NCBI GenBank assembly: GCA_902512415.1 | Contig: CABXJB010000002.1 | Span: forward strand, 1 to 54,626 | DNA from: an uncultured Alphaproteobacteria bacterium | GTDB lineage: Bacteria; Pseudomonadota; Alphaproteobacteria; HIMB59; GCA-002718135 | DNA length: 54,626 bases | Direction: 5' to 3' | Shown here: in pieces, positions 1 to 54,626 of the stretch | How positions within the stretch are numbered: position 1 is the first letter of the stretch | How the letters are laid out: every line of letters begins with the position of its first letter | Notes under the pieces: generated by a model | What the model saw: only the letters and a program-made list of their open reading frames with translations | Database searches by the model: none | What the model was told of the DNA's origin: nothing | Program-made: the position numbers and the translations under genes

Positions 1-87
1 AATTCTATTTCTTGCTAATTCTTGTCCTTTTTCATCTATTAAAATACCTTCAGTCTTCGTCCCACCGAGATCGATACCAATTTTCAT
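1..87 (-). CDS. ROK-family sugar kinase, N-terminal fragment (gene runs off the left edge)
   Basis: Too short for the ORF track. Minus-strand ATG at 85-87 reads MKIGIDLGGTKTEGILIDEKGQELARNRI. This carries the DxGGT phosphate-binding motif typical of ROK kinases such as E. coli Mak/NagK. It starts 7 nt after the bioY stop. Confidence 0.55.
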   Translation of the reverse strand, partial: MKIGIDLGGTKTEGILIDEKGQELARNRI

Positions 88-94
88 TTTAGAA

Positions 95-658
95 TTATTT
101 TAAAATTTTATTAAGCTTTGGTATTAATAGTACTGCTAAAGCTATTTTGAATAACTCGCTTGGAATAAAAGGGAGTAGACCTGCTTGAAGCGCTTTATTA
201 TATCCAATAATTGAACCTAGATACATTACGCCAAGAGCAAAAATTATGATTGAGCCTAACATAATACTTATAAAAGTCTTAATGTAGGAGATACTAAAAC
301 CTTTATTAGCAAAATAACTAATAACCACAGCTGCTAAAGTCATTCCATATAAGTAACCTGCAGTTGGGCCTGTTAAATAAGCAATGCCACCACCAGCTGC
401 AAAAACTGGTAAACCAATTGCTCCTTCGAATAAATATGCAACTAAAGTTAAAAAAGATAATCGAACACCATATGTAGTTCCTATAAGAAATACCATAAAT
501 GTTTGCATAGTCATTGGTACTGGCCAGAAAGGAACTTGAACTTTGGCTGATATAGTTAATAACAACGTACCAAAAAGAATAAGAAATATATTTGTTACGT
601 TTTGATTTATGCCTTGAAAGATCTTTAAGTTATTAATTAGAATTCTACTGTTGTTCAT
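95..658 (-). CDS. bioY: BioY-family biotin transporter (ECF S-component-like)
   Basis: 187-aa polytopic membrane ORF. The segments PVPMTMQTFMVFLIG, EGAIGLPVFAGGG and GPTAGYLYG match the BioY family pattern. Confidence 0.8.
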   Translation of the reverse strand: MNNSRILINNLKIFQGINQNVTNIFLILFGTLLLTISAKVQVPFWPVPMTMQTFMVFLIGTTYGVRLSFLTLVAYLFEGAIGLPVFAAGGGIAYLTGPTAGYLYGMTLAAVVISYFANKGFSISYIKTFISIMLGSIIIFALGVMYLGSIIGYNKALQAGLLPFIPSELFKIALAVLLIPKLNKILK

Positions 659-682
659 GGTTGTTCCTTTACTAATTACTCT

Positions 683-1624
683 TTAAACTATTTTATATTT
701 TGCTTCAAGTTTATCCCAGAAAACTTGCTCTAGTTTAGTATTATTTAAATTATTTATTTGCTTAATACCAGTTGGAGAAGTAACATTAATTTCTGTGAGA
801 TAGTTACCTATTATGTCAATTCCTACAAAAAAAAGATCTAATTTTTTTAATTTTTTTCCCAATTTTTCAATTATTTGCTGATCACGAAAAACTAACCCTG
901 TTTTTTTAGCTAAACCTCCAGCGTGGAAGTTAGCTTTGATACTGCCTTTTGAAGGGATTCTCGCAACAGACCCCACATACTCTCCATCAAAAAAAATTAC
1001 TCTTCTGTCGCCCTCGCTGATTTCAGAAATATATTTTTGCGAAATAATTGGCATTTCTAAATAAACACTATCTATATCAATTCCTTCAATTACATCATTC
1101 TTACTTCTATAAATGCCTTCTCCACCATTTCCGTACAAAGGTTTTATGATTATATCTTTATGCATCTTAAAAAAACTTTTAATTTCATCAACTCTTTGTG
1201 AAATTAAAGTTGGAGGCATAAATTCTTTAAACTTAAATGGAAGAATTTTCTCTGCACAATTTCTAACTGCTGTTGGGTTGTTTATTACTATAGTGTTTTT
1301 AGGCAAACAATCTAACAGATAGGTAGAGGTAATGTAATGCATATTAAATGGAGGATCTTGTCTTAAAAATATAAATCTAAAATCTTCTAATTTAACCTCT
1401 GTCTTATTAGACAGAAATTTATAATAATTTTTTTCTTGTTCAATTAATTCTATAAAAAAACCTTTAGCCCTTACTACGCCGGCATCAATAAATAAATCAT
1501 TTGGATGATAATAAAATAATTCATAGTTTCTTCTTTGACCTTCTAAACCAATAATAAAGGATGAATCAAATTCATAATCAATTGTGTTGATATCATCCAT
1601 TTGAATTGCAATTTTATTTTGCAT
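683..1624 (-). CDS. gshB: glutathione synthetase (ATP-grasp)
   Basis: 313 aa, the length and layout of prokaryotic GshB (N-terminal substrate domain plus ATP-grasp, e.g. IIKPLYGNGGEGI). Its start overlaps the gshA stop by 1 nt. Confidence 0.85.
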   Translation of the reverse strand: MQNKIAIQMDDINTIDYEFDSSFIIGLEGQRRNYELFYYHPNDLFIDAGVVRAKGFFIELIEQEKNYYKFLSNKTEVKLEDFRFIFLRQDPPFNMHYITSTYLLDCLPKNTIVINNPTAVRNCAEKILPFKFKEFMPPTLISQRVDEIKSFFKMHKDIIIKPLYGNGGEGIYRSKNDVIEGIDIDSVYLEMPIISQKYISEISEGDRRVIFFDGEYVGSVARIPSKGSIKANFHAGGLAKKTGLVFRDQQIIEKLGKKLKKLDLFFVGIDIIGNYLTEINVTSPTGIKQINNLNNTKLEQVFWDKLEAKYKIV

Positions 1625-2961
1625 TAAAAAATTAATTCCTTATAAATTGGTTTTATTGATTGTTTCCAAGAAGTATTAAAATTATTTATTAAATAATCAC
1701 CTGGCGAAAGCCCTTTATCTAAATTATTCTCTAACTCTTTCATATGTATACTTTCATCAAACTCACCATTTTTTGATAATCTATTTCTTTTATTTAATCC
1801 TTTTTTTGATAATTCGAAAAACTCTTGTGCATAATCAATTAATTTTCTTTCCTTAAAATTAGTTTTTAATCCTTCTTCAGGAACTATTTTATTCAAATAC
1901 AGCCTATCTTCTTCAGTCCAATCTTCAGTGATTTCTTTTGCTTTATCTAATATTTCATCATTATATAGAATGCCTATCCAAAAAGCAGGTTGGGAGCAAA
2001 TTAAATCCCAATTACATGCATCCATTGACCTTATTTCCAGGTATTGTTTTAATCTTGCTTGAGGAAATAAAGTTGTCAAATGATCTTCCCAATCTTTTAA
2101 TGTAACTTCGTGATTAATATCAGTACATTTACCGTCAAAAAAATCTTTAAATTTATAGTTTGTCATATCTATATATTTGTGATCTCGTTTTATAAAGTAC
2201 ATTGGAACATCTAATGCGTAATCAGTATATTTTTCAAAATTAAAATCTTTTTCAAAAACAAATGGAAGTAAACCTGTTCTATCAGAATCAGTATGATGCC
2301 AAAAGTGTGATCGTAAGCTTTTAAATTTAGAAATTTTGCCTTGATCAAAAGGAGAATTAGAAAAAATTGCAGTAGCAATAGCTTCAAGGTTCAGCATTAA
2401 TCTTAATTTGTTAACCATATCTTCTTCTGAAGAGTAATCTATATTAACTTGATTTGTGCAAGTACGTTTCATCATATGATGACCTAATGTACCAACTTGC
2501 TTCATATATTTTTTCATTATTTGATAACGTTGTTTTGGCATCCAAGGAAAATCATCTAGTTTTAAATTAGGCTCCACCCCCATACCCAATAAAATAAAAT
2601 TGAATTCCTCTCCTAATTTTTTAAGTTCTGTTAAATGTTTGGTTGTTTCCTCACATGTTTCATGAATATTATCCAATGGAGCACCTGATAATTCTATTTG
2701 ACCTCCTGGCTCTAGAGTTATTGATTCTTTACCTTTAGTCAGTGCAACAATAGTTTTTTGATTATCATCATATGATTGTATCCATCCCTTATTAGAAAGT
2801 CTTTCTAAAATATCTCTAATCCCATTAGTTTCATCATATGTACTTGGTAGAAAAGAGTCTTTATGCAAAACAAATTTTTCATGCTCTACACCAATTTTTA
2901 AATTTTTCTTAAATTTAATACCTGCAAAAAAATAATCATTTAAGTCATTTTTATTTATCAT
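1624..2961 (-). CDS. gshA: glutamate--cysteine ligase, GCS2 (plant/alphaproteobacterial) type
   Basis: 445-aa ORF resembling the GCS2 family (IGVEHEKF near the N-terminus, ITLEPGGQIELSGAP, EIRSMD). Translationally coupled to gshB. Confidence 0.85.
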   Translation of the reverse strand: MINKNDLNDYFFAGIKFKKNLKIGVEHEKFVLHKDSFLPSTYDETNGIRDILERLSNKGWIQSYDDNQKTIVALTKGKESITLEPGGQIELSGAPLDNIHETCEETTKHLTELKKLGEEFNFILLGMGVEPNLKLDDFPWMPKQRYQIMKKYMKQVGTLGHHMMKRTCTNQVNIDYSSEEDMVNKLRLMLNLEAIATAIFSNSPFDQGKISKFKSLRSHFWHHTDSDRTGLLPFVFEKDFNFEKYTDYALDVPMYFIKRDHKYIDMTNYKFKDFFDGKCTDINHEVTLKDWEDHLTTLFPQARLKQYLEIRSMDACNWDLICSQPAFWIGILYNDEILDKAKEITEDWTEEDRLYLNKIVPEEGLKTNFKERKLIDYAQEFFELSKKGLNKRNRLSKNGEFDESIHMKELENNLDKGLSPGDYLINNFNTSWKQSIKPIYKELIF

Positions 2962-2994
2962 TTTTAAATTGTATCATTAATGTCAAATAATATG

Positions 2995-3081
2995 TGGTGC
3001 GGCTGAGAAGACTTGAACTTCCACAGGATAAATCCTACAGCGACCTCAACGCTGCGCGTATACCAATTCCGCCACAGCCGC
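2995..3081 (-). tRNA. tRNA-Leu (anticodon GAG), class II with long variable arm, CCA encoded
   Basis: The reverse complement GCGGCTG...CAGCCGCACCA folds as a cloverleaf. Anticodon stem CAGCG/CGCTG, loop TTGAGGT, long variable arm, T-loop TTCAAGT. Length 87 nt. Confidence 0.9.
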
Positions 3082-3136
3082 ATATTTACTAGAATTAAAT
3101 AACAGATAGGCTAATAATATCAATGAAGTTAAACTC

Positions 3137-3784
3137 ATGAATATAGAAATAAAAAAACAATATGATTTAGTAGACTATGAGAAGTCTGTGGATTCTATGA
3201 AAGTAAGAGTGAGTCAAATTATAAATGAATCTAAAAAAGAACTTATATGGTTTTTAAATCATGATCATATTTATACTCAAGGAACGAGTGCTTCTGAAAA
3301 TGAAATATTAAAAAAAAATCAAATTAGAATAATTAAAACAAATAGAGGTGGAAAAACAACCTATCATGGACCGGGTCAAAGGATCGTTTATTTTGTTATT
3401 AATCTTAATAAAAGGAAGAGAGATATTCGACAGTTCATATCAATTATTGAAAAATCACTTATGGATTTTTTAAACATGTATGAAATTGATTGCACAACAT
3501 TTAAAAATAGAGTGGGGATTTGGGTGACTGGCAAAAATGGCAAAAAATTTTCTAAAGAAGAAAAAATTGGCGCTATTGGACTAAGATTAAAAAACTGGAT
3601 AACATACCATGGACTAAGTTTTAATATTAACCCAGATATGAGAAATTATAATTTTATAAATTCATGTGGGCTTAAGAATTTTAAAAATACTTCACTTCAA
3701 GAACTAGGAATAAAAATAAATGAAAATAAATTTGATGAGGAATATTCAGAAATTTTTTTGAATAATTTAAAAATTCTTAAATAA
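3137..3784 (+). CDS. lipB: octanoyltransferase (lipoyl(octanoyl) transferase)
   Basis: 215 aa with the LipB signature RGGKTTYHGPGQ and the downstream KIGAIGLR lysine region. Confidence 0.85.
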   Translation: MNIEIKKQYDLVDYEKSVDSMKVRVSQIINESKKELIWFLNHDHIYTQGTSASENEILKKNQIRIIKTNRGGKTTYHGPGQRIVYFVINLNKRKRDIRQFISIIEKSLMDFLNMYEIDCTTFKNRVGIWVTGKNGKKFSKEEKIGAIGLRLKNWITYHGLSFNINPDMRNYNFINSCGLKNFKNTSLQELGIKINENKFDEEYSEIFLNNLKILK

Positions 3785-4679
3785 TTTTTGAATTAAATTT
3801 TATATTCTTTAAACCTAAATAATCAGTAAAATCTTTTGGTAATCCTGATTGTATATTAAATTGATCATCTTCAATATTAAATTGTAATTTAAATGAATTT
3901 AATTTTAGGTTTTCTTTTTGCTTAGTTTTATTTAAATTATATTTAAGATCACCTACTATAGGACATCCTAAATTTTTGGCCACTATTCGTATTTGATGTT
4001 TTTTTCCTGTCTTGGGTATAAATTTTATTAAAGAAGTTTTTTCATTATAAGAAAGCACTTTATAGAAAGTTTTAGTTTTAATCGCCTTCCCTTTATCATG
4101 CGAATCAATAAGTAAATCTACATAAGACTCTTTAAGCTTTGGTTTTCCATCACAAAGAGCTAAATAAGTTTTTTTTAATTTTTGAGATTTAAAGAGTTGA
4201 CCAAAAAGTTTTGTATATTTTAGATTTTTAGCAATTATCATCAAGCCTGCTGTTTCCTTATCTAATCTATGCACAAGATTATAATATGGAGAAATACTTT
4301 TAATAATTGTATCAATTGATATAATGATATTGGTACCCCCTTGAGTTGCAATACCCGACCACTTATCAATAACTAAAAAATTCTTATTTTCGTATAATGT
4401 TGATTTTTTGAAATTATTTTTAAGAGAATTATTAATGTTTAAAATATTTTTTTTCTTTTCAAATTTTGGGTATATCTCCTTATTAAAATTTTTAATAGTA
4501 ACTTTATCACCAACTTGAACGATATAATTAGATTTCGTTGTATGATCATTTAGTAGAATATTTTTTTTTCTTAGATTTTTTTCAATAAAACTCTGAGTTA
4601 AGCTTATAAATTGTCGTTTTAAAAACTTATCAATTCTTTGTTCTGCAGTATTGTTATTTATCTGAAATATTTTAATCAA
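3777..4679 (-). CDS. RluA-family 23S rRNA pseudouridine synthase (RluC/RluD-like) with N-terminal S4 domain
   Basis: 300 aa. S4-like N-terminus (RIDKFL...) and catalytic motif HRLDKETAGLMIIAK. Apparent TTG start overlaps the crcB TGA stop (TTGA). Confidence 0.8.
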   Translation of the reverse strand: MIKIFQINNNTAEQRIDKFLKRQFISLTQSFIEKNLRKKNILLNDHTTKSNYIVQVGDKVTIKNFNKEIYPKFEKKKNILNINNSLKNNFKKSTLYENKNFLVIDKWSGIATQGGTNIIISIDTIIKSISPYYNLVHRLDKETAGLMIIAKNLKYTKLFGQLFKSQKLKKTYLALCDGKPKLKESYVDLLIDSHDKGKAIKTKTFYKVLSYNEKTSLIKFIPKTGKKHQIRIVAKNLGCPIVGDLKYNLNKTKQKENLKLNSFKLQFNIEDDQFNIQSGLPKDFTDYLGLKNIKFNSKII

Positions 4680-5056
4680 CTTATTAATTTATTTAAATTG
4701 AGTCCTAAAAAAGTAAATAATAAACATAAAAGAAGAGATAAAAACATATAAAAAAAAGCAATTAAAAATTTTCTATTAATTATTAATTCCACACTTTCTA
4801 ATGAAAAAGTTGAAAATGTAGTAAAAGATCCAAGGATACCAATAATAAAAAAATACTTTATAAAATCTTGAGATAAGTTTTTATTTCCTAATAACATAAT
4901 TGTGTATCCAATAAAAAAAGAACCTGCAATATTAACTATAAGAGTATTGATGAATAAAAAATTTGGAAATAAAAAACTTTTAGAACTTATATAAAAAATA
5001 TACCGTAAAGTCGCTCCAATGGATCCTCCAATGGCAACTAACAATAAGTTAAACAA
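4676..5056 (-). CDS. crcB: fluoride ion channel CrcB/FluC
   Basis: 126 aa with four TM segments. N-terminal VAIGGSIGATLRY and GILGSFTTFSTF motifs are typical of CrcB. Apparent TTG start lies 2 nt after the rplQ stop. Confidence 0.85.
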   Translation of the reverse strand: MFNLLLVAIGGSIGATLRYIFYISSKSFLFPNFLFINTLIVNIAGSFFIGYTIMLLGNKNLSQDFIKYFFIIGILGSFTTFSTFSLESVELIINRKFLIAFFYMFLSLLLCLLFTFLGLNLNKLIS

Positions 5057-5058
5057 AA

Positions 5059-5493
5059 TTAATTTTGAGGCAGTGGTTCTTCTTCAGTGGCTTTCTTTTC
5101 TATAAGAGGACCACTATCCAATCCTTTGGCATCTTCATCTCTATCAATAAATTCGATGACAGCTGTAGGAGCATTGTCACCATACCTATTACCCAATTTT
5201 ACAATTCTAGTATAACCACCACTTCTTTTGCTATATCTATCAGCTAATATTTCAAATATCTTTTTAGTCATTTTTTCATCTTGAAGAATCGACATTGCTT
5301 TTCTTCTAGCTGATAAATTACCTTTTTTTCCTAATGTAACAACTTTTTCAATAAAAGGCCTTAGTTCTTTTGCTTTAGGCAAAGTAGTTGTAATCTGCTC
5401 ATGTTTAATTAAAGCGTTTGACATATTCATTAAAAGAGCTTTCCTATGGGAGGATGTTCTATTTAATTTTCTGTGTTTAATATTATGCTTCAT
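5059..5493 (-). CDS. rplQ: 50S ribosomal protein L17
   Basis: 144 aa starting [24 protein letters not shown] (bL17 signature). Last gene after rpoA, as in the alpha operon. Confidence 0.95.
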
Positions 5494-5499
5494 AAAACC

Positions 5500-6522
5500 T
5501 TATTTATTAAATGGATCCTCATATTTTTTTGCCAAATCATCAATATTTTCTGGAGGCCAATCTGACACTGACATACCTAAGTTTAATTCCATTTGAGTTA
5601 GAACTTCCTTAATTTCATTAAGAGATTTCCTTCCAAAATTTGGAGTTCTTAACATTTCAGACTCAGTTTTTTGAACTAAATCGCCAATGTAAATTATATT
5701 GTCATTTTTTAAGCAATTAGCTGACCTAACTGATAACTCTAGTTCTTCAACTTTTTTAAGTAGATTTGTGTTAAATGATAATTGTTCTGCTCCGTCATGA
5801 TCTTGTTGAATTTCAGGCTCATCAAAATTTATAAATGCCTGCAATTGATCTTGTAATATTCTTGCTGAAAGGGCAATAGCATCGTCTGGGGAAATTACAC
5901 CATTTGTTTCTACATCAAATATAAGCTTATCGTAATCTGTAACCTGTCCGACTCTACTATTTTCAATTTTATAGGTAGCTTTTATAACAGGACTAAACAT
6001 TGAATCTAACTTTATTTCTCCAATAATTTTATTTTCATCTTCAGCAACTTCCGCAGAAACATAACCTTTTCCAGTTTCAATATTTGCTTCAATTTCTATG
6101 TCAGCATTTGAATCAAGAGTCATTATAAGTTGGTCTTTGTTCATAATTTCAGTTTCTGAGTCTGTTTCAAAATTACCCGCTCTAATTTCACCAGATCCAT
6201 TTGACTTAATATACATTTTTTTTAGACCTGGAGAGTGAACTTTTACTGCTATAGCTTTAAGATTTAACAATATATCAGTTAAATCTTCCTTTACACCTGG
6301 TATTGTAGAAAATTCATGAACAACCCCTTTTATTTTTACAGAAGTTATTGCTGCGCCTTGAAGAGATGATAAAAGTACTCTTCTAATTGCGTTACCTAAG
6401 GTTAATCCAAAACCTCTTTCTAAAGGTTCAGCAATTAACCTACCTTTTCTACCATCATTCTCTTGGACATTTACGTCCATTTTACTAGGTTTAATAAGTT
6501 CCATCCAATTTTTTTGTAACAC
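5500..6522 (-). CDS. rpoA: DNA-directed RNA polymerase subunit alpha
   Basis: 340 aa. The N-terminal assembly domain and C-terminal [23 protein letters not shown] helix-hairpin-helix are typical of the alpha CTD. Confidence 0.95.
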
Positions 6523-6538
6523 TTAATACTCCTTTTAT

Positions 6539-6925
6539 TTAAACTCTTCTTCTTTTTCTGGGTCTACATCCATTGTGAGGAATTGGCGTAACATCTTTTA
6601 TTGAAGTTATCATATAACCTATAGCCTGAAGAGATCTTAATGCTGACTCTCTTCCTGAGCCAGGACCGGACACTTCAACTTTTAATGTTTTAAGTCCAAA
6701 TTCCTTAGCTTTGTTTCCCACATCCTCAGCAGCTATTTGAGCGGCATAAGGTGTAGATTTTCTTGAACCTTTAAAACCTTTATGACCTGCAGAAGACCAT
6801 GCTAAAGCGTTACCATTTTCATCAGTGATAGTAATAATTGTGTTATTAAAGGAAGAAACAATATGCGCTACACCTGAGGATAGTTTCTTTTTTATCTTAG
6901 TCTTTACTTTTTTCTTATCTGACAT
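6539..6925 (-). CDS. rpsK: 30S ribosomal protein S11
   Basis: 128 aa with [22 protein letters not shown] and C-terminal [13 protein letters not shown]. Confidence 0.95.
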
Positions 6926-6937
6926 ATTTATCCCCTT

Positions 6938-7318
6938 TTATCCCTTAGTAACTTTTTTCTTTCCAGCAATAGCTACTGCTTTTCCTTTTCTTGTTCTTGC
7001 ATTTGTATGAGTTCTTTGTCCTCTAACAGGTAGTTTTTTTCTATGCCTCAAACCTCTATAACAACCTAAGTCATTAAGTCTTTTTATATCTAATGATATT
7101 TTTCTCCTTAAGTCTCCTTCAACAGTTTGTTTTTGATCAATCAGATCTCTTATTTTGTTAAGTTCATCATCATTCAACTCACTTACTCTTTTTGCAATAT
7201 CAATTGATGCCTCAGAACAAATATCATTAGCTACTTTATTTCCAATACCAAAAATATAAGTAAGGGCTACATTAATTTTTTTATTTGTAGGTATATTTAC
7301 TCCAGAAATCCTTGCCAT
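6938..7318 (-). CDS. rpsM: 30S ribosomal protein S13
   Basis: 126 aa with [10 protein letters not shown] and [27 protein letters not shown]. Confidence 0.95.
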
Positions 7319-7401
7319 TAGTTAAACCTATTTGTAATATGAATGAGGGTGCATACATTAAATAATACACTTAAGTCAAGCTTTGAAATGCTAATTTTCA
7401 C

Positions 7402-7980
7402 CTAATTTTCGCCTTTTTTTATAATTTTCATCAATTCTTTTTGTATATGCAAAACTTCTTGAGAAGCATCAATAGTAAAGTAGTTTTGACTAAAATTATT
7501 ATAAAAAAACTGGGAGACTGGGTAGGTTTCTTTACTATAATTATCTATACGTGTTTTAATTGAATCTAAATTATCATCTGATCTTTTTTCTTTAAGAGAT
7601 CTATGAATTATTCTTTCTTTAACTATTTTGAAATCAATTTTAAAATCAAAGATTAGATCAATAATTATGTTATTATTCTTCATAAAGGATAAAAGGTATT
7701 CTGATTGTGAAATTGTTCTTGGATAACCATCTAATATATAACCTGCACTAGAAACTTTACTTATTAGTTTATTAGATATTATTTGATTTATAATTTTATC
7801 AGAAACTAAGTTTCCCGACGAAATTATTTTCTTTAATTGTTTGGAAAGTTTATCACTATCATCGAATTTATCTCTTAAAATATCACCGGTTGATAAATGT
7901 AAAATATTTAATTTTTTTGCAATTAATTTTGCCTGAGTTCCTTTTCCTGACCCAGGAGGACCAAAAAATATCATTTTCAT
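7402..7980 (-). CDS. adk: adenylate kinase (short-LID type)
   Basis: 192 aa with P-loop GPPGSGKGTQ. Lies between secY and rpsM. Confidence 0.9.
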   Translation of the reverse strand: MKMIFFGPPGSGKGTQAKLIAKKLNILHLSTGDILRDKFDDSDKLSKQLKKIISSGNLVSDKIINQIISNKLISKVSSAGYILDGYPRTISQSEYLLSFMKNNNIIIDLIFDFKIDFKIVKERIIHRSLKEKRSDDNLDSIKTRIDNYSKETYPVSQFFYNNFSQNYFTIDASQEVLHIQKELMKIIKKGEN

Positions 7981-7983
7981 TAA

Positions 7984-9324
7984 TTATCTACGGCCCTTTA
8001 GTTTTGTTTTTTTTAATAAACCTTCATACTGATGTTGAAAAAGATGAGATTGAACCTGAGTAATAAAATCAATCATAACAACTACTATTATTAATAAACT
8101 AGTACCTCCCAAATAAAAAGGTATTGAAGTTTTAGATATTAAAAATTCAGGAAGTAAAGCTACAAGAGATAAATAAATTGTTCCAACTGTTGTTAGGCGC
8201 GTCAAAACATAGTCAATATATTTAGAAGTATTTTCTCCAGGCCTAATACCTGGAATAAAACCGCCATATTTTCTAAGGTTTTCAGCTTGTTCATCAGGAT
8301 TAAAAACAATTCCAGTGTAAAAAAAACCAAAAAATATTATCATGGCTGCAAAAAGAGCTAGGTAAAGTGGTTGCCCTCTTCCTAAATAACTTGAAATAAA
8401 TAAAAAAATATCACTTGAAGACCCTGCACCAAAACCAGACATTGTATTCGGTAAAAGCAAAATTGATGAAGCAAAAATTACTGGAATTACTCCCGCAGTA
8501 TTAATCTTAAGAGGTAGATGGGAGCTTTGACCTCCATAAATCTTGTTTCCAACCTGTCTTTTAGGGTATTGAACTACAAGTCTTCTTTGTCCCTTTTCAA
8601 CAAAAACTATAAAAATAATTAATCCGAGTATTAAAATTAATATGCCAAGTATGAAAGCAATACTTAATTCACCAGTTCTTCCAAGTTGCAAAGTGCTTAC
8701 AACAGCACCGGGTAAATTTGCAATAATACCTGCTGTAATAATTAGAGAGATACCATTGCCAACTCCTCTTGAACTAATTTGCTCTCCTAGCCACATAAGA
8801 AATATGGTTCCACCCACAAGAGTTATGACTGTAGTAATTCTAAAAAAAAGTCCAGGTTCAAATACAATATTGCCATAAGCAGTCTGCATAGATTCTAAAC
8901 CTATAGAAACACCATAACCTTGTAGGGCAGCTATTATTACTGTTACATATCTTGTGTACTGAAGAATTTGTCGTCTTCCTTTTGAACCTTGTTCTTTTAA
9001 ATTTTTTAGATGTGGAATGCTTGATTGCATTAACGTCATTATGATTGAAGAAGAAATGTATGGCATTACTCCAAGAGCAAAAATACCCATTCTTCCTAAA
9101 GCACCTCCAGAAAAAGTATCAAAAATACCTAAGATACCAGAAGATTGTTGTTCAAAAAATTGTTGCAATGCAACTGGATTAATACCTGGAATAGGAAGAA
9201 ACGTTCCCAGTCTAAAAACGATTAGTGCCCCTAATGTGAAAAGAAGACGGTTTCTTAACTCTGTTGCTTTTCCTATTGCACCAAAATTTAAATTATTTGC
9301 AAGTCTTTCTGAAGCTGTAGCCAT
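7984..9324 (-). CDS. secY: preprotein translocase subunit SecY
   Basis: 446-aa polytopic membrane protein in the canonical position after rplO. Contains GIFALGVMPYISSSII and GISLIITAGI segments. Confidence 0.95.
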   Translation of the reverse strand: MATASERLANNLNFGAIGKATELRNRLLFTLGALIVFRLGTFLPIPGINPVALQQFFEQQSSGILGIFDTFSGGALGRMGIFALGVMPYISSSIIMTLMQSSIPHLKNLKEQGSKGRRQILQYTRYVTVIIAALQGYGVSIGLESMQTAYGNIVFEPGLFFRITTVITLVGGTIFLMWLGEQISSRGVGNGISLIITAGIIANLPGAVVSTLQLGRTGELSIAFILGILILILGLIIFIVFVEKGQRRLVVQYPKRQVGNKIYGGQSSHLPLKINTAGVIPVIFASSILLLPNTMSGFGAGSSSDIFLFISSYLGRGQPLYLALFAAMIIFFGFFYTGIVFNPDEQAENLRKYGGFIPGIRPGENTSKYIDYVLTRLTTVGTIYLSLVALLPEFLISKTSIPFYLGGTSLLIIVVVMIDFITQVQSHLFQHQYEGLLKKTKLKGRR

Positions 9325-9325
9325 A

Positions 9326-9784
9326 TTATGTTGATGTTAAGGTTATTTTACCACCATTTTTTTCAATTTTTTCAACAGCAGATTTTGATGCATAAGAAAT
9401 TTCAATATTGATCTTATCTTTTATATCACCAACATTTAGTAACTTTAAATTCCCTTTTGATTTTGATAAGATTTTTTTTTCAAACAAATCAGACTCCTTA
9501 ATTTTTGATGGGTCAATATTGTGGTTTTTAATAAGATTTGAAATGGTATCAAAATTAATATTTTGAATCTTTTTTTCAAAAATATTTTTAAAACCTCTTT
9601 TAGGTAACCTTCTGTACAAAGGCATTTGACCACCTTCAAATCCATTTATTGAAACTCCAGATCTAGATTTTTGTCCCTTAACACCTCTACCTGCTGTCTT
9701 TCCAAGCCCTGAACCCGAACCTCTCCCTCTTCTCTTTCGTTTTTTATTTGATGTCAAATTAGAAGTTAGTTGATTAATTCTCAT
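9326..9784 (-). CDS. rplO: 50S ribosomal protein L15
   Basis: 152 aa with the glycine/arginine-rich N-terminus [29 protein letters not shown]. Confidence 0.95.
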
Positions 9785-9804
9785 TTTTTTACCTATCTTT
9801 TATT

Positions 9805-10314
9805 CTAATCCTGCTTTAAACCCACTACTTCAGATATTTTTTTAGATCTTTTTGCAGCAGTTGATTTTGGTGATTCAGATTGTTTAAATGCATTAAAGGT
9901 TGCCTTAAGCATATTGTGTGGATTTGATGTTCCAGTTGATTTAGCAACAACATCTTTTATACCTAAAGACTCAAAAAGAGCTCTCATTGGTCCTCCAGCA
10001 ATTATTCCAGTTCCCGGTGCTGCAGATCTTAAAACAACTTTACCAGCTCCAAATCTGCCCACAACATCATGATGTAAAGTTCTATTGTCTTTTAGGTGAA
10101 CTCTGACCATTTTATTTTTTGCATCTTCAGTTGCTTTTCTTACTGCTTCAGGAACTTCTTTTGCTTTACCAGTTCCATATCCTACTCTTCCTTTACTATC
10201 ACCAACTATCATAATAGCAGCAAAACCAAATCTTCTTCCGCCCTTAACTACTTTTGCTACTCTATTTATTGTTACTAGATGTTCTCTAAAATCTTTATTA
10301 TCATTATCAATCAT
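9805..10314 (-). CDS. rpsE: 30S ribosomal protein S5
   Basis: 169 aa with [16 protein letters not shown] and [12 protein letters not shown]. Confidence 0.95.
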
Positions 10315-10323
10315 AATTATACC

Positions 10324-10659
10324 TTAAAAGTTTAAACCTTCTGCTCTTGCTGAGTCAGCTAGTATTTTTATTAGTCCATGATATTTGTATCCACCCTTAT
10401 CAAAAGCAACATCTTTAATACCTTTGTCCATCAATCTTTTTGCGATAGTTCTTCCAACAATTTCTGCTAATTCTTTTCGTCCATTTTGTGATTTTATTAA
10501 ATCCTTTTCTAGAGTTGAAGCACAAGCAAGAGTTATGCCTTTTGAATCATCAATAACTTGTGCATAGATATGGTTGTTTGATCTAAATATAGAAAGTCTA
10601 TTTCTTGAGGAGACTTTTTTTATCTTATTTCTAATTCTCTTAGTTCTCTTATCAACCAT
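10324..10659 (-). CDS. rplR: 50S ribosomal protein L18
   Basis: 111 aa. [18 protein letters not shown] and [10 protein letters not shown] are typical of uL18. spc-operon position. Confidence 0.95.
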
Positions 10660-10670
10660 ATATTAAGCCT

Positions 10671-11204
10671 TTACTTTTTCTTACCTTCTTTTCTAAATAT
10701 AAACTCATTTTCATATTTAATACCTTTACCTTTAAAAGGTTCTGGTTTTCTATATGACCTAATTTTTGCAGCAGTAGCACCTAAAATTTCTTTGTTAAAG
10801 CTTGATAATTTAATTATATTTTGCTTTGGACACTCGATTTTGACTTCTTTAGGTATTTCATGATTGATATCATGACTAAAACCAAGCTGCAAATTAAGGC
10901 TAGTTCCTGAAACACTAGCTCTATATCCCGTTCCATTCAATTCAAGAGTTTTAGAAAAACCTTTGCTAACACCTATCACAATATTGGAAATTAATGATCT
11001 CATTGTTCCCCAATTAGGATTTTGTTTATCTTTTTCTTCTATAGGTTTTACTAAAATTTCATTTTCTAGAATATCAACTGTGTAAAGAGGATCAACTAAT
11101 ATACTCATTTCACCAAGTTTTCCTTTTGCATTAAAGCTTCCATTTTGAAAACTACAAGAAATATCTCTATCGATTTTTATACTATTTTGACCAATTCTTG
11201 ACAT
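10671..11204 (-). CDS. rplF: 50S ribosomal protein L6
   Basis: 177 aa starting MSRIGQNSI, with C-terminal YRKPEPFKGKGIKY. Confidence 0.95.
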   Translation of the reverse strand: MSRIGQNSIKIDRDISCSFQNGSFNAKGKLGEMSILVDPLYTVDILENEILVKPIEEKDKQNPNWGTMRSLISNIVIGVSKGFSKTLELNGTGYRASVSGTSLNLQLGFSHDINHEIPKEVKIECPKQNIIKLSSFNKEILGATAAKIRSYRKPEPFKGKGIKYENEFIFRKEGKKK

Positions 11205-11206
11205 AA

Positions 11207-11605
11207 TTAAAATACCTCGCAGAGTATTTCTCCACCAACATTGTTTTTTCTTGCCTGACTATCAGACATTACACCCTTTGGTGTAGACAAAATTGATATA
11301 CCTAATCCCCCATAAATTTTTGGTAAATCAGATATTTTTGAATATACTCTTATGCCTGGCTTTGAAACCCTCTTAATATTTTTAATAACAGGATCACCAT
11401 TATAATATTTTAAATCAATTTGAATGTTAGAAATACCTTCTCTTACTTCTATATTCTTGAAGTCTCTTATATAGCCCTCTTCCTTGAGCACTGTTAAAAC
11501 ATTTAAATTTAACTTCGATTTATAACATGAAGTAAAAGATTTTCTTGCTTTATGAGCATTTTTTATTCTTGCTAACATATCTGATAATGCATCATTAAAT
11601 GACAT
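11207..11605 (-). CDS. rpsH: 30S ribosomal protein S8
   Basis: 132 aa with DMLARIKNA, LKEEGYI and GGEILCEVF. Confidence 0.95.
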   Translation of the reverse strand: MSFNDALSDMLARIKNAHKARKSFTSCYKSKLNLNVLTVLKEEGYIRDFKNIEVREGISNIQIDLKYYNGDPVIKNIKRVSKPGIRVYSKISDLPKIYGGLGISILSTPKGVMSDSQARKNNVGGEILCEVF

Positions 11606-11615
11606 CTACAACCTC

Positions 11616-11921
11616 CTACCAACTTGACTTAACAACGCCGGGTAAATCACCTGACATTGAAAGCTCCCTGATTTTAATCCTAGAAAGTTCAAACTTTCTA
11701 TATACTCCTCTAGTCCTTCCAGTTAATTTACATCTATTTCTATAACGAATTGACGAACTGTTTCTTGGAAGATCATTTAGTTTATTTTGAAATTTTAATC
11801 TCTCTTCTATTAATAAGTCTTTTTTCATTACACTCTTTTTAAGAGATTTTCTTTTATTACTAAATTTTTTAATAAGTTTTAATCTATTTGAATTTTTCTG
11901 TATTGAACTAAGTTTTGCCAT
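11616..11921 (-). CDS. rpsN: 30S ribosomal protein S14 (long form)
   Basis: 101 aa with C-terminus [41 protein letters not shown]. Confidence 0.95.
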
Positions 11922-11928
11922 TTCTCTC

Positions 11929-12480
11929 CTAATTTGTTTCCTTACCTTTAAAAGGCATATTAAAAAATTTTAATAATTCTAAGCTATCTTCATTGTTCTT
12001 AGCAGTTGTACAAATTGTAATATTTAATCCTCTAACTTTATCAATATTGTCATAATTAATTTCAGGAAAAATTATTTGTTCTTTAATCCCAAAAGAATAA
12101 TTTCCATTACCATCAAAACTATTAGTTTCTAAACCTCTAAAATCCCTTATTCTAGGGATGGCAATATTTATTAATCTATCAAGAAATTCATACATTATTT
12201 TATTTCTCAAAGTAACTGAAACACCTAAAGGCATGCCAGCTCTTATTTTAAATCCTGCTATTGCTTTTTTTGCTTTTGTTTTAACTGCTTTTTGACCTGC
12301 GATTAGTGATAATTCTTCTTGAGCTTTATCTACAATTTTTGTGTCATCTTTAGCTTCTCCAAGCCCAATATTCAGAACAATTTTATAAATTTTAGGAACT
12401 TCATGTAAATTTTTACAGTTAAGTTTACTAAATAAACTTTTAGAGATCTCTGATTTATATTGTTCTTGTAATCTACTCAT
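11929..12480 (-). CDS. rplE: 50S ribosomal protein L5
   Basis: 183 aa with [14 protein letters not shown] and [17 protein letters not shown]. Confidence 0.95.
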
Positions 12481-12481
12481 C

Positions 12482-12799
12482 TTATATTTCTTTTCCTGAT
12501 TTTTTATTTATTCTCATTTTTTTACCATCTTTATTAAATATGTAACCCACTCTGATTCCTTTATTTGATGAAGAATCATAAAAAGCAACGTTTGAAAGAT
12601 GGAGCGGCATATCTTTTTCTATAATACCACCTGGCTCGTTATTCCCTGGTTTTTGATGCTTCTTATATTTGTTAATATCTGTTACTATCACCTTCCTTAA
12701 ACCTGGAATTACACGAACAATTTTTCCTCTTTTACCTTTATCCTTTCCTGCTATAACTATGACTTCGTCACCTTTTTTAAGTTTGATTTTATTTTTCAT
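12482..12799 (-). CDS. rplX: 50S ribosomal protein L24
   Basis: 105 aa with KOW motif KKGDEVIVIAGKDKGKRGKI. Confidence 0.95.
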   Translation of the reverse strand: MKNKIKLKKGDEVIVIAGKDKGKRGKIVRVIPGLRKVIVTDINKYKKHQKPGNNEPGGIIEKDMPLHLSNVAFYDSSSNKGIRVGYIFNKDGKKMRINKKSGKEI

Positions 12800-13167
12800 T
12801 AAAGTACCTCTGGCGCTAAACTAATTATTTTCATAAACTTTTTTGTTCTTAATTCCCTAGTTACAGGACCAAAAATTCTTGTTGCTATAGGTTCTTCCTG
12901 TTTGTCTAATAGTACTGCAGCATTTTTATCAAATCTTATTGTAGAACCATCATTACGTGAAAATTCTTTTGATGTTCGAACGACAACAGCCTTAAAAACT
13001 TCACCTTTTTTTACTTTAGCTCTTGGAATCGCATCTTTGATTGAAACAACAATTATGTCTCCTATAGAGGCAAATCTTCTTTTAGAGCCACCTAAAACTT
13101 TAATACACTGGATTTTTCTAGCACCAGAATTATCAGCAACAAATAAGTTAGATTGCATTTGAATCAT
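12799..13167 (-). CDS. rplN: 50S ribosomal protein L14
   Basis: 122 aa starting [27 protein letters not shown]. Confidence 0.95.
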
Positions 13168-13169
13168 TT

Positions 13170-13415
13170 TTATAAATTCTCCTCATTATCATTCAAAACA
13201 ATCCATGATTTAAGTTTTGAAATAGGTTTGGATTCAATAATTTTAACGATATCGCCAACTTTAAAAGAATTCTTTTCATCATGAGCATGATATTTTTTTG
13301 ATTGGCTTATAATTTTTTTATACAATTTATGTTGTACTCTCCTTGTAACTCTCACAACTATTGTTTTGTTTGTATTTGAAGAAACTACTGTTCCTGTTAA
13401 TATTCTTTTAGGCAT
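13170..13415 (-). CDS. rpsQ: 30S ribosomal protein S17
   Basis: Contains [19 protein letters not shown] and YHAHDE. The track ORF opens at 13427. The ATG at 13415 (MPKRILTG) gives the usual N-terminus and an ATGCCTAA start/stop overlap with rpmC. Confidence 0.9.
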
Positions 13416-13599
13416 TACTTTCTCCATTTAACTTTGAGATCTGTGTTTTTAATCTCGATATTTTTACTCGAATATTTTTTATCTCCGATGTTTTTTCAAG
13501 TTGACCAGTTGATTTTTGAAATTTTAAGTTCATAATTGATTTTTTTAAAATCATGATTTCTGATTTTATTTGCTTAATATTTTTTATCTTATCAACCAT
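13408..13599 (-). CDS. rpmC: 50S ribosomal protein L29
   Basis: 63-aa helical K/E-rich ORF in the canonical slot between rplP and rpsQ. Confidence 0.9.
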
Positions 13600-14015
13600 T
13601 ATATATTTCTCTCAACAAATTTACATTTAATTGGCAATTTTGCTGCTGCCAATGTCATTGCTCTTCTTGCATCATCAATACTAACTCCATCAACTTCAAA
13701 CATAATCCTGCCTGGCTTAATTCTGCATGCCCAAAATTCATTTGAACCTTTGCCTTTTCCCATCCTAACCTCAGCTGGTTTTTTTGATACGGGTACATCT
13801 GGAAATATTCTAATCCACATTTTACCTGCTCTTTTTAGATGCCTGGTTATTGCCTTTCTTGCAGATTCAATTTGTCTAGATGTTACTCTTTCAGGTTCCA
13901 TAGCTTTTAAACCATAACTTCCATAGTTAAGTGTAAAGTTTCCTTTTGCACTTCCATGAATTCTTCCTTTAAATTGCTTTCTGAATTTTGTTTTTTTGGG
14001 AGATAGCATATTCAT
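13599..14015 (-). CDS. rplP: 50S ribosomal protein L16
   Basis: 138 aa with [16 protein letters not shown] and RMGKGKG. Confidence 0.95.
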
Positions 14016-14692
14016 TATCTGACACTCCCTTGTTCAATTTGTTTTTTTTCACTCGCGTAGGGATCTTTACTTAGAATTAAACCTTTATTAATCCAGACCT
14101 TAATACCAACTATTCCATAAGTAGTTTCAGCTTCAGCTGTTGCGTAATCTATATCGCTTCTTAGTGTGTGAAGAGGAACGCTTCCTTCATGATACTTTTC
14201 ATTTCTTGCTATCTCTGCTCCACCTAGTCTACCACTACATAAAATTTTAACTCCTTTAGCTCCAAGTCGCATAGAAGATTGAACACCTTTTTTCATTGCT
14301 CTTCTAAAAGAAACTCTCTTTTCTAATTGACTCGCTATATTTTCGGCAACTAATTTAGCCTCAACCTCAGGCTTTCTAACTTCTTTAATGTCTACAAAAA
14401 CATCTAAGTTAGATAACTTACTTAGCTTATTTTTAAGATCTTCAATATCTGCACCTTTTTTTCCAATTATAATTCCTGGCCTAGAACTATATATTGAAAT
14501 TCTTAATTTTTTTGCTGCTCTTTCAATATTTATTTTTGCAATACTGGCATTTTTTAATTTTTTCTCAACGTAATTCTTAATTTCTAAATCTTGATGTAGA
14601 AATTTCGCATAATCAGATTTAGAGAACCACCTGGAAGACCATGTTTTATTTACACCTAATCTGAAACCATTTGGATTAACTTTTTGACCCAT
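14015..14692 (-). CDS. rpsC: 30S ribosomal protein S3
   Basis: 225 aa starting [13 protein letters not shown], with a KH domain and [10 protein letters not shown]. Confidence 0.95.
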
Positions 14693-15063
14693 TATTTATC
14701 CTTGCCTTTTTCTATTTTTGATCTTTCTTCAACTATGATAGTGAGTTTACTGAATGGTTTTATAATACTAGAAGCCCTACCTTTAGCTCTAGGTCTAAAT
14801 CTTTTCATTGTTAGACTTTTGCCAACAAATGCTTCTTTAATATAAAGATTATCTATATCTAATTGCTTATTATTTTCCGCATTTGCAATTGCGGCATTTA
14901 AAACTTTCAAAACATTATTAGATATTCTCTTATTTGAAAATTTTAATTGGTTAACAGCATTATTAGCTTTCTTGTTAACTATAGATCTTGCAATATTTGC
15001 AAGTTTAAGAGGGCTTGTCCTAATAGTATTATCTTTTGCTTTTGCTATTAAATCTTGATTCAT
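14692..15063 (-). CDS. rplV: 50S ribosomal protein L22
   Basis: 123 aa between rpsS and rps[22 protein letters not shown] is typical of uL22. Confidence 0.9.
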
Positions 15064-15338
15064 TTTCCCGCCTTTTTGTCTGCAGCCGTATGGCCCTTAA
15101 AAGTTCTTGTTGGAGAAAACTCTCCAAGCTTATGACCTACCATATGTTCAGTTACACTTACTGGGACAAACTTTTGTCCATTATAAACTCCAAAAGTTAA
15201 ACCAACAAATTGTGGTAATATAGTAGATCTTCGAGACCAAGTTTTAATAACTTCTTTTCTGCCTGAATCTGATATTTTTTTTGCTTTTTTGATCAATGTT
15301 ACATCAACAAAAGGTCCTTTCCATACAGATCTTGTCAT
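15060..15338 (-). CDS. rpsS: 30S ribosomal protein S19
   Basis: 92 aa with [12 protein letters not shown] and [16 protein letters not shown]. Confidence 0.95.
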
Positions 15339-16159
15339 TATTTTTTCCTTTTCTTAATTATAAAAACATTAGTTTTTTTATTTCTTCTTGTTTTCTTTCC
15401 TTTAGTAGAAACTCCCCATGGAGTAACTGGGTGCCTTCCGCCTGAAGTTCTTCCTTCACCTCCACCATGTGGGTGATCAACTGGATTCATAACAACCCCT
15501 CTTACTTTTGGTCTTTTGCCTAAATATCTATTTCTTCCAGCCTTACCTAATTTAGTATTTTTATTATCTGGGTTAGACAGTACACCAATTGTTGCCATAG
15601 AATTTTTATTAATAAGTCTTATTTCGCCTGATACTAATTTGATTTGAACGCTAGTTTCCTCTTTTGAAATTATTTGAGCTGATGTTCCAGCAGATCTAAC
15701 AAGTTGACCTCCTGCTCCAGGTTTCATTTCGATATTATGAACACTTGACCCTACAGGTATATTTTTAAGTGGAAGTGTGTTTCCATCTTTAATTTCTACA
15801 TTTTCACCAGATATTATTTTATCTCCTACTTTAAGCGCTTTCGGACAAAGAATATATCTAAATTCTCCATCATCGTATTTAACAAGTGATATAAAAGCAG
15901 ATCTATTAGGATCATATTCGTTTCTTATAACCTCAGCGTTAATATCAAATTTATTTCTCTTAAAATCTATTTCTCTATATTTTCTTTTTACTCTTCCACC
16001 TTTTCGTCTGGATGTAATTCTTCCCTGATTATTTCTACCACCAGATGATGGTATAGGTTTTAGAAGTGATTTAAATGGAGATTCCTTAGATAAATGTTTT
16101 TTTGAAACTAATACTGTACCTCTTTGCCCAGGTGTATTTGGTTTTAGTTTAATCAACAT
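15338..16159 (-). CDS. rplB: 50S ribosomal protein L2
   Basis: 273 aa with [26 protein letters not shown]. Confidence 0.95.
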
Positions 16160-16473
16160 TATTTAATCCCCAAAGAAGAGTCTATTGTATTACCTTCAGC
16201 TAGAGTAACGATAGCTTTTTTTTGATCCTTTTTATATCCTAACGAACCTTTAAAGGATTTCAATTTTCCTCTATTTATAAGAGTATTAATTTTAATAACT
16301 TTCACTCTAAATATATTCTCAATGGCTTGTTTTATTTCAGAAGAATTTGAGTCTTTAGATACAAAAAAACTATATTTATTAAATTGATTTAAATTAGTAG
16401 ATTTTTCAGTCATTATTGGGCTTTTTATGAGACTAAGAGCTCGCTGATTTGAAATAATTTTAAATTTTTTCAT
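16159..16473 (-). CDS. rplW: 50S ribosomal protein L23
   Basis: 104 aa with [11 protein letters not shown] and KKAIVTL, in the S10-operon position. Confidence 0.9.
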
Positions 16474-17093
16474 GAGAGCCTCTCTGAAATTTCTTTAATA
16501 GATTTTTCTTCAATGAATATTTTTTCATAAGAAATTATATCTTTTACATTTATTCCTTTATATGAGAGAGAAGATACTCTTGGTAAATTTGATGATGCTT
16601 TTTTGAAGTTTTCATCAATAACCTCACCGCCATAAACAAAGAGAGCTGATTTAAAATTAAATTTAGATAATTTAGAATTTAAATTTTTAGTTTTATGAGT
16701 TTCAATACCAAATGAATTAATAAAGATTATATTATTTTCAGACATTTTTGATGATAAAGCGGACTTCAATGCCAAAACTTTCTCTTTTTTATTAAGAGAT
16801 ATTGAGTGATCTCTATTTACAGGTCCCATTGAAGTTGCCCCGCCTCTAAAGTGTGGTGGTTTACTGCTACCTTGTCTTGCATTACCAGTACCTTTTTGTG
16901 AAAAGGGTTTTTTGGCTCTTCCATTTACTTCAGACCTTGATTTAGTCTTGTGAGAACCTTGTCGAGATTTTGCATTTTGATATCTTAAATATTGATGAAT
17001 TATGTCAGGTAAAACTTTAATGCCCCAGACAGTTTCATTGATATTGATGTCTTTGATTTTTTTATTTTCAAAATTTAAAAGTTCTTTTTTCAT
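16470..17093 (-). CDS. rplD: 50S ribosomal protein L4
   Basis: 207 aa. KKPFSQKGTGNARQGS is typical of uL4. Confidence 0.95.
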   Translation of the reverse strand: MKKELLNFENKKIKDININETVWGIKVLPDIIHQYLRYQNAKSRQGSHKTKSRSEVNGRAKKPFSQKGTGNARQGSSKPPHFRGGATSMGPVNRDHSISLNKKEKVLALKSALSSKMSENNIIFINSFGIETHKTKNLNSKLSKFNFKSALFVYGGEVIDENFKKASSNLPRVSSLSYKGINVKDIISYEKIFIEEKSIKEISERLS

Positions 17094-17095
17094 AT

Positions 17096-17743
17096 TTAAT
17101 TTTTCTTAATTGAGTCCTTAATAATTATTATAGAGTTTTTCTTTCCTGGAACTGACCCTTTTATTACCAGTAAATTATTTACTTTATCTACCTCAACTAC
17201 TTTGAGATTCTGAATAGTTACTTTTTTAGAGCCCATGTGACCTGCCATTTTTTTTCCTTTAAATACCTTACCTGGATCCTGATTTTGCCCTGTAGATCCA
17301 TGAGATCTATGAGAGACAGAAACACCATGCGATGCTCTTAATCCACCAAAATTGTGTCTTTTCATAACTCCAGCAAATCCTTTACCGATGGAAATTGAAG
17401 TAACATCAACATATTGGTCAGGTTTAAAGTGAGAAACGTTTAAAGTTGATCCAACCTCTAATATATTATCCTGATCAACCCTAAATTCTTTAATAACTTT
17501 TTTTGGATTTATATTTAAATTAGCAAATTTTTGTTGTTGAGGTTTTTTTAACTTTTTTATTTCTTTTTTTCCATCAATTGAAACTAATTGAATAGATGAG
17601 TAACCATTTTTTTCAATAGTCTTAATTTCAGACACAACGCACTCATCAATTTTTAATATAGTAACTGGTAAAGATTTACCAAAATCATCGTAAAAAGATG
17701 AGTTACCAATTTTTGTTCCAATTAGTCCAGTTCTTTTTTTCAT
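17096..17743 (-). CDS. rplC: 50S ribosomal protein L3
   Basis: 215 aa with GLIGTKIG, GKGFAGVMKRHNF and SHGS...HRSHGSTG. Confidence 0.95.
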   Translation of the reverse strand: MKKRTGLIGTKIGNSSFYDDFGKSLPVTILKIDECVVSEIKTIEKNGYSSIQLVSIDGKKEIKKLKKPQQQKFANLNINPKKVIKEFRVDQDNILEVGSTLNVSHFKPDQYVDVTSISIGKGFAGVMKRHNFGGLRASHGVSVSHRSHGSTGQNQDPGKVFKGKKMAGHMGSKKVTIQNLKVVEVDKVNNLLVIKGSVPGKKNSIIIIKDSIKKN

Positions 17744-17744
17744 A

Positions 17745-18053
17745 TTAAATCTTAATATCTACTTCTACACCTGCAGATAAATCAAGCTTCATCAATGCAT
17801 CAATTGTTTGAGGAGTGGGATCGATAATATCAATTAATCTATTATGAGTTCTTATTTCAAGTTGGTCACGGCTTTTTTTATCTACGTGTGGAGATTTATT
17901 TACGGTAAATTTTTCATATTTGGTAGGCAGAGGAATTGGTCCTTTAACTTTCGCTCCTGTCCTCTTAGCGGTATTGATAATATCACTTGTGCTATTATCT
18001 AAAAGTGTATTGTCAAATCCTCTTAATCTAATTCTAATATTTTGTGAATCCAT
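17745..18053 (-). CDS. rpsJ: 30S ribosomal protein S10
   Basis: 102 aa with [11 protein letters not shown] and GPIPLPT. Its ATG overlaps the fusA TAA (TAATG). Confidence 0.95.
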
Positions 18054-20131
18054 TATGCTAATTTTGCCTTTACTTCTTCAGCTACATTTGATGGTACTTG
18101 TTCATAATGATCAAATTGCATTGAATAATTTGCCCTACCTTGTGATAAAGATCTTAAATTGTTAACATATCCAAACATATTTGCTAAAGGAACCATAGCA
18201 TCAACGACATTAGCATTACCTCTCGTAGACATTTCTTGCACTTGACCTCTTCTGCTATTCAGATCACCTATAACGTCACCCATATATTCTTCTGGTGTTA
18301 CAACTTCAACCTTCATCATAGGTTCAAGTAAAACTGGGTTTGCTTTATTTATTCCTTCTCTAAATGCTGCTCTTGAAGCAATTTCAAAAGCTAATACGCT
18401 TGAGTCAACATCATGATATGCTCCGTCAGTAAGAGTTGCTTTGAAATCTATACATGGAAAGCCAGCCATAACTCCAGTTTGTTGCTGAGCTATAAGACCT
18501 TTTTCAACTCCCGGAATAAGTTCAGTTGGAATATTGCCGCCTTTGATTTTATTAATAAATTCATATCCACTTCCTGGCTCACCTGGTTCAAAAGTTATTT
18601 TCACTCTAGCAAACTGACCTGCACCACCAGATTGTTTTTTATGAGTATAATCAACATCAAAAGAGCTAGAAATTGTTTCTCTATAAGCTACTTGAGGTGC
18701 TCCTACGTTAGCCTCAACCTTAAATTCTCTTTTCATTCTATCAACAAGTATTTCTAAATGAAGTTCACCCATTCCTTTTATTATTGTTTGACCACTTTCA
18801 TGATCGGTTGTAACTCTAAAACTTGGGTCCTCTTGGGCTAACCTGCCAAGAGCTGAGCCCATTTTTTCATGATCTGCTTTTGTTTTAGGTTCTACTGCTA
18901 CTTCAATTACTGGATCTGGAAAATCCATTTTCTCAAGTATAATTGGTTGATTAATATCGCACAATGTTTCTCCAGTAGTAACATCTTTTAAACCAACTAA
19001 AGCAACAATATCACCAGCATTAGCTGTTTTTATTTCTTCTCTATTATTTGCATGCATTAAAAGCATTCTTCCTATATTTTCCTTTTTTCCAGAAACTGAA
19101 TTAAGAACTGAATCTTTAGCGTTAATTGTACCAGAATAAATTCTTGTAAATGTTAAACTACCTACGAAAGGGTCTGTCATGATTTTAAATGCAAGTGCAC
19201 TAAAAGGCTCACTATCGTCACAACCTCTAGTAAGTTCTTTATTTTCATCGTTAATATCACTACCTTTTACATTTGCTACATCGATTGGAGATGGCATATA
19301 ATCAATAACAGCATCTAACAATGGCTGAACTCCTTTATTTTTAAAAGCTGAACCAGTAAGAACTGGAACAAATGATCCTTTAATTGTTCCCATCCTGATA
19401 CATTTTTTTAAATCTTCTATTGATGGTTCCCTACCATCAAGATAGCTTTCCATAATTGAATCATCTTCTTCTACTGCTTTTTCAATTAATTTTTCTCTAT
19501 ATTCATTTGCTTTAGTTTTTAAATCTTCAGGAATATCAACAACATCAAATTTAGCACCTAAACTTTCATCTTGCCATATAATTGCGTTATTTGAGACAAG
19601 ATCAACAACACCTTTTAAATTACTTTCAATACCTATTGGTAATTGTAAAACAAGAGGGTAAGAGCCTAATCGATCAGGTATCATATCTACACACATAAAA
19701 AAATTAGCTCCAGTTCTATCTAATTTATTAATAAAACACATTCTTGGAACATTATATTTATCAGCTTGTCTCCATACTGTTTCAGATTGAGGCTCAACAC
19801 CTGCAACCCCATCAAAAATTGCGACTGCTCCATCAAGAACTTTAAGAGATCTCTCAACTTCAATTGTAAAATCAACGTGACCTGGTGTATCAATTATGTT
19901 TATTCTATGATCATTCCAAAAGCATGTTGTTGCCGCAGAAGTAATAGTTATTCCTCTTTCTTGCTCTTGCTCCATCCAATCCATTGTTGCTGCACCATCG
20001 TGAACCTCGCCAATTTTATGAGATTTTCCTGTATAATATAAAATTCTTTCAGTTGTAGTAGTTTTGCCGGCATCAATATGAGCCATGATGCCAATATTTC
20101 GATATTTATCTAATGAATGAGATCTAGACAT
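18053..20131 (-). CDS. fusA: translation elongation factor G
   Basis: 692 aa with G-domain motifs [27 protein letters not shown] and NKLD. Confidence 0.95.
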
Positions 20132-20134
20132 TTG

Positions 20135-20605
20135 TTACCACCTAAAATGAGAGAATGCTCTATTCGATTCAGCCATTTTGTGCGTTTCTTCTCTTTTTTT
20201 AACTGCATTTCCTTTATTATTAAATGCATCAAATATTTCATTTGCAACTCTTTCACGCATAGTTTTTTCATTTCTTTTTAATGCAGAATCAACAATCCAT
20301 TTCATAGCAAGGGTCTGAGCTCTTTTTGGCCTCACTTCCATAGGAACTTGATAAGTTGCACCTCCTACTCTTCTTGACCTAACCTCTAAAGAAGGTTTTA
20401 CATTGTTAAGAGCTTCATGAAAAAAATCTATTGGTTCTTTGTCAGTCTTTTTTGAAACTAGATCAAATGCTCCGTAAACAATTTTTTCAGAAATTGATTT
20501 TTTACCGTCAATCATTATCCTATTCATAAATTTAGCTAAAACTATATCTTTAAACTTGTGATCAGGGAGTATGGTTCTTTTTTCTGCTGCTCTTCTTCTA
20601 GACAT
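20135..20605 (-). CDS. rpsG: 30S ribosomal protein S7
   Basis: 156 aa starting [10 protein letters not shown], with C-terminal NRAFSHFRW. Confidence 0.95.
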
Positions 20606-20611
20606 AATAAC

Positions 20612-20986
20612 TTACTTTGGTTTCTTAGCCCCATAAAGAGATCTTCTTTGCTTTCTTGTGCTTACACCTTGCGTATCCAAGGTTCCTCTTAATATATGGT
20701 ACCTTACACCGGGTAGATCTTTAACTCTACCACCTCTTAACAAAACTACTGAGTGCTCTTGCAAATTGTGGCCTTCCCCAGGTATATATGCAGAGACCTC
20801 TTGGCCATTAGTCAATTTGACTCTTGCTACTTTTCTTAAAGCTGAATTTGGTTTTTTTGGAGTTGTTGTATAGACTCTAGTACATACACCTCTTTTTTGA
20901 GGGCAAGAAGATAAAGCGGGTACTTTATTTCTTTTCTTTTGAGGGTTGCGGCCCTTACGTACTAGTTGGTTTATAGTAGGCATCAA
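20612..20986 (-). CDS. rpsL: 30S ribosomal protein S12
   Basis: (M)[31 protein letters not shown]. The second Met (20983) may be the real start. Confidence 0.95.
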
Positions 20987-21091
20987 TTAGTCCTTTGTTA
21001 AGCGTTTGGAATTTATTTTCCACTACCATCAACAAATGGTAGGGGTCTTTATTAATTCATAGTAAAAAAGTCAAGGAAATATATCAGTTTT

Positions 21092-24000
21092 TTAGCTAAT
21101 TTCAATATTTGCAAGTCTATTCCTTTGTTCAAGAATTTCTTTATCTTTTATACTAGCTAAACGCTCATATTCTGAAGTTATCCTACCAGTTCCGGCTGGT
21201 ATAAGCCTTCCTACAATGACATTTTCTTTTAAACCTTTTAAAGGGTCTATTTTTCCAAGTGTCGCTGCATCAGTTAAAACTTTTGTAGTTTCTTGGAAAG
21301 AAGCGGCGGAAATGAAAGATGAAGTTTGGAGACTTGCTTTAGTTATACCAAGTAGGATAGGTTCATATTCAACGACTTGTTTACCATTAGCTGCAAGTTC
21401 AGCATTAAGTTTTATGATGTCTTTTTTATGAACCTGCTCACCATTCATTAAACTTGAGTCTCCAGATTTTTTTATTAAAACTTTCTGAAGCATTTGTCTT
21501 GCTATAGTTTCTATATGTTTATCATTTATATAAACACCCTGAAGTTTATATACTGACTGAACTTCCTTAACCAAATACCTTGCTAATTCTTCTACTCCAA
21601 GTATTCTTAAAATATCATGAGGCACTGGAGTTCCCTCAACAAGAATATCTCCTTTTTTTACAAAATCATCTTCTTGCACATTTAAGTACTTTGCTCTTGG
21701 AATTAATATTTCAAATGTTTCGCTTTCATCTAAACTATTAATTATAAGTCTTCTTTTATTTTTGTAATCTTTACCAAATGAAATTTTACCATCAATTTCA
21801 CACATTATAGCTGGGTCTTTTGGTTTTCTAGCTTCAAACAATTCTGCAACCCTAGGTAATCCACCAGTAATATCTTTAGTTTTAGATGACTCCTTAGGTA
21901 TTCTTGCTAAAACTTGTCCCGCATAAACTTCCTGTCCATCTTCTACACTCAAGATTGTATCAATTGACATTGGATAATTTGAAAAAATATCAGTGTCTAC
22001 TTCTTCAGAAGAAAAAGATTCTTGAATATTAATTGCAGGTTTGAAATTTTTCGATTTAGGATTTTGACTCCAATCAATTACAATTTTGCTAGAAATACCT
22101 GTAGTATCATCAATTGCCTCTCTAAATGAAATTCCTTGTTTTAAATCAATATATTTAATAAATCCGTCTCTTTCTGCTATTATAGGCAAAGTGTAAGGAT
22201 CCCATTCAGCAATAGTTTGATTTGATTTAACATCTTGACCATCTTTAACAAAAATTTTTGAACCAAAAGGAATATTTATCGAGTATTTTTCAACACCACT
22301 GTTTTCAATCTTAATTTTTCCATTTCGACTTAAGATGATTGAGTTAGAGAATTTATCTTTAATTAATTTGATATTTTCAAATTTTAATTTTCCATCAATT
22401 GGTGCTTGGGAATTAGATTGTTCTACAGAAGAACTAGCAGCTCCTCCTATGTGAAATGTTCTCATAGTTAATTGAGTTCCTGGCTCTCCTATAGATTGAG
22501 CAGCAATAATTCCAACTGCCTCACCTATATTAACTGATGTTCCACGAGCTAAATCTCTACCATAGCATTTTGCACATATGCCATTTTCAGTTTCACAGGT
22601 AAGAACTGATCTTATTTTGAGCGCTCTAAGATCTAATTTTACTATTTTATCTAAATGTTTTTCTTCAATTATATCTCCAGCTCTAACAATTAATTGGTCA
22701 TCATTATCTTTTAAATCTTCACAAGGAGTTCTGCCCAACACTCTTTCTGAGAGAGGTGATGTAATGTTTCCTGACTCAACTATTTCTTCAACAGTAACGC
22801 CTTTTTTTGTCCCACAATCTACTTCTCTTATAACTGCATCTTGAGCAACATCAACAAGTCGTCTTGTAAGATATCCGCTGCTTGCAGTTTTTAAAGCAGT
22901 ATCAGCAAGACCTTTCCTAGCACCATGAGTTGAGGTAAAATATTCTAATACCGTTAACCCTTCTTTGAAATTTGATTTTATAGGGTTTTCAATTATTTCA
23001 CCAGATGGTTTTGCCATTAAACCTCTCATTCCGGCTAACTGCTTAAGCTGTGCTGCTGATCCTCTTGCTCCAGAATGTGCCATCATATAGACTGAATTAA
23101 TAGGTTTATCATCTTCTGGATTTGAAATTGCATCAAGCATTTTATCTGCTACTTTATTTGTACATTCTGACCAAGCATCAACAACTTTATTATATTTTTC
23201 TCCTTGAGTAATTAAACCATCTTGATATTGATTTTCATACTCTTGAACTTTGCTTTGAGTATCTGCAAGAAGTTTTTTCTTTTCATCAGGTATAATTAAA
23301 TCATCTTTACCAAACGAAATTCCAGCAATAGCCGCATACTTAAAGCCAATTTGCATAATGTGGTCAGCAAATAAAACAGTCTCTTTTTGACCACAAAATC
23401 TGTAAACACTATCAATAATATTGCTTACTTCTTTTTTTGTTAATGTTTTATTAATCATCTCAAAACTAATATTTTTATTTTTTGGAAGAGCATTTGACAA
23501 TATCATTCTGCCTGGAGTAGTCTCTACTTTTAAAACTTCTCCTTTAAAATTTTTTATTCTTGATATTATTTTTGAATGCAATGATATATCTTTATTTTCT
23601 AAAGCTTTTAATATTTCATTAATATCTAAAAAGAATCTATTTTCACCTTTTTGATTTTCTCTCATTATCGATAGATAGTATATCCCTAATACAATATCTT
23701 GAGATGGGACTATTATCGGTTTACCACTAGATGGAGATAATATATTGTTTGTACTCATCATTAGAACTCTTGCCTCAAGCTGAGCTTCTAAACTTAATGG
23801 TACATGCACAGCCATTTGATCACCATCAAAGTCAGCATTAAATGCAGTACATACCAATGGATGTAACTGTATAGACTTACCCTCTATTAGGACAGGTTCA
23901 AAAGCCTGTATTCCCAATCTATGAAGAGTTGGCGCCCTATTAAGAAGGACTGGGTGCTCTCTTATTACTTCTTCTAAAATATCCCATACTCTTGGATCTT

Positions 24001-25216
24001 CTTTTTCTACAAGTTTTTTTGCGGCTTTAATTGTATTAGCCCATCCATAAATATCTAACTTGTGAAAAATAAATGGTTTGAAAAGTTCCAAAGCCATTTT
24101 TTTTGGAATTCCACACTGATGTAACATTAAGCTTGGACCAACAACTATTACTGATCTGCCTGAATAATCAACTCTTTTCCCAAGTAAATTTTGTCTAAAT
24201 CGACCCTGCTTACCTTTAAGCATATCAGAAAGTGATTTCAGAGGTCTTTTATTCGTTGAAGTTATAACTCTACCTCTTCTTCCATTATCAAAAAGAGCGT
24301 CAACAGACTCTTGAAGCATTCTCTTTTCATTTCTAATAATTATGTCAGGAGCGCGAAGATCTATTAATCTTTTTAATCTGTTATTTCTGTTAATTACCCT
24401 TCTGTACAAATCATTTAAGTCACTTGTAGCAAACCTTCCTCCATCAAGAGGTACTAAAGGTCTTAGTTCTGGAGGAATAACAGGTAGAACTCTCAAAATC
24501 ATCCATTCTGGCTTATTTTTTGAAACTATAAATGACTCTATTAATTTAATTCTTTTAGTTAATTTTGTTTTTTTGAGCTCAGATTTAGTGTCATTAAGTT
24601 CTTCTTTAGTTTTTTCAAAATCAGAGGTTAAGTCAATGTTCATTAACATCTGCTCAATCGCTTCAGCTCCGATTGCTGCACTAAAAGCATCTTCTCCAAA
24701 TTCATCTTGATAGTCAATATATTGCTCTTCAGAAATTACTTCTCCTTTTTTTAAATCAGTAAGTCCTGACTCAACTACAATAAACTGTTCAAAATATAAG
24801 ACTTTTTCAAGATTCTTAATCGTCATATCAAGTAATGTAGCAATACGACTTGGAAGTGATTTCATAAACCAAATATGTGAAACTGGTGCAGCAAGTTCTA
24901 TGTGACCCATTCTATCACGTCTAACTTTTGATAGAGTAACCTCAACGCCACATTTTTCACAAATTATTCCTCTAAACTTCATTCTCTTATATTTTCCACA
25001 AAGACACTCATAATCTTTAACTGGCCCAAATATTCTTGAACAAAAAAGTCCATCTTTTTCTGGCTTAAATGTACGGTAGTTTATGGTTTCTGGCTTTTTA
25101 ATTTCGCCAAAAGACCAAGAGCGAACATCTTCAGGGCTTGCAATGGATATTTTTAAGCTATTAAAATTTTGAATTCCTTGATTTTGATTAAAAATATTTA
25201 CTAGTTCTCTATTCAT
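21092..25216 (-). CDS. rpoC: DNA-directed RNA polymerase subunit beta'
   Basis: 1374 aa with zinc-binding [23 protein letters not shown] and catalytic [14 protein letters not shown]. Confidence 0.97.
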
Positions 25217-28200
25217 TTTCAGACACCTTACTTTCTATAGATTCTTTTGATTTAACATTATTTTTAAATTCTAAATTTAGACCAAGAGATCGAAGCTCTT
25301 TAACCATAACATTAAAAGACTCAGGGGTTCCTGACTCAAAGTTATTATCACCTTTTACTATTGATTCATAAACTTTAGTTCGTCCAGCTACATCGTCTGA
25401 TTTTATTGTTAATATTTCTTGAAGTGTATAGGCTGCTCCATAAGCTTCAAGGGCCCATACTTCCATTTCCCCAAATCTTTGACCGCCAAATTGAGCTTTA
25501 CCACCTAAAGGTTGTTGAGTAACAAGACTATAAGGGCCAATTGATCTAGCATGGATTTTTTCATCTACTAAATGATGCAATTTTAGCATATAGACATAAC
25601 CAACTGTTACAGGTCTTTCAAATTTTTCTCCAGTAACACCATCATATAATACTTCTTGTCCAGTTTTAGATACCCCTGATTTTTCTAACAACTCAGTAAT
25701 ATCTTTTTCCTTTGCTCCATCAAAAACTGGAGTTGCAAATGGAATTCCATCTTTCAAGTTTTCTGCAAGTTCTAACATCTGATCATCATTCATTTTTAGA
25801 ATTTCTTCTTTATGATCTTTATAGTCATAAATTTCTAAAAGTTTCTCTTGAAGGTTTTCGGTTTGGCCATCAACTTTCAATTGTGAAATCATTTCTTTAA
25901 CTTGATTCCCTAAAGAGGCTGAAGCCCATCCCAAATGAGTTTCAAGAATTTGACCAATATTCATACGACTCGGGACACCAAGTGGATTTAAAACTATATC
26001 AACGGGCCTTCCATCTTCAAGATATGGCATATCTTCTACGGGACAAATCTTAGAAATAACTCCTTTGTTCCCGTGTCTACCTGCCATTTTATCACCTGGT
26101 TGTAGTTTTCTTTTTACAGCAATAAAAACTTTAATTAATTTAAGAACTCCAGGCAATAATTCATCGCCACTTTGAATTTTATCAATCTTATTTTCAAATT
26201 TTTGATTTATATTTCCAAGTTGGTTTTCAAAATTTTTAATTAAAGACTCTATGTTAGTAGTGGTACTTTCTTCTTCAATATTAATCTTTATCAAATCATC
26301 TAAACTCAAGTTATCTAGCTGCTCAAAACTAAGTTTAGTTTTCTTTTCGATATCATTTATTCCTGATACAAATTTCTTACCTGTAAGTAATTCTTTTAAG
26401 TGATTTCCGAAACTTTTCTGAAGAATATGTAACTCATCTTCTCTATCTCTTGAAATCATTTCTATTTGAAAATTTTCAATACTTATAGCTCTTTCATCTT
26501 TTTCGATACCTCTTCTTGAAAAAACTCTTATCTCAACAACAGTTCCTTTAACTCCTGGAGGTACTCTTAAACTAGTATCCTTAACGTCTGCTGCTTTTTC
26601 TCCAAATATAGCCCTTAGTAATTTTTCTTCAGGAGTCATGGGAGACTCACCTTTTGGAGTAACTTTACCAACTAAAATATCTCCAGATGAAACTTCAGCT
26701 CCTACATAAACTATTCCAGTCTCATCAAGGTTTACAAGCATTTCTTCACTGGCATTAGGAATATCTCTTGTCACATCTTCAGGACCAAGTTTAGTATCGC
26801 GAGCCATTACTTCAAACTCTTCTACGTGTATTGAAGTAAAAACATCATCCTGAACTACTTTTTCAGATATTAAGATAGAGTCTTCAAAATTGTATCCATT
26901 CCATGGCATAAATGCAACTAATACATTTCTTCCAAGAGCGAGTTCTCCCAAATCAGTTGCAGGACCATCAGCTATTACTTGATTTTTCTTTACCTGATCT
27001 CCAACATTAACAAGAGGTCTTTGATTAATACATGTATTCTGATTAGATCTTTGAAATTTTTGTAAATTATAAATATCTATTTTATTAAGTGAATTATCTT
27101 TTTTATCTGTTACTCTAATTACTATTCTATTTGCATCTAATTGGTCAACGATGCCTTCTCTTCTAGCTATCAAAGTTGATCCACTATCTTTTGCAACAGT
27201 ATATTCCATACCAGTACCTACAAGCGGTGCCTTGGGTTTAATAAGTGGAACTGCTTGTCTCATCATATTTGAGCCCATTAAAGCTCTATTAGCATCATCA
27301 TTTTCTAAAAAAGGTATTAAAGATGAGGCAACTGAAACTAGTTGTTGAGGAGATACATCCATAAGGTCAATTGCATCAATTTCAGCATTAATAAACTCTC
27401 CATTTTTTCTTGAACTAACAACCTTATTTACAAATTTACCATCATTATTAACTTCAGAATTTGCCTGAGCAATAACAAAGTCTTCTTCATTAATTGCGCT
27501 TAAATAAATAACATCATTAGTAACTTTGTCATTTTTGACAATTCTGTAGGGTGTTTCAATAAAGCCGTATTGGTTAATTCTTGAATATGAGGCTAAACTG
27601 TTAATTAATCCAATATTTGCACCCTCAGGTGTTTCGATTGGACAAATTCTACCATAATGAGTTTGATGAACATCCCTTACTTCGAAACCAGCTCTTTCTC
27701 TATTTAATCCTCCAGGACCAAGAGCTGAAACTCTTCTTTTATGAGTAATTTCACTTAATGGATTTGTTTGATCCATGAATTGGCTTAACTGACTTGTTCC
27801 AAAAAATTCTTTGATTGAGGCAGCAACTGGCTTTGCGTTGATAATATCCTGAGGCATAATATTATCAACCTCAAGAGAGCTTAATCGCTCTTTAATTGCT
27901 CTATCCATTTTGAGCAAACCAACACGATATTGATTTTCAAGAAGTTCACCCACTGATCTAACTCGTCTGTTAGCCAAATGATCTATATCATCAATTTCGC
28001 CCTTTCCATCAATTAGATTGTGCATGTGATTAACTACGTCAACTATATCGGATTTATCTAATACTTTTTGATATATGTTTGTTTCTTTTTTAAACTTTGC
28101 ATTAATCTTCAATCTACCAACAGCAGAAAGATCATATCTGTCGGAATTAAAAAATAAATTACTAAAAAGCATTTCAGCCGTTTCAATTGTAGGAGGTTCA

Positions 28201-29417
28201 CCTGGTCGTAAAATTTTAAATAACTCAAATAATGCTTCCTCTCTAGATCTAGCTTTATCTAACTGAAGTGTATTTCTTAAATACGATCCTATTTCAATAT
28301 TATCTACTTTTAAGATATCTATTTTATTAATTTTATTTGAATTTAAAAAACTAACAAAATCCTCATCAATTTCAAAACCAGCCTCATAAAAAATTTTTCC
28401 AGATTTTTCATCAATGATATCTGAGGCTATAAATAATCCAATTAAAGAATTTTCATCAACCGAAATATTAGAAATATTTTTTTTCTTAATATCATTTATT
28501 GATTTCTGATTAACTTTTGTTCCTTTAGAGATAAGAATTTTACCATTTTTAGAATCTAAAAGGTCAAAAGCTAATATCTTAGATTTGTAAAATGATAAAT
28601 CTTCTTTGAATTGCCATCCAAATTCGTTTCTTTTATATGATATATTTTGATAAAAAATTGATAAAATTTCTTCACCTGTCATTCCTAATATTTTTTTTGG
28701 ATTTGGGTCAATTTTATTTTTTTCACACTCTTCTAAATATTTTTCTGATGAATTACTAAGTAGGCACTTTAATAATGTTGTTACAGGAAATTTTCTTTTT
28801 CTATCAATTCTAGCGTGAATATTATTTTTAGCATCGTGTTCAAAGTCAAGCCATGAACCTCTATAAGGGATTATTCTTGCATTGAATAAGTACTTTCCAC
28901 TTGTATGAGTGCTGCCAAAATCATGATCAAAAAATACACCTGGAGATCTATGCATCTGGCTAACAACAACTCTTTCAGTTCCATTTACAACAAAAGTTGC
29001 ATTTTTTGTCATCAATGGAATTTCACCCATATAAACTTCTTGTTCTTTAATATCTCTAACTGATTTAGTACCTGCAATTTCATCAATATCCCAAATAATC
29101 AATCTGAAATTCACTAACAAAGGAGCGCCATATGTCATGCCTCTTTGTGAACATTCTTGAACATCATATTTTGGAATACCTATATCGAAACTTACATAAT
29201 CTACTGTTGCTCTCTCTGTATAATCATTAATAGGGAAGACAGACTTAAAAATAGCATGTAATCCAATATCTTCCTTTTTTTCAGGTGGAACTTTGAGTTG
29301 TAAAAAATTATCAAATGATCTTTTTTGAACCTCAACTAAATTAGGTAGTGAAGTTACCAGGGGTATTTTTCCAAAAGATTTTCTAATTTTTTTTTGATTG
29401 ATATAATCTAGACTCAT
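25209..29417 (-). CDS. rpoB: DNA-directed RNA polymerase subunit beta
   Basis: 1402 aa with [17 protein letters not shown] and the rifampicin-cluster region [34 protein letters not shown]. Confidence 0.97.
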
Positions 29418-29441
29418 TTATTCCCCTTTGTTTAACATTTT

Positions 29442-29463
29442 AAAAAAACCCCGCTAAGCGGGG
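29442..29463 (-). terminator. intrinsic terminator/attenuator hairpin between rplL and rpoB
   Basis: Minus-strand RNA reads CCCCGC-UUA-GCGGGG followed by U7 (plus strand a7 ccccgctaagcgggg). It is the only strongly GC-rich hairpin plus U-tract I found inside the large array. Confidence 0.75.
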
Positions 29464-29473
29464 TCTTAAGAAA

Positions 29474-29845
29474 TTATTTAAGTTCTACTTTTGCTCCTGC
29501 AGCCTCAAGAGCTTTTTTCATCTCTTCTGCTTCAGCTTTTGCAACACCTTGTTTTAATAGTTTAGGCGCTCCTTCAACAAGATCTTTTGCTTCTTTTAAG
29601 CCAAGAGCTGTTATTGTTCTAACCTCTTTAATAACTGCAATTTTATTTGATCCAGCTTCTGCTAAAACAACATCAAAATCTGTTTTTTCTTCAGTTGCAG
29701 ATTCACCACCAGTAGCAGCTGCAGCTGCAGCAACGGGTGCCGCGGCAGAAACACCCCATTTCTCTTCTAAAAGTTTGCTTAGTTCAGCAGCTTCAAGAAC
29801 AGTAAGTGATGATAAATCATCAACAATTTTATTTAAATCAGCCAT
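29474..29845 (-). CDS. rplL: 50S ribosomal protein L7/L12
   Basis: 123 aa with an Ala-rich hinge ([14 protein letters not shown]) and C-terminal [10 protein letters not shown]. Confidence 0.95.
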
Positions 29846-29863
29846 TTATTTCTCCTTCTAAAC

Positions 29864-30391
29864 CTAATTGGACTTATCCATACTTTCACCATGAGCGCTA
29901 ACTAACCTAGCTAATTGACCAGAAGGCTCCTTAACTATTAAAGCAATCTTCTGAGCTGGTGCAGAAATTAAACCCAAAATCTTCCCTCTTAATTCATCCA
30001 TTGATGGAAGAGTTGCGAGAAAATTGATTTTATCAAGATCTATTTTTTCTCCATCATAGCTACCACCAATGATTTTAAACTTCTCAAGTTTTTTATCAAA
30101 ATTAGCAGCAACTTTTGCAGGAGCAACTGGATCATCAGAATAAGCTATTGCTGTTGGTCCATTAAATAAATCTATTAAATCTTTAAATTTTGTTTGCTCT
30201 AGTGCGAGTTTTGTAAGTCTGTTCTTAGTAACTTTGAACTTAGCCCCATTGTTTCTCATCTCAGTTCTTAATTGTTCTGATTCATTCACAGTAAGACCTG
30301 AATAGTGAGCTACAATAACTGAAGATGAGGTATCTAATTCATCTTTCAATTTTTCGACTAATTCTTTTTTTTCAGAACGTTTCACTTTCAC
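29864..30391 (-). CDS. rplJ: 50S ribosomal protein L10
   Basis: 175 aa in position before rplL, with GLTV..... LR and AKFKVTKN. GTG start; a second GTG at 30385 preceded by GAGGTG may be the true start. Confidence 0.9.
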   Translation of the reverse strand: MKVKRSEKKELVEKLKDELDTSSSVIVAHYSGLTVNESEQLRTEMRNNGAKFKVTKNRLTKLALEQTKFKDLIDLFNGPTAIAYSDDPVAPAKVAANFDKKLEKFKIIGGSYDGEKIDLDKINFLATLPSMDELRGKILGLISAPAQKIALIVKEPSGQLARLVSAHGESMDKSN

Positions 30392-30564
30392 CTCGGTTTA
30401 ATTTAGGTAAAACCTAAAATTAGCTGTCTTAAGTTTGCTAACCAAACTAAGACAAGCCTGTCAAGAAGCCAGTAATGACTCGCTTCAGTCTATGCAGGAT
30501 ATTAAGCAAAAGCCCCTGCAGTCTTTGACAGGTGGTAGCCAAGTGACTACCTGTCGAACTATTA
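30392..30564 (-). promoter_or_regulatory. rplJ (L10) mRNA leader, probable L10(L12)4 autoregulatory structure
   Basis: 173-nt untranslated gap, the longest in the array. It is visibly richer in G+C than its surroundings (e.g. cctgcagtctttgacaggtggtagccaagtgactacctgtcg contains the inverted repeat gacaggt...acctgtc). Confidence 0.55.
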
Positions 30565-31254
30565 TTAACGTAAACTTGTTAAGTTAACTTTTAATCCAAC
30601 ACCCATAGTTGAAGCTATGGTAACTTTTTTTATGAATGATCCTTTCACAGAATCGGGTTTACTTTTATTAATTGAAGTAAAAAAAGCTTTTAGATTCTCT
30701 AAAAGATCATTCTCGTCAAAATTCATTTTTCCAATTCCTGCATGAACTATCCCAGCCTTGTCGTTCTTGTATTGAACTTGACCGGATTTTGCATTCTCTA
30801 CAGCGTTTTTTATTTCTTGAGTTACTGTTCCTAGTTTTGGATTTGGCATTAAACCTTTTGGACCTAAAATTTTAGCTACCTTACCTATTGAAGACATCAT
30901 ATCTGGTGTTGCTATCATAAGGTCAAAATTTATTTTACCTGAAGTAATTGAATCTATTAGATCTGCTTCACCAACAATATCGGCTCCAGCTTCTTTTGCT
31001 TCATTTTGCTTATCCCCTTTAGCTAGAACAGCAACCTTAATCGTTTTACCTGTTCCTTTAGGAAGACTAGTTACACCTCTTATATTTTGGTCTGTTTTAT
31101 TTGAATCAATTCCTAAATTAATAGCAACCTCTAAAGCTTCTTCAAATTTTGTATAGGAATTTTCCTTAAGTATTTTAATAGCTTCTATTGGGTCATAAAC
31201 CTTTGAGGTATCAACTTTTTCAACTAATTTTTTATTATTTTTAGTTCTTTTCAT
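30565..31254 (-). CDS. rplA: 50S ribosomal protein L1
   Basis: 229 aa with DQNIRGVTSLPKGTGK and ATPDMM...GK.AKILGPKGLMPNPK. Confidence 0.95.
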   Translation of the reverse strand: MKRTKNNKKLVEKVDTSKVYDPIEAIKILKENSYTKFEEALEVAINLGIDSNKTDQNIRGVTSLPKGTGKTIKVAVLAKGDKQNEAKEAGADIVGEADLIDSITSGKINFDLMIATPDMMSSIGKVAKILGPKGLMPNPKLGTVTQEIKNAVENAKSGQVQYKNDKAGIVHAGIGKMNFDENDLLENLKAFFTSINKSKPDSVKGSFIKKVTIASTMGVGLKVNLTSLR

Positions 31255-31683
31255 TTAGTTTATAACCTCCATACCCATGGATACAGCAGAACCTTTAACC
31301 ATATTAATTGCTCCATTAAGGTCGATGGCATTAAGATCTTGCATTTTTTCTTTCGCAATTTTTGCAATATCAGCAGAATTTACTTTACCAACTAAACTTC
31401 TACCTGGTGTAGAATTTCCTTTTTTAATTTTCGCAGCTTTTTTTAAGTAATAACTAACTGGGGGTAACTTAGTAACAAAATCAAATGATTTATCCTTATA
31501 AGCAGTTATAACAACAGGAATAGGTGCGCCTTTTTCAATATCTTTAGTTTTATCATTAAAAGCTTTACAAAAATCCATTATGTTTAGACCTCTTTGTCCT
31601 AAAGCAGGTCCTACTGGAGGTGAAGGATTAGCTCCTCCGGCTGGAATTTGAAGTTTAATATATCCTAATATTTCTTTTGCCAT
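31255..31683 (-). CDS. rplK: 50S ribosomal protein L11
   Basis: 142 aa with [30 protein letters not shown]. Confidence 0.95.
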
Positions 31684-31699
31684 ACTATCCTTCTTTAAC

Positions 31700-32233
31700 T
31701 TATGTTTTTTCCACTTGTGAATATTCTAAATCTACTGGAGTTAATCTGCCAAATATAGAAACAGCGACCCTTAATCTAGCTTTTTCTTCATCAATTTGTT
31801 CTATTTCTCCATTAAATGATGCGAAAGGTCCATCTATCACTTTAACTTGCTCACCCACATCATACATAATAGCTGGTCTTGACTTTTCAATTCCGTCAAT
31901 TACTTGCTCAGAGATTCTTTTTGCTTCTGAATTACTTATAGGTATTGGTTTACCTTTATTACCAAGGAATCCTGATAATTTAGGAGTATTTTTAATTATA
32001 TGCCATGTATCGTCATTTAAGTTCATCTTGATCAAGATATAGCCAGGAAAAATTTTTCTTTCAGAATTTACCCTTACACCTCTTTTTACTTCAACAATAT
32101 TTTGAGTTGGAACAGATACTTCTTCTATATGCTCAGAAATGCCCATCTTTTCAGCTTGATCAACTATACTATCAGCGACTTTTTTTTCATAGCCTGAGTA
32201 AGAATGAAGAACATACCATCTACATTTAATCAT
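31700..32233 (-). CDS. nusG: transcription termination/antitermination factor NusG
   Basis: Has [14 protein letters not shown] at the N-terminus and KOW motif [22 protein letters not shown]. The track ORF opens at 32251, but the ATG at 32233 (MIKCRWYV) sits just after the secE stop. Confidence 0.9.
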
Positions 32234-32234
32234 A

Positions 32235-32450
32235 TTAAAAACCAGAACCAATCTGTATTACTTTTTGAATTAAAAAAGACCATAGTTGATCAGTTAGAAG
32301 AAAAAAAATCGAAAAGAGAAAAATTAGCAATATTACAATCGCAGAAGAAATAAATGTATCTTTTCTTTGTGGCCATGTTACTTTTTGTAACTCTTGCCTT
32401 ACCTGTCTTACAAACTGAGCAGGTGTTGTTTTTTTCTTTTCTATATTCAT
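32235..32450 (-). CDS. secE: preprotein translocase subunit SecE
   Basis: 71 aa with FVRQVRQELQKVTWP followed by a single TM helix. Canonical tRNA-Trp/secE/nusG order. Confidence 0.9.
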   Translation of the reverse strand: MNIEKKKTTPAQFVRQVRQELQKVTWPQRKDTFISSAIVILLIFLFSIFFLLTDQLWSFLIQKVIQIGSGF

Positions 32451-32477
32451 AGTAACTTTCAGTATTAATTAAATTAT

Positions 32478-32553
32478 TGGCAGGAGTGGCAGGACTTGAA
32501 CCCGCAGCCCCCGGTTTTGGAGACCGGTGCTCTACCAGTTGAGCTACACTCCT
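32478..32553 (-). tRNA. tRNA-Trp (anticodon CCA)
   Basis: Reverse complement AGGAGTGTAGCTCAACTGGTAGAGCACCGGTCTCCAAAACCGG...GGTTCAAGTCC...CTCCTGCCA. Anticodon loop CTCCAAA. Length 76 nt. Confidence 0.9.
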
Positions 32554-32595
32554 AATTTAAAAAGTAGCTAAAACTAGTAAAGAGGTCTCAAATAC

Positions 32596-33786
32596 CTATT
32601 CAATAATTTCAGCAACAACTCCAGCACCAACAGTTCTACCACCTTCTCTAATTGCAAACTTAAGACCTTTGTCCATTGCAATTGCAGATAACAAAGTAAC
32701 TTCCATTGTAATGTTATCACCAGGCATTACCATTTCAGTACCTTCAGGTAGTTTAATAGTTCCAGTTACGTCAGTGGTTCTAAAATAAAACTGCGGTCTG
32801 TAGTTAGAGAAGAAAGGGGTATGTCTACCACCCTCTTCTTTTTTAAGAACATATGCCTCTACTTTAAATTTAGTATGAGGATTTATTGATCCGGGTTTAG
32901 CTAAAACTTGTCCTCTTTCAACTTCTTCTCTCTTAGTGCCTCTCAAAAGAACACCTACATTATCTCCAGCCTCTCCAGAATCAAGAAGTTTCCTAAACAT
33001 CTCAACTCCAGTACAAGTTGTCTTTTGTGTTTCTCGTATACCAGAGATTTCAATTTCTTCTCCAACTTTAATAACACCCTGTTCAATACGACCAGTAACA
33101 ACTGTACCTCTTCCAGATATTGAGAAAACATCTTCAACAGGCATTAAGAAAGGTTTATCTTTTGGTCTGTCAGGTTGAGGTATGTGTTCATCAACGGCTT
33201 TCATTAATTCTAAAATTGAATTTTTTCCTTTTTCATCATCTTTACCTTCCAAAGCTGCTAAAGCCGATCCCTTAATGATAGGGATAGTATCACCAGGAAA
33301 TTCATAAGAAGTTAGAAGTTCTCTTAATTCCATTTCAACAAGATCAACTAATTCTTTATCATCTATTTGATCTATTTTATTCATATAAACAACAAGTGCT
33401 GGTACTCCAACTTGTCTTGCTAGTAGGATATGTTCACGCGTTTGAGGCATAGGTCCATCAGCTGCATTAACAACCAAGATAGCTCCGTCCATTTGTGCTG
33501 CGCCTGTAATCATGTTCTTTACATAATCAGCGTGCCCTGGACAATCAACGTGAGCATAGTGTCTTTTTTCAGTTTCATACTCAACGTGAGCTGTAGCGAT
33601 TGTAATGCCACGTTCTCTTTCTTCTGGTGCTTTATCAATCTGATCAAATGCAGTAAATTCAGCTCCGCCTGACTCAGACAAAACTTTTGTAATTGCTGCA
33701 GTTAATGTAGTTTTCCCATGATCCACATGACCAATTGTACCAATGTTACAATGCGGTTTGTTTCTTTCAAATTTTGCTTTAGCCAT
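32596..33786 (-). CDS. tuf: translation elongation factor Tu
   Basis: 396 aa with [23 protein letters not shown] and NKID. Confidence 0.97.
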
Positions 33787-33817
33787 TTTATTTTACCCCA
33801 GTATTAAATTTTCATTT

Positions 33818-33891
33818 TGGAGCGGGTGAAGGGAATCGAACCCTCGTAGCCAGCTTGGAAGGCTGGAGCTTTACCACTAAGCTACACCCGC
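33818..33891 (-). tRNA. tRNA-Gly (anticodon TCC)
   Basis: Reverse complement GCGGGTGTAGCTTAGTGGTAAAGC...CCAGCCTTCCAAGCTGG...GGTTCGATTCCC...CACCCGCTCCA. Length 74 nt. Confidence 0.9.
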
Positions 33892-33942
33892 TTTTAAACT
33901 GACTCACTCACTCATCACTTTTATTCCTACTCTCCAACATAA

Positions 33943-34028
33943 TGGTGGAGGGGGTAGGATTCGAACCTACGTACGCTCACGCGGGCGGATTTACAGTCCG
34001 CTGCCTTTAACCACTCGACCACCCCTCC
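33943..34028 (-). tRNA. tRNA-Tyr (anticodon GTA), long variable arm
   Basis: Reverse complement GGAGGGGTGGTCGAGTGGTTAAAGGCAGCGGACTGTAAATCCGC...GGTTCGAATCC...CCCTCCACCA. Length 86 nt. Confidence 0.9.
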
Positions 34029-34047
34029 AAATTTGAAGAAAATGGCA

Positions 34048-34075
34048 CATACTAATTAATTAGTATGATTGTCAA
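34048..34075 (-). promoter_or_regulatory. putative promoter of the tRNA-Tyr/tRNA-Gly/tuf unit, overlapped by a 20-bp perfect palindrome
   Basis: Minus strand reads TTGACA (34075-34070) then ATCATACTAATTAATTAGTATG. The consensus -35 lies ~45 nt upstream of the mature tRNA-Tyr 5' end. The best -10-like hexamer, TAGTAT, has a short 15-nt spacer, so the call is tentative. Palindrome CATACTAATTAATTAGTATG spans 34048-34067. Confidence 0.4.
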
Positions 34076-34199
34076 TCTAAAACAACTAACTTCCACCCCA
34101 AGATACAAAAGCTCTTAAAAGCGCGCTCCTTTTAGACAAAAAAATGGAATTTGTATATATCTAGATTGTATTTAATAGACAAATCTGTGATAAACAAAA

Positions 34200-34964
34200 A
34201 TGCCAAAAAATAAAACTCAGAAATCCTTAAATACTGGGAAAATTCAAATAATTTATGGACTGCACGCTGTAAGAGCTGCATTATTAAATAATCAAAGAGT
34301 CCATGAAGAACTTCACATTACTGAAAATAATCACAAAATAGTCGAAAATCACAGATCAAAAATAAAAAAAATTACTGTTCTAGATCAAAAAGAATTTAAA
34401 AAACTACACGGAGGAGAAAAATCTACACAGGGAGTTGTTCTTAAAACTAATGATTTTGAAAGACCAAGCCTTCAACAATTTCTAATAAAAGAAAATGTAA
34501 ATGGTAAATCTGTATTATTAGCCTTAGATCAAATAACTGATCCTCAAAATATAGGATCAATAATGCGCTCATGCGCTTTATTCAATTGCAAAGGAATAAT
34601 AGTAGCAAAAGATAATGCACCTGACTTAACTCCCTCTTTGTATAAAGCTGCATCAGGTGCTGCAGAAATTGTTAATTACTTTAAAGTTACAAATCTAAAG
34701 AGAAGTATTTCTGAATTAAAAAAACATGGTTATTGGGCTTATGGATTTGATTCTTCTAATGATAGCAAGTCTGCAAATATAAATTTTTCAAAAAAATCAA
34801 TCTTAGTTTTTGGCTCTGAGGGTAAGGGAATAAGAGAACTAGTAAAAAAAGAATGTGATGAAATTATAAAATTAAAAATGCAACAGGATACACATTATCA
34901 AATTGACAGCTTAAATGTATCAAATGCAGCTTCTATTGCTCTTTACGAATTTTATAAATCTTAA
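34200..34964 (+). CDS. rlmB: SpoU/TrmH-family 23S rRNA (guanosine-2'-O)-methyltransferase, RlmB-like
   Basis: 254 aa. N-terminal L30e-like substrate-binding domain (IYGLHAVRAAL). SPOUT motifs LDQITDPQNIGSIMRSCALF, VFGSEGKGI and SLNVSNAASIALYE. Confidence 0.8.
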   Translation: MPKNKTQKSLNTGKIQIIYGLHAVRAALLNNQRVHEELHITENNHKIVENHRSKIKKITVLDQKEFKKLHGGEKSTQGVVLKTNDFERPSLQQFLIKENVNGKSVLLALDQITDPQNIGSIMRSCALFNCKGIIVAKDNAPDLTPSLYKAASGAAEIVNYFKVTNLKRSISELKKHGYWAYGFDSSNDSKSANINFSKKSILVFGSEGKGIRELVKKECDEIIKLKMQQDTHYQIDSLNVSNAASIALYEFYKS

Positions 34965-34974
34965 ATTTATTAGA

Positions 34975-35050
<76 letters not shown>

Positions 35051-35102
35051 ACTAAAAAAGGCATTTACAATTAAATTAAAAGTTCGACAAGTGATTTATG
35101 TC

Positions 35103-35222
35103 TTAAATACCAGGAATGTAAGGAACACCGTCACCTTTAGCTTTTTCATTAATTTCAGTCAGAGTTGAACAAGCTGTTATAGGTGCAGTTAGTAAAAAAA
35201 GTATTAATATTAATTTTCTCAT
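35103..35222 (-). CDS. unannotated 39-codon predicted lipoprotein, translationally coupled to the formate dehydrogenase alpha gene
   Basis: Below the ORF-track size cutoff. An ATG 4 nt after the fdsA stop reads MRKLILILFLLTAPITACSTLTEINEKAKGDGVPYIPGI*. It has a positively charged N-terminus, a hydrophobic core and a lipobox I-T-A-C. Confidence 0.45.
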   Translation of the reverse strand: MRKLILILFLLTAPITACSTLTEINEKAKGDGVPYIPGI

Positions 35223-35226
35223 AGAC

Positions 35227-37983
35227 TTAGTTTATCTTTTCTATTTTTACTGCGCAATACTTAAATTCAGGAATTTTCCCATATGGATCTAAAGCAGGGT
35301 TAGTTAACAGATTTGCGGCAGCCTCATTGTAACAAAATGGTATAAAAATTACACCTTCAGGAATAGCTCTGTCTTCTCTTACTCTTATATTAATAGTTCC
35401 TCTTCTGGTTGAAACTTTTATCATATCTCCAGGTTTCATATTCTTCTTTAAAATTTCATTTGGAGATATGGATACTGTTGCTTCAGGTTCAATAGCATCT
35501 AAATTAGTAGCTTTTCTTGTCATAGCTCCAGTATGCCAATGCTCAAGTTGTCTTCCAGTCGTAAGAATCATCTCAAATTCTTTATCAGGTACCTCATTTG
35601 GGGATGTAACACTTGCTGGAACAAATTTTCCCCTTCCAGATTCATTTGGGAATTTATCTCCAAAAACTATTTCATCACCTGGAGTAGTTGTTGATCTACT
35701 TGGATATGTTACTGAGTTTTCATTCTCTAATCTATCCCAAGAAATATTATTTAATGAAGGCATGGTTTTTGACATTTCTTCATAAATTTCTTTAGGATGT
35801 TTATAATTCCAATCTAAACCCATTCTTTTTCCTAATTCATTTGTTATCCACCAATCTTCTTTTGCTGCACCAGGCGCATTAAGAGCCTTACGGCCCATTT
35901 GAACTTGTCGATTGGTATTGGTAGCAGTTCCATTTTTTTCAGGCCATGCTGAAGCAGGAAAAATTACATCAGCATAAGTTGCAGTTTCCGTTAAAAAAAT
36001 ATCTTGAACAACTAAATGCTCTAACATTTGAAGAGCTTTTCTTGCATGATTTAAATCTGGATCAGACATTGCTGGGTTTTCTCCAAGTATATACATGCCC
36101 TTGATTGTGTTTTCGTGAATCGCATCCATAATCTCAACTACAGTTAATCCTTTTTTATTATCTAGAGATGTGTTCCAAAATTTTTCAAAAAAATCTTTTT
36201 TTTCATCTTTTTCTACTAGTTGATAATCAGGATACATCATAGGTATTAAACCAGCATCAGAAGCACCTTGCACATTATTTTGCCCTCTTAGAGGGTGAAG
36301 CCCTGACCCTCTTCTACCAACATTACCAGTCATTAATGCTAATGATATCAAACATCTCGCATTATCAGTCCCATGGGTATGTTGAGATACTCCCATCCCC
36401 CAAAAAATAATTCCTTTGTTAGTCTTTGCATAAAGATGTGCAACTTCACGTATCAAACTTGCATTTATGCCAGTTTGCTCTTCCATTATTTCAGGTGGAT
36501 AATTTTTTAAATGTCTTCTTAGATCGTCAAAGCCTGAGGTTTGTTTTTTTATATACTCATCATTAAATAAATTATCCTCAATTATTACATGCATAATCGA
36601 ATTTAGAAGAGCTACGTCAGACCCTGGCTTAAATTGTAACATATGAGTTGCATGTTTTTTTAAGGCATGCCCACGTGGATCCATTACAATCAACTTTGAT
36701 CCTTTTTTAGCTGCATTCTTAAAAAAAGTAGCAGCTACAGGATGGTTTTCTGTTGGATTTGCTCCAATTACAATTACTACCTCAGAGTGCTCAACCTCAT
36801 AGAAAGGAGCAGTAACAGCTCCAGACCCTATAGTTTCTAATAGTGCTGCCACAGAAGATGCATGGCAAAGACGCGTGCAATGATCTACGTTATTGGTATG
36901 GAAGCCGGTTCGAATCAGTTTTTGAAAAAGATATGCTTCTTCATTCGAACACTTAGCTGACCCGAAACCAGCAAGATTACTTTTTCCATTTCTTTTCTTT
37001 TTAATTTCTAAAAATCCATTTACTGCATAATCTAATGCCTCATCCCACGTAGCTTCTCTAAAATATTCATGTAAATTTGAAAAATCTATGCTTGGATGCA
37101 AATCCTTCTGTTTGCCTTTTATTCTAATGAGAGGGTTAGTAAGTCTCTCTGGATTACTAACATAATCAAAACCGAATCTACCTTTTACGCAAAGCCTGTT
37201 TTTATTAGCTGGTCCATCAATACCATTTACAAACTTAATATCATTATCTTTTACATTGTACTCAATTTGACATCCAACACCACAGTATGGACAGACGCTT
37301 TTTACTTTTTTATCTACATTACTTTCGCCAACCCCTGTTTCATTTACTACTGTTGCAGGCATCAATGCGCCTGTTGGACAAGCTTGAACACATTCTCCAC
37401 AAGCAACACATGAGCTATCTCCCATTGGGTCATCAAAATCAAAAACTATTTTTGAATTTTCTCCTCTATATGCCATTCCTATAACATCATTTACTTGCAC
37501 CTCTCTACAAGCACGCACACAAAGGTTACACTGAATGCAGGCATCTAAATTTACTGCCATACTCGGATGAGAGCTATCTGATTGACATGGAGTTTTTTTT
37601 GGAAATCTATTTTCTTTTACATCAACTTTATCAATCCAATTCCAAAAATCAGAATTATTATCATGTGCAACATTTTTCTCAGGCTGATCAGCTAATAACA
37701 ATTCAAAAACTAACTCCCTAGATTTTTTTGCTTTATCTGAAGCAGTTTGTACCCTTATATTAGCTGAAGGTTTTCTTACACAAGATGCTGCTAATACTCT
37801 TTCGCCTTCAACTTCAACCATACAAGCTCTGCAGTTTCCATCAGCTCTGTACCCTGGCTTATCTGAATAACATAAATGAGGTATTTCATTACCAAGTCTA
37901 TTTGCTACCTGCCAGATTGTTTCATCTTGATTCGCCTCAACCTCTTGATCATTAAGATAAAATTTTATTTTCTCATCACTCAT
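35227..37983 (-). CDS. fdsA: NAD-dependent formate dehydrogenase alpha subunit (molybdo-/tungstopterin, NuoG-like N-terminus)
   Basis: 918 aa with an N-terminal 2Fe-2S segment (CYSDKPGYRADGNCRACMVEV) and two 4Fe-4S motifs (CIQCNLCVRAC, CVACGECVQACP). The bis-MGD domain has active-site Cys in HCTRLCHASS, so there is no in-frame TGA/selenocysteine. Confidence 0.9.
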   Translation of the reverse strand: MSDEKIKFYLNDQEVEANQDETIWQVANRLGNEIPHLCYSDKPGYRADGNCRACMVEVEGERVLAASCVRKPSANIRVQTASDKAKKSRELVFELLLADQPEKNVAHDNNSDFWNWIDKVDVKENRFPKKTPCQSDSSHPSMAVNLDACIQCNLCVRACREVQVNDVIGMAYRGENSKIVFDFDDPMGDSSCVACGECVQACPTGALMPATVVNETGVGESNVDKKVKSVCPYCGVGCQIEYNVKDNDIKFVNGIDGPANKNRLCVKGRFGFDYVSNPERLTNPLIRIKGKQKDLHPSIDFSNLHEYFREATWDEALDYAVNGFLEIKKKRNGKSNLAGFGSAKCSNEEAYLFQKLIRTGFHTNNVDHCTRLCHASSVAALLETIGSGAVTAPFYEVEHSEVVIVIGANPTENHPVAATFFKNAAKKGSKLIVMDPRGHALKKHATHMLQFKPGSDVALLNSIMHVIIEDNLFNDEYIKKQTSGFDDLRRHLKNYPPEIMEEQTGINASLIREVAHLYAKTNKGIIFWGMGVSQHTHGTDNARCLISLALMTGNVGRRGSGLHPLRGQNNVQGASDAGLIPMMYPDYQLVEKDEKKDFFEKFWNTSLDNKKGLTVVEIMDAIHENTIKGMYILGENPAMSDPDLNHARKALQMLEHLVVQDIFLTETATYADVIFPASAWPEKNGTATNTNRQVQMGRKALNAPGAAKEDWWITNELGKRMGLDWNYKHPKEIYEEMSKTMPSLNNISWDRLENENSVTYPSRSTTTPGDEIVFGDKFPNESGRGKFVPASVTSPNEVPDKEFEMILTTGRQLEHWHTGAMTRKATNLDAIEPEATVSISPNEILKKNMKPGDMIKVSTRRGTINIRVREDRAIPEGVIFIPFCYNEAAANLLTNPALDPYGKIPEFKYCAVKIEKIN

Positions 37984-39679
37984 AATTTATCTCATTTGAA
38001 AAATATTTTAGAACTGAGTTAAGTGGGTTTGTAGCCGCTTGACCCAAACCGCAAATAGAGGCTTGTGACATAACTTCTGATAGATCTGCAAGTTTTTCTT
38101 TATTCCAAATTTTTTGCTTCATTAATTTTACCGTTTTTTCTGTTCCCACTCTGCATGGAGTGCATTGTCCACAACTTTCCTCTTCAAAAAATTTTAATAA
38201 GTTAAGAGCTACATCTTTCATGTCATCTTTATCAGACAAAATTACTATTGCTGCAGATCCTAAAAAACATCCTGCTTCAGTTAATTCTTTAGATCCATAA
38301 TCAAGTGGAATATTATTCATTTTAGCAGGTAAAATTCCTCCGGAAGCACCTCCGGGAAGATACCCTTTGAATATTTGATTGTCTTCCATTCCGTCACAAT
38401 AATCATCAATTAATTCCTGAATTGTAATTCCCGCTGGCGCTACCTTAACTCCAGGATTTCTAACTCTTCCAGAAACAGAAAAACTATGGAAACCTTGTCT
38501 TCCATCATTTCCTTTTTCTGCAAACCAATTTGGGCCTTCCTCTATTATGTCCCTAATCCAAAATAACGTCTCAAGATTATTAGTTAGAGTAGGTGAATTA
38601 AATAATCCAACTTCTGCAACATAAGGAGGCCTATGTCTTGGAAGTCCTCTTTTGCCCTCAATACTTTCAATCATTGCGGATTCTTCTCCACAAATATATG
38701 CTCCCGCCCCTCTTCTTAAAATAAAATGACCCTGAGAAATTATATTTTCTTTTTCTAATTTTAAAATTTCATCATTTAAAATTTTTATTACTGCTGGATA
38801 TTCATCTCTCATATAAATATATACATTAGATGCTTTTATAAATAACGATGCAATAAGTGCGCCCTCAAGAAATCTATGAGGATCTTTTTCTAAATAAGTT
38901 CTATCTTTAAATGTTCCAGGCTCTCCTTCATCACCATTTACAGTTATATATTTTTTACCACTATATTTGGAAACAATCTCCCACTTCATACCTGTTGGAA
39001 AACCTGCTCCTCCCTTACCCTTTAAACCACTATCCTTAAGAGAGGAAATTATTTGAGTATTAGTTATTTCTCCTTTTTTAATTTGTTCTGAAATTTTATA
39101 TCCACCATTTTTTTTATATTCTTCAAAAGATATATAACTAGGGATAACAGGTTGAAAATTTTTATTTTTAATTGCTTCTTTTACAGATTCTAAAGAAGCT
39201 TTATCAACATAATTTTTTCCAACACAAACTGTTGGCGCTAAATCGCATCTACCCATACATGGACCAGGAACAACTTTAATATTTTTATTTTCACTCTTTA
39301 TTAAATCTTTAAGTAATTTTTTCGCTCCAAATAGTTCGCATGTTAAACTTTCACACACTCTTACAATTTTAAGTTTTTCATAGGTTTCTGAATTTTTTAC
39401 TATATTGAAATGTGCATAAAAAGTTGCCACTTCATAAATCTCTGCAAGAGGTAAATTTGTTAAAGTTGATAATGCCACCAGATGTTTGTCATATAAAACA
39501 CCAAATTTATCCTGCAAAATATGCAAATATTCAATTAGTTCATCTCTTTTAAAATTAGTATTCTTAAAAAGATTTGAAACTTCTTCATAAAACTTATTTT
39601 CGACCTGCCTACCTTTTGGCTTCCATCTTCTCTTCTTTTTTTTTAGAGAACTATCAGTTTGAGAAATAAATTTGTCCAT
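37976..39679 (-). CDS. fdsB: formate dehydrogenase diaphorase subunit, fused NuoE-like (gamma) + NuoF-like (beta)
   Basis: 567 aa. The N-terminal ~170 aa carry the NuoE-type 2Fe-2S pattern (CESLTC...CMGRC). The rest is NuoF-like (GLKGKGGAGFPTGMKW, ESCGQCTPCRVG). Its stop overlaps the fdsA start as ATGAGTGA. Confidence 0.9.
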   Translation of the reverse strand: MDKFISQTDSSLKKKKRRWKPKGRQVENKFYEEVSNLFKNTNFKRDELIEYLHILQDKFGVLYDKHLVALSTLTNLPLAEIYEVATFYAHFNIVKNSETYEKLKIVRVCESLTCELFGAKKLLKDLIKSENKNIKVVPGPCMGRCDLAPTVCVGKNYVDKASLESVKEAIKNKNFQPVIPSYISFEEYKKNGGYKISEQIKKGEITNTQIISSLKDSGLKGKGGAGFPTGMKWEIVSKYSGKKYITVNGDEGEPGTFKDRTYLEKDPHRFLEGALIASLFIKASNVYIYMRDEYPAVIKILNDEILKLEKENIISQGHFILRRGAGAYICGEESAMIESIEGKRGLPRHRPPYVAEVGLFNSPTLTNNLETLFWIRDIIEEGPNWFAEKGNDGRQGFHSFSVSGRVRNPGVKVAPAGITIQELIDDYCDGMEDNQIFKGYLPGGASGGILPAKMNNIPLDYGSKELTEAGCFLGSAAIVILSDKDDMKDVALNLLKFFEEESCGQCTPCRVGTEKTVKLMKQKIWNKEKLADLSEVMSQASICGLGQAATNPLNSVLKYFSNEINYE

Positions 39680-39719
39680 TTAAATTGAATTATTAATATA
39701 TATTTTGTATCAGATTAAA

Positions 39720-39965
39720 ATGAAAGATTCAGTTGAAAATGATGAAATAATTCTTGATACTAGCGGTACAGAATGTCCTATCCCTGTGCTGAAAGCAAGA
39801 AAACTTGCTCAAGAACTAAAAAATGGAAATATAATAAGGGTGATAGCTACCGATCCTCTAGCCACTGCTGATTTCGAGCACTATTGTAGTCAATCAGGTT
39901 TTGAATTGCTAGAAAGTTATAATGAAGGTGATAAAATTATAATAAGATATAAATTTAAAAATTAA
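39720..39965 (+). CDS. TusA/SirA-family sulfur carrier protein
   Basis: 81 aa from the ATG at 39720 (the track ORF uses TTG at 39705). LDTSGTECPIPVLKARK carries the conserved CPxP active-site cysteine motif of TusA-like proteins. Confidence 0.8.
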   Translation: MKDSVENDEIILDTSGTECPIPVLKARKLAQELKNGNIIRVIATDPLATADFEHYCSQSGFELLESYNEGDKIIIRYKFKN

Positions 39966-41179
39966 AAAAATAATTTATCAAAATCATAGTAATCAAATAC
40001 ATCTCCTTTTCTAATAGCACTAATATTTTCAGGAATTTCAACTATCCCATCTGAATATGATATAGATGATATCATCCCCGATCCTTGTTTAGGATGTTTA
40101 GTAATAACATATTCATTATTAATTAATTTTTTTGATACTCTTAACCATTCAAGTCTTTTAGTTTTTTTTATCATAGAAAAATTTGTTTTAATTTTCTCTG
40201 GTTTCATATTTATTATTTTTGAGCCAATTAATTTAAAAATTAGTGGCTTAACAACAAATGCAAATAATAATTGAACTGAAACAGGATTGCCTGGCAAACA
40301 AACTATATAAGTTTTTTTAATTTTCCCAATTGCTATTGGCCTTCCTGGTTTAATTGCAGCTCGCCAAAAAAAAATTTCTCCATTGTTTTTTAGGGTATTA
40401 ATTAAATGGTCTTCATCTCCAACTGATGCACCACCAGTTGTAATTATAATATTATATTTAGATACTTCCGATAATAATTTTTTCTTTATTCTATTAATGT
40501 TGTCTGGAAGATTGCCCAAAAATTTCTTTGTAATATAATTTTTATTTAAAAGAGAATTTAGTAAATAATAATTAGAATTATTTATTTTGGAATTTTTTAG
40601 TTTTATTGTTGGCTTTACTAATTCATTACCGCTAGTGTAAAACCCAATTCTAATTTTTGAGTAAACTTTGACCTTACTATAACCTATTGCAGCAATTAAG
40701 TTTAAATTTTTATTGTCTATTTTTGTTCCCCTTTTCAAAACAAGGCTTCCTTTTGAGATATCTTCACCCTTATGTCTACAATTCTCACCGTAAGAAGGAA
40801 CTTTAATTAAAGAGAGTTTGCTATCAATAATTTTTGTATTCTCCTGCATTACAACTGTATTTGAGTTTGATGGTATTTTTGCGCCAGTAAAAATTCTCAT
40901 CACTTCCCCAGCTTTCATTTTGTGTGAAGCATTATCTCCTGCCGCAACTCTTTTTTTATTAATTTTTTTTTGATTTTTATTTAAATCTTTTTTTAATAAA
41001 GCATAACCATCAACTGCTGAATTTTTAAAAGGCGGCAAGTCAATTTTTGAATAAATATTTTCTGCTAAAATTTTATCTTCTGTATTTAGAAGGCTGATTG
41101 TCTCAGTTTTGGATATTACACTTGAGCGCCTTTTAATAAAATGTATAATTTGTTTTAAAAGAAGTGGTTTTTTGTTCAT
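39962..41179 (-). CDS. moeA: molybdopterin molybdotransferase MoeA
   Basis: 405 aa with SAVDGYAL, TGGASVGDEDH and LPGNPVS motifs. Confidence 0.85.
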   Translation of the reverse strand: MNKKPLLLKQIIHFIKRRSSVISKTETISLLNTEDKILAENIYSKIDLPPFKNSAVDGYALLKKDLNKNQKKINKKRVAAGDNASHKMKAGEVMRIFTGAKIPSNSNTVVMQENTKIIDSKLSLIKVPSYGENCRHKGEDISKGSLVLKRGTKIDNKNLNLIAAIGYSKVKVYSKIRIGFYTSGNELVKPTIKLKNSKINNSNYYLLNSLLNKNYITKKFLGNLPDNINRIKKKLLSEVSKYNIIITTGGASVGDEDHLINTLKNNGEIFFWRAAIKPGRPIAIGKIKKTYIVCLPGNPVSVQLLFAFVVKPLIFKLIGSKIINMKPEKIKTNFSMIKKTKRLEWLRVSKKLINNEYVITKHPKQGSGMISSISYSDGIVEIPENISAIRKGDVFDYYDFDKLFF

Positions 41180-41661
41180 AAAATTTTTTTTATTATAAAT
41201 TCAACCAAGCCTTTATTATCATTTTTTTTAAATACAGGAATACTTGTATTGTTTAATTCATCAGAAACAATTGCAACAACATTATTAATTACATTATTTG
41301 TATTTTGTAAACCTTCTCCTATTATTTCAATTTTGGGGTGATTTTCTTTCTTAAAACCTTCTACAACAATAATATCAACATCTTCGAACTCTTTAATCAG
41401 CTCTTCTAAATTCTTTTCCTTCTTATTATTATTCTCAATTATTTTTGCCCAACGTTTAGAAGAGCTAATGATAACCTGGTTAGAACCAGCCTCTCGGTGC
41501 TTAAAACTATCTGTACCATGTTGATCAATATCAAAGTCATGATGTGCATGTTTAATTGATCCAACTTTGTAACCCTTCTTGACTAATAATTTAATTATTA
41601 AACTAGCATAATGTGTTTTTCCAACGCTCTTCCAACCAGTGATACCAATTATTTTACTCAT
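41176..41661 (-). CDS. mobB: molybdopterin-guanine dinucleotide biosynthesis adapter MobB
   Basis: 161 aa with Walker A GITGWKSVGKT and downstream IKHAHHDFDID and EGFK motifs. Confidence 0.85.
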   Translation of the reverse strand: MSKIIGITGWKSVGKTHYASLIIKLLVKKGYKVGSIKHAHHDFDIDQHGTDSFKHREAGSNQVIISSSKRWAKIIENNNKKEKNLEELIKEFEDVDIIVVEGFKKENHPKIEIIGEGLQNTNNVINNVVAIVSDELNNTSIPVFKKNDNKGLVEFIIKKIL

Positions 41662-42347
41662 ATTTTTCTCTTATTAAAAATGTAGACTAATGAATATATT
41701 ATAATTGTTAGAATAATTAATACTATACCTAGAGCCATTGCATATTCAAGATTACCCATTCTTGTCTCAAGGGAGATTGCCGTAGTCATCACTCTTGTAA
41801 AATGATCGATGTTACCACCCACAATCATTACAGCTCCAACTTCAGATATAGCTCTGCCAAAAGCTGAGAGGAGTGCAGTGATAACAAGAAAATAACTATG
41901 TTTGATAATAATAAATGCTACTCCAAAAAAAGACATATTAATTGATCTTAATTGATCCTTGTATTCTCTCCAATTTTGAGCAAAGATTTCGTGAGATATA
42001 GAAGTAACAATTGGAAAAATAATTATTACCTGAGCTATTATCATTACCGTAGGCGTGTATAGCAATTGCAAAACACCCAAAGGTCCTCCAGAAGCAAAGA
42101 TGAAATAGACTATTAATCCAACTACAACAGGAGGAATACCCATAAGAGAATTAAGGACTATTAAAAAAAAACTTTTAAAGGGAAATTTTTTAAGAGCTAC
42201 ATAATAACCAATTAATAACCCAAAAATTGAAGCGACTATTAGCGCAGAGATACTAACATACAATGATAAAATAATAATTTCCCACAAATCGCTATCAAAT
42301 GAAATGATTAAAAATAAAGATTTAGTAAAAATTTCTATAATGTTCAT
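41658..42347 (-). CDS. TupB-like (tungstate/molybdate-type) ABC transporter permease, orphan
   Basis: 229 aa with about five TM segments. LLYTPTVMIIAQ and FGRAISEVGAVMIVGGNIDHFTRVMTTAISLETRMG match the pattern I recall for TupB-type permeases. No SBP or ATPase gene is adjacent. Confidence 0.75.
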   Translation of the reverse strand: MNIIEIFTKSLFLIISFDSDLWEIIILSLYVSISALIVASIFGLLIGYYVALKKFPFKSFFLIVLNSLMGIPPVVVGLIVYFIFASGGPLGVLQLLYTPTVMIIAQVIIIFPIVTSISHEIFAQNWREYKDQLRSINMSFFGVAFIIIKHSYFLVITALLSAFGRAISEVGAVMIVGGNIDHFTRVMTTAISLETRMGNLEYAMALGIVLIILTIIIYSLVYIFNKRKI

Positions 42348-42371
42348 ATAAAGATTATATCAGAATACATT

Positions 42372-43190
42372 ATGAGTAAAAAAATTAAATATTTAGTTGC
42401 ACCCAATCCACAAGATAAAAATTTGACTAAGGAAATAAATGGCTTTGATGAAAATTTTAAAAAAACAAAAATCAAGGTTATCATAGAGAAAGATCTTACA
42501 ATTTATTTAAATAATCAAGAAATTGTCACACTAATGACAGTTGGTGATCATCCAGAGTATCTTGCCATTGGTTATTTATTGAATCAAAACATGTTAAAAA
42601 AAACTGATAAAGTTAAAAAGATTGAGCACGACACTGAACTCAAAGTTGTAATTGTAAGAACATCACGAAAAACTAACTATGAAGAAAAATTAAAAAGAAA
42701 AATTACTACAAGCGGATGCGCGGTTGGAACAGTTTTTGGAGATGTATATGATGAAATCTTAAAAAGTAAGATTAAATCTAAAAAAAAAATCAAACATTCT
42801 TGGATTTATGAAATCTCAAAAAAAATTAATTTAACTCCGAGTCTATATCTTGAGGCTGGCGCAATTCATGGTTGTGCAATAATTGAAAACAATAATCCAA
42901 TTATTTATATGGAAGATGTTGGCCGTCATAATGCTGTAGATAAAATTGCAGGATATATGTTTTTAAAAAAAATTGATGGCTATAATAAAATTTTTTATAC
43001 GACTGGAAGATTAACTAGTGAGATGGTAATCAAGACTGTAAAAATGATGGTACCTATTTTAATATCGCGTTCAGGCTTTACATCATGGGGTGTTGAATTA
43101 GCAAAGAAAACAAATCTTACCTTAATTGGGAGAGCAAAAGGTAAAAAATACTTAGTCCTCTCAGGTGAAAACAGAATTGATTATAAATAA
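42372..43190 (+). CDS. fdhD: formate dehydrogenase accessory sulfurtransferase FdhD
   Basis: 272 aa with TSGCAVGT, AGAIHGCA and EDVGRHNAVDKIAGY motifs. Confidence 0.9.
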   Translation: MSKKIKYLVAPNPQDKNLTKEINGFDENFKKTKIKVIIEKDLTIYLNNQEIVTLMTVGDHPEYLAIGYLLNQNMLKKTDKVKKIEHDTELKVVIVRTSRKTNYEEKLKRKITTSGCAVGTVFGDVYDEILKSKIKSKKKIKHSWIYEISKKINLTPSLYLEAGAIHGCAIIENNNPIIYMEDVGRHNAVDKIAGYMFLKKIDGYNKIFYTTGRLTSEMVIKTVKMMVPILISRSGFTSWGVELAKKTNLTLIGRAKGKKYLVLSGENRIDYK

Positions 43191-43800
43191 ATCAAAAACA
43201 ATAATAGTTATTCTTGCTGGCGGTCAGTCACGTCGATTTGGAGGAGGTTATAAAACTTTACATAAGTTCAATAACATATCTTTACTTGATAGAATTATAC
43301 ATAATTTAAAAAAATTGAATATGGATATTATTTTAAATGTAAACTCTAATGAGAATCAATTTTTAAAAACAGGTTTGAACTTAATAAAAGATGATGTCAA
43401 AAATTTTCAAGGGCCACTTGCAGGAATATGCGCATCAATGAAATGGGTATTAAAAAATAAAAAAGATATTGAGTGGATTTTTACATCACCTTCTGATACT
43501 CCCTTCTTAAATGCTGATTTAGTGAATAAATTTTTAATCACTAAATACCTAAATAATACAAAAATAGTTTTGGCTAAAGCTCCTAATAAGACACATCCTG
43601 TAATTGGATTTTGGCATATTTCACTAATAAAAAGCTTGGAAGATTTTTTTAAGGAAGATAGTAGAAAAATTATGAATTGGGTGGCGAGACAAAATTATGA
43701 ATTACTCAATTTTGAAAATAAAAATTATTTTTTCAATATCAATTCAAAGTCAGATCTGGCTGAAGCGATTAAGATCGAGAAGTCTCTAAAAACAATATAA
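43165..43800 (+). CDS. mobA: molybdenum cofactor guanylyltransferase MobA
   Basis: 211 aa with IVILAGGQSRRFGG and GPLAGI. The GTG start overlaps fdhD by 26 nt; the in-frame TTG at 43177 is an alternative start. Confidence 0.85.
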   Translation: MKTELIINKSKTIIVILAGGQSRRFGGGYKTLHKFNNISLLDRIIHNLKKLNMDIILNVNSNENQFLKTGLNLIKDDVKNFQGPLAGICASMKWVLKNKKDIEWIFTSPSDTPFLNADLVNKFLITKYLNNTKIVLAKAPNKTHPVIGFWHISLIKSLEDFFKEDSRKIMNWVARQNYELLNFENKNYFFNINSKSDLAEAIKIEKSLKTI

Positions 43801-43848
43801 TTTACTGGATAATCATAATAATAAGAATATAAATTAATACTAGAAATC

Positions 43849-44763
43849 ATGTCAATTTACCTTCCTATCGCTGAAATTAACATCAATATATTTCTAATTG
43901 TGTTTATTGGCATGTTAGTCGGCGCGTTATCCGGCTTATTTGGAGTTGGAGGAGGTTTTTTAATGACCCCTCTTTTGATTTTTTTGGGAATACCTCCTGT
44001 TGTTGCAGTAGGTTCTGAAGCTCCACATGTTTTAGCTTCAAGTGTATCCGGAGTAATAGCTCACTGGCGTAAAAAAAATGTTGATTTTAAGATAGGTTTT
44101 TTTTTATTATCTGGCGGTGTGGTTGGATCAACTATAGGCGTATATTTATTTAAATTACTTAAAACCTATGGTCAGATAGATATTGTTATTCAATTTTTAT
44201 TTTTAATTTTCCTTGGCTTTATTGGAATATCAATGGCATTTGAAAGTGCTAAAACAACTATCAAAAATTACCGAACTACTTCGGCAATAAGAACTAAACT
44301 ACATCAACATTCTTGGATTCACGGACTTCCTTTTAAGCTTCGGTTTCATCGTTCAAAATTGTATATTTCTGCAATTCCTCCAATTTTAATTGGTTTTTTT
44401 GTTGGAGTATTATCAGCAATGATGGGAGTTGGTGGTGGCTTTATAATGATACCTGCAATGGTTTACTTATTAGGAATGTCTACAAACGTTGTTGTAGGGA
44501 CTTCATTGTTTCAAATTATTTTTGTGACAGCAAATTCAACTTTTTTTCAATCGTATTTGAATCAAACTGTTGATATTGTTCTATCTGCACTTATGATACT
44601 TGGTGGAGTTATTGGAGCACAAATAGGAGTGAGAATTGGCTCTAAACTTAAAGCAGAATATTTAAGAGGAATTTTGGCTATTTTAGTTTTACTTGTTTGT
44701 GCAAAAATTTTAACTGACTTAATTCTTACACCTTTTGATGTATTTACTACTTCAATATCTTAA
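43849..44763 (+). CDS. TauE/SafE (DUF81) family anion-exporter-like membrane protein
   Basis: 304 aa in two homologous halves. Each half carries a G-rich helix (GLFGVGGGFLMTPLL and GVGGGFIMIPAMV), separated by a basic loop. Confidence 0.8.
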   Translation: MSIYLPIAEININIFLIVFIGMLVGALSGLFGVGGGFLMTPLLIFLGIPPVVAVGSEAPHVLASSVSGVIAHWRKKNVDFKIGFFLLSGGVVGSTIGVYLFKLLKTYGQIDIVIQFLFLIFLGFIGISMAFESAKTTIKNYRTTSAIRTKLHQHSWIHGLPFKLRFHRSKLYISAIPPILIGFFVGVLSAMMGVGGGFIMIPAMVYLLGMSTNVVVGTSLFQIIFVTANSTFFQSYLNQTVDIVLSALMILGGVIGAQIGVRIGSKLKAEYLRGILAILVLLVCAKILTDLILTPFDVFTTSIS

Positions 44764-44768
44764 TTCAA

Positions 44769-45146
44769 ATGAAAAATTTTAAACAATATTTTGTTACCCT
44801 TATCGGAATGCTCTTTTTAACAATATACTCTGTAAGTAGTTTTTTTGAAATTGATTTTAATTATTTGTTTTATATTACTATCTTTGTTATGTCTGTGTGC
44901 TTATTAATTAAAATTTTTTATTGGTACAATATAAGCAAAAGCTCAGAAAGAGAAAATTTTTTGAGATTTTCCTTTTTAATTTTAACATATTTTCTTCCTA
45001 TTTATATGATAATTCAAGAACCTACTTTAATTATTGATATGACAATTTTGAAAATATCTTATCTTATTATTTTTATTTTTGCGTTTATTGGAATATTCAT
45101 AGAAAGATATTTATTTATTATAAAAGAAAAAATTAAAGAAAGTTAA
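44769..45146 (+). CDS. small four-TM membrane protein, unknown function
   Basis: 125 aa and strongly hydrophobic. Starts 5 nt after the TauE-like gene. The C-terminal IERYLFI is weakly reminiscent of the ERxLFF motif of DmsC-type anchor subunits, which is a memory-based similarity only. Confidence 0.55.
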   Translation: MKNFKQYFVTLIGMLFLTIYSVSSFFEIDFNYLFYITIFVMSVCLLIKIFYWYNISKSSERENFLRFSFLILTYFLPIYMIIQEPTLIIDMTILKISYLIIFIFAFIGIFIERYLFIIKEKIKES

Positions 45147-45170
45147 TAATATGAAGAAAATAAAATATAA

Positions 45171-45911
45171 ATGTTTATAAAAACTTATCAAATTATTTTT
45201 TTTATAATTATTTTTTTTACCAAAATAATTTTAGCTGAGGCATATTTTGATTTATCAGAAAATAATATAAAAATTGAAACAGACTTTAATGGTAAAGAAG
45301 TAATTATTTTTGGAATACTAAATAATGATCAAGAAACAATAATAACTATAAAAGGTCCAGAAAAAAATGCAATTATTCAAAAAAAAGAAAGAATATTGGG
45401 TTTTTGGTTTAATACTAAGCATATAATCTACAATCAAATTCCAAGTATTTTTTTCATAGCTTCATCTGGAAATATTAAAGATATTTTACCAACATCAACA
45501 ATAATTAAAGAAGAGCTTAGTTTTGATTATTTGTTAGAAAATAAATTATCACAACGAAATTTTATAGCAGATGCCTCACTTGATACTTGGAAGAATAATT
45601 TTGTTAGAATAAAAAAAAGTAAAAATCTATTTAAAGAATTTGATGTTGACAAAATTGAAAATAAACTTTTTCAGACAAGAATATTTTTCCCCGCTAAGTC
45701 AATACCAGGGGAATATAAAGTTAAAGTTTATCAGATAAAGAATAATATAATTTTAAATAATAAAGAAAAAATTATTACTTTAAAAAAGTCTGGTGTAGGA
45801 AGCCAAATATATAATTTTGCTAACAATAATGCTGCAGCTTATGGTTTGTTTACTATCATATTTGCTGTATTATCAGGTTTTCTAGCTGCAACATTATTTA
45901 GGAGATATTAA
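45171..45911 (+). CDS. secreted protein with C-terminal TM anchor, possibly the alphaproteobacterial Alph_Pro_TM/TIGR02186-like family
   Basis: 246 aa with an N-terminal signal/anchor (IIFFIIIFFTKIILAEA), a ~190-aa soluble beta-rich region, and a C-terminal helix YGLFTIIFAVLSGFLAATLFRRY. The family assignment rests on recollection that this family neighbours DUF81 genes. Confidence 0.5.
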   Translation: MFIKTYQIIFFIIIFFTKIILAEAYFDLSENNIKIETDFNGKEVIIFGILNNDQETIITIKGPEKNAIIQKKERILGFWFNTKHIIYNQIPSIFFIASSGNIKDILPTSTIIKEELSFDYLLENKLSQRNFIADASLDTWKNNFVRIKKSKNLFKEFDVDKIENKLFQTRIFFPAKSIPGEYKVKVYQIKNNIILNNKEKIITLKKSGVGSQIYNFANNNAAAYGLFTIIFAVLSGFLAATLFRRY

Positions 45912-46384
45912 TGAATGACAATAGATACATACTAGTTATTGCTGATAATTCACCAGAAATGGACATTGCTCTAGAATATGCATGCGCAAGATCAAAAAAA
46001 ACTACCCGTAAAATAATAATAGCAACATTTATAGAGCCTTTAGATGTACTTACAACTCAGGGTGTAACAGAAATAATGAAAAATGAAGCAAGGGATGAAG
46101 CAGAAAAACTTCTTCAAAAAGCTGCTAATTATGTAAAAGAGAAAACAGGTGAAATACCAGCATTAGCTTTAAGAGAAGGAGAGACAATTTCTGAATTAAA
46201 AAAACTTATTGATGAAGAGGAGAACATTAATGTTTTAGTATTAGCTGCTAATTCTGATCCTAAAAATAAAGACTCTAATTCAATTATCAACTCTCTTGTA
46301 AGTCAAGAGATTACAAATATGAGAATACCAGTTATGATTGTTCCAGGGAATTTTTCAAAAGACCATATTGCTTTGATAACTTAG
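45911..46384 (+). CDS. universal stress protein (UspA) family
   Basis: 157 aa with the beta-alpha pattern ILVIADNS...VLVLAA...IPVMIVPG typical of USP domains. 1-nt overlap with the preceding gene. Confidence 0.7.
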   Translation: MNDNRYILVIADNSPEMDIALEYACARSKKTTRKIIIATFIEPLDVLTTQGVTEIMKNEARDEAEKLLQKAANYVKEKTGEIPALALREGETISELKKLIDEEENINVLVLAANSDPKNKDSNSIINSLVSQEITNMRIPVMIVPGNFSKDHIALIT

Positions 46385-46386
46385 AT

Positions 46387-46791
46387 ATGTCTGAAAAAGT
46401 AGCTGAAAAATTGATTGATATTGAATCAGTTCAATTCTCTTTCAATAAACACTTTACATTAACTTCAGGTCTTAAATCTCCTGTTTATGTAGATTGCCGA
46501 AAAATTATTTCTTTTATTAATGAAAGAGATTTTATTATGAATGAAGCGATAAACTACATTAACAAAAATATATTAGAATTTGATATAGTCGCAGGAGGAG
46601 AAACAGCTGGAATACCTTATGCTGCAATTATTTCTGAAAAAACTAGAAAACCAATGCTTTACATTAGAAAGAAACCTAAAGGCTTCGGAAAAAACCAACA
46701 AATTGAAGGAAAATTTTATGAAAACCAGAGAGCTATTTTAATTGAAGATTTGGCAACAGATGGAGGTAGTAAAGTAATTTTTGCAATTTGA
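46387..46791 (+). CDS. pyrE: orotate phosphoribosyltransferase, C-terminally truncated (probable pseudogene)
   Basis: 134 aa. FTLTSGLKSPVYVDCR, AGGETAGIPYA and the PRPP motif ILIEDLATDGGSK are PyrE-like. The ORF stops (TGA) about 6 residues after the PRPP loop, whereas PyrE proteins continue for roughly 45-60 more residues. Confidence 0.75.
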   Translation: MSEKVAEKLIDIESVQFSFNKHFTLTSGLKSPVYVDCRKIISFINERDFIMNEAINYINKNILEFDIVAGGETAGIPYAAIISEKTRKPMLYIRKKPKGFGKNQQIEGKFYENQRAILIEDLATDGGSKVIFAI

Positions 46792-47058
46792 AGACTTTGA
46801 GAAGAAATATCACAGCCGTCTATAATTATATTCGTATATTTTTTTTTAGCTCTCCTGCAAACATTCCAGTACCACATGCTAGATCCAAATTTGAATTAAT
46901 TTTTACTTTTATTTTTGATAAAATATTAATAGCCTTTTTAGGGGCCTTATAATTTCAGTTTTTTAAAGTTTGATCATAATTTAAAGCCAATCATCATAAT
47001 ATTTTTCAGTAACAGATTGATTGCCAATACCATCTAATAAAGACTTTATTTTAGTCAT
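46790..47058 (-). pseudogene. decayed class I SAM-dependent methyltransferase (two frame breaks, one TGG-to-TGA, 3' end deleted)
   Basis: The minus-strand ATG at 47058 overlaps the upstream gene's stop as ATGACTAA and reads MTKIKSLLDGIGNQSVTEKYYDDW, followed by the first frame break. The next frame reads ALNYDQTLKN-TGA-NYKAPKKAINILSKIKVKINSNLDLACGTGMFAGELKK (SAM motif I). The second frame break is in an A9 run (46839-46847), then YTNIIIDGCDISSQSLQIAK. Beyond that the DNA is antisense pyrE. Confidence 0.7.
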
Positions 47059-47857
47059 TAAAGATAGCTGGTATTTTATTTCGAAAACTTACAATTTCCA
47101 TTAAATCAATTTTTGTATTCAATATTTTAGGAGTTGATTTAGCTTTGGATACTATTTCCCCCCAAGGGTTTATTAACATTGAGTGTCCATAAGTTTTTCG
47201 ATTAGTATGATGTGTTCCACACATATTAGTTGCTACTATAAACAAACTATTTTCAATTGCTCTAGATCTAAGCATAACTTCCCAATGAGCTTTTCCAGAA
47301 GGTACTGTGAAGGCCGCGGGCATTAAAATTATCTCAGCCCCTTTTTTGGCAAGTTTTCTAAATAAATTTGGGAATCTTAAATCATAGCAAATAGTAAAAC
47401 CTATTTTTACTTTATCTAAATTTAATAAGGAAATATTTTTTCCAGCCTTAAAAGTATCAGACTCCCTATGAGTTTCTTTTTTACTAATATTAACATCAAA
47501 CATGTGTATTTTATCATATCTTTTAACAATCATACCTTTTGTATTAATAAAGTATGATCTGTTAACTAATTTCTTTTTATTTTTTTCCTTTAAAAGAAGG
47601 GAGCCAATATTAATATTTACTTTATTTTCTTTGGCATATATTTTTGCCATACTTATTATTGGACAATTTAATTCATCAGTGGTTTTTTGTTTAAGATAAT
47701 TAGTATCATTGGTTATTATATTAGAACATTCTGGTGTGCATATTAAATTGGGTATAAATTTTTTAGTTTTCTCAAAATATTTTTTTAATAATTTTGCATT
47801 TTCAAAAGGAGTTGATTTAGCCTCAAATTGAATTTGAGAAATTTTTAATTCTTTCAT
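47051..47857 (-). CDS. carbon-nitrogen hydrolase (nitrilase superfamily, Nit/omega-amidase-like)
   Basis: 268 aa with catalytic Glu-Lys-Cys contexts TPECS, YDKIHMFD and FTICYDLRFP. Confidence 0.8.
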   Translation of the reverse strand: MKELKISQIQFEAKSTPFENAKLLKKYFEKTKKFIPNLICTPECSNIITNDTNYLKQKTTDELNCPIISMAKIYAKENKVNINIGSLLLKEKNKKKLVNRSYFINTKGMIVKRYDKIHMFDVNISKKETHRESDTFKAGKNISLLNLDKVKIGFTICYDLRFPNLFRKLAKKGAEIILMPAAFTVPSGKAHWEVMLRSRAIENSLFIVATNMCGTHHTNRKTYGHSMLINPWGEIVSKAKSTPKILNTKIDLMEIVSFRNKIPAIFND

Positions 47858-47864
47858 TAATAAC

Positions 47865-48848
47865 TTACCAGCGTGAATGTATGTCGTCTTTTAATTTAGT
47901 ATTATATAAATTTTCAATTTTTTTCATTAAACCATTAATATTTGGTAATGATGAGGCTGAAATATTTTGCAGGGCTTGATCAGAATTTTTGGCTCCTGGA
48001 ATAATTACACTTACTTCGTCGTGCATTAAAATCCATTTTAGCGCAATTTGAGATAAAGAAAAACCTTCTGGAATAATTGATTTTAATTCTTCAACAACAT
48101 CAAGAGCTTTATTAAAATTTACACCTGAAAATGTTTCACCAACATCAAAAGCGCCTCCTTTAATATTATAATTTCTGTGATCAGTAGCAGGAAAAGTAGA
48201 GCTGGAATTCATCTTTCCAGTTAAAAGTCCACTTGCTAGTGGCACTCTAACAATAATAGCTATATTTTTTTCTTTAGCTATTTTAAAAAATTCTTCAGCT
48301 GGCTTTAATCTAAGCATATTAAAGATAATCTGCACACTTTTTGTATGAGTTCTATTAATACATTCTATTGCTTCTTCTACCGTTTCAACACTAAATCCAT
48401 AATGTTGTATTTTGCCTTTTGTGACCAGATGATCTAACATCTGATAAGTTAAATCATGGGAATATACTTCTGTTGGGGGGCAGTGCATTTGTAAAAGATC
48501 AATAGTCTCTAATTTAAGATTCTTTAATGATCGATCAACAAATGACTCCATTAAATCTTTATCATAATATCCTTCAGCTTCATGAGGATTAATTCTACGT
48601 CCTGCTTTAGTAGCAACATATATTCTTTCTGAAGTTGAATTTATAAATTCTCCAACAAATTTTTCACTTCTTCCATCTCCATAAACATCAGCAGTATCAA
48701 AAAAATTGACACCATTTTCAAAAGAAGTTTTCAAAACATTTTTTGCATTCTCTTCAGAAACTTCACCCCAATCAGCACCCATAGCCCAACACCCAAGACT
48801 TATCTCACTAATATCCCAACCAATTTTTCCAAATTTTCTTTTTTTCAT
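47865..48848 (-). CDS. aldo/keto reductase
   Basis: 327 aa with LGCWAMG, FFDTADVYGDGRSE, LQMHCP and IPGAKN motifs of the AKR fold. Confidence 0.85.
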   Translation of the reverse strand: MKKRKFGKIGWDISEISLGCWAMGADWGEVSEENAKNVLKTSFENGVNFFDTADVYGDGRSEKFVGEFINSTSERIYVATKAGRRINPHEAEGYYDKDLMESFVDRSLKNLKLETIDLLQMHCPPTEVYSHDLTYQMLDHLVTKGKIQHYGFSVETVEEAIECINRTHTKSVQIIFNMLRLKPAEEFFKIAKEKNIAIIVRVPLASGLLTGKMNSSSTFPATDHRNYNIKGGAFDVGETFSGVNFNKALDVVEELKSIIPEGFSLSQIALKWILMHDEVSVIIPGAKNSDQALQNISASSLPNINGLMKKIENLYNTKLKDDIHSRW

Positions 48849-51010
48849 TAATTTATAGATATTTCATTTGTGCACATTGTACCGTCCTCAGCAACTATAC
48901 CGGCTCCACCAGTTTTAAAAGTATTATTACTATCTTCTACTTCAATTATTAATTTTCCATCTACATATCCTTTAATTTTATTATCAATAACTTCAAGTTT
49001 AAGATCATAATCAGTAAAGAATTCAAAATTAAAATCAATTTCCTTTAATGTTTCTAATTCATAATACATTTTTGCTATCCGTAACTTATTTTCTGAGGTA
49101 ACTTCGAGAGCATAGTATCTTTTAAGGCCTTGAACTCTTGCTATTATGCCACCAGATTTAACTAAGTGAAAATTAAGCTTTGATGAAACTGAATAGTTTT
49201 TCCATTTATCATTACCTGTAAAAACAACACCTCTACCAATATTTTGAGTTATTCTAAATGGCTCTTTCCATCTAGACTCCCATTTATCTATTGCTTGAAC
49301 AAAGTTGTTCTTCCACATATCTCCATAGAATTGAGTATCTTGAGAAACCCCTCTTTTAGGATTTGCAATATGGTCAGGCTTTTTAAAAGTTATTTTTGGC
49401 TCACCAAAAATATCAAGGTAATTTATTATTAACTTTCCGGATACTTTCTCTGAAGAAGAGATAGATATACCAATTTGTGCAATAGGGTTAGAGCCTGTAT
49501 CAGGAACATCCCATTCAATATCTTTACTTTCATTATTATGAAAAAAGAATTCCTCTGAATTTAATTTGATTAATTTATCATTTTCTCCCCAATATTTAAC
49601 AAATAATTTTGCAATTATATCTTTATTGGAATTTGAAATTAATTGAGTTTTTATTTTTTGACCTGAATAAACTATAGGGCAAGATATAAAGTCATAATGA
49701 AAAAATCTCTCCCTTGCCATACCCTCAAGCTTAGTTAAATCCTCAGGAAAGAAAGTGTCTACGTAGCACTCACTAGATAAACCATTAGATAAATCATTAA
49801 ATTTTATTTCAAGAGCACGTTCTCCAATCTCCGATTTATATTCAATATTTGATATAAATGTTGAAGGATTATTGTCATCCAAATCATTTACTTTCCATGA
49901 TTGAGTCGACTCAGGAAGATTAAAATGGTATCTAGCACCATTCTTCACTATTACATCCCCTTTTCCCTCTAAGTTTCTTGCTGTGTTAATAATCTTATAT
50001 GACTCTGTAAGCGCATCAGTTATTGTTTCACCACCAATTGCTGTTGGGCAATAAATGGTATCATTGATGGGTGATAAATAATCTGGACCTGTTTTAAGAC
50101 CTGCTAACCCATTTTTGATCCCTAAAATGCAACCTACATTACCTGAATTACAATCAGTATCCCAACCAGCTGTATTAACAATCATCAAAGTTTTTTGAAA
50201 ATCATCATCTCCAAATAATAATGACATAATGATAAGTGCATGATTTGGAACCATATGACAATTACCTAAGTATTTATCGTACCCATATTTACCTGCAATT
50301 TTTTCTCTTGCTTGTTCCCAATCAATATTTCCAGCACTCCAATCTTGAATATCAGAAATTAATTTAAAAATTGTTGAGTCTTTTGGAATAAATCTTTTTG
50401 ATTCGTTAATAATCTTACTTATGTCTTTTTCAACAAAAGCTAAGGCTTCCATAGCTGCAATCATTTGTGCTCCGTATACTGCCTCACCATCATGACTTAC
50501 ACTTCCTGCTTCTTTAGCTAGTTTAACAGCCTGCTCAGGATTGCCAGGTGATACTAAAGCCCATCCATCTATAAATATCTGAGCGCCAATTTGCTCTGCT
50601 ACTGTTTTTCCATTCATAGCGATTGAACCACTCTCCGGTGCGTGAATACCTTGTTTTAAATTTTGATATGCAGTGTCTTCAGTGGAATTTCCTTTACCAC
50701 CCCACCACAGTATTGTTCTATCTTCTATCAGATTGTTCAACCAAGTTTGACCAATCTGTTTTGCTGTAATATTTTTATCATAATTAAAGTCACGAAGTGC
50801 TCTTAAAAAAGTAAAGGTTCCAGTTATATCATCATCCGTAACACAAATAGGTTGCTTAAGTTTGTCATTAACATAATAATTTATTGGACCTAACTCCTCC
50901 ATTATTCTCTCATAAGTCCAACCTTCAAAAGGTCTTCCTAAATAAACACCAATAATTTTTCCTAAAACGCCAGCATATACTTGTTCTTCATATTGTTTAT
51001 CTAATTTCAT
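48848..51010 (-). CDS. ADP-ribosylglycohydrolase-fold enzyme fused to ~375 aa of beta-sandwich (ConA/LamG-like) domains
   Basis: 720 aa. Residues ~1-345 carry both ARH metal-site motifs (VTDDDITG at 57-64, GWDTDCNSGNVGCILG at 282-297). Residues ~565-720 look like a ConA-like jelly roll (WKNYSVSSKLNF...GGIIARV...YYALEV...KLEVIDNKIKGYVDGKLII...GGAGIVAEDG...). Confidence 0.7.
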   Translation of the reverse strand: MKLDKQYEEQVYAGVLGKIIGVYLGRPFEGWTYERIMEELGPINYYVNDKLKQPICVTDDDITGTFTFLRALRDFNYDKNITAKQIGQTWLNNLIEDRTILWWGGKGNSTEDTAYQNLKQGIHAPESGSIAMNGKTVAEQIGAQIFIDGWALVSPGNPEQAVKLAKEAGSVSHDGEAVYGAQMIAAMEALAFVEKDISKIINESKRFIPKDSTIFKLISDIQDWSAGNIDWEQAREKIAGKYGYDKYLGNCHMVPNHALIIMSLLFGDDDFQKTLMIVNTAGWDTDCNSGNVGCILGIKNGLAGLKTGPDYLSPINDTIYCPTAIGGETITDALTESYKIINTARNLEGKGDVIVKNGARYHFNLPESTQSWKVNDLDDNNPSTFISNIEYKSEIGERALEIKFNDLSNGLSSECYVDTFFPEDLTKLEGMARERFFHYDFISCPIVYSGQKIKTQLISNSNKDIIAKLFVKYWGENDKLIKLNSEEFFFHNNESKDIEWDVPDTGSNPIAQIGISISSSEKVSGKLIINYLDIFGEPKITFKKPDHIANPKRGVSQDTQFYGDMWKNNFVQAIDKWESRWKEPFRITQNIGRGVVFTGNDKWKNYSVSSKLNFHLVKSGGIIARVQGLKRYYALEVTSENKLRIAKMYYELETLKEIDFNFEFFTDYDLKLEVIDNKIKGYVDGKLIIEVEDSNNTFKTGGAGIVAEDGTMCTNEISIN

Positions 51011-51016
51011 ATTAAC

Positions 51017-51862
51017 CTACCCTTTCGAAGCTCCACTTGTTAGTCCAGCAATAAATCTTCTTTGAAAAAACATAAATAAGATAACAATTGGTGCCATCAT
51101 CATTACTGCGGAAGCATTTACTAATCCCCAGTTATTTTCAAATCTACTTTGAAAAGCAAATAGAATTGTTGCTATTGGTTTTTTTGAATCATCATGAACA
51201 AAAGTTAAAGCAAATAAAAATTCATTCCACACAGCCAAACCTACTACTAAACCTGTTGTTAAAAATACTGGCCATGAGATTGGTAATGCTATCCTATAAA
51301 AAAGTTGTAACGTATTTGCTCCATCGATTTTTGCTGCATCAAATAATTCATCTGGTAATTGAATCATGTATGAGCGAATTAAAAAAGTTGCAAAAGGAGC
51401 ATTAAGTCCTGCGTAAATAATTATTAATCCGAGATGAGTATTCATTAAACCGAATTCTTTCCACATTAGGAAAAGTGGTAAAATGAACATTTGTGCAGGA
51501 ATTGATACTCCGACCAACAAATAGACTAGAAAGGCATTTGATCCACGAGGATAAAGTTTTGCTAAGCTAAATCCTGCTAATCCTGAAACGGTCAAATTTA
51601 AAATTAGAGTACCAATTACTAATTTTGAAGAATTTAAAAAAATTTGCGCATATTCTCCCATTATCCAAGCATCTACAAAATTTGCCAATCTTATAGTAAT
51701 TGGAAAACCAAATGGGTTTATTCCAAATTCTTCTTGAGGCTTAATTGAATTAAAAAAAAGCAACATGATTGGCAAAATACAAGTTAAAGCTAAAATTGTT
51801 AAAATAGTGTAATTTGATACTAGTTCTCTTTTTCTATATTTAGCTACAATCATATTTCCCAC
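51017..51862 (-). CDS. carbohydrate-type (CUT1) ABC transporter permease, MalG-like
   Basis: 281 aa with six TM segments and EAA loop DELFDAAKIDGANTLQLFYRIALP. Confidence 0.85.
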   Translation of the reverse strand: MGNMIVAKYRKRELVSNYTILTILALTCILPIMLLFFNSIKPQEEFGINPFGFPITIRLANFVDAWIMGEYAQIFLNSSKLVIGTLILNLTVSGLAGFSLAKLYPRGSNAFLVYLLVGVSIPAQMFILPLFLMWKEFGLMNTHLGLIIIYAGLNAPFATFLIRSYMIQLPDELFDAAKIDGANTLQLFYRIALPISWPVFLTTGLVVGLAVWNEFLFALTFVHDDSKKPIATILFAFQSRFENNWGLVNASAVMMMAPIVILFMFFQRRFIAGLTSGASKG

Positions 51863-52728
51863 CCAAGTTTTCTAAGTACTCCAAAAATACTGACAATAAA
51901 AATTGTATATATGAACATTAATGTTCCAATTGCTGATGAATATCCAACATTAAACCTATCAAAAGCTTGCGAATATAAATTAGTTGCTAAAACTTCTGAA
52001 GAGTAAGCAGGACCACCTTGAGTTAAAATCCAAACATAATCAAATGTTGGTATAGACCAGATAATAATGATCATTATAGAAAAAATAAAAATTGGCCTTA
52101 TTAGTGGTAAAGTTACAAATCTAAATTTTTGAAACTTTGTTGCTCCTTCAATATCTGCAGCTTCATACAAACTATTATCAACTTGATACATGCCAGTTAT
52201 ATAAATTACCACTAGGAATCCCCAGAAATGCCATCCATCAACAAAAGCAACTGCGTAAAGTGAGGTTTCTTTCATAGTAAAAGGTGAAACTGCAGGTATC
52301 AAATCTATTCCCTTACTATTGAGCCATGCCGGTAATCCATAAAGAGGATGAAAAATGTATTTCCAAATTTGACAACTAATTATACTTGCTAACATGTAAG
52401 GAAAGAAAAAACATAATCGAAAAAGCATTTGTCCCTTCGTAATACCTGTAAGCAAATAAGCACAAGTTAATGCCAATGCAATTGGAACGGTTAAAAATAA
52501 ACAAGTCCAAATAATATTATGCCAAACAGCTTTTTTAAAATAACGATCATCAAATAATTCGTAAAAATTTTCAAATCCGACATAATTGATTTTTCCAAAA
52601 CCATTCCAATCAGTCAGGCATAAAGCAAGACTTAATAGAGATGGTAATGCTACCACCATAAAGTGAACAGCTAAAACAGGTAAGATAAAATACCATGCTA
52701 TAGAATTTTTACTAAAAAATATGCTCAT
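51850..52728 (-). CDS. carbohydrate-type (CUT1) ABC transporter permease, MalF/UgpA-like
   Basis: 292 aa with EAA loop NSLYEAADIEGATKFQKFRFVTLP. Overlaps the second permease gene by 13 nt. Confidence 0.85.
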   Translation of the reverse strand: MSIFFSKNSIAWYFILPVLAVHFMVVALPSLLSLALCLTDWNGFGKINYVGFENFYELFDDRYFKKAVWHNIIWTCLFLTVPIALALTCAYLLTGITKGQMLFRLCFFFPYMLASIISCQIWKYIFHPLYGLPAWLNSKGIDLIPAVSPFTMKETSLYAVAFVDGWHFWGFLVVIYITGMYQVDNSLYEAADIEGATKFQKFRFVTLPLIRPIFIFSIMIIIIWSIPTFDYVWILTQGGPAYSSEVLATNLYSQAFDRFNVGYSSAIGTLMFIYTIFIVSIFGVLRKLGWEI

Positions 52729-52742
52729 TCTTGGAAATATAT

Positions 52743-52766
52743 ATAGCGAGGCATTAGCCTCGCTAT
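52743..52766 (-). terminator. intercistronic 10-bp perfect stem-loop between the SBP and permease genes (attenuator or mRNA-stabilising element)
   Basis: atagcgaggc-atta-gcctcgctat: perfect 10-bp stem with a 4-nt loop, lying 13 nt after the SBP stop and 14 nt before the permease ATG. It is followed by an only modestly U-rich tail on the minus strand. Confidence 0.55.
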
Positions 52767-52778
52767 TATTAAGTTAGT

Positions 52779-54101
52779 TTATCTTGCGCCAACAGGAAGA
52801 AGCTCTCCTTTTTTACGAGCTTTATCCCACATTTTTTGGTGATCGTACATGTAGTCTTCTACAGATATATCACCAGCCCAAACTACTTCCATATCTTTCC
52901 AAATATGTACGCCTGGATCAGCTGGCCAAAAAGTCCATGTGGTGTATCCGTAATCTCCTTTTCCAGTAGCTTCTGCAAAATCAACTAGATACCTTTTAAC
53001 CTGAGGGCTCACATCATTTCTAATATCATCTGCTGAAAAATACAATGGAACAACAAACTCTCCAAAATTAAAATCTGCAGCCATATCAAGTACAATTTTT
53101 TTGTTACTGAATATAAAGTCAAAAACTTTAGCAGCAGCATCTGGATCTCCTGAAGATGCATTTATTGACATTGTAGTTCCTAAAGCAAGCAAATATGCTG
53201 GATCAGCTCCACCATCTCTTAAAACAGGGAAAGGAGCCCAATCCCATTCATCTGAAGAGTCTGCAAAACCTGCAGCTGTAGCTCCAAATGTCCAGGTACC
53301 AATTGTCATCATTGCAGCCCCTCTTGAAGCAAACATTGCATGAAAATCATCCCAACCAAGAGCGTAATAATTTTCAAGGCTACCTGACCAATATCCATCA
53401 TCAACCATATGTTTTCTAAGAAGTTCTACAGCTCCTACAAATTCAGGATCTGTCCAATCTTTTTCACCAATAAGAGCTTTATAAACATTATCAGGTCCTG
53501 CATAACTATTTAGATACATACCTGCTAAATGTTCGTGTGTTGGCTGCCATCCTGTTGAACCATATGCAAATACATTCATACCTGCAGCTTTGATTTTACT
53601 AGCAACATCTTCATACTCACTTAAAGTTGTAGGAACTTTCCAACCATTTTCTTCAAACAATGTTTTGTTATACAACATAATCATTGTTTCAAATGTTTTA
53701 GGTGCTGAGTAAAACTCTCCATTAAATACTCCAGCTTGGTAAGACCAAGGCAAAAGCTTGTCTTCCCATCCATATTGACTTGAATATCCTTGCATAGACT
53801 TAAGCAGTCCAGCTTCTTGATATTCTTTTACGTAAGACGGACCTGGAGTTTCAACTATATCTGGTCCTTCACCTGAAAGCATTGCAGTTCTTAGAATATC
53901 ATTTAATCCTTCCTTGAACTCCATCACTAATTCAATATCATTTTGTGAAGCATTAAATGCATCAACGAGCTTTGCCTCAAACACTGGATCTCTATTTGCA
54001 TTTGTTTCTGCCCACCAAGTTACGGTTGTCTTTGCAAATACGCTAAAAGAATTAAGTGAAAAGATAGAAGCAACAAATACTATAAATAATTTTTTAATCA
54101 T
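52779..54101 (-). CDS. ABC transporter extracellular solute-binding protein, family 1 (sugar/glycoside type)
   Basis: 440 aa with signal peptide MIKKLFIVFVASIFSLNSFSVFA. The aromatic-rich mature protein resembles CUT1 binding proteins. GGAGGT lies upstream of the ATG. Confidence 0.85.
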   Translation of the reverse strand: MIKKLFIVFVASIFSLNSFSVFAKTTVTWWAETNANRDPVFEAKLVDAFNASQNDIELVMEFKEGLNDILRTAMLSGEGPDIVETPGPSYVKEYQEAGLLKSMQGYSSQYGWEDKLLPWSYQAGVFNGEFYSAPKTFETMIMLYNKTLFEENGWKVPTTLSEYEDVASKIKAAGMNVFAYGSTGWQPTHEHLAGMYLNSYAGPDNVYKALIGEKDWTDPEFVGAVELLRKHMVDDGYWSGSLENYYALGWDDFHAMFASRGAAMMTIGTWTFGATAAGFADSSDEWDWAPFPVLRDGGADPAYLLALGTTMSINASSGDPDAAAKVFDFIFSNKKIVLDMAADFNFGEFVVPLYFSADDIRNDVSPQVKRYLVDFAEATGKGDYGYTTWTFWPADPGVHIWKDMEVVWAGDISVEDYMYDHQKMWDKARKKGELLPVGAR

Positions 54102-54169
54102 TTTACCTCCAATTAAACAATTATCTAATTATTCAATAATGAATTATAAAATATTCAAGAATGATATAA

Positions 54170-54187
54170 AACTTATTATAATAAGTT
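54170..54187. promoter_or_regulatory. 18-bp perfect palindrome, candidate HutC/GntR-type operator upstream of the transporter operon
   Basis: AACTTATTATAATAAGTT is perfectly self-complementary. It sits at the regulator's stop codon, ~70 nt upstream of the SBP ATG, and a TATAAT hexamer lies on the minus strand at 54143-54148. Confidence 0.35.
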
Positions 54188-54626
54188 ATTGATAATGATT
54201 TTCAACTTTTAATGGTTTAACGGTTATTTCCTGATCAATTAGGACCAGTTTACTTGATATATCATACATATACCAAATGTTTGAAATTGCTGGATGACCA
54301 TGAGTTGTTGTGAATAAATCTGCGTCATTGTTACTCAATGATATCGCAGAAACCTCTTGTTCGCTTTTACTAATTTTAATTTTAAATTTATTGATGAGAA
54401 CATTCAATAAATTTTTATCTTTAAAAATGTTTTTATTTACGTTCTTTCCAATAATTTCAATTGGAATGTATGCTCTGCTAATCAAATATATTTCATTATT
54501 TTTTATTCGTCTGAGTCTTTTTATATAATAGAGCGATCTAGAACTTTTAAATTTTTTACTAAAATTATTTTTAACCACTTGTACATCTAAAAGTTTATAA
54601 TCAGCATTCAATGTTACAGAAAAATC
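54186..54626 (-). CDS. GntR/HutC-family transcriptional regulator, C-terminal UTRA effector domain (N-terminus beyond the window)
   Basis: The reading frame is open to the right edge; the track's M at 54611 is a TTG inside the frame. The pattern ...RLRRIKNNEIYLISRAYIP... and the alternating beta/alpha layout fit a UTRA domain. Confidence 0.6.
   Translation of the reverse strand, partial: DFSVTLNADYKLLDVQVVKNNFSKKFKSSRSLYYIKRLRRIKNNEIYLISRAYIPIEIIGKNVNKNIFKDKNLLNVLINKFKIKISKSEQEVSAISLSNNDADLFTTTHGHPAISNIWYMYDISSKLVLIDQEITVKPLKVENHYQ

Follow-up and report, generated by a model that had tools for sequence, protein, structure and literature searches.

Among the described systems closest to the locus analysed here is yegTUV of E. 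coli, which had no assigned function as of 2024 (PMC10819704) and which, together with YegW/GgaR, combines a transporter with an ARH-family protein under the control of a GntR-family repressor, as does our locus. ARH-family genes have also been found with ribokinases and transporters in the ribose-utilisation loci of Bacteroidetes (rus PULs), which have been proposed to release ribose from as yet unidentified nutrients that contain it (bioRxiv 10.1101/574913) and provide a literature precedent for nutrient-scavenging loci with ARH genes. Their ARH proteins are uncharacterised and are not described in that work (10.1101/574913) as three-domain fusions, and the loci themselves operate with SusC/D outer-membrane systems, RusT permeases and ribokinases, whereas the module described below combines a CUT1 ABC importer with an ARH protein as the sole enzyme. 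A third comparison is provided by the CUT1 glycoside operons of the classical kind, in which an SBP and two permeases are combined with a cytoplasmic glycoside hydrolase (GH) and a shared MsiK/MalK ATPase. Their operon logic is identical to that of the module, down to the LacI/GntR regulator, the hairpin that follows the SBP gene and an ATPase gene that lies in cis or in trans depending on the lineage; the catalytic slot, however, is held by a CAZy GH in those operons and by a predicted ARH-fold metal enzyme here.

The window, by which we mean the whole stretch of 54,626 nucleotides analysed, encodes at its upper end seven proteins, all on the minus strand, followed by a methyltransferase (MTase) remnant. 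The ORF listing places the seven at the coordinates given in an earlier note on this DNA, and the recomputed junctions (+84, +50, -13, +6, -1 and +7 nt from the regulator to the C-N hydrolase (CNH), and -8 nt between CNH and the MTase remnant) agree exactly with the eight-gene row described there. All of the Pfam families proposed for these proteins were matched (UTRA, SBP_bac_1, BPD_transp_1, ADP_ribosyl_GH, Aldo_ket_red and CN_hydrolase). The observation that an ABC ATPase, GH, sugar kinase and isomerase are missing also holds, since no MalK-type ATPase gene was found by tblastn in the whole 54.6-kb window and no GH, sugar-kinase or isomerase domains by domain-profile searches of the seven proteins. 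The functional unit is SBP-permease-permease-ARH720-AKR with a GntR/UTRA regulator as an optional first gene, ARH720 being a 720-aa protein and AKR an aldo-keto reductase, and transporter, ARH and AKR adjoin one another far more consistently than chance would allow.

The importer comprises a periplasmic family-1 (CUT1-type) SBP with an N-terminal signal peptide (52779..54101, minus strand; SBP_bac_1 E=2.3e-26; N-terminus MIKKLFIVFVASIFSLNSFSVFA/KT), whose best solved relatives are the xylo-oligosaccharide SBPs 4g68, 3vxb and 8xba (E ~1e-20 to 1e-17), the SAR11 glucose SBP 8HQQ being matched at E=1.8e-8 only; orthologues with 33-66% identity lie upstream of ARH720 in many loci. It is followed by a MalF/UgpA-like permease (51850..52728, minus strand; BPD_transp_1), with UgpA and GlcT as best NCBIfam matches, both under cut-off, which is 66-98% identical to its counterparts in alphaproteobacterial and SAR11-type loci and 43-52% identical to those of Chloroflexota, and then by a MalG/UgpE-like permease (51017..51862, minus strand; BPD_transp_1 E=2.5e-18), which matches the GlcU, UgpE and MalG models and whose adjacency to ARH720 is conserved. 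The earlier reading of an importer without its own ATPase is borne out, and the omission is lineage-specific; malK/ugpC homologues adjoin ARH720 in Rhizobium, in Agrobacterium and in two further loci from Alphaproteobacteria.

Upstream of the importer lies the UTRA effector domain of a GntR/HutC-type regulator (54186..54626, minus strand; Pfam UTRA E=4.7e-10), whose gene runs past the window end, leaving 146 aa of its C-terminal part inside and the N-terminal HTH outside. This part shares 77% identity with its counterpart in locus L012, a complete regulator of 229 aa that gives full-length matches to the TreR, HutC and PhnR models and whose HTH aligns with E. coli YegW. Apart from the window, L012 alone has such a regulator, the remaining SAR11-type loci being without it and other phyla having LacI; it is an optional component of the island. 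The regulator-SBP intergenic region (54102..54185, minus strand) is a candidate promoter/operator of the transport operon, containing or adjoining sigma-70-like matches at 54170-54143 (TTTATA/TATAAT, 10/12) and 54205-54178, which are consensus matches only, and no Rfam riboswitch was found. Directly 3' of the SBP stop there is a GC-rich hairpin with a T-rich stretch (52743..52766, minus strand; 10 bp, 6 G-C pairs; predicted fold -18.5 kcal/mol), and hairpins of differing sequence hold the same position in nine related loci (L001, L002, L003, L006, L012, L015, L017, L026 and L028). It is likely a partial terminator or mRNA stabiliser giving SBP excess, so the operon probably has an internal attenuator; the suggestion of a single transcription unit needs to be qualified at this point.

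ARH720 (48848-51010, minus strand) matches ADP_ribosyl_GH at aa 14-306 (E=1.8e-53, 182.5 bits) and, because this match already begins at residue 14, has no evident signal peptide. Its catalytic domain (residues 1-345; 49976..51010, minus strand; Pfam and Foldseek), predicted to be cytoplasmic, shares with ARH1, ARH3, DraG and MJ1187 the all-alpha ARH fold and the acidic dimetal-site motifs, and Foldseek matches it to this group with TM 0.65-0.78 normalised to the target (0.69-0.78 for MJ1187, ARH3 and DraG). In sequence the similarity is so low that no PDB ARH chain was matched by ARH720 or by its profile. Residues E29, D60, D61, D284, T285, D286 and C287 do not vary among 98 multi-phylum sequences; this includes a Cys after the second metal-binding Asp, where the canonical D-x-D-T/S motif has Thr/Ser, and the metal chemistry of ARH720 may therefore differ.

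Unlike the canonical enzymes, ARH720 carries about 375 additional residues, consisting of a middle beta-sandwich domain (residues ~350-545; 49376..49963, minus strand; AF2 model, pLDDT mostly >90, residues 100-150 of the protein being of low confidence) and a CBM66/DUF1080-like concanavalin-type lectin domain (residues ~570-720; 48851..49303, minus strand; Foldseek and profile). The latter superimposes on the CBM66 of B. subtilis levanase SacC (4azz, 4b1m, 4b1l) with TM 0.82-0.84 and rmsd 1.7-1.9, the profile of A2 also finds these chains at the sequence level (E=1.5e-5), and there is a weak Glyco_hydro_59_C match. In Foldseek the beta-sandwich plus lectin layout resembles galactocerebrosidase, tandem CBM22 and galectins; GALC (GH59) likewise has a catalytic domain followed by a beta-sandwich and a lectin domain of the same fold, but in ARH720, unlike in SacC or GALC, the CBM66-like domain is joined to the ARH domain of a predicted cytoplasmic enzyme. 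ARH720 is the only candidate bond-cleaving enzyme and sits where a GH normally would, as the earlier note had proposed.

The pairing of this importer with an ARH-fold protein is conserved over several phyla. SBP-permease-permease-ARH720 was found in all 24 assessable SAR11-type SAG/MAG loci and, outside this group, in 31 of 55 loci (Rhodobacteraceae, other Alphaproteobacteria, Chloroflexota and Cellvibrionaceae), the latter counted where permeases at least 40% identical lay within 2.5 kb. Rhizobium sp. 11515TR and R. jaguaris contain a self-contained operon, LacI-SBP-permease-permease-ARH720-MalK, with unrelated genes on both sides, and in the cultured Rhizobium operon ARH720 is the sole enzyme. 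Agrobacterium has ARH720-ugpC, a small stand-alone ARH (cluster c22) lies between permease and ARH720 in six loci, and in Deinococcus ARH720 occurs amid GH2, SBP, permease, BNR/ricin and GH63-like genes. The host of the island in the window is a marine low-GC alphaproteobacterium.

With regard to the cargo, the literature searched holds no assigned substrate for the importer/ARH720 module. We consider it probable, though by no means certain, that the locus is a flexible genomic island for the uptake and cleavage of a small soluble glycoside, the likeliest being a riboside or ribose-containing oligosaccharide. Three kinases adjacent to ARH720 (L030, L031, L036) score 333-373 bits, exceeding the ribokinase equivalog cut-off of 299.65 bits, in three independent gene arrangements, eleven further PfkB kinases lie directly downstream of ARH720 (62-84 bits), scoring best against ribokinase and ribose-1-phosphate kinase models, and at one locus an IU nucleoside hydrolase is found beside ARH720, all of these neighbours being in Chloroflexota. 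Ribose is therefore the leading, though unproven, candidate sugar, consistent with the ribosylated or glycosylated cargo proposed earlier; to our knowledge, every characterised ARH-fold enzyme (ARH1, ARH3, DraG) cleaves a ribosyl bond. The same import-and-cleave module might instead serve a sugar other than ribose, probably a furanose of fructo, arabino or xylo configuration, or a hetero-oligosaccharide, with ARH720 as a metal-dependent glycosidase, an alternative that we regard as possible but rather unlikely. It is favoured by the C-terminal domain, since CBM66 binds terminal fructofuranose, by the SBP, with its resemblance to xylo-oligosaccharide binders, and by the context of generic glycan utilisation in Deinococcus, which together make a non-ribose sugar quite possible; moreover, a ribokinase above threshold occurs in only three of the 55 non-SAR11 loci, 11 of the 14 kinases beside ARH720 are PfkB proteins with no defined specificity, and SAR11-type islands contain no kinase. 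Against it stand the ribosyl specificity of the characterised enzymes, the true ribokinases and nucleoside hydrolase, and the models that the undefined kinases match best.

The kinases also bear on the parallel with yegTUV, which was correctly drawn as regards architecture: yegTUV adds a PfkB kinase, as do 14 Chloroflexota ARH720 loci but not the window, an ARH720-adjacent PfkB kinase is 26% identical to YegV, and the stand-alone ARH of cluster c22 aligns with YegU along its entire length at 26% identity (E=3e-25). It does not extend to the enzyme itself, as ARH720 shares just a 39-aa local match with YegU and has two extra beta-domains, nor to the transporter, YegT being an MFS nucleoside:H+ symporter in contrast with the ABC importer of the module, and nothing at the window locus corresponds to what has been reported as effector and phenotype of GgaR (ADP-glucose, glycogen).

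It appears improbable that ARH720 instead removes ADP-ribose from proteins or nucleic acids in a regulatory or repair role, in the manner of DraG, ARH3 or Tri1, and that its place next to a transporter is metabolically meaningless. Its Pfam family and conserved metal-site acids would fit such a role, as would one large Chloroflexota/Armatimonadota clade without an adjacent transporter and with heterogeneous contexts (e.g., RtcB, GNAT and esterase genes), a clade that also counts against the uptake-and-cleavage reading. However, the cross-phylum synteny with an orthologous CUT1 importer and LacI, the closed Rhizobium operon, the lectin/CBM-like domains, the retention of one to four tandem paralogues in a streamlined genome and the adjoining sugar kinases all argue for a context of nutrient uptake rather than the protein-modification reversal of canonical ARH enzymes, and no ADP-ribosyltransferase partner was found at any locus examined.

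The AKR (AKR11-like; 47865..48848, minus strand; Aldo_ket_red 213.5 bits, E=4.5e-63), with IolS and YhdN as its closest structures and with its catalytic residues D51, Y56, K81 and H122 all present, directly follows ARH720 in 24 of the 24 SAR11-type loci reaching that far and in none from other lineages. It is therefore a member of the island, as its last enzyme, in SAR11-type genomes only, and the link claimed for it stands with this restriction. The comparison of neighbourhoods that supports transporter, ARH720 and AKR places the amidase outside the island, and of the pathway originally proposed the importer/ARH pair survives but the amidase does not. This Nit1-like CNH (47051..47857, minus strand; CN_hydrolase E=2.1e-48) carries the E43, K116 and C157 motifs and has deaminated glutathione amidase as its best NCBIfam match, under cut-off. 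The neighbouring MTase, detected in a tblastn search that used the intact L001 MTase (207 aa) as query, is a pseudogene remnant (46790..47058, lower end approximate, minus strand) with two frameshifts, one in-frame stop and ~100 of 207 codons left, its third frame covering residues ~75-100 before running into the antisense strand of pyrE. Both are backbone genes, and the island boundaries are defined by the "empty" sites, in which HpcH is in direct contact with CNH-MTase. Since no terminator or promoter was detectable between AKR and CNH and the +7/-8 nt junctions are tight, read-through co-transcription is likely, but a single eight-gene pathway with the amidase processing an amide-bearing aglycone is extremely unlikely, being contradicted by the island-free contigs (L083, L086, L087, L090), by an M24 peptidase in the island slot of L084, by an MFS gene separating AKR from CNH in most island-bearing genomes, by the absence of CNH and MTase from every non-SAR11 module, and by the state of the MTase, which is also a pseudogene in L082 and missing in L083. 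CNH and MTase are thus unrelated flanking genes, as the caveat in the earlier note had anticipated.

In the preferred reading of the island as a glycoside uptake-and-cleavage module, the SBP would capture the compound in the periplasm and the two permeases would import it, powered by a MalK/MsiK-type ATPase presumably encoded elsewhere in the genome, the operon being controlled by the GntR/HutC (UTRA) repressor in the window and by LacI elsewhere. In the cytoplasm ARH720 would hydrolyse the glycosidic bond at the dimetal centre of its ARH domain, with the beta-sandwich and CBM66-like domains possibly aiding binding of the sugar or aglycone. The released sugar would be phosphorylated by the adjacent ribokinase or PfkB kinase in Chloroflexota, while in SAR11-type genomes the AKR may act reductively or oxidatively on a carbonyl of one product, whether aglycone or free aldose, and a product may be transported by the MFS protein where it is present. 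SAR11-type genomes contain 1, 2 or 4 of the tandem ARH720 paralogues, which are ~60-65% identical and belong to distinct old clades, and this suggests diversification towards related substrates.

Seven minus-strand genes, intact or truncated by the window, were recovered by ORF listing combined with Pfam/NCBIfam scans, in the row and with the intergenic distances that an earlier note had claimed (+84, +50, -13, +6, -1 and +7 nt). Starting from the window end these encode a UTRA-domain regulator (54186 to the window end; UTRA 39.9 bits against a cut-off of 23.8), a substrate-binding protein (SBP) with a signal peptide visible in translation (52779-54101; SBP_bac_1, 93.9 bits with Pfam), two BPD_transp_1 permeases (51850-52728, best models UgpA/GlcT, and 51017-51862, best models GlcU/UgpE/MalG), the 720-aa protein ARH720, whose first ~306 residues are the ADP_ribosyl_GH domain (48848-51010), an aldo-keto reductase (AKR; 47865-48848; Aldo_ket_red 213.5 bits) and a C-N hydrolase (47051-47857; CN_hydrolase 165.3 bits). 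The eighth gene, described previously as a decayed methyltransferase, proved to be a true pseudogene on alignment of the intact 207-aa orthologue from the related locus L001: residues 1-24 and 27-74 lie in two frames with an in-frame stop, and residues ~75-100 in a third frame, which then enters the antisense strand of pyrE. This pyrE (plus strand, region 46387-47058) ends at 134 aa, 11 residues past its PRPP-binding motif, the rest of it was not found in any frame, and it meets the truncated 3' end of the convergent pseudogene at about 46790; after the methyltransferase, related genomes instead carry DtxR-like, ArsP and aroA genes. The junction reflects either the loss of both 3' ends by deletion or rearrangement, or an assembly/MDA chimera. 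The methyltransferase is also decaying independently in related lineages (L082 and L083), L082, whose C-N hydrolase is 84% identical to that of the window, retaining an 84-aa remnant without SAM motif I (1219-1473).

Two features of a CUT1-type importer, a family-1 SBP with a signal peptide and two MalF/MalG-type permeases, are present. The absence of an ABC ATPase from the locus, also claimed earlier, was borne out, a MalK homologue being found nowhere in the window, and a MalK/UgpC/MsiK-type ATPase was likewise not found in the 10-kb flanks of the SAR11-type loci, a name used here for low-GC alphaproteobacterial single-cell genomes assigned by inference from composition and synteny. Since malK/ugpC adjoins ARH720 in loci L028 and L026 as well as in Rhizobium and Agrobacterium, the missing ATPase is a lineage feature, and the window importer is presumably supplied with its ATPase in trans. 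The N-terminal part of the window regulator falls beyond the window end; the full-length regulator of locus L012, 77% identical to it, aligns with the helix-turn-helix of YegW, and its matches to the TreR, HutC and PhnR models begin at residue 1. The UTRA regulator is confined to the window and L012, other loci using LacI. Following the SBP stop codon there is a 10-bp GC-rich hairpin with a T-rich tail (52743-52766), and a hairpin was found after the SBP in nine related loci (L001, L002, L003, L006, L012, L015, L017, L026 and L028), conserved in position and not in sequence, with T-runs after several of them. The operon therefore probably contains an internal attenuator after the SBP, as is common in ABC operons. 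No riboswitch was detected upstream of the SBP, the only Rfam families to pass gathering thresholds in the window, L001 and L012 being tRNAs.

Searching metagenomes with ARH720 returned thousands of full-length relatives and 7672 clusters at E<=1e-5, several of which hold hundreds of member sequences, and at least 593 ARH720 loci were found among GTDB species genomes. The SAR11-type layout consists of HpcH on the minus strand, then an optional GntR regulator, SBP, two permeases, ARH720 in one, two or four copies, AKR, a major facilitator (MFS) gene, the C-N hydrolase and the methyltransferase. The order SBP-permease-permease-ARH720 recurs in a Rhodobacteraceae SAG, another alphaproteobacterial MAG, many Chloroflexota and a Cellvibrionaceae MAG, and in 31 of the 55 non-SAR11-type loci permeases of 40% identity or more lie no further than 2.5 kb from ARH720. 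On the chromids of Rhizobium sp. 11515TR and R. jaguaris, whose gene content was deduced by tblastn and Pfam on unannotated PLSDB records, the operon reads LacI-SBP-permease-permease-ARH720-MalK and has unrelated opposite-strand genes at both ends. Other contexts include an ARH720-ugpC pair beside an IS6 element in Agrobacterium sp. 33MFTa1.1, an ARH720 gene amid GH2, SBP, permease, BNR/ricin-protein and GH63-like genes in Deinococcus aetherius, and LacI-ARH720-SBP with a 4-nt ARH/SBP overlap in Enterobacter hormaechei (CP103578.1; L164, 7966-12425). These cross-lineage and Rhizobium contexts indicate that the pairing of importer and ARH720 is conserved, and that ARH720 is the only enzyme of the minimal form.

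The E. hormaechei genes sit between chiP/chiQ and glnS, with no permease genes listed, and the record is labelled a plasmid, yet it has the chromosomal-type housekeeping genes pgm, seqA, fur, glnS and nagE. A gamma-glutamyltranspeptidase (ORF cluster c25) and a second CUT1 set were seen upstream of the SBP in L060, L063, L068, L070, L072 and L073, all from a single clade of Chloroflexota (Phototrophicaceae, Anaerolineae or Chloroflexota by record label), where they could represent lineage synteny or a functional link; Gfo/Idh/MocA genes lie near some Chloroflexota ARH720 loci, in 4-5 related loci only. Each being limited to few related loci, the transpeptidase and the Gfo/Idh/MocA genes were treated as lineage synteny and not as evidence for the module.

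The extent of the island was examined by scanning metagenomes for the C-N hydrolase, which recovered SAR11-type contigs around the HpcH/C-N hydrolase junction. In the island-free contigs L086, L087 and L090, HpcH on the minus strand and the C-N hydrolase on the plus strand are directly adjacent and followed by the methyltransferase, and the same adjacency occurs in L083 without any methyltransferase (region 4115-5319), so that the empty slot measures about 70-100 bp in these four contigs. The slot is filled by an M24 Xaa-Pro-peptidase-like gene in L084 (6784-7875) and by the island in L088 and L089, the backbone common to these contigs being ABCF, HpcH, slot, C-N hydrolase, methyltransferase, a DtxR-like gene, ArsP and aroA. 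The junction is thus a variable insertion point in SAR11-type genomes, at which no integrase, tRNA or obvious repeat was seen. Because the backbone is the same with or without the island, HpcH, the C-N hydrolase and the methyltransferase are flanking core genes. This leads to a revision of the earlier note, which had joined the importer, the ARH and AKR enzymes and the amidase in a single pathway while allowing that the amidase and methyltransferase might be an unrelated housekeeping pair: the importer-ARH(-AKR) core stands as a module conserved across phyla, whereas the amidase and the methyltransferase are backbone neighbours, found beside HpcH in island-free contigs too. A role for the HpcH aldolase in an oxidative pentose route was rejected on the same ground, as it is present at empty sites. 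The C-N hydrolase has the motifs containing E43, K116 and C157 and looks like a Nit1-type housekeeping amidase, with scores under the equivalog cut-offs (197.7 bits against 500 for NF043013 and 138.5 against 355 for NF033621).

The AKR, in contrast to these backbone genes, belongs to the island: each of the 24 SAR11-type loci extending far enough has it directly after ARH720, and it was not found at that position in other lineages. Its catalytic tetrad (D51, Y56, K81 and H122) was located, no NCBIfam model reached its equivalog cut-off, and the protein could act as an aldose reductase, an aldose 1-dehydrogenase or a reductase on the aglycone. The MFS gene, which the window lacks, is optional in the island.

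ARH720 matches ADP_ribosyl_GH (PF03747) over residues 14-306 with 182.5 bits against a cut-off of 26.2, and its AlphaFold2 model (pLDDT 84, pTM 0.89) divides into an ARH domain with an all-alpha fold (aa 1-~345), a beta-sandwich (aa ~350-545) and a concanavalin-like domain (aa ~570-720). Foldseek matched the first to MJ1187 (TM 0.78), ARH3 (0.68-0.72) and DraG (0.69-0.73; all target-normalised), and the last to the CBM66 of Bacillus subtilis levanase (TM 0.82-0.84, rmsd 1.7-1.9 A), chains of which are also reached by sequence with the family profile in hmmsearch (E=1.5e-5). The Pfam 3keto-disac_hyd model did not match the window's ARH720. As no ARH entry of the PDB could be matched by sequence (phmmer with ARH720 found nothing and the family profile CBM66 chains only), YegU, the ARH protein of E. 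coli yegTUV, and the ARH proteins of ORF cluster c22 were used as bridges for motif mapping. In alignments the dimetal-site residues fall on the GxxxE, TDD and DxD[T/S] motifs of both; among 98 sequences from several phyla E29, D60, D61, D284, T285, D286 and C287 are invariant, D59 is Asp in 97 and T58 is Thr or Ser in 97. The Thr/Ser metal ligand that follows the second Asp of D-x-D-T/S, present in YegU (DTDT) and the c22 protein (DNDS), is absent in ARH720, which has D-T-D-C instead (D284-C287, window 50150-50158), and this invariant Cys may confer a different metal preference. Residues 100-150 (window 50561-50710) are nearly invariant across phyla, yet have pLDDT below 55, and may form a mobile substrate lid. 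The enzyme is taken to be cytoplasmic, since no signal peptide is evident and the Pfam match starts at residue 14.

The C-terminal 375 aa were searched against 1.84 billion representatives. Apparent stand-alone proteins of 360-420 aa start within the ARH domain and are therefore gene fragments, longer matches are partial ARH fusions, and P0213, the sole different architecture sampled, matches through generic DUF1080 domains only. Since the apparent stand-alone matches were fragments, the two-domain module is essentially restricted to the ARH720 fusion. Locus L001 carries four tandem paralogues in a streamlined genome (5592-14347; 719-734 aa, about 60-65% mutual identity), and tandem paralogues were also noted in L006, L007, L008, L011 and L019, other genomes having two copies or one. 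The clades into which the SAR11-type paralogues fall are old and distinct, and the one copy in the window groups with L005 and the single-copy loci.

With regard to the sugar released, kinases above the ribokinase equivalog threshold (333-373 bits against 299.65) were found in the Chloroflexota loci L030, L031 and L036, each with a different gene arrangement; these are the 3 of 14 members of kinase cluster c12 that pass this cut-off. A PfkB kinase lies directly downstream in 11 loci from a single clade of Chloroflexota (Phototrophicaceae, Aggregatilineales or Anaerolineae by record label), with best but sub-threshold matches to ribokinase and ribose-1-phosphate kinase models and 26% identity to YegV, the kinase of yegTUV; in one locus the gene directly downstream encodes an IU nucleoside hydrolase. 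In L042, L051, L063, L066, L067 and L077 a further small (~377 aa) ARH gene, YegU-like and belonging to cluster c22, was observed between permease and ARH720. The presence of two ARH genes in these loci hints at two sequential ribosyl-bond cleavages. To our knowledge every characterised ARH enzyme cleaves ribosyl bonds. Taken together, the adjacent kinases, the nucleoside hydrolase, the second ARH and known ARH chemistry make ribose the leading candidate, to which we give somewhat less than an even chance. A glycosyl group other than ribose is on the whole unlikely, though it would accord with the resemblance of the last domain to CBM66, a fructofuranose binder, with SBP relatives that bind xylo-oligosaccharides, with the generic glycan context in Deinococcus and with SAR11-type islands that lack any kinase. 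Judged from gene content and homology, the importer-ARH(-AKR) module most likely takes up and cleaves a riboside or other glycoside.

Among known systems, yegTUV with its repressor GgaR shares the architecture of GntR repressor, transporter, ARH and PfkB kinase and is itself functionally unassigned (PMC10819704). It differs from the window in having a kinase, and an NHS transporter in place of the ABC transporter, and ARH720 is not a YegU orthologue, the two sharing a 39-aa local match only (E=4e-4). The rus loci of Bacteroidetes combine ARH genes with ribokinases, their substrates being likewise unnamed (10.1101/574913). In SAR11 strain HTCC1062 only a single sugar-binding SBP has been identified experimentally, the glucose-specific SAR11_0769 (8HQQ; PMC11485210), to which the window SBP is only distantly related. 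No characterisation of the ARH720 family was found in the open-access PMC and bioRxiv literature. The module is, as predicted from sequence, a sugar-type ABC operon with an uncharacterised three-domain ARH-fold protein as its putative hydrolase.

SAR11-type bacteria, which are dominant in the bacterioplankton of the surface ocean, possess very few sugar transporters. The occurrence of the island in many single-cell genomes and the abundance of metagenome homologues suggest that it marks a substrate important to a sizeable part of the population. We propose, tentatively and as a possibility that we consider doubtful, that ARH720 founds a new class of metal-dependent ARH-fold glycosidases, being the sole catalytic part of an uptake module of Alphaproteobacteria, Chloroflexota, Deinococcota and Gammaproteobacteria, with AKR, with or without the MFS transporter, handling the freed sugar or aglycone in SAR11-type cells. 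If this is true, the four tandem paralogues in SAR11-type genomes would point to ribosylated dissolved organics as an unrecognised resource of the surface ocean. The module also occurs in the culturable, genetically tractable Rhizobium (as a closed operon), Anaerolinea thermolimosa, D. aetherius and E. hormaechei, which makes the question of substrate directly testable. Its interest lies in a globally abundant host lineage and an operon present in culturable hosts. ARH720 would extend the ARH fold from the reversal of ADP-ribosylation to ordinary nutrient catabolism, and could help in understanding yegTUV and the ARH genes of the ribose-utilisation loci of Bacteroidetes.

Follow-up and report, generated by a model that had tools for sequence, protein, structure and literature searches.

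To our knowledge, every characterised enzyme of the ADP-ribosylglycohydrolase (ARH) fold (ARH1, ARH3, DraG) cleaves at C1 of a ribose, and one further solved member, MJ1187, is itself of unknown function. In E. coli, the yegTUV cluster combines a nucleoside-type transporter with the ARH-family protein YegU and the PfkB kinase YegV. The carbohydrate-binding module CBM66, which is of interest here for structural reasons, recognises terminal fructofuranose in its parent levanase (4azz, 4b1m). [quoted passage not shown] In Bacteroidetes, the ribose-utilisation (Rus) loci have been found to contain uncharacterised ADP-ribosylglycohydrolases alongside ribokinases (Glowacki et al., bioRxiv 10.1101/574913), and the systematic ligand mapping of SAR11 binding proteins, carried out in strain HTCC1062, holds SAR11_0769 as its only sugar binder (PMC11485210). 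The gene described in this work joins an ARH domain to two beta-sandwich modules and lies inside a sugar-import operon.

Architecture and active site of the fusion protein

The window (the whole stretch of DNA that was analysed, 54,626 nucleotides) carries the fusion gene as an ORF at 48848..51010 with an ATG start, encoding 720 aa (Table 1); the ORF check agreed with the initial annotation on extent and length and placed the gene on the minus strand. In the AlphaFold2 model of the whole protein (pLDDT 87.1, pTM 0.90), the chain is helical to about residue 347 and nearly all beta from about 384 to 719, as had been claimed for the C-terminal half. The expected lack of a signal peptide was also seen, since the ARH domain begins at about residue 10 in every homologue.

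Within the catalytic domain, residues 14-306 align with Pfam PF03747 (ADP_ribosyl_GH) over positions 2-285 of the 287 in the profile, at E=1.8e-53 and 182.5 bits (cutoff 26.2). Foldseek relates its all-alpha ARH fold to ARH3 (6g1q), MJ1187 (1t5j) and DraG (2woe/3g9d) with a target-normalised TM of 0.64-0.75, and also to the Listeria ART-ARH immunity protein 8za7. Both acidic metal-binding motifs reported earlier are kept, VTDDDITG at residues 57-64 and GWDTDCNSG at residues 282-290, and profile alignments of the fusion family to 1t5j, 8za7, 6g1p and 2woe place E29, T58-D59-D60-D61 and D284-T285-D286 on the catalytic Glu and the metal ligands of ARH3, DraG and MJ1187. Across 130 distinct homologues of full length, a set that takes in a subfamily at only 35% identity, conservation is 100% at E29, D60, D61, D284, T285, D286 and C287, and T58 and D59 are invariant as well. 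The [ST]-D-D and D-x-D-[ST] motifs and the catalytic Glu are present with one substitution, the invariant Cys287, which stands where canonical ARHs have a Thr/Ser ligand; Cys is a competent metal ligand. Val22 occupies the Asp position of the usual GDxLG, and a large invariant Trp-rich insertion is found at residues ~95-150. A single-sequence phmmer search recovered none of the solved ADP-ribose-binding ARHs. Among solved ARHs, only MJ1187 scores strongly against the family profile, and the matches of ARH3 and DraG are limited to the C-terminal metal motif (E=3e-4 to 2.5e-3).

The last ~155 aa superpose on the CBM66 structures 4azz and 4b1m (Foldseek TM 0.80-0.84, rmsd 1.7-2.0 A, 157-159 columns), and CBM66 was also found by sequence when the family profile was searched against PDB sequences (hmmsearch, E=5.8e-5), so the ConA/LamG-like jelly roll proposed for this segment is borne out. 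The likeness to DUF1080 that had been suggested holds at the level of the ConA/LamG-like fold, but the Pfam scan of the full protein gave no match to PF06439 at E<=0.01; the sole weak C-terminal match was to PF21708 (GH59 lectin domain; E=0.0087 and 16.5 bits, below the cutoff of 27), for which several homologues carry a precomputed match. The middle module, which had no Pfam match in the same scan, was modelled alone (AF2, residues 346-570, pLDDT 89.3), and its best Foldseek match was 2c26 (E=2.6e-7). Its matches were jelly-roll CBMs of families 30/44, 22, 4, 61, 11 and 16 (E=2.6e-7 to 1e-4), with a TM of only 0.4-0.63 and 6-15% identity, and no homologues of it were found outside the ARH fusion. 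By its model, the middle module appears to be a jelly roll of the general CBM4/CBM22/CBM30 class, without family assignment; in the structural search on the predicted structure, the C-terminal half resembles two CBM-like jelly-roll modules. Because the pTM is 0.90 for three domains, their arrangement is predicted to be fixed, which suggests that the modules are held rigidly against the catalytic domain and do not behave as free CBMs; that they may bind carbohydrate is a weaker suggestion, drawn from their fold.

The two halves of the protein are conserved to different degrees. In the 130-homologue alignment, columns conserved at >=95% number 116 of 345 in the catalytic domain versus 19 of 220 and 14 of 155 in the two modules. 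Between SAR11 and other phyla, identity is 29-35% in the C-terminal half and 57-68% in the catalytic half, and among tandem SAR11 paralogues the values are 40-62% and 63-80%. Judged by these alignments, the C-terminal half is the faster-evolving one. The initial annotation had read a stronger N-terminal constraint from a catalytic half described as much richer in G+C. The constraint is supported by alignment conservation, but G+C content does not show it: the catalytic part is indeed higher (0.342 versus 0.303 and 0.292), but the gap is modest, GC3 is near-equal across the parts (0.19, 0.21 and 0.17), and the difference sits in codon positions 1-2.

The importer operon and its recurrence

Table 1. 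Features of the fusion operon in the window (all on the minus strand)
Feature	Coordinates	Strand	Evidence
GntR/HutC-type regulator, C-terminal part (UTRA effector domain), cut by window end	54186..54626	-	Pfam UTRA E=4.3e-10
Periplasmic solute-binding protein, sugar-type (CUT1-like) ABC importer	52779..54101	-	SBP_bac_1 E=2.3e-26
G+C-rich hairpin, 10-bp stem, between binding-protein and first permease genes	52743..52766	-	terminator-like scan
ABC permease 1 (MalF/UgpA-like)	51850..52728	-	BPD_transp_1; nearest NCBIfam models UgpA, GlcT
ABC permease 2 (MalG/UgpE-like)	51017..51862	-	BPD_transp_1 E=2.5e-18
Fusion residues 1-345, ARH-fold catalytic domain	49976..51010	-	PF03747, Foldseek, profile alignments
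Fusion residues 346-565, first beta-sandwich module (jelly roll resembling CBM4/22/30)	49316..49975	-	AF2, Foldseek
Fusion residues 566-720 and stop codon, second beta-sandwich module, CBM66-like (ConA/LamG-type)	48848..49315	-	Foldseek, profile
Aldo-keto reductase	47865..48848	-	Pfam Aldo_ket_red E=4.5e-63
Nitrilase-superfamily C-N hydrolase (Nit / deaminated-glutathione-amidase-like), last gene of operon	47051..47857	-	CN_hydrolase E=2.1e-48

The genes of the operon overlap or sit 6-7 nt apart: the genes of permeases 1 and 2 share 13 nt, permease 2 stops 6 nt short of the fusion gene, and the start of the aldo-keto reductase overlaps the fusion stop by 1 nt. The transcription unit brings together a binding protein with a Sec signal peptide (MIKKLFIVFVASIFSLNSFSVFA/KT), two BPD_transp_1 permeases and the fusion, as in a MalEFG/UgpBAE-like importer operon, and this packing supports the earlier proposal of a cytoplasmic enzyme acting on an imported substrate. 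No ATPase gene is present in the operon in the window, and no ribokinase was found in the window or in the fetched SAR11 loci. Orthologues of the GntR/UTRA regulator (75-77% identity) hold the same position in loci L001 and L002. The nearest solved relatives of the binding protein are 4g68, 3vxb, 8xba and 7ehp, whose ligands are xylo-oligosaccharides, xylobiose or chitobiose, at low similarity. Its identification as the glucose binder SAR11_0769 was rejected, the match to 8hqq reaching only E=1.8e-8. The hairpin could act as an attenuator within the operon or stabilise the mRNA, and for the C-N hydrolase the nearest NCBIfam models score under their cutoffs.

The survey of the phylogenetic distribution of this architecture returned 940 clusters at 50% identity, with carriers in SAR11, Chloroflexota, Deinococcota, Bacillota, Armatimonadota, Rhizobiales and Rhodobacterales. 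The possibility that the architecture was common and already characterised therefore held in its first part; no characterisation of the family was found in the literature, and all sources label the protein merely "ADP-ribosylglycohydrolase family protein". Linkage to an importer recurs in at least five phyla (in SAR11, Chloroflexota, Deinococcota, Bacillota, Actinomycetota and Alphaproteobacteria). The order binding protein-permease-permease-fusion is seen in 28 SAR11 loci, in ~20 loci of Chloroflexota, Trueperaceae, Bacillota and Rubrobacteraceae (transporter orthologues at 34-57% identity), and in 20-25 of 32 Rhizobiales/Rhodobacterales loci, where the ATPase gene, of UgpC/MalK type in Rhizobiales, lies right 3' of the fusion. 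LacI adjoins the fusion in 15 non-SAR11 loci and is the usual repressor of the importer-linked ones. The aldo-keto reductase (orthologues at 70-85% identity in 24 of 30 SAR11 loci) is essentially a SAR11-specific neighbour, as no orthologue was found in the loci outside SAR11, where only two 23-30% paralogues lie several kb off; the C-N hydrolase is likewise a neighbour in 18 SAR11 loci and 0 others.

A true ribokinase accompanies the operon in only 5 of the ~95 non-SAR11 loci; these five come from four phyla, and in at least three of them the ribokinase belongs to the same operon. Three of these ribokinases (L061, in the order LacI-fusion-RbsK, L032 and L080) score above the TIGR02152 curated cutoff at 328-351 bits. 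Annotated ribokinases lie inside the operon on Deinococcus aetherius pDAETH-1 (ARH-ribokinase-fusion) and on an A. tumefaciens plasmid (ARH-fusion-UgpC-ribokinase), and in L032 another PfkB kinase, of unassigned specificity, follows a second ARH gene. Extra stand-alone ARH paralogues share operons with the fusion, and some SAR11 genomes carry up to four tandem fusion paralogues. A GH51 alpha-L-arabinofuranosidase adjoins the fusion in L062 and L075, and in L084 the fusion lies among GH4, GFO/IDH/MocA oxidoreductases and a rhamnosidase. In none of >120 loci was a gene for an ADP-ribosyltransferase, a nitrogenase or a toxin found near the fusion. A blastn search of 5,426 E. coli genomes with an enterobacterial fusion gene gave no match, at a DNA level that would miss distant homologues.

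Proposed function and alternatives

On balance, we think it probable that the fusion is a cytoplasmic, metal-dependent ARH-fold glycosidase that splits ribose off an imported riboside and takes its specificity from the modules. The initial annotation had pointed to an enzyme outside the GH folds that cleaves glycosides or ribosides, and the importer linkage, the ribokinase linkage and the invariant active site support this; ribose is most likely the product, for which the Rus loci offer a precedent. In the proposed pathway, the binding protein would capture, in the periplasm, a small compound that contains ribose, either a riboside or a ribosylated oligosaccharide, the two permeases would import it, with the SAR11 ATPase encoded elsewhere, and a repressor, GntR/UTRA in SAR11 and LacI elsewhere, would control the operon. 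The canonical two-metal site (E29; T58/D59-D60-D61; D284-T285-D286-C287) would then hydrolyse the bond at C1 of the ribofuranosyl unit, while the packed beta-sandwich modules would most likely bind the leaving-group part (aglycone or sugar) and so set specificity, and would not serve to anchor the enzyme to a polymer. The freed D-ribose would enter the pentose-phosphate pathway through ribokinase, and the fusion would supply the catabolic step in an operon dedicated to uptake.

Several observations speak against a riboside, and most of them would suit a hydrolase of another imported small carbohydrate, in which the ARH two-metal site is repurposed for an arabino-, fructo- or galactofuranosyl unit or a cis-diol pyranoside; we regard this as rather unlikely. 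Ribokinase is missing from most loci, including all those of SAR11, GH51, GH4 and the other sugar enzymes named above adjoin some copies, the nearest solved relatives of the binding protein take pyranose oligosaccharides (xylo- and chito-oligosaccharides), although at low similarity, and the last module is closest to CBM66, a module that recognises terminal fructofuranose in its levanase. The invariant Cys at the Thr/Ser ligand could moreover mean a different metal or chemistry, and the roles of the aldo-keto reductase and C-N hydrolase added in SAR11 operons are unexplained by the riboside reading. Nevertheless, the characterised ARH-fold enzymes that we know of all cut at ribose C1, the metal-ligand set for the ribose 2',3'-diol is fully kept, and the sole sugar kinase that recurs in the operons across phyla is a bona fide ribokinase.

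If the substrate is a riboside, it could be derived from nucleotides or cofactors (ADP-ribose derivatives, O-acetyl-ADP-ribose, ribosyl-adenosine from poly(ADP-ribose), nicotinamide riboside or alpha-ribazole), so that the range would be near that of classical ARHs. This would fit the ARH fold with its intact active site, the ribokinase linkage and the presence of ARHs and nucleoside hydrolases in the Rus loci for ribose sources (bioRxiv 10.1101/574913), but it seems improbable, because the importer is of the oligosaccharide/polyol (MalFG/UgpAE-like) type with SBP_bac_1 and not a nucleoside/nucleotide system, the regulators are of the LacI or GntR sugar type, and the catalytic domain carries the Trp-rich insertion and is very distant in sequence from solved ADP-ribose-binding ARHs. 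Genomic context argues against a protein-ADP-ribose substrate. A classical regulatory de-ADP-ribosylase, DraG/ARH1-like on a modified protein or Tri1-like on a toxin target, with modules recognising the protein, would accord with PF03747 membership and with the structural similarity to DraG, ARH3 and 8za7; it is highly improbable, as what recurs beside the fusion is an ABC sugar importer, LacI and ribokinase, no transferase, nitrogenase or toxin gene lies nearby in any of the >120 loci, and tandem sets of as many as four paralogues in streamlined SAR11 genomes accord with diversifying substrates rather than with a regulatory role. Least credible of all is a non-catalytic protein, a pseudo-enzyme or ligand-binding sensor that kept the fold and lost hydrolase activity. 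Cys287 and Val22 might be taken to suggest it, but Cys can ligate metal, decaying pseudo-enzymes lack the conservation found here across phyla, and the check for substituted metal ligands found the acidic ones invariant in the 130 homologues with Cys287 as the sole change. Because the active-site residues are invariant, the fusion should not be a pseudo-enzyme.

The operon is a complete, compact uptake-and-cleavage unit whose enzyme family forms hundreds of diverged clusters in at least seven phyla. Because it is present in easily grown Rhizobium, Agrobacterium and Deinococcus strains, the substrate should be findable by standard ligand screens and genetics. If the fusion is a riboside hydrolase, the ARH superfamily would extend from signalling and repair into bulk carbon catabolism, a non-GH fold would join the glycosidase repertoire, and one constituent of the dissolved organic matter of sea and soil would be identified as containing ribose. 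More tentatively, we speculate that these ~720-aa proteins could be a large unrecognised class of ARH-fold glycoside hydrolases, outside all GH folds and in effect a new glycosidase family, that cleave ribose-containing small molecules common in seawater and soil, with the CBM-like domains as specificity modules and the invariant Cys tuning the metal site; streamlined SAR11 would then keep as many as four tandem paralogues of 2.2 kb each, together with a high-affinity importer of their own, because ribose compounds are common enough.

Comparison with known systems

The fusion shares with the ARH/DraG family (ARH1, ARH3, DraG, Tri1, MJ1187) the same all-helical fold, the catalytic Glu and the two acidic motifs in the same places, and presumably two-metal hydrolysis at ribose C1. 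It differs in its length (~720 aa with two beta-sandwich domains, against 300-360 aa), in the invariant Cys and the Trp-rich insertion, in a very low sequence similarity to solved ARHs, and in its context, a sugar-import operon as opposed to nitrogenase regulation, toxin immunity or PAR metabolism. The best whole-model Foldseek E-values were to galactocerebrosidase (GH59, GALC; 3zr5, 1.3e-8), in which a catalytic domain likewise precedes an integrated pair of beta-sandwich domains, but its catalytic domain is a TIM barrel and not an ARH helical fold, and the global TM-score is low (0.19-0.21). The CBM66 module of the B. subtilis levanase SacC (4azz, 4b1l, 4b1m) shares its jelly-roll fold with the last 155 residues (rmsd ~1.8 A) at only 17% identity, a likeness of fold and profile; it is linker-tethered on a secreted GH32, whereas the fusion module sits on a cytoplasmic ARH enzyme in a predicted rigid packing (pTM 0.90).

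In gene content, yegTUV resembles the fusion loci in clustering an ARH-family gene with a transporter and a PfkB sugar kinase, although YegU is single-domain and its transporter of MFS type, whereas the fusion is multi-domain and served by an ABC importer. The Rus loci are SusC/D-based PULs with a permease, in contrast to the ABC importer of the fusion loci, and their ARHs are not described as fusions (bioRxiv 10.1101/574913). The likeness, one of gene content, lies in a shared logic of regulator (often LacI), transporter, ribokinase(s) and variable ribose-liberating enzymes.

Domain architecture and active site

The fusion protein claimed from the sequence is encoded by a single ORF of 720 codons, which has an ATG start and lies on the minus strand, and both of the quoted acidic motifs were found in it, VTDDDITG (residues 57-64) and GWDTDCNSG (residues 282-290). 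The Pfam ADP-ribosylglycohydrolase (ARH) domain covers residues 14-306 (E=1.8e-53), while the sole C-terminal Pfam match was the GH59 lectin domain PF21708, which was weak and below cutoff, and no NCBIfam model matched the fusion. A single-sequence search of the PDB retrieved nothing relevant, so that family profiles were needed. The AlphaFold2 model, built from an alignment of 46 homologues, reached a pLDDT of 87.1 and a pTM of 0.90; it is helical up to about residue 347 and nearly all beta from about residue 384 to 719. When compared with the PDB using Foldseek, the catalytic part resembled ARH3, MJ1187, DraG and a Listeria ART-ARH immunity protein, at TM 0.64-0.75. The final ~155 residues superposed on the CBM66 module from B. 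subtilis levanase with a TM of 0.80-0.84 and an rmsd of 1.7-2.0 A, and the beta-sandwich pair resembled the beta-sandwich and lectin pair of galactocerebrosidase, tandem CBM22 and tandem galectins. CBM66 was also retrieved from sequence alone by a family profile (E=5.8e-5), and the middle module, modelled separately as residues 346-570 (pLDDT 89.3), gave moderate Foldseek TM-scores with jelly-roll CBMs 30/44, 22, 4, 61, 11 and 16. These models and matches bear out the two beta-sandwich modules proposed in the initial annotation, and its DUF1080 label holds as a fold-level likeness but not as an HMM match. The high pTM, together with the lack of linkers in the homologue alignment, suggests that the ARH domain and the two modules form one rigid body.

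In profile alignments to MJ1187, Lmo0067, ARH3 and DraG, E29 aligned with the catalytic Glu, T58/D59-D60-D61 with the [ST]-D-D motif and D284-T285-D286-C287 with the D-x-D-[ST] motif. We assessed conservation in full-length homologues encoded by the fetched loci, 130 distinct sequences among which one subfamily is only ~35% identical, and found E29, D60, D61, D284, T285, D286 and C287 in all of them, as well as H173, E176, H252, N256, N288 and N291. Regarding the possible substitution of metal ligands, the acidic ligands and the Glu are therefore invariant, and the sole departure from canonical ARHs is that the Thr/Ser ligand (the position of T317 in ARH3) is replaced by Cys287, again in 130/130 homologues. 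This replacement may bring a different metal preference; the homologues also show almost no variation at C294 and C251-H252. Residues ~95-150, which are rich in Trp, Gln and Asp, are nearly invariant across phyla and have the lowest confidence in the model (pLDDT 49-72), a combination that fits a mobile flap, which may close over the substrate.

Coordinates of the features discussed (window positions, or positions in fetched genomic loci, L, that carry homologues)
Feature	Position	Strand	Remarks
Fusion gene	48848..51010	-	
Cys287 codon	49151-49153 region		
Residues ~95-150	50561-50728		
Solute-binding protein (SBP) gene	52779..54101	-	
Permease genes	51850..52728; 51017..51862	-	
Hairpin	52743-52766	-	between SBP and first permease genes
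Aldo-keto reductase and Nit-like C-N hydrolase genes	47051-48848		
Molybdenum-cofactor cluster	39962-44763		
Second ARH protein, 589 aa	L032:10145-11914		orthologues in L034, L047
Conserved hypotheticals	L120:5622-6734; L039:6625-8001; L065:3067-4449; L066:705-2105		L120, Deinococcus aetherius
Four-copy arrays	L009:3592-12347; L006:8001-16756		also L007, L008, L011, L012, L021
LacI-fusion-SBP trio	L121, CP103578.1:341535-345994		Enterobacter hormaechei

Constraint, distribution and tandem copies

Stronger constraint on the N-terminal domain was confirmed by the proportion of columns that are at least 95% conserved in the 130 homologues, which was 116/345 in the catalytic domain, 19/220 in the middle module and 14/155 in the last module. 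Likewise, the catalytic half is 57-68% identical between SAR11 and other phyla, compared with 29-35% for the C-terminal half. The G+C content, which the initial annotation had taken as a sign of this constraint, proved weak evidence: it is 0.342 in the catalytic domain versus 0.303 and 0.292 in the two modules, the gap sits in codon positions 1-2, and we rejected it as a proxy because GC3 is about equal across the three domains. The host is a member of SAR11 (Pelagibacteraceae) with an overall G+C of 0.31, and the closest genomic locus shows 92% protein-level identity.

Full-length relatives saturated the searches (at least 7,672 and at least 7,888 significant among 8,000 scored candidates), and the C-terminal half as query gave 940 clusters at 50% identity. 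Matches of ~370-390 aa in this 50%-identity library, considered as stand-alone C-terminal modules, were gene fragments beginning in the last ARH helices; fragments aside, the two-module unit was seen there only fused to an ARH domain, and relatives outside the fusion were found only for the last, CBM66/DUF1080-like domain (P0333). Hosts include SAR11, Chloroflexota, Rubrobacteraceae, Armatimonadota, Bacillota, Trueperaceae and Nitrospirales, many cultured Rhizobiales and Rhodobacterales, Deinococcus aetherius and one Enterobacter hormaechei record. The architecture is thus common, but it is not already characterised as far as our full-text literature search could find, and every source names the homologues only 'ADP-ribosylglycohydrolase family protein'. 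In the Enterobacter record, the LacI-fusion-SBP trio lies between chiP and glnS, indicating that the family reaches Enterobacterales; the record is labelled a 517-kb plasmid yet carries the chromosomal housekeeping genes seqA, fur, glnS and nagBA, and blastn of its fusion gene against complete E. coli genomes gave no match.

Several SAR11 genomes carry four tandem fusion copies (721, 734, 720 and 719 aa) in arrays of ~8.7 kb between the permeases and the reductase, with SBP-permease-permease before the array and an aldo-keto reductase, an MFS transporter, a C-N hydrolase and a methyltransferase after it, whereas the window has one copy and no MFS gene. Pairwise identity among the tandem copies is 63-80% in the catalytic domain and only 40-62% in the C-terminal half. 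The retention of tandem copies with such diverged C-terminal halves in a streamlined genome suggests that there are several related substrates and that the beta-sandwich part probably accounts for most of the specificity.

Operon context and the probable reaction

The gene order in the window is GntR/UTRA regulator, SBP, permease, permease, fusion, aldo-keto reductase and C-N hydrolase, and the operon is tightly packed, with overlapping genes or gaps of 6-7 nt. A Sec signal peptide is present on the SBP, while a signal peptide is absent from every aligned fusion homologue, as the initial annotation had noted for this protein; its view of a cytoplasmic enzyme acting on an imported substrate is supported. 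The SBP matched the SAR11_0769 glucose binder (PDB 8hqq) at only E=1.8e-8, and this assignment was rejected. The order SBP-permease-permease-fusion recurs in 28 SAR11 loci, in ~20 from Chloroflexota, Trueperaceae, Bacillota and Rubrobacteraceae (orthologous transporter parts, 34-57% identity), and in 20-25 of 32 from Alphaproteobacteria, in which the gene right after the fusion encodes a UgpC/MalK-type ATPase. Outside SAR11 the regulator is usually LacI. Only in SAR11 is the fusion followed by the aldo-keto reductase and C-N hydrolase genes, neither of which has an orthologue in the remaining loci. The two enzymes might handle ribose instead of a ribokinase, act on the aglycone, or have no connection with the pathway. 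Between the SBP and first permease genes we also observed a hairpin with a G+C-rich stem of 10 bp and a T-rich tail, which could raise the SBP:permease expression ratio. Just upstream, at 39962-44763, lies a molybdenum-cofactor cluster (MoeA, MobB, ABC permease, FdhD and MobA-like transferase) followed by a TauE/SafE exporter, and the window's first ~33 kb are ORF-dense, with sizes and layout resembling ribosomal-protein and RNA-polymerase operons.

The best-supported reading makes the fusion a metal-dependent ARH-fold hydrolase that works in the cytoplasm and would free ribose from a small imported riboside; the two CBM-like domains, as integral parts of the enzyme, would set its specificity. 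The architecture, the intact active site, the place in the operon and the association with ribokinase were observed directly, and the ribose product, the role of the modules and all that concerns the substrate are inferred from them. The operon, the active site and the ribokinase association support the earlier proposal of a riboside- or glycoside-cleaving enzyme on a non-GH fold. A ribokinase above the curated TIGR02152 cutoff adjoins the fusion in three MAGs, one of Limnochordia, where LacI-fusion-RbsK form a three-gene unit, and two of Chloroflexota; annotated ribokinases share its operon on pDAETH-1 of Deinococcus aetherius (LacI-perm-perm-SBP-hyp-ARH-ribokinase-fusion) and on an A. tumefaciens plasmid (LacI-perm-perm-SBP-ARH-fusion-UgpC-ribokinase), and all five are homologous to one another. 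The chief alternative is an enzyme of this kind with a different sugar in its substrate, since CBM66, which the last module resembles, recognises fructofuranose, GH51 and GH4 genes adjoin the fusion in a few loci, the SBP is distantly similar to xylobiose and chitobiose binders, and most fusion loci are without a ribokinase. Linked transferases or target systems were absent from all of the >120 loci, which makes a classical protein de-ADP-ribosylase unlikely, and a pseudo-enzyme is unlikely because the catalytic and ligand residues are conserved; the fusion is not a decaying enzyme. Within the ARH family, the domain architecture and the ligand signature of the fusion are new and its role is probably catabolic, not regulatory, and it offers a direct, testable route to a substrate of SAR11 and many soil bacteria.

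Several fusion operons also contain extra single-domain ARH paralogues. Directly after one fusion gene lies a second ARH protein, which carries a GWDSDN motif and whose N-terminus (...LLSTTLLMIGCNG...) resembles that of a lipoprotein; judging from this N-terminus, it may be exported and pre-process a larger substrate outside the cell. Homology of its C-terminal extension to the fusion modules was rejected, as hhalign aligned only the ARH domain. Conserved hypotheticals (370 aa and ~460 aa) lie immediately upstream of ARH genes in fusion operons and may be further pathway enzymes; the ~460-aa protein had no match in Pfam. A similar logic, with a ribokinase beside an ARH gene, is seen in the ribose-utilisation loci of Bacteroidetes, where ribokinases adjoin uncharacterised ADP-ribosylglycohydrolases (bioRxiv 10.1101/574913).
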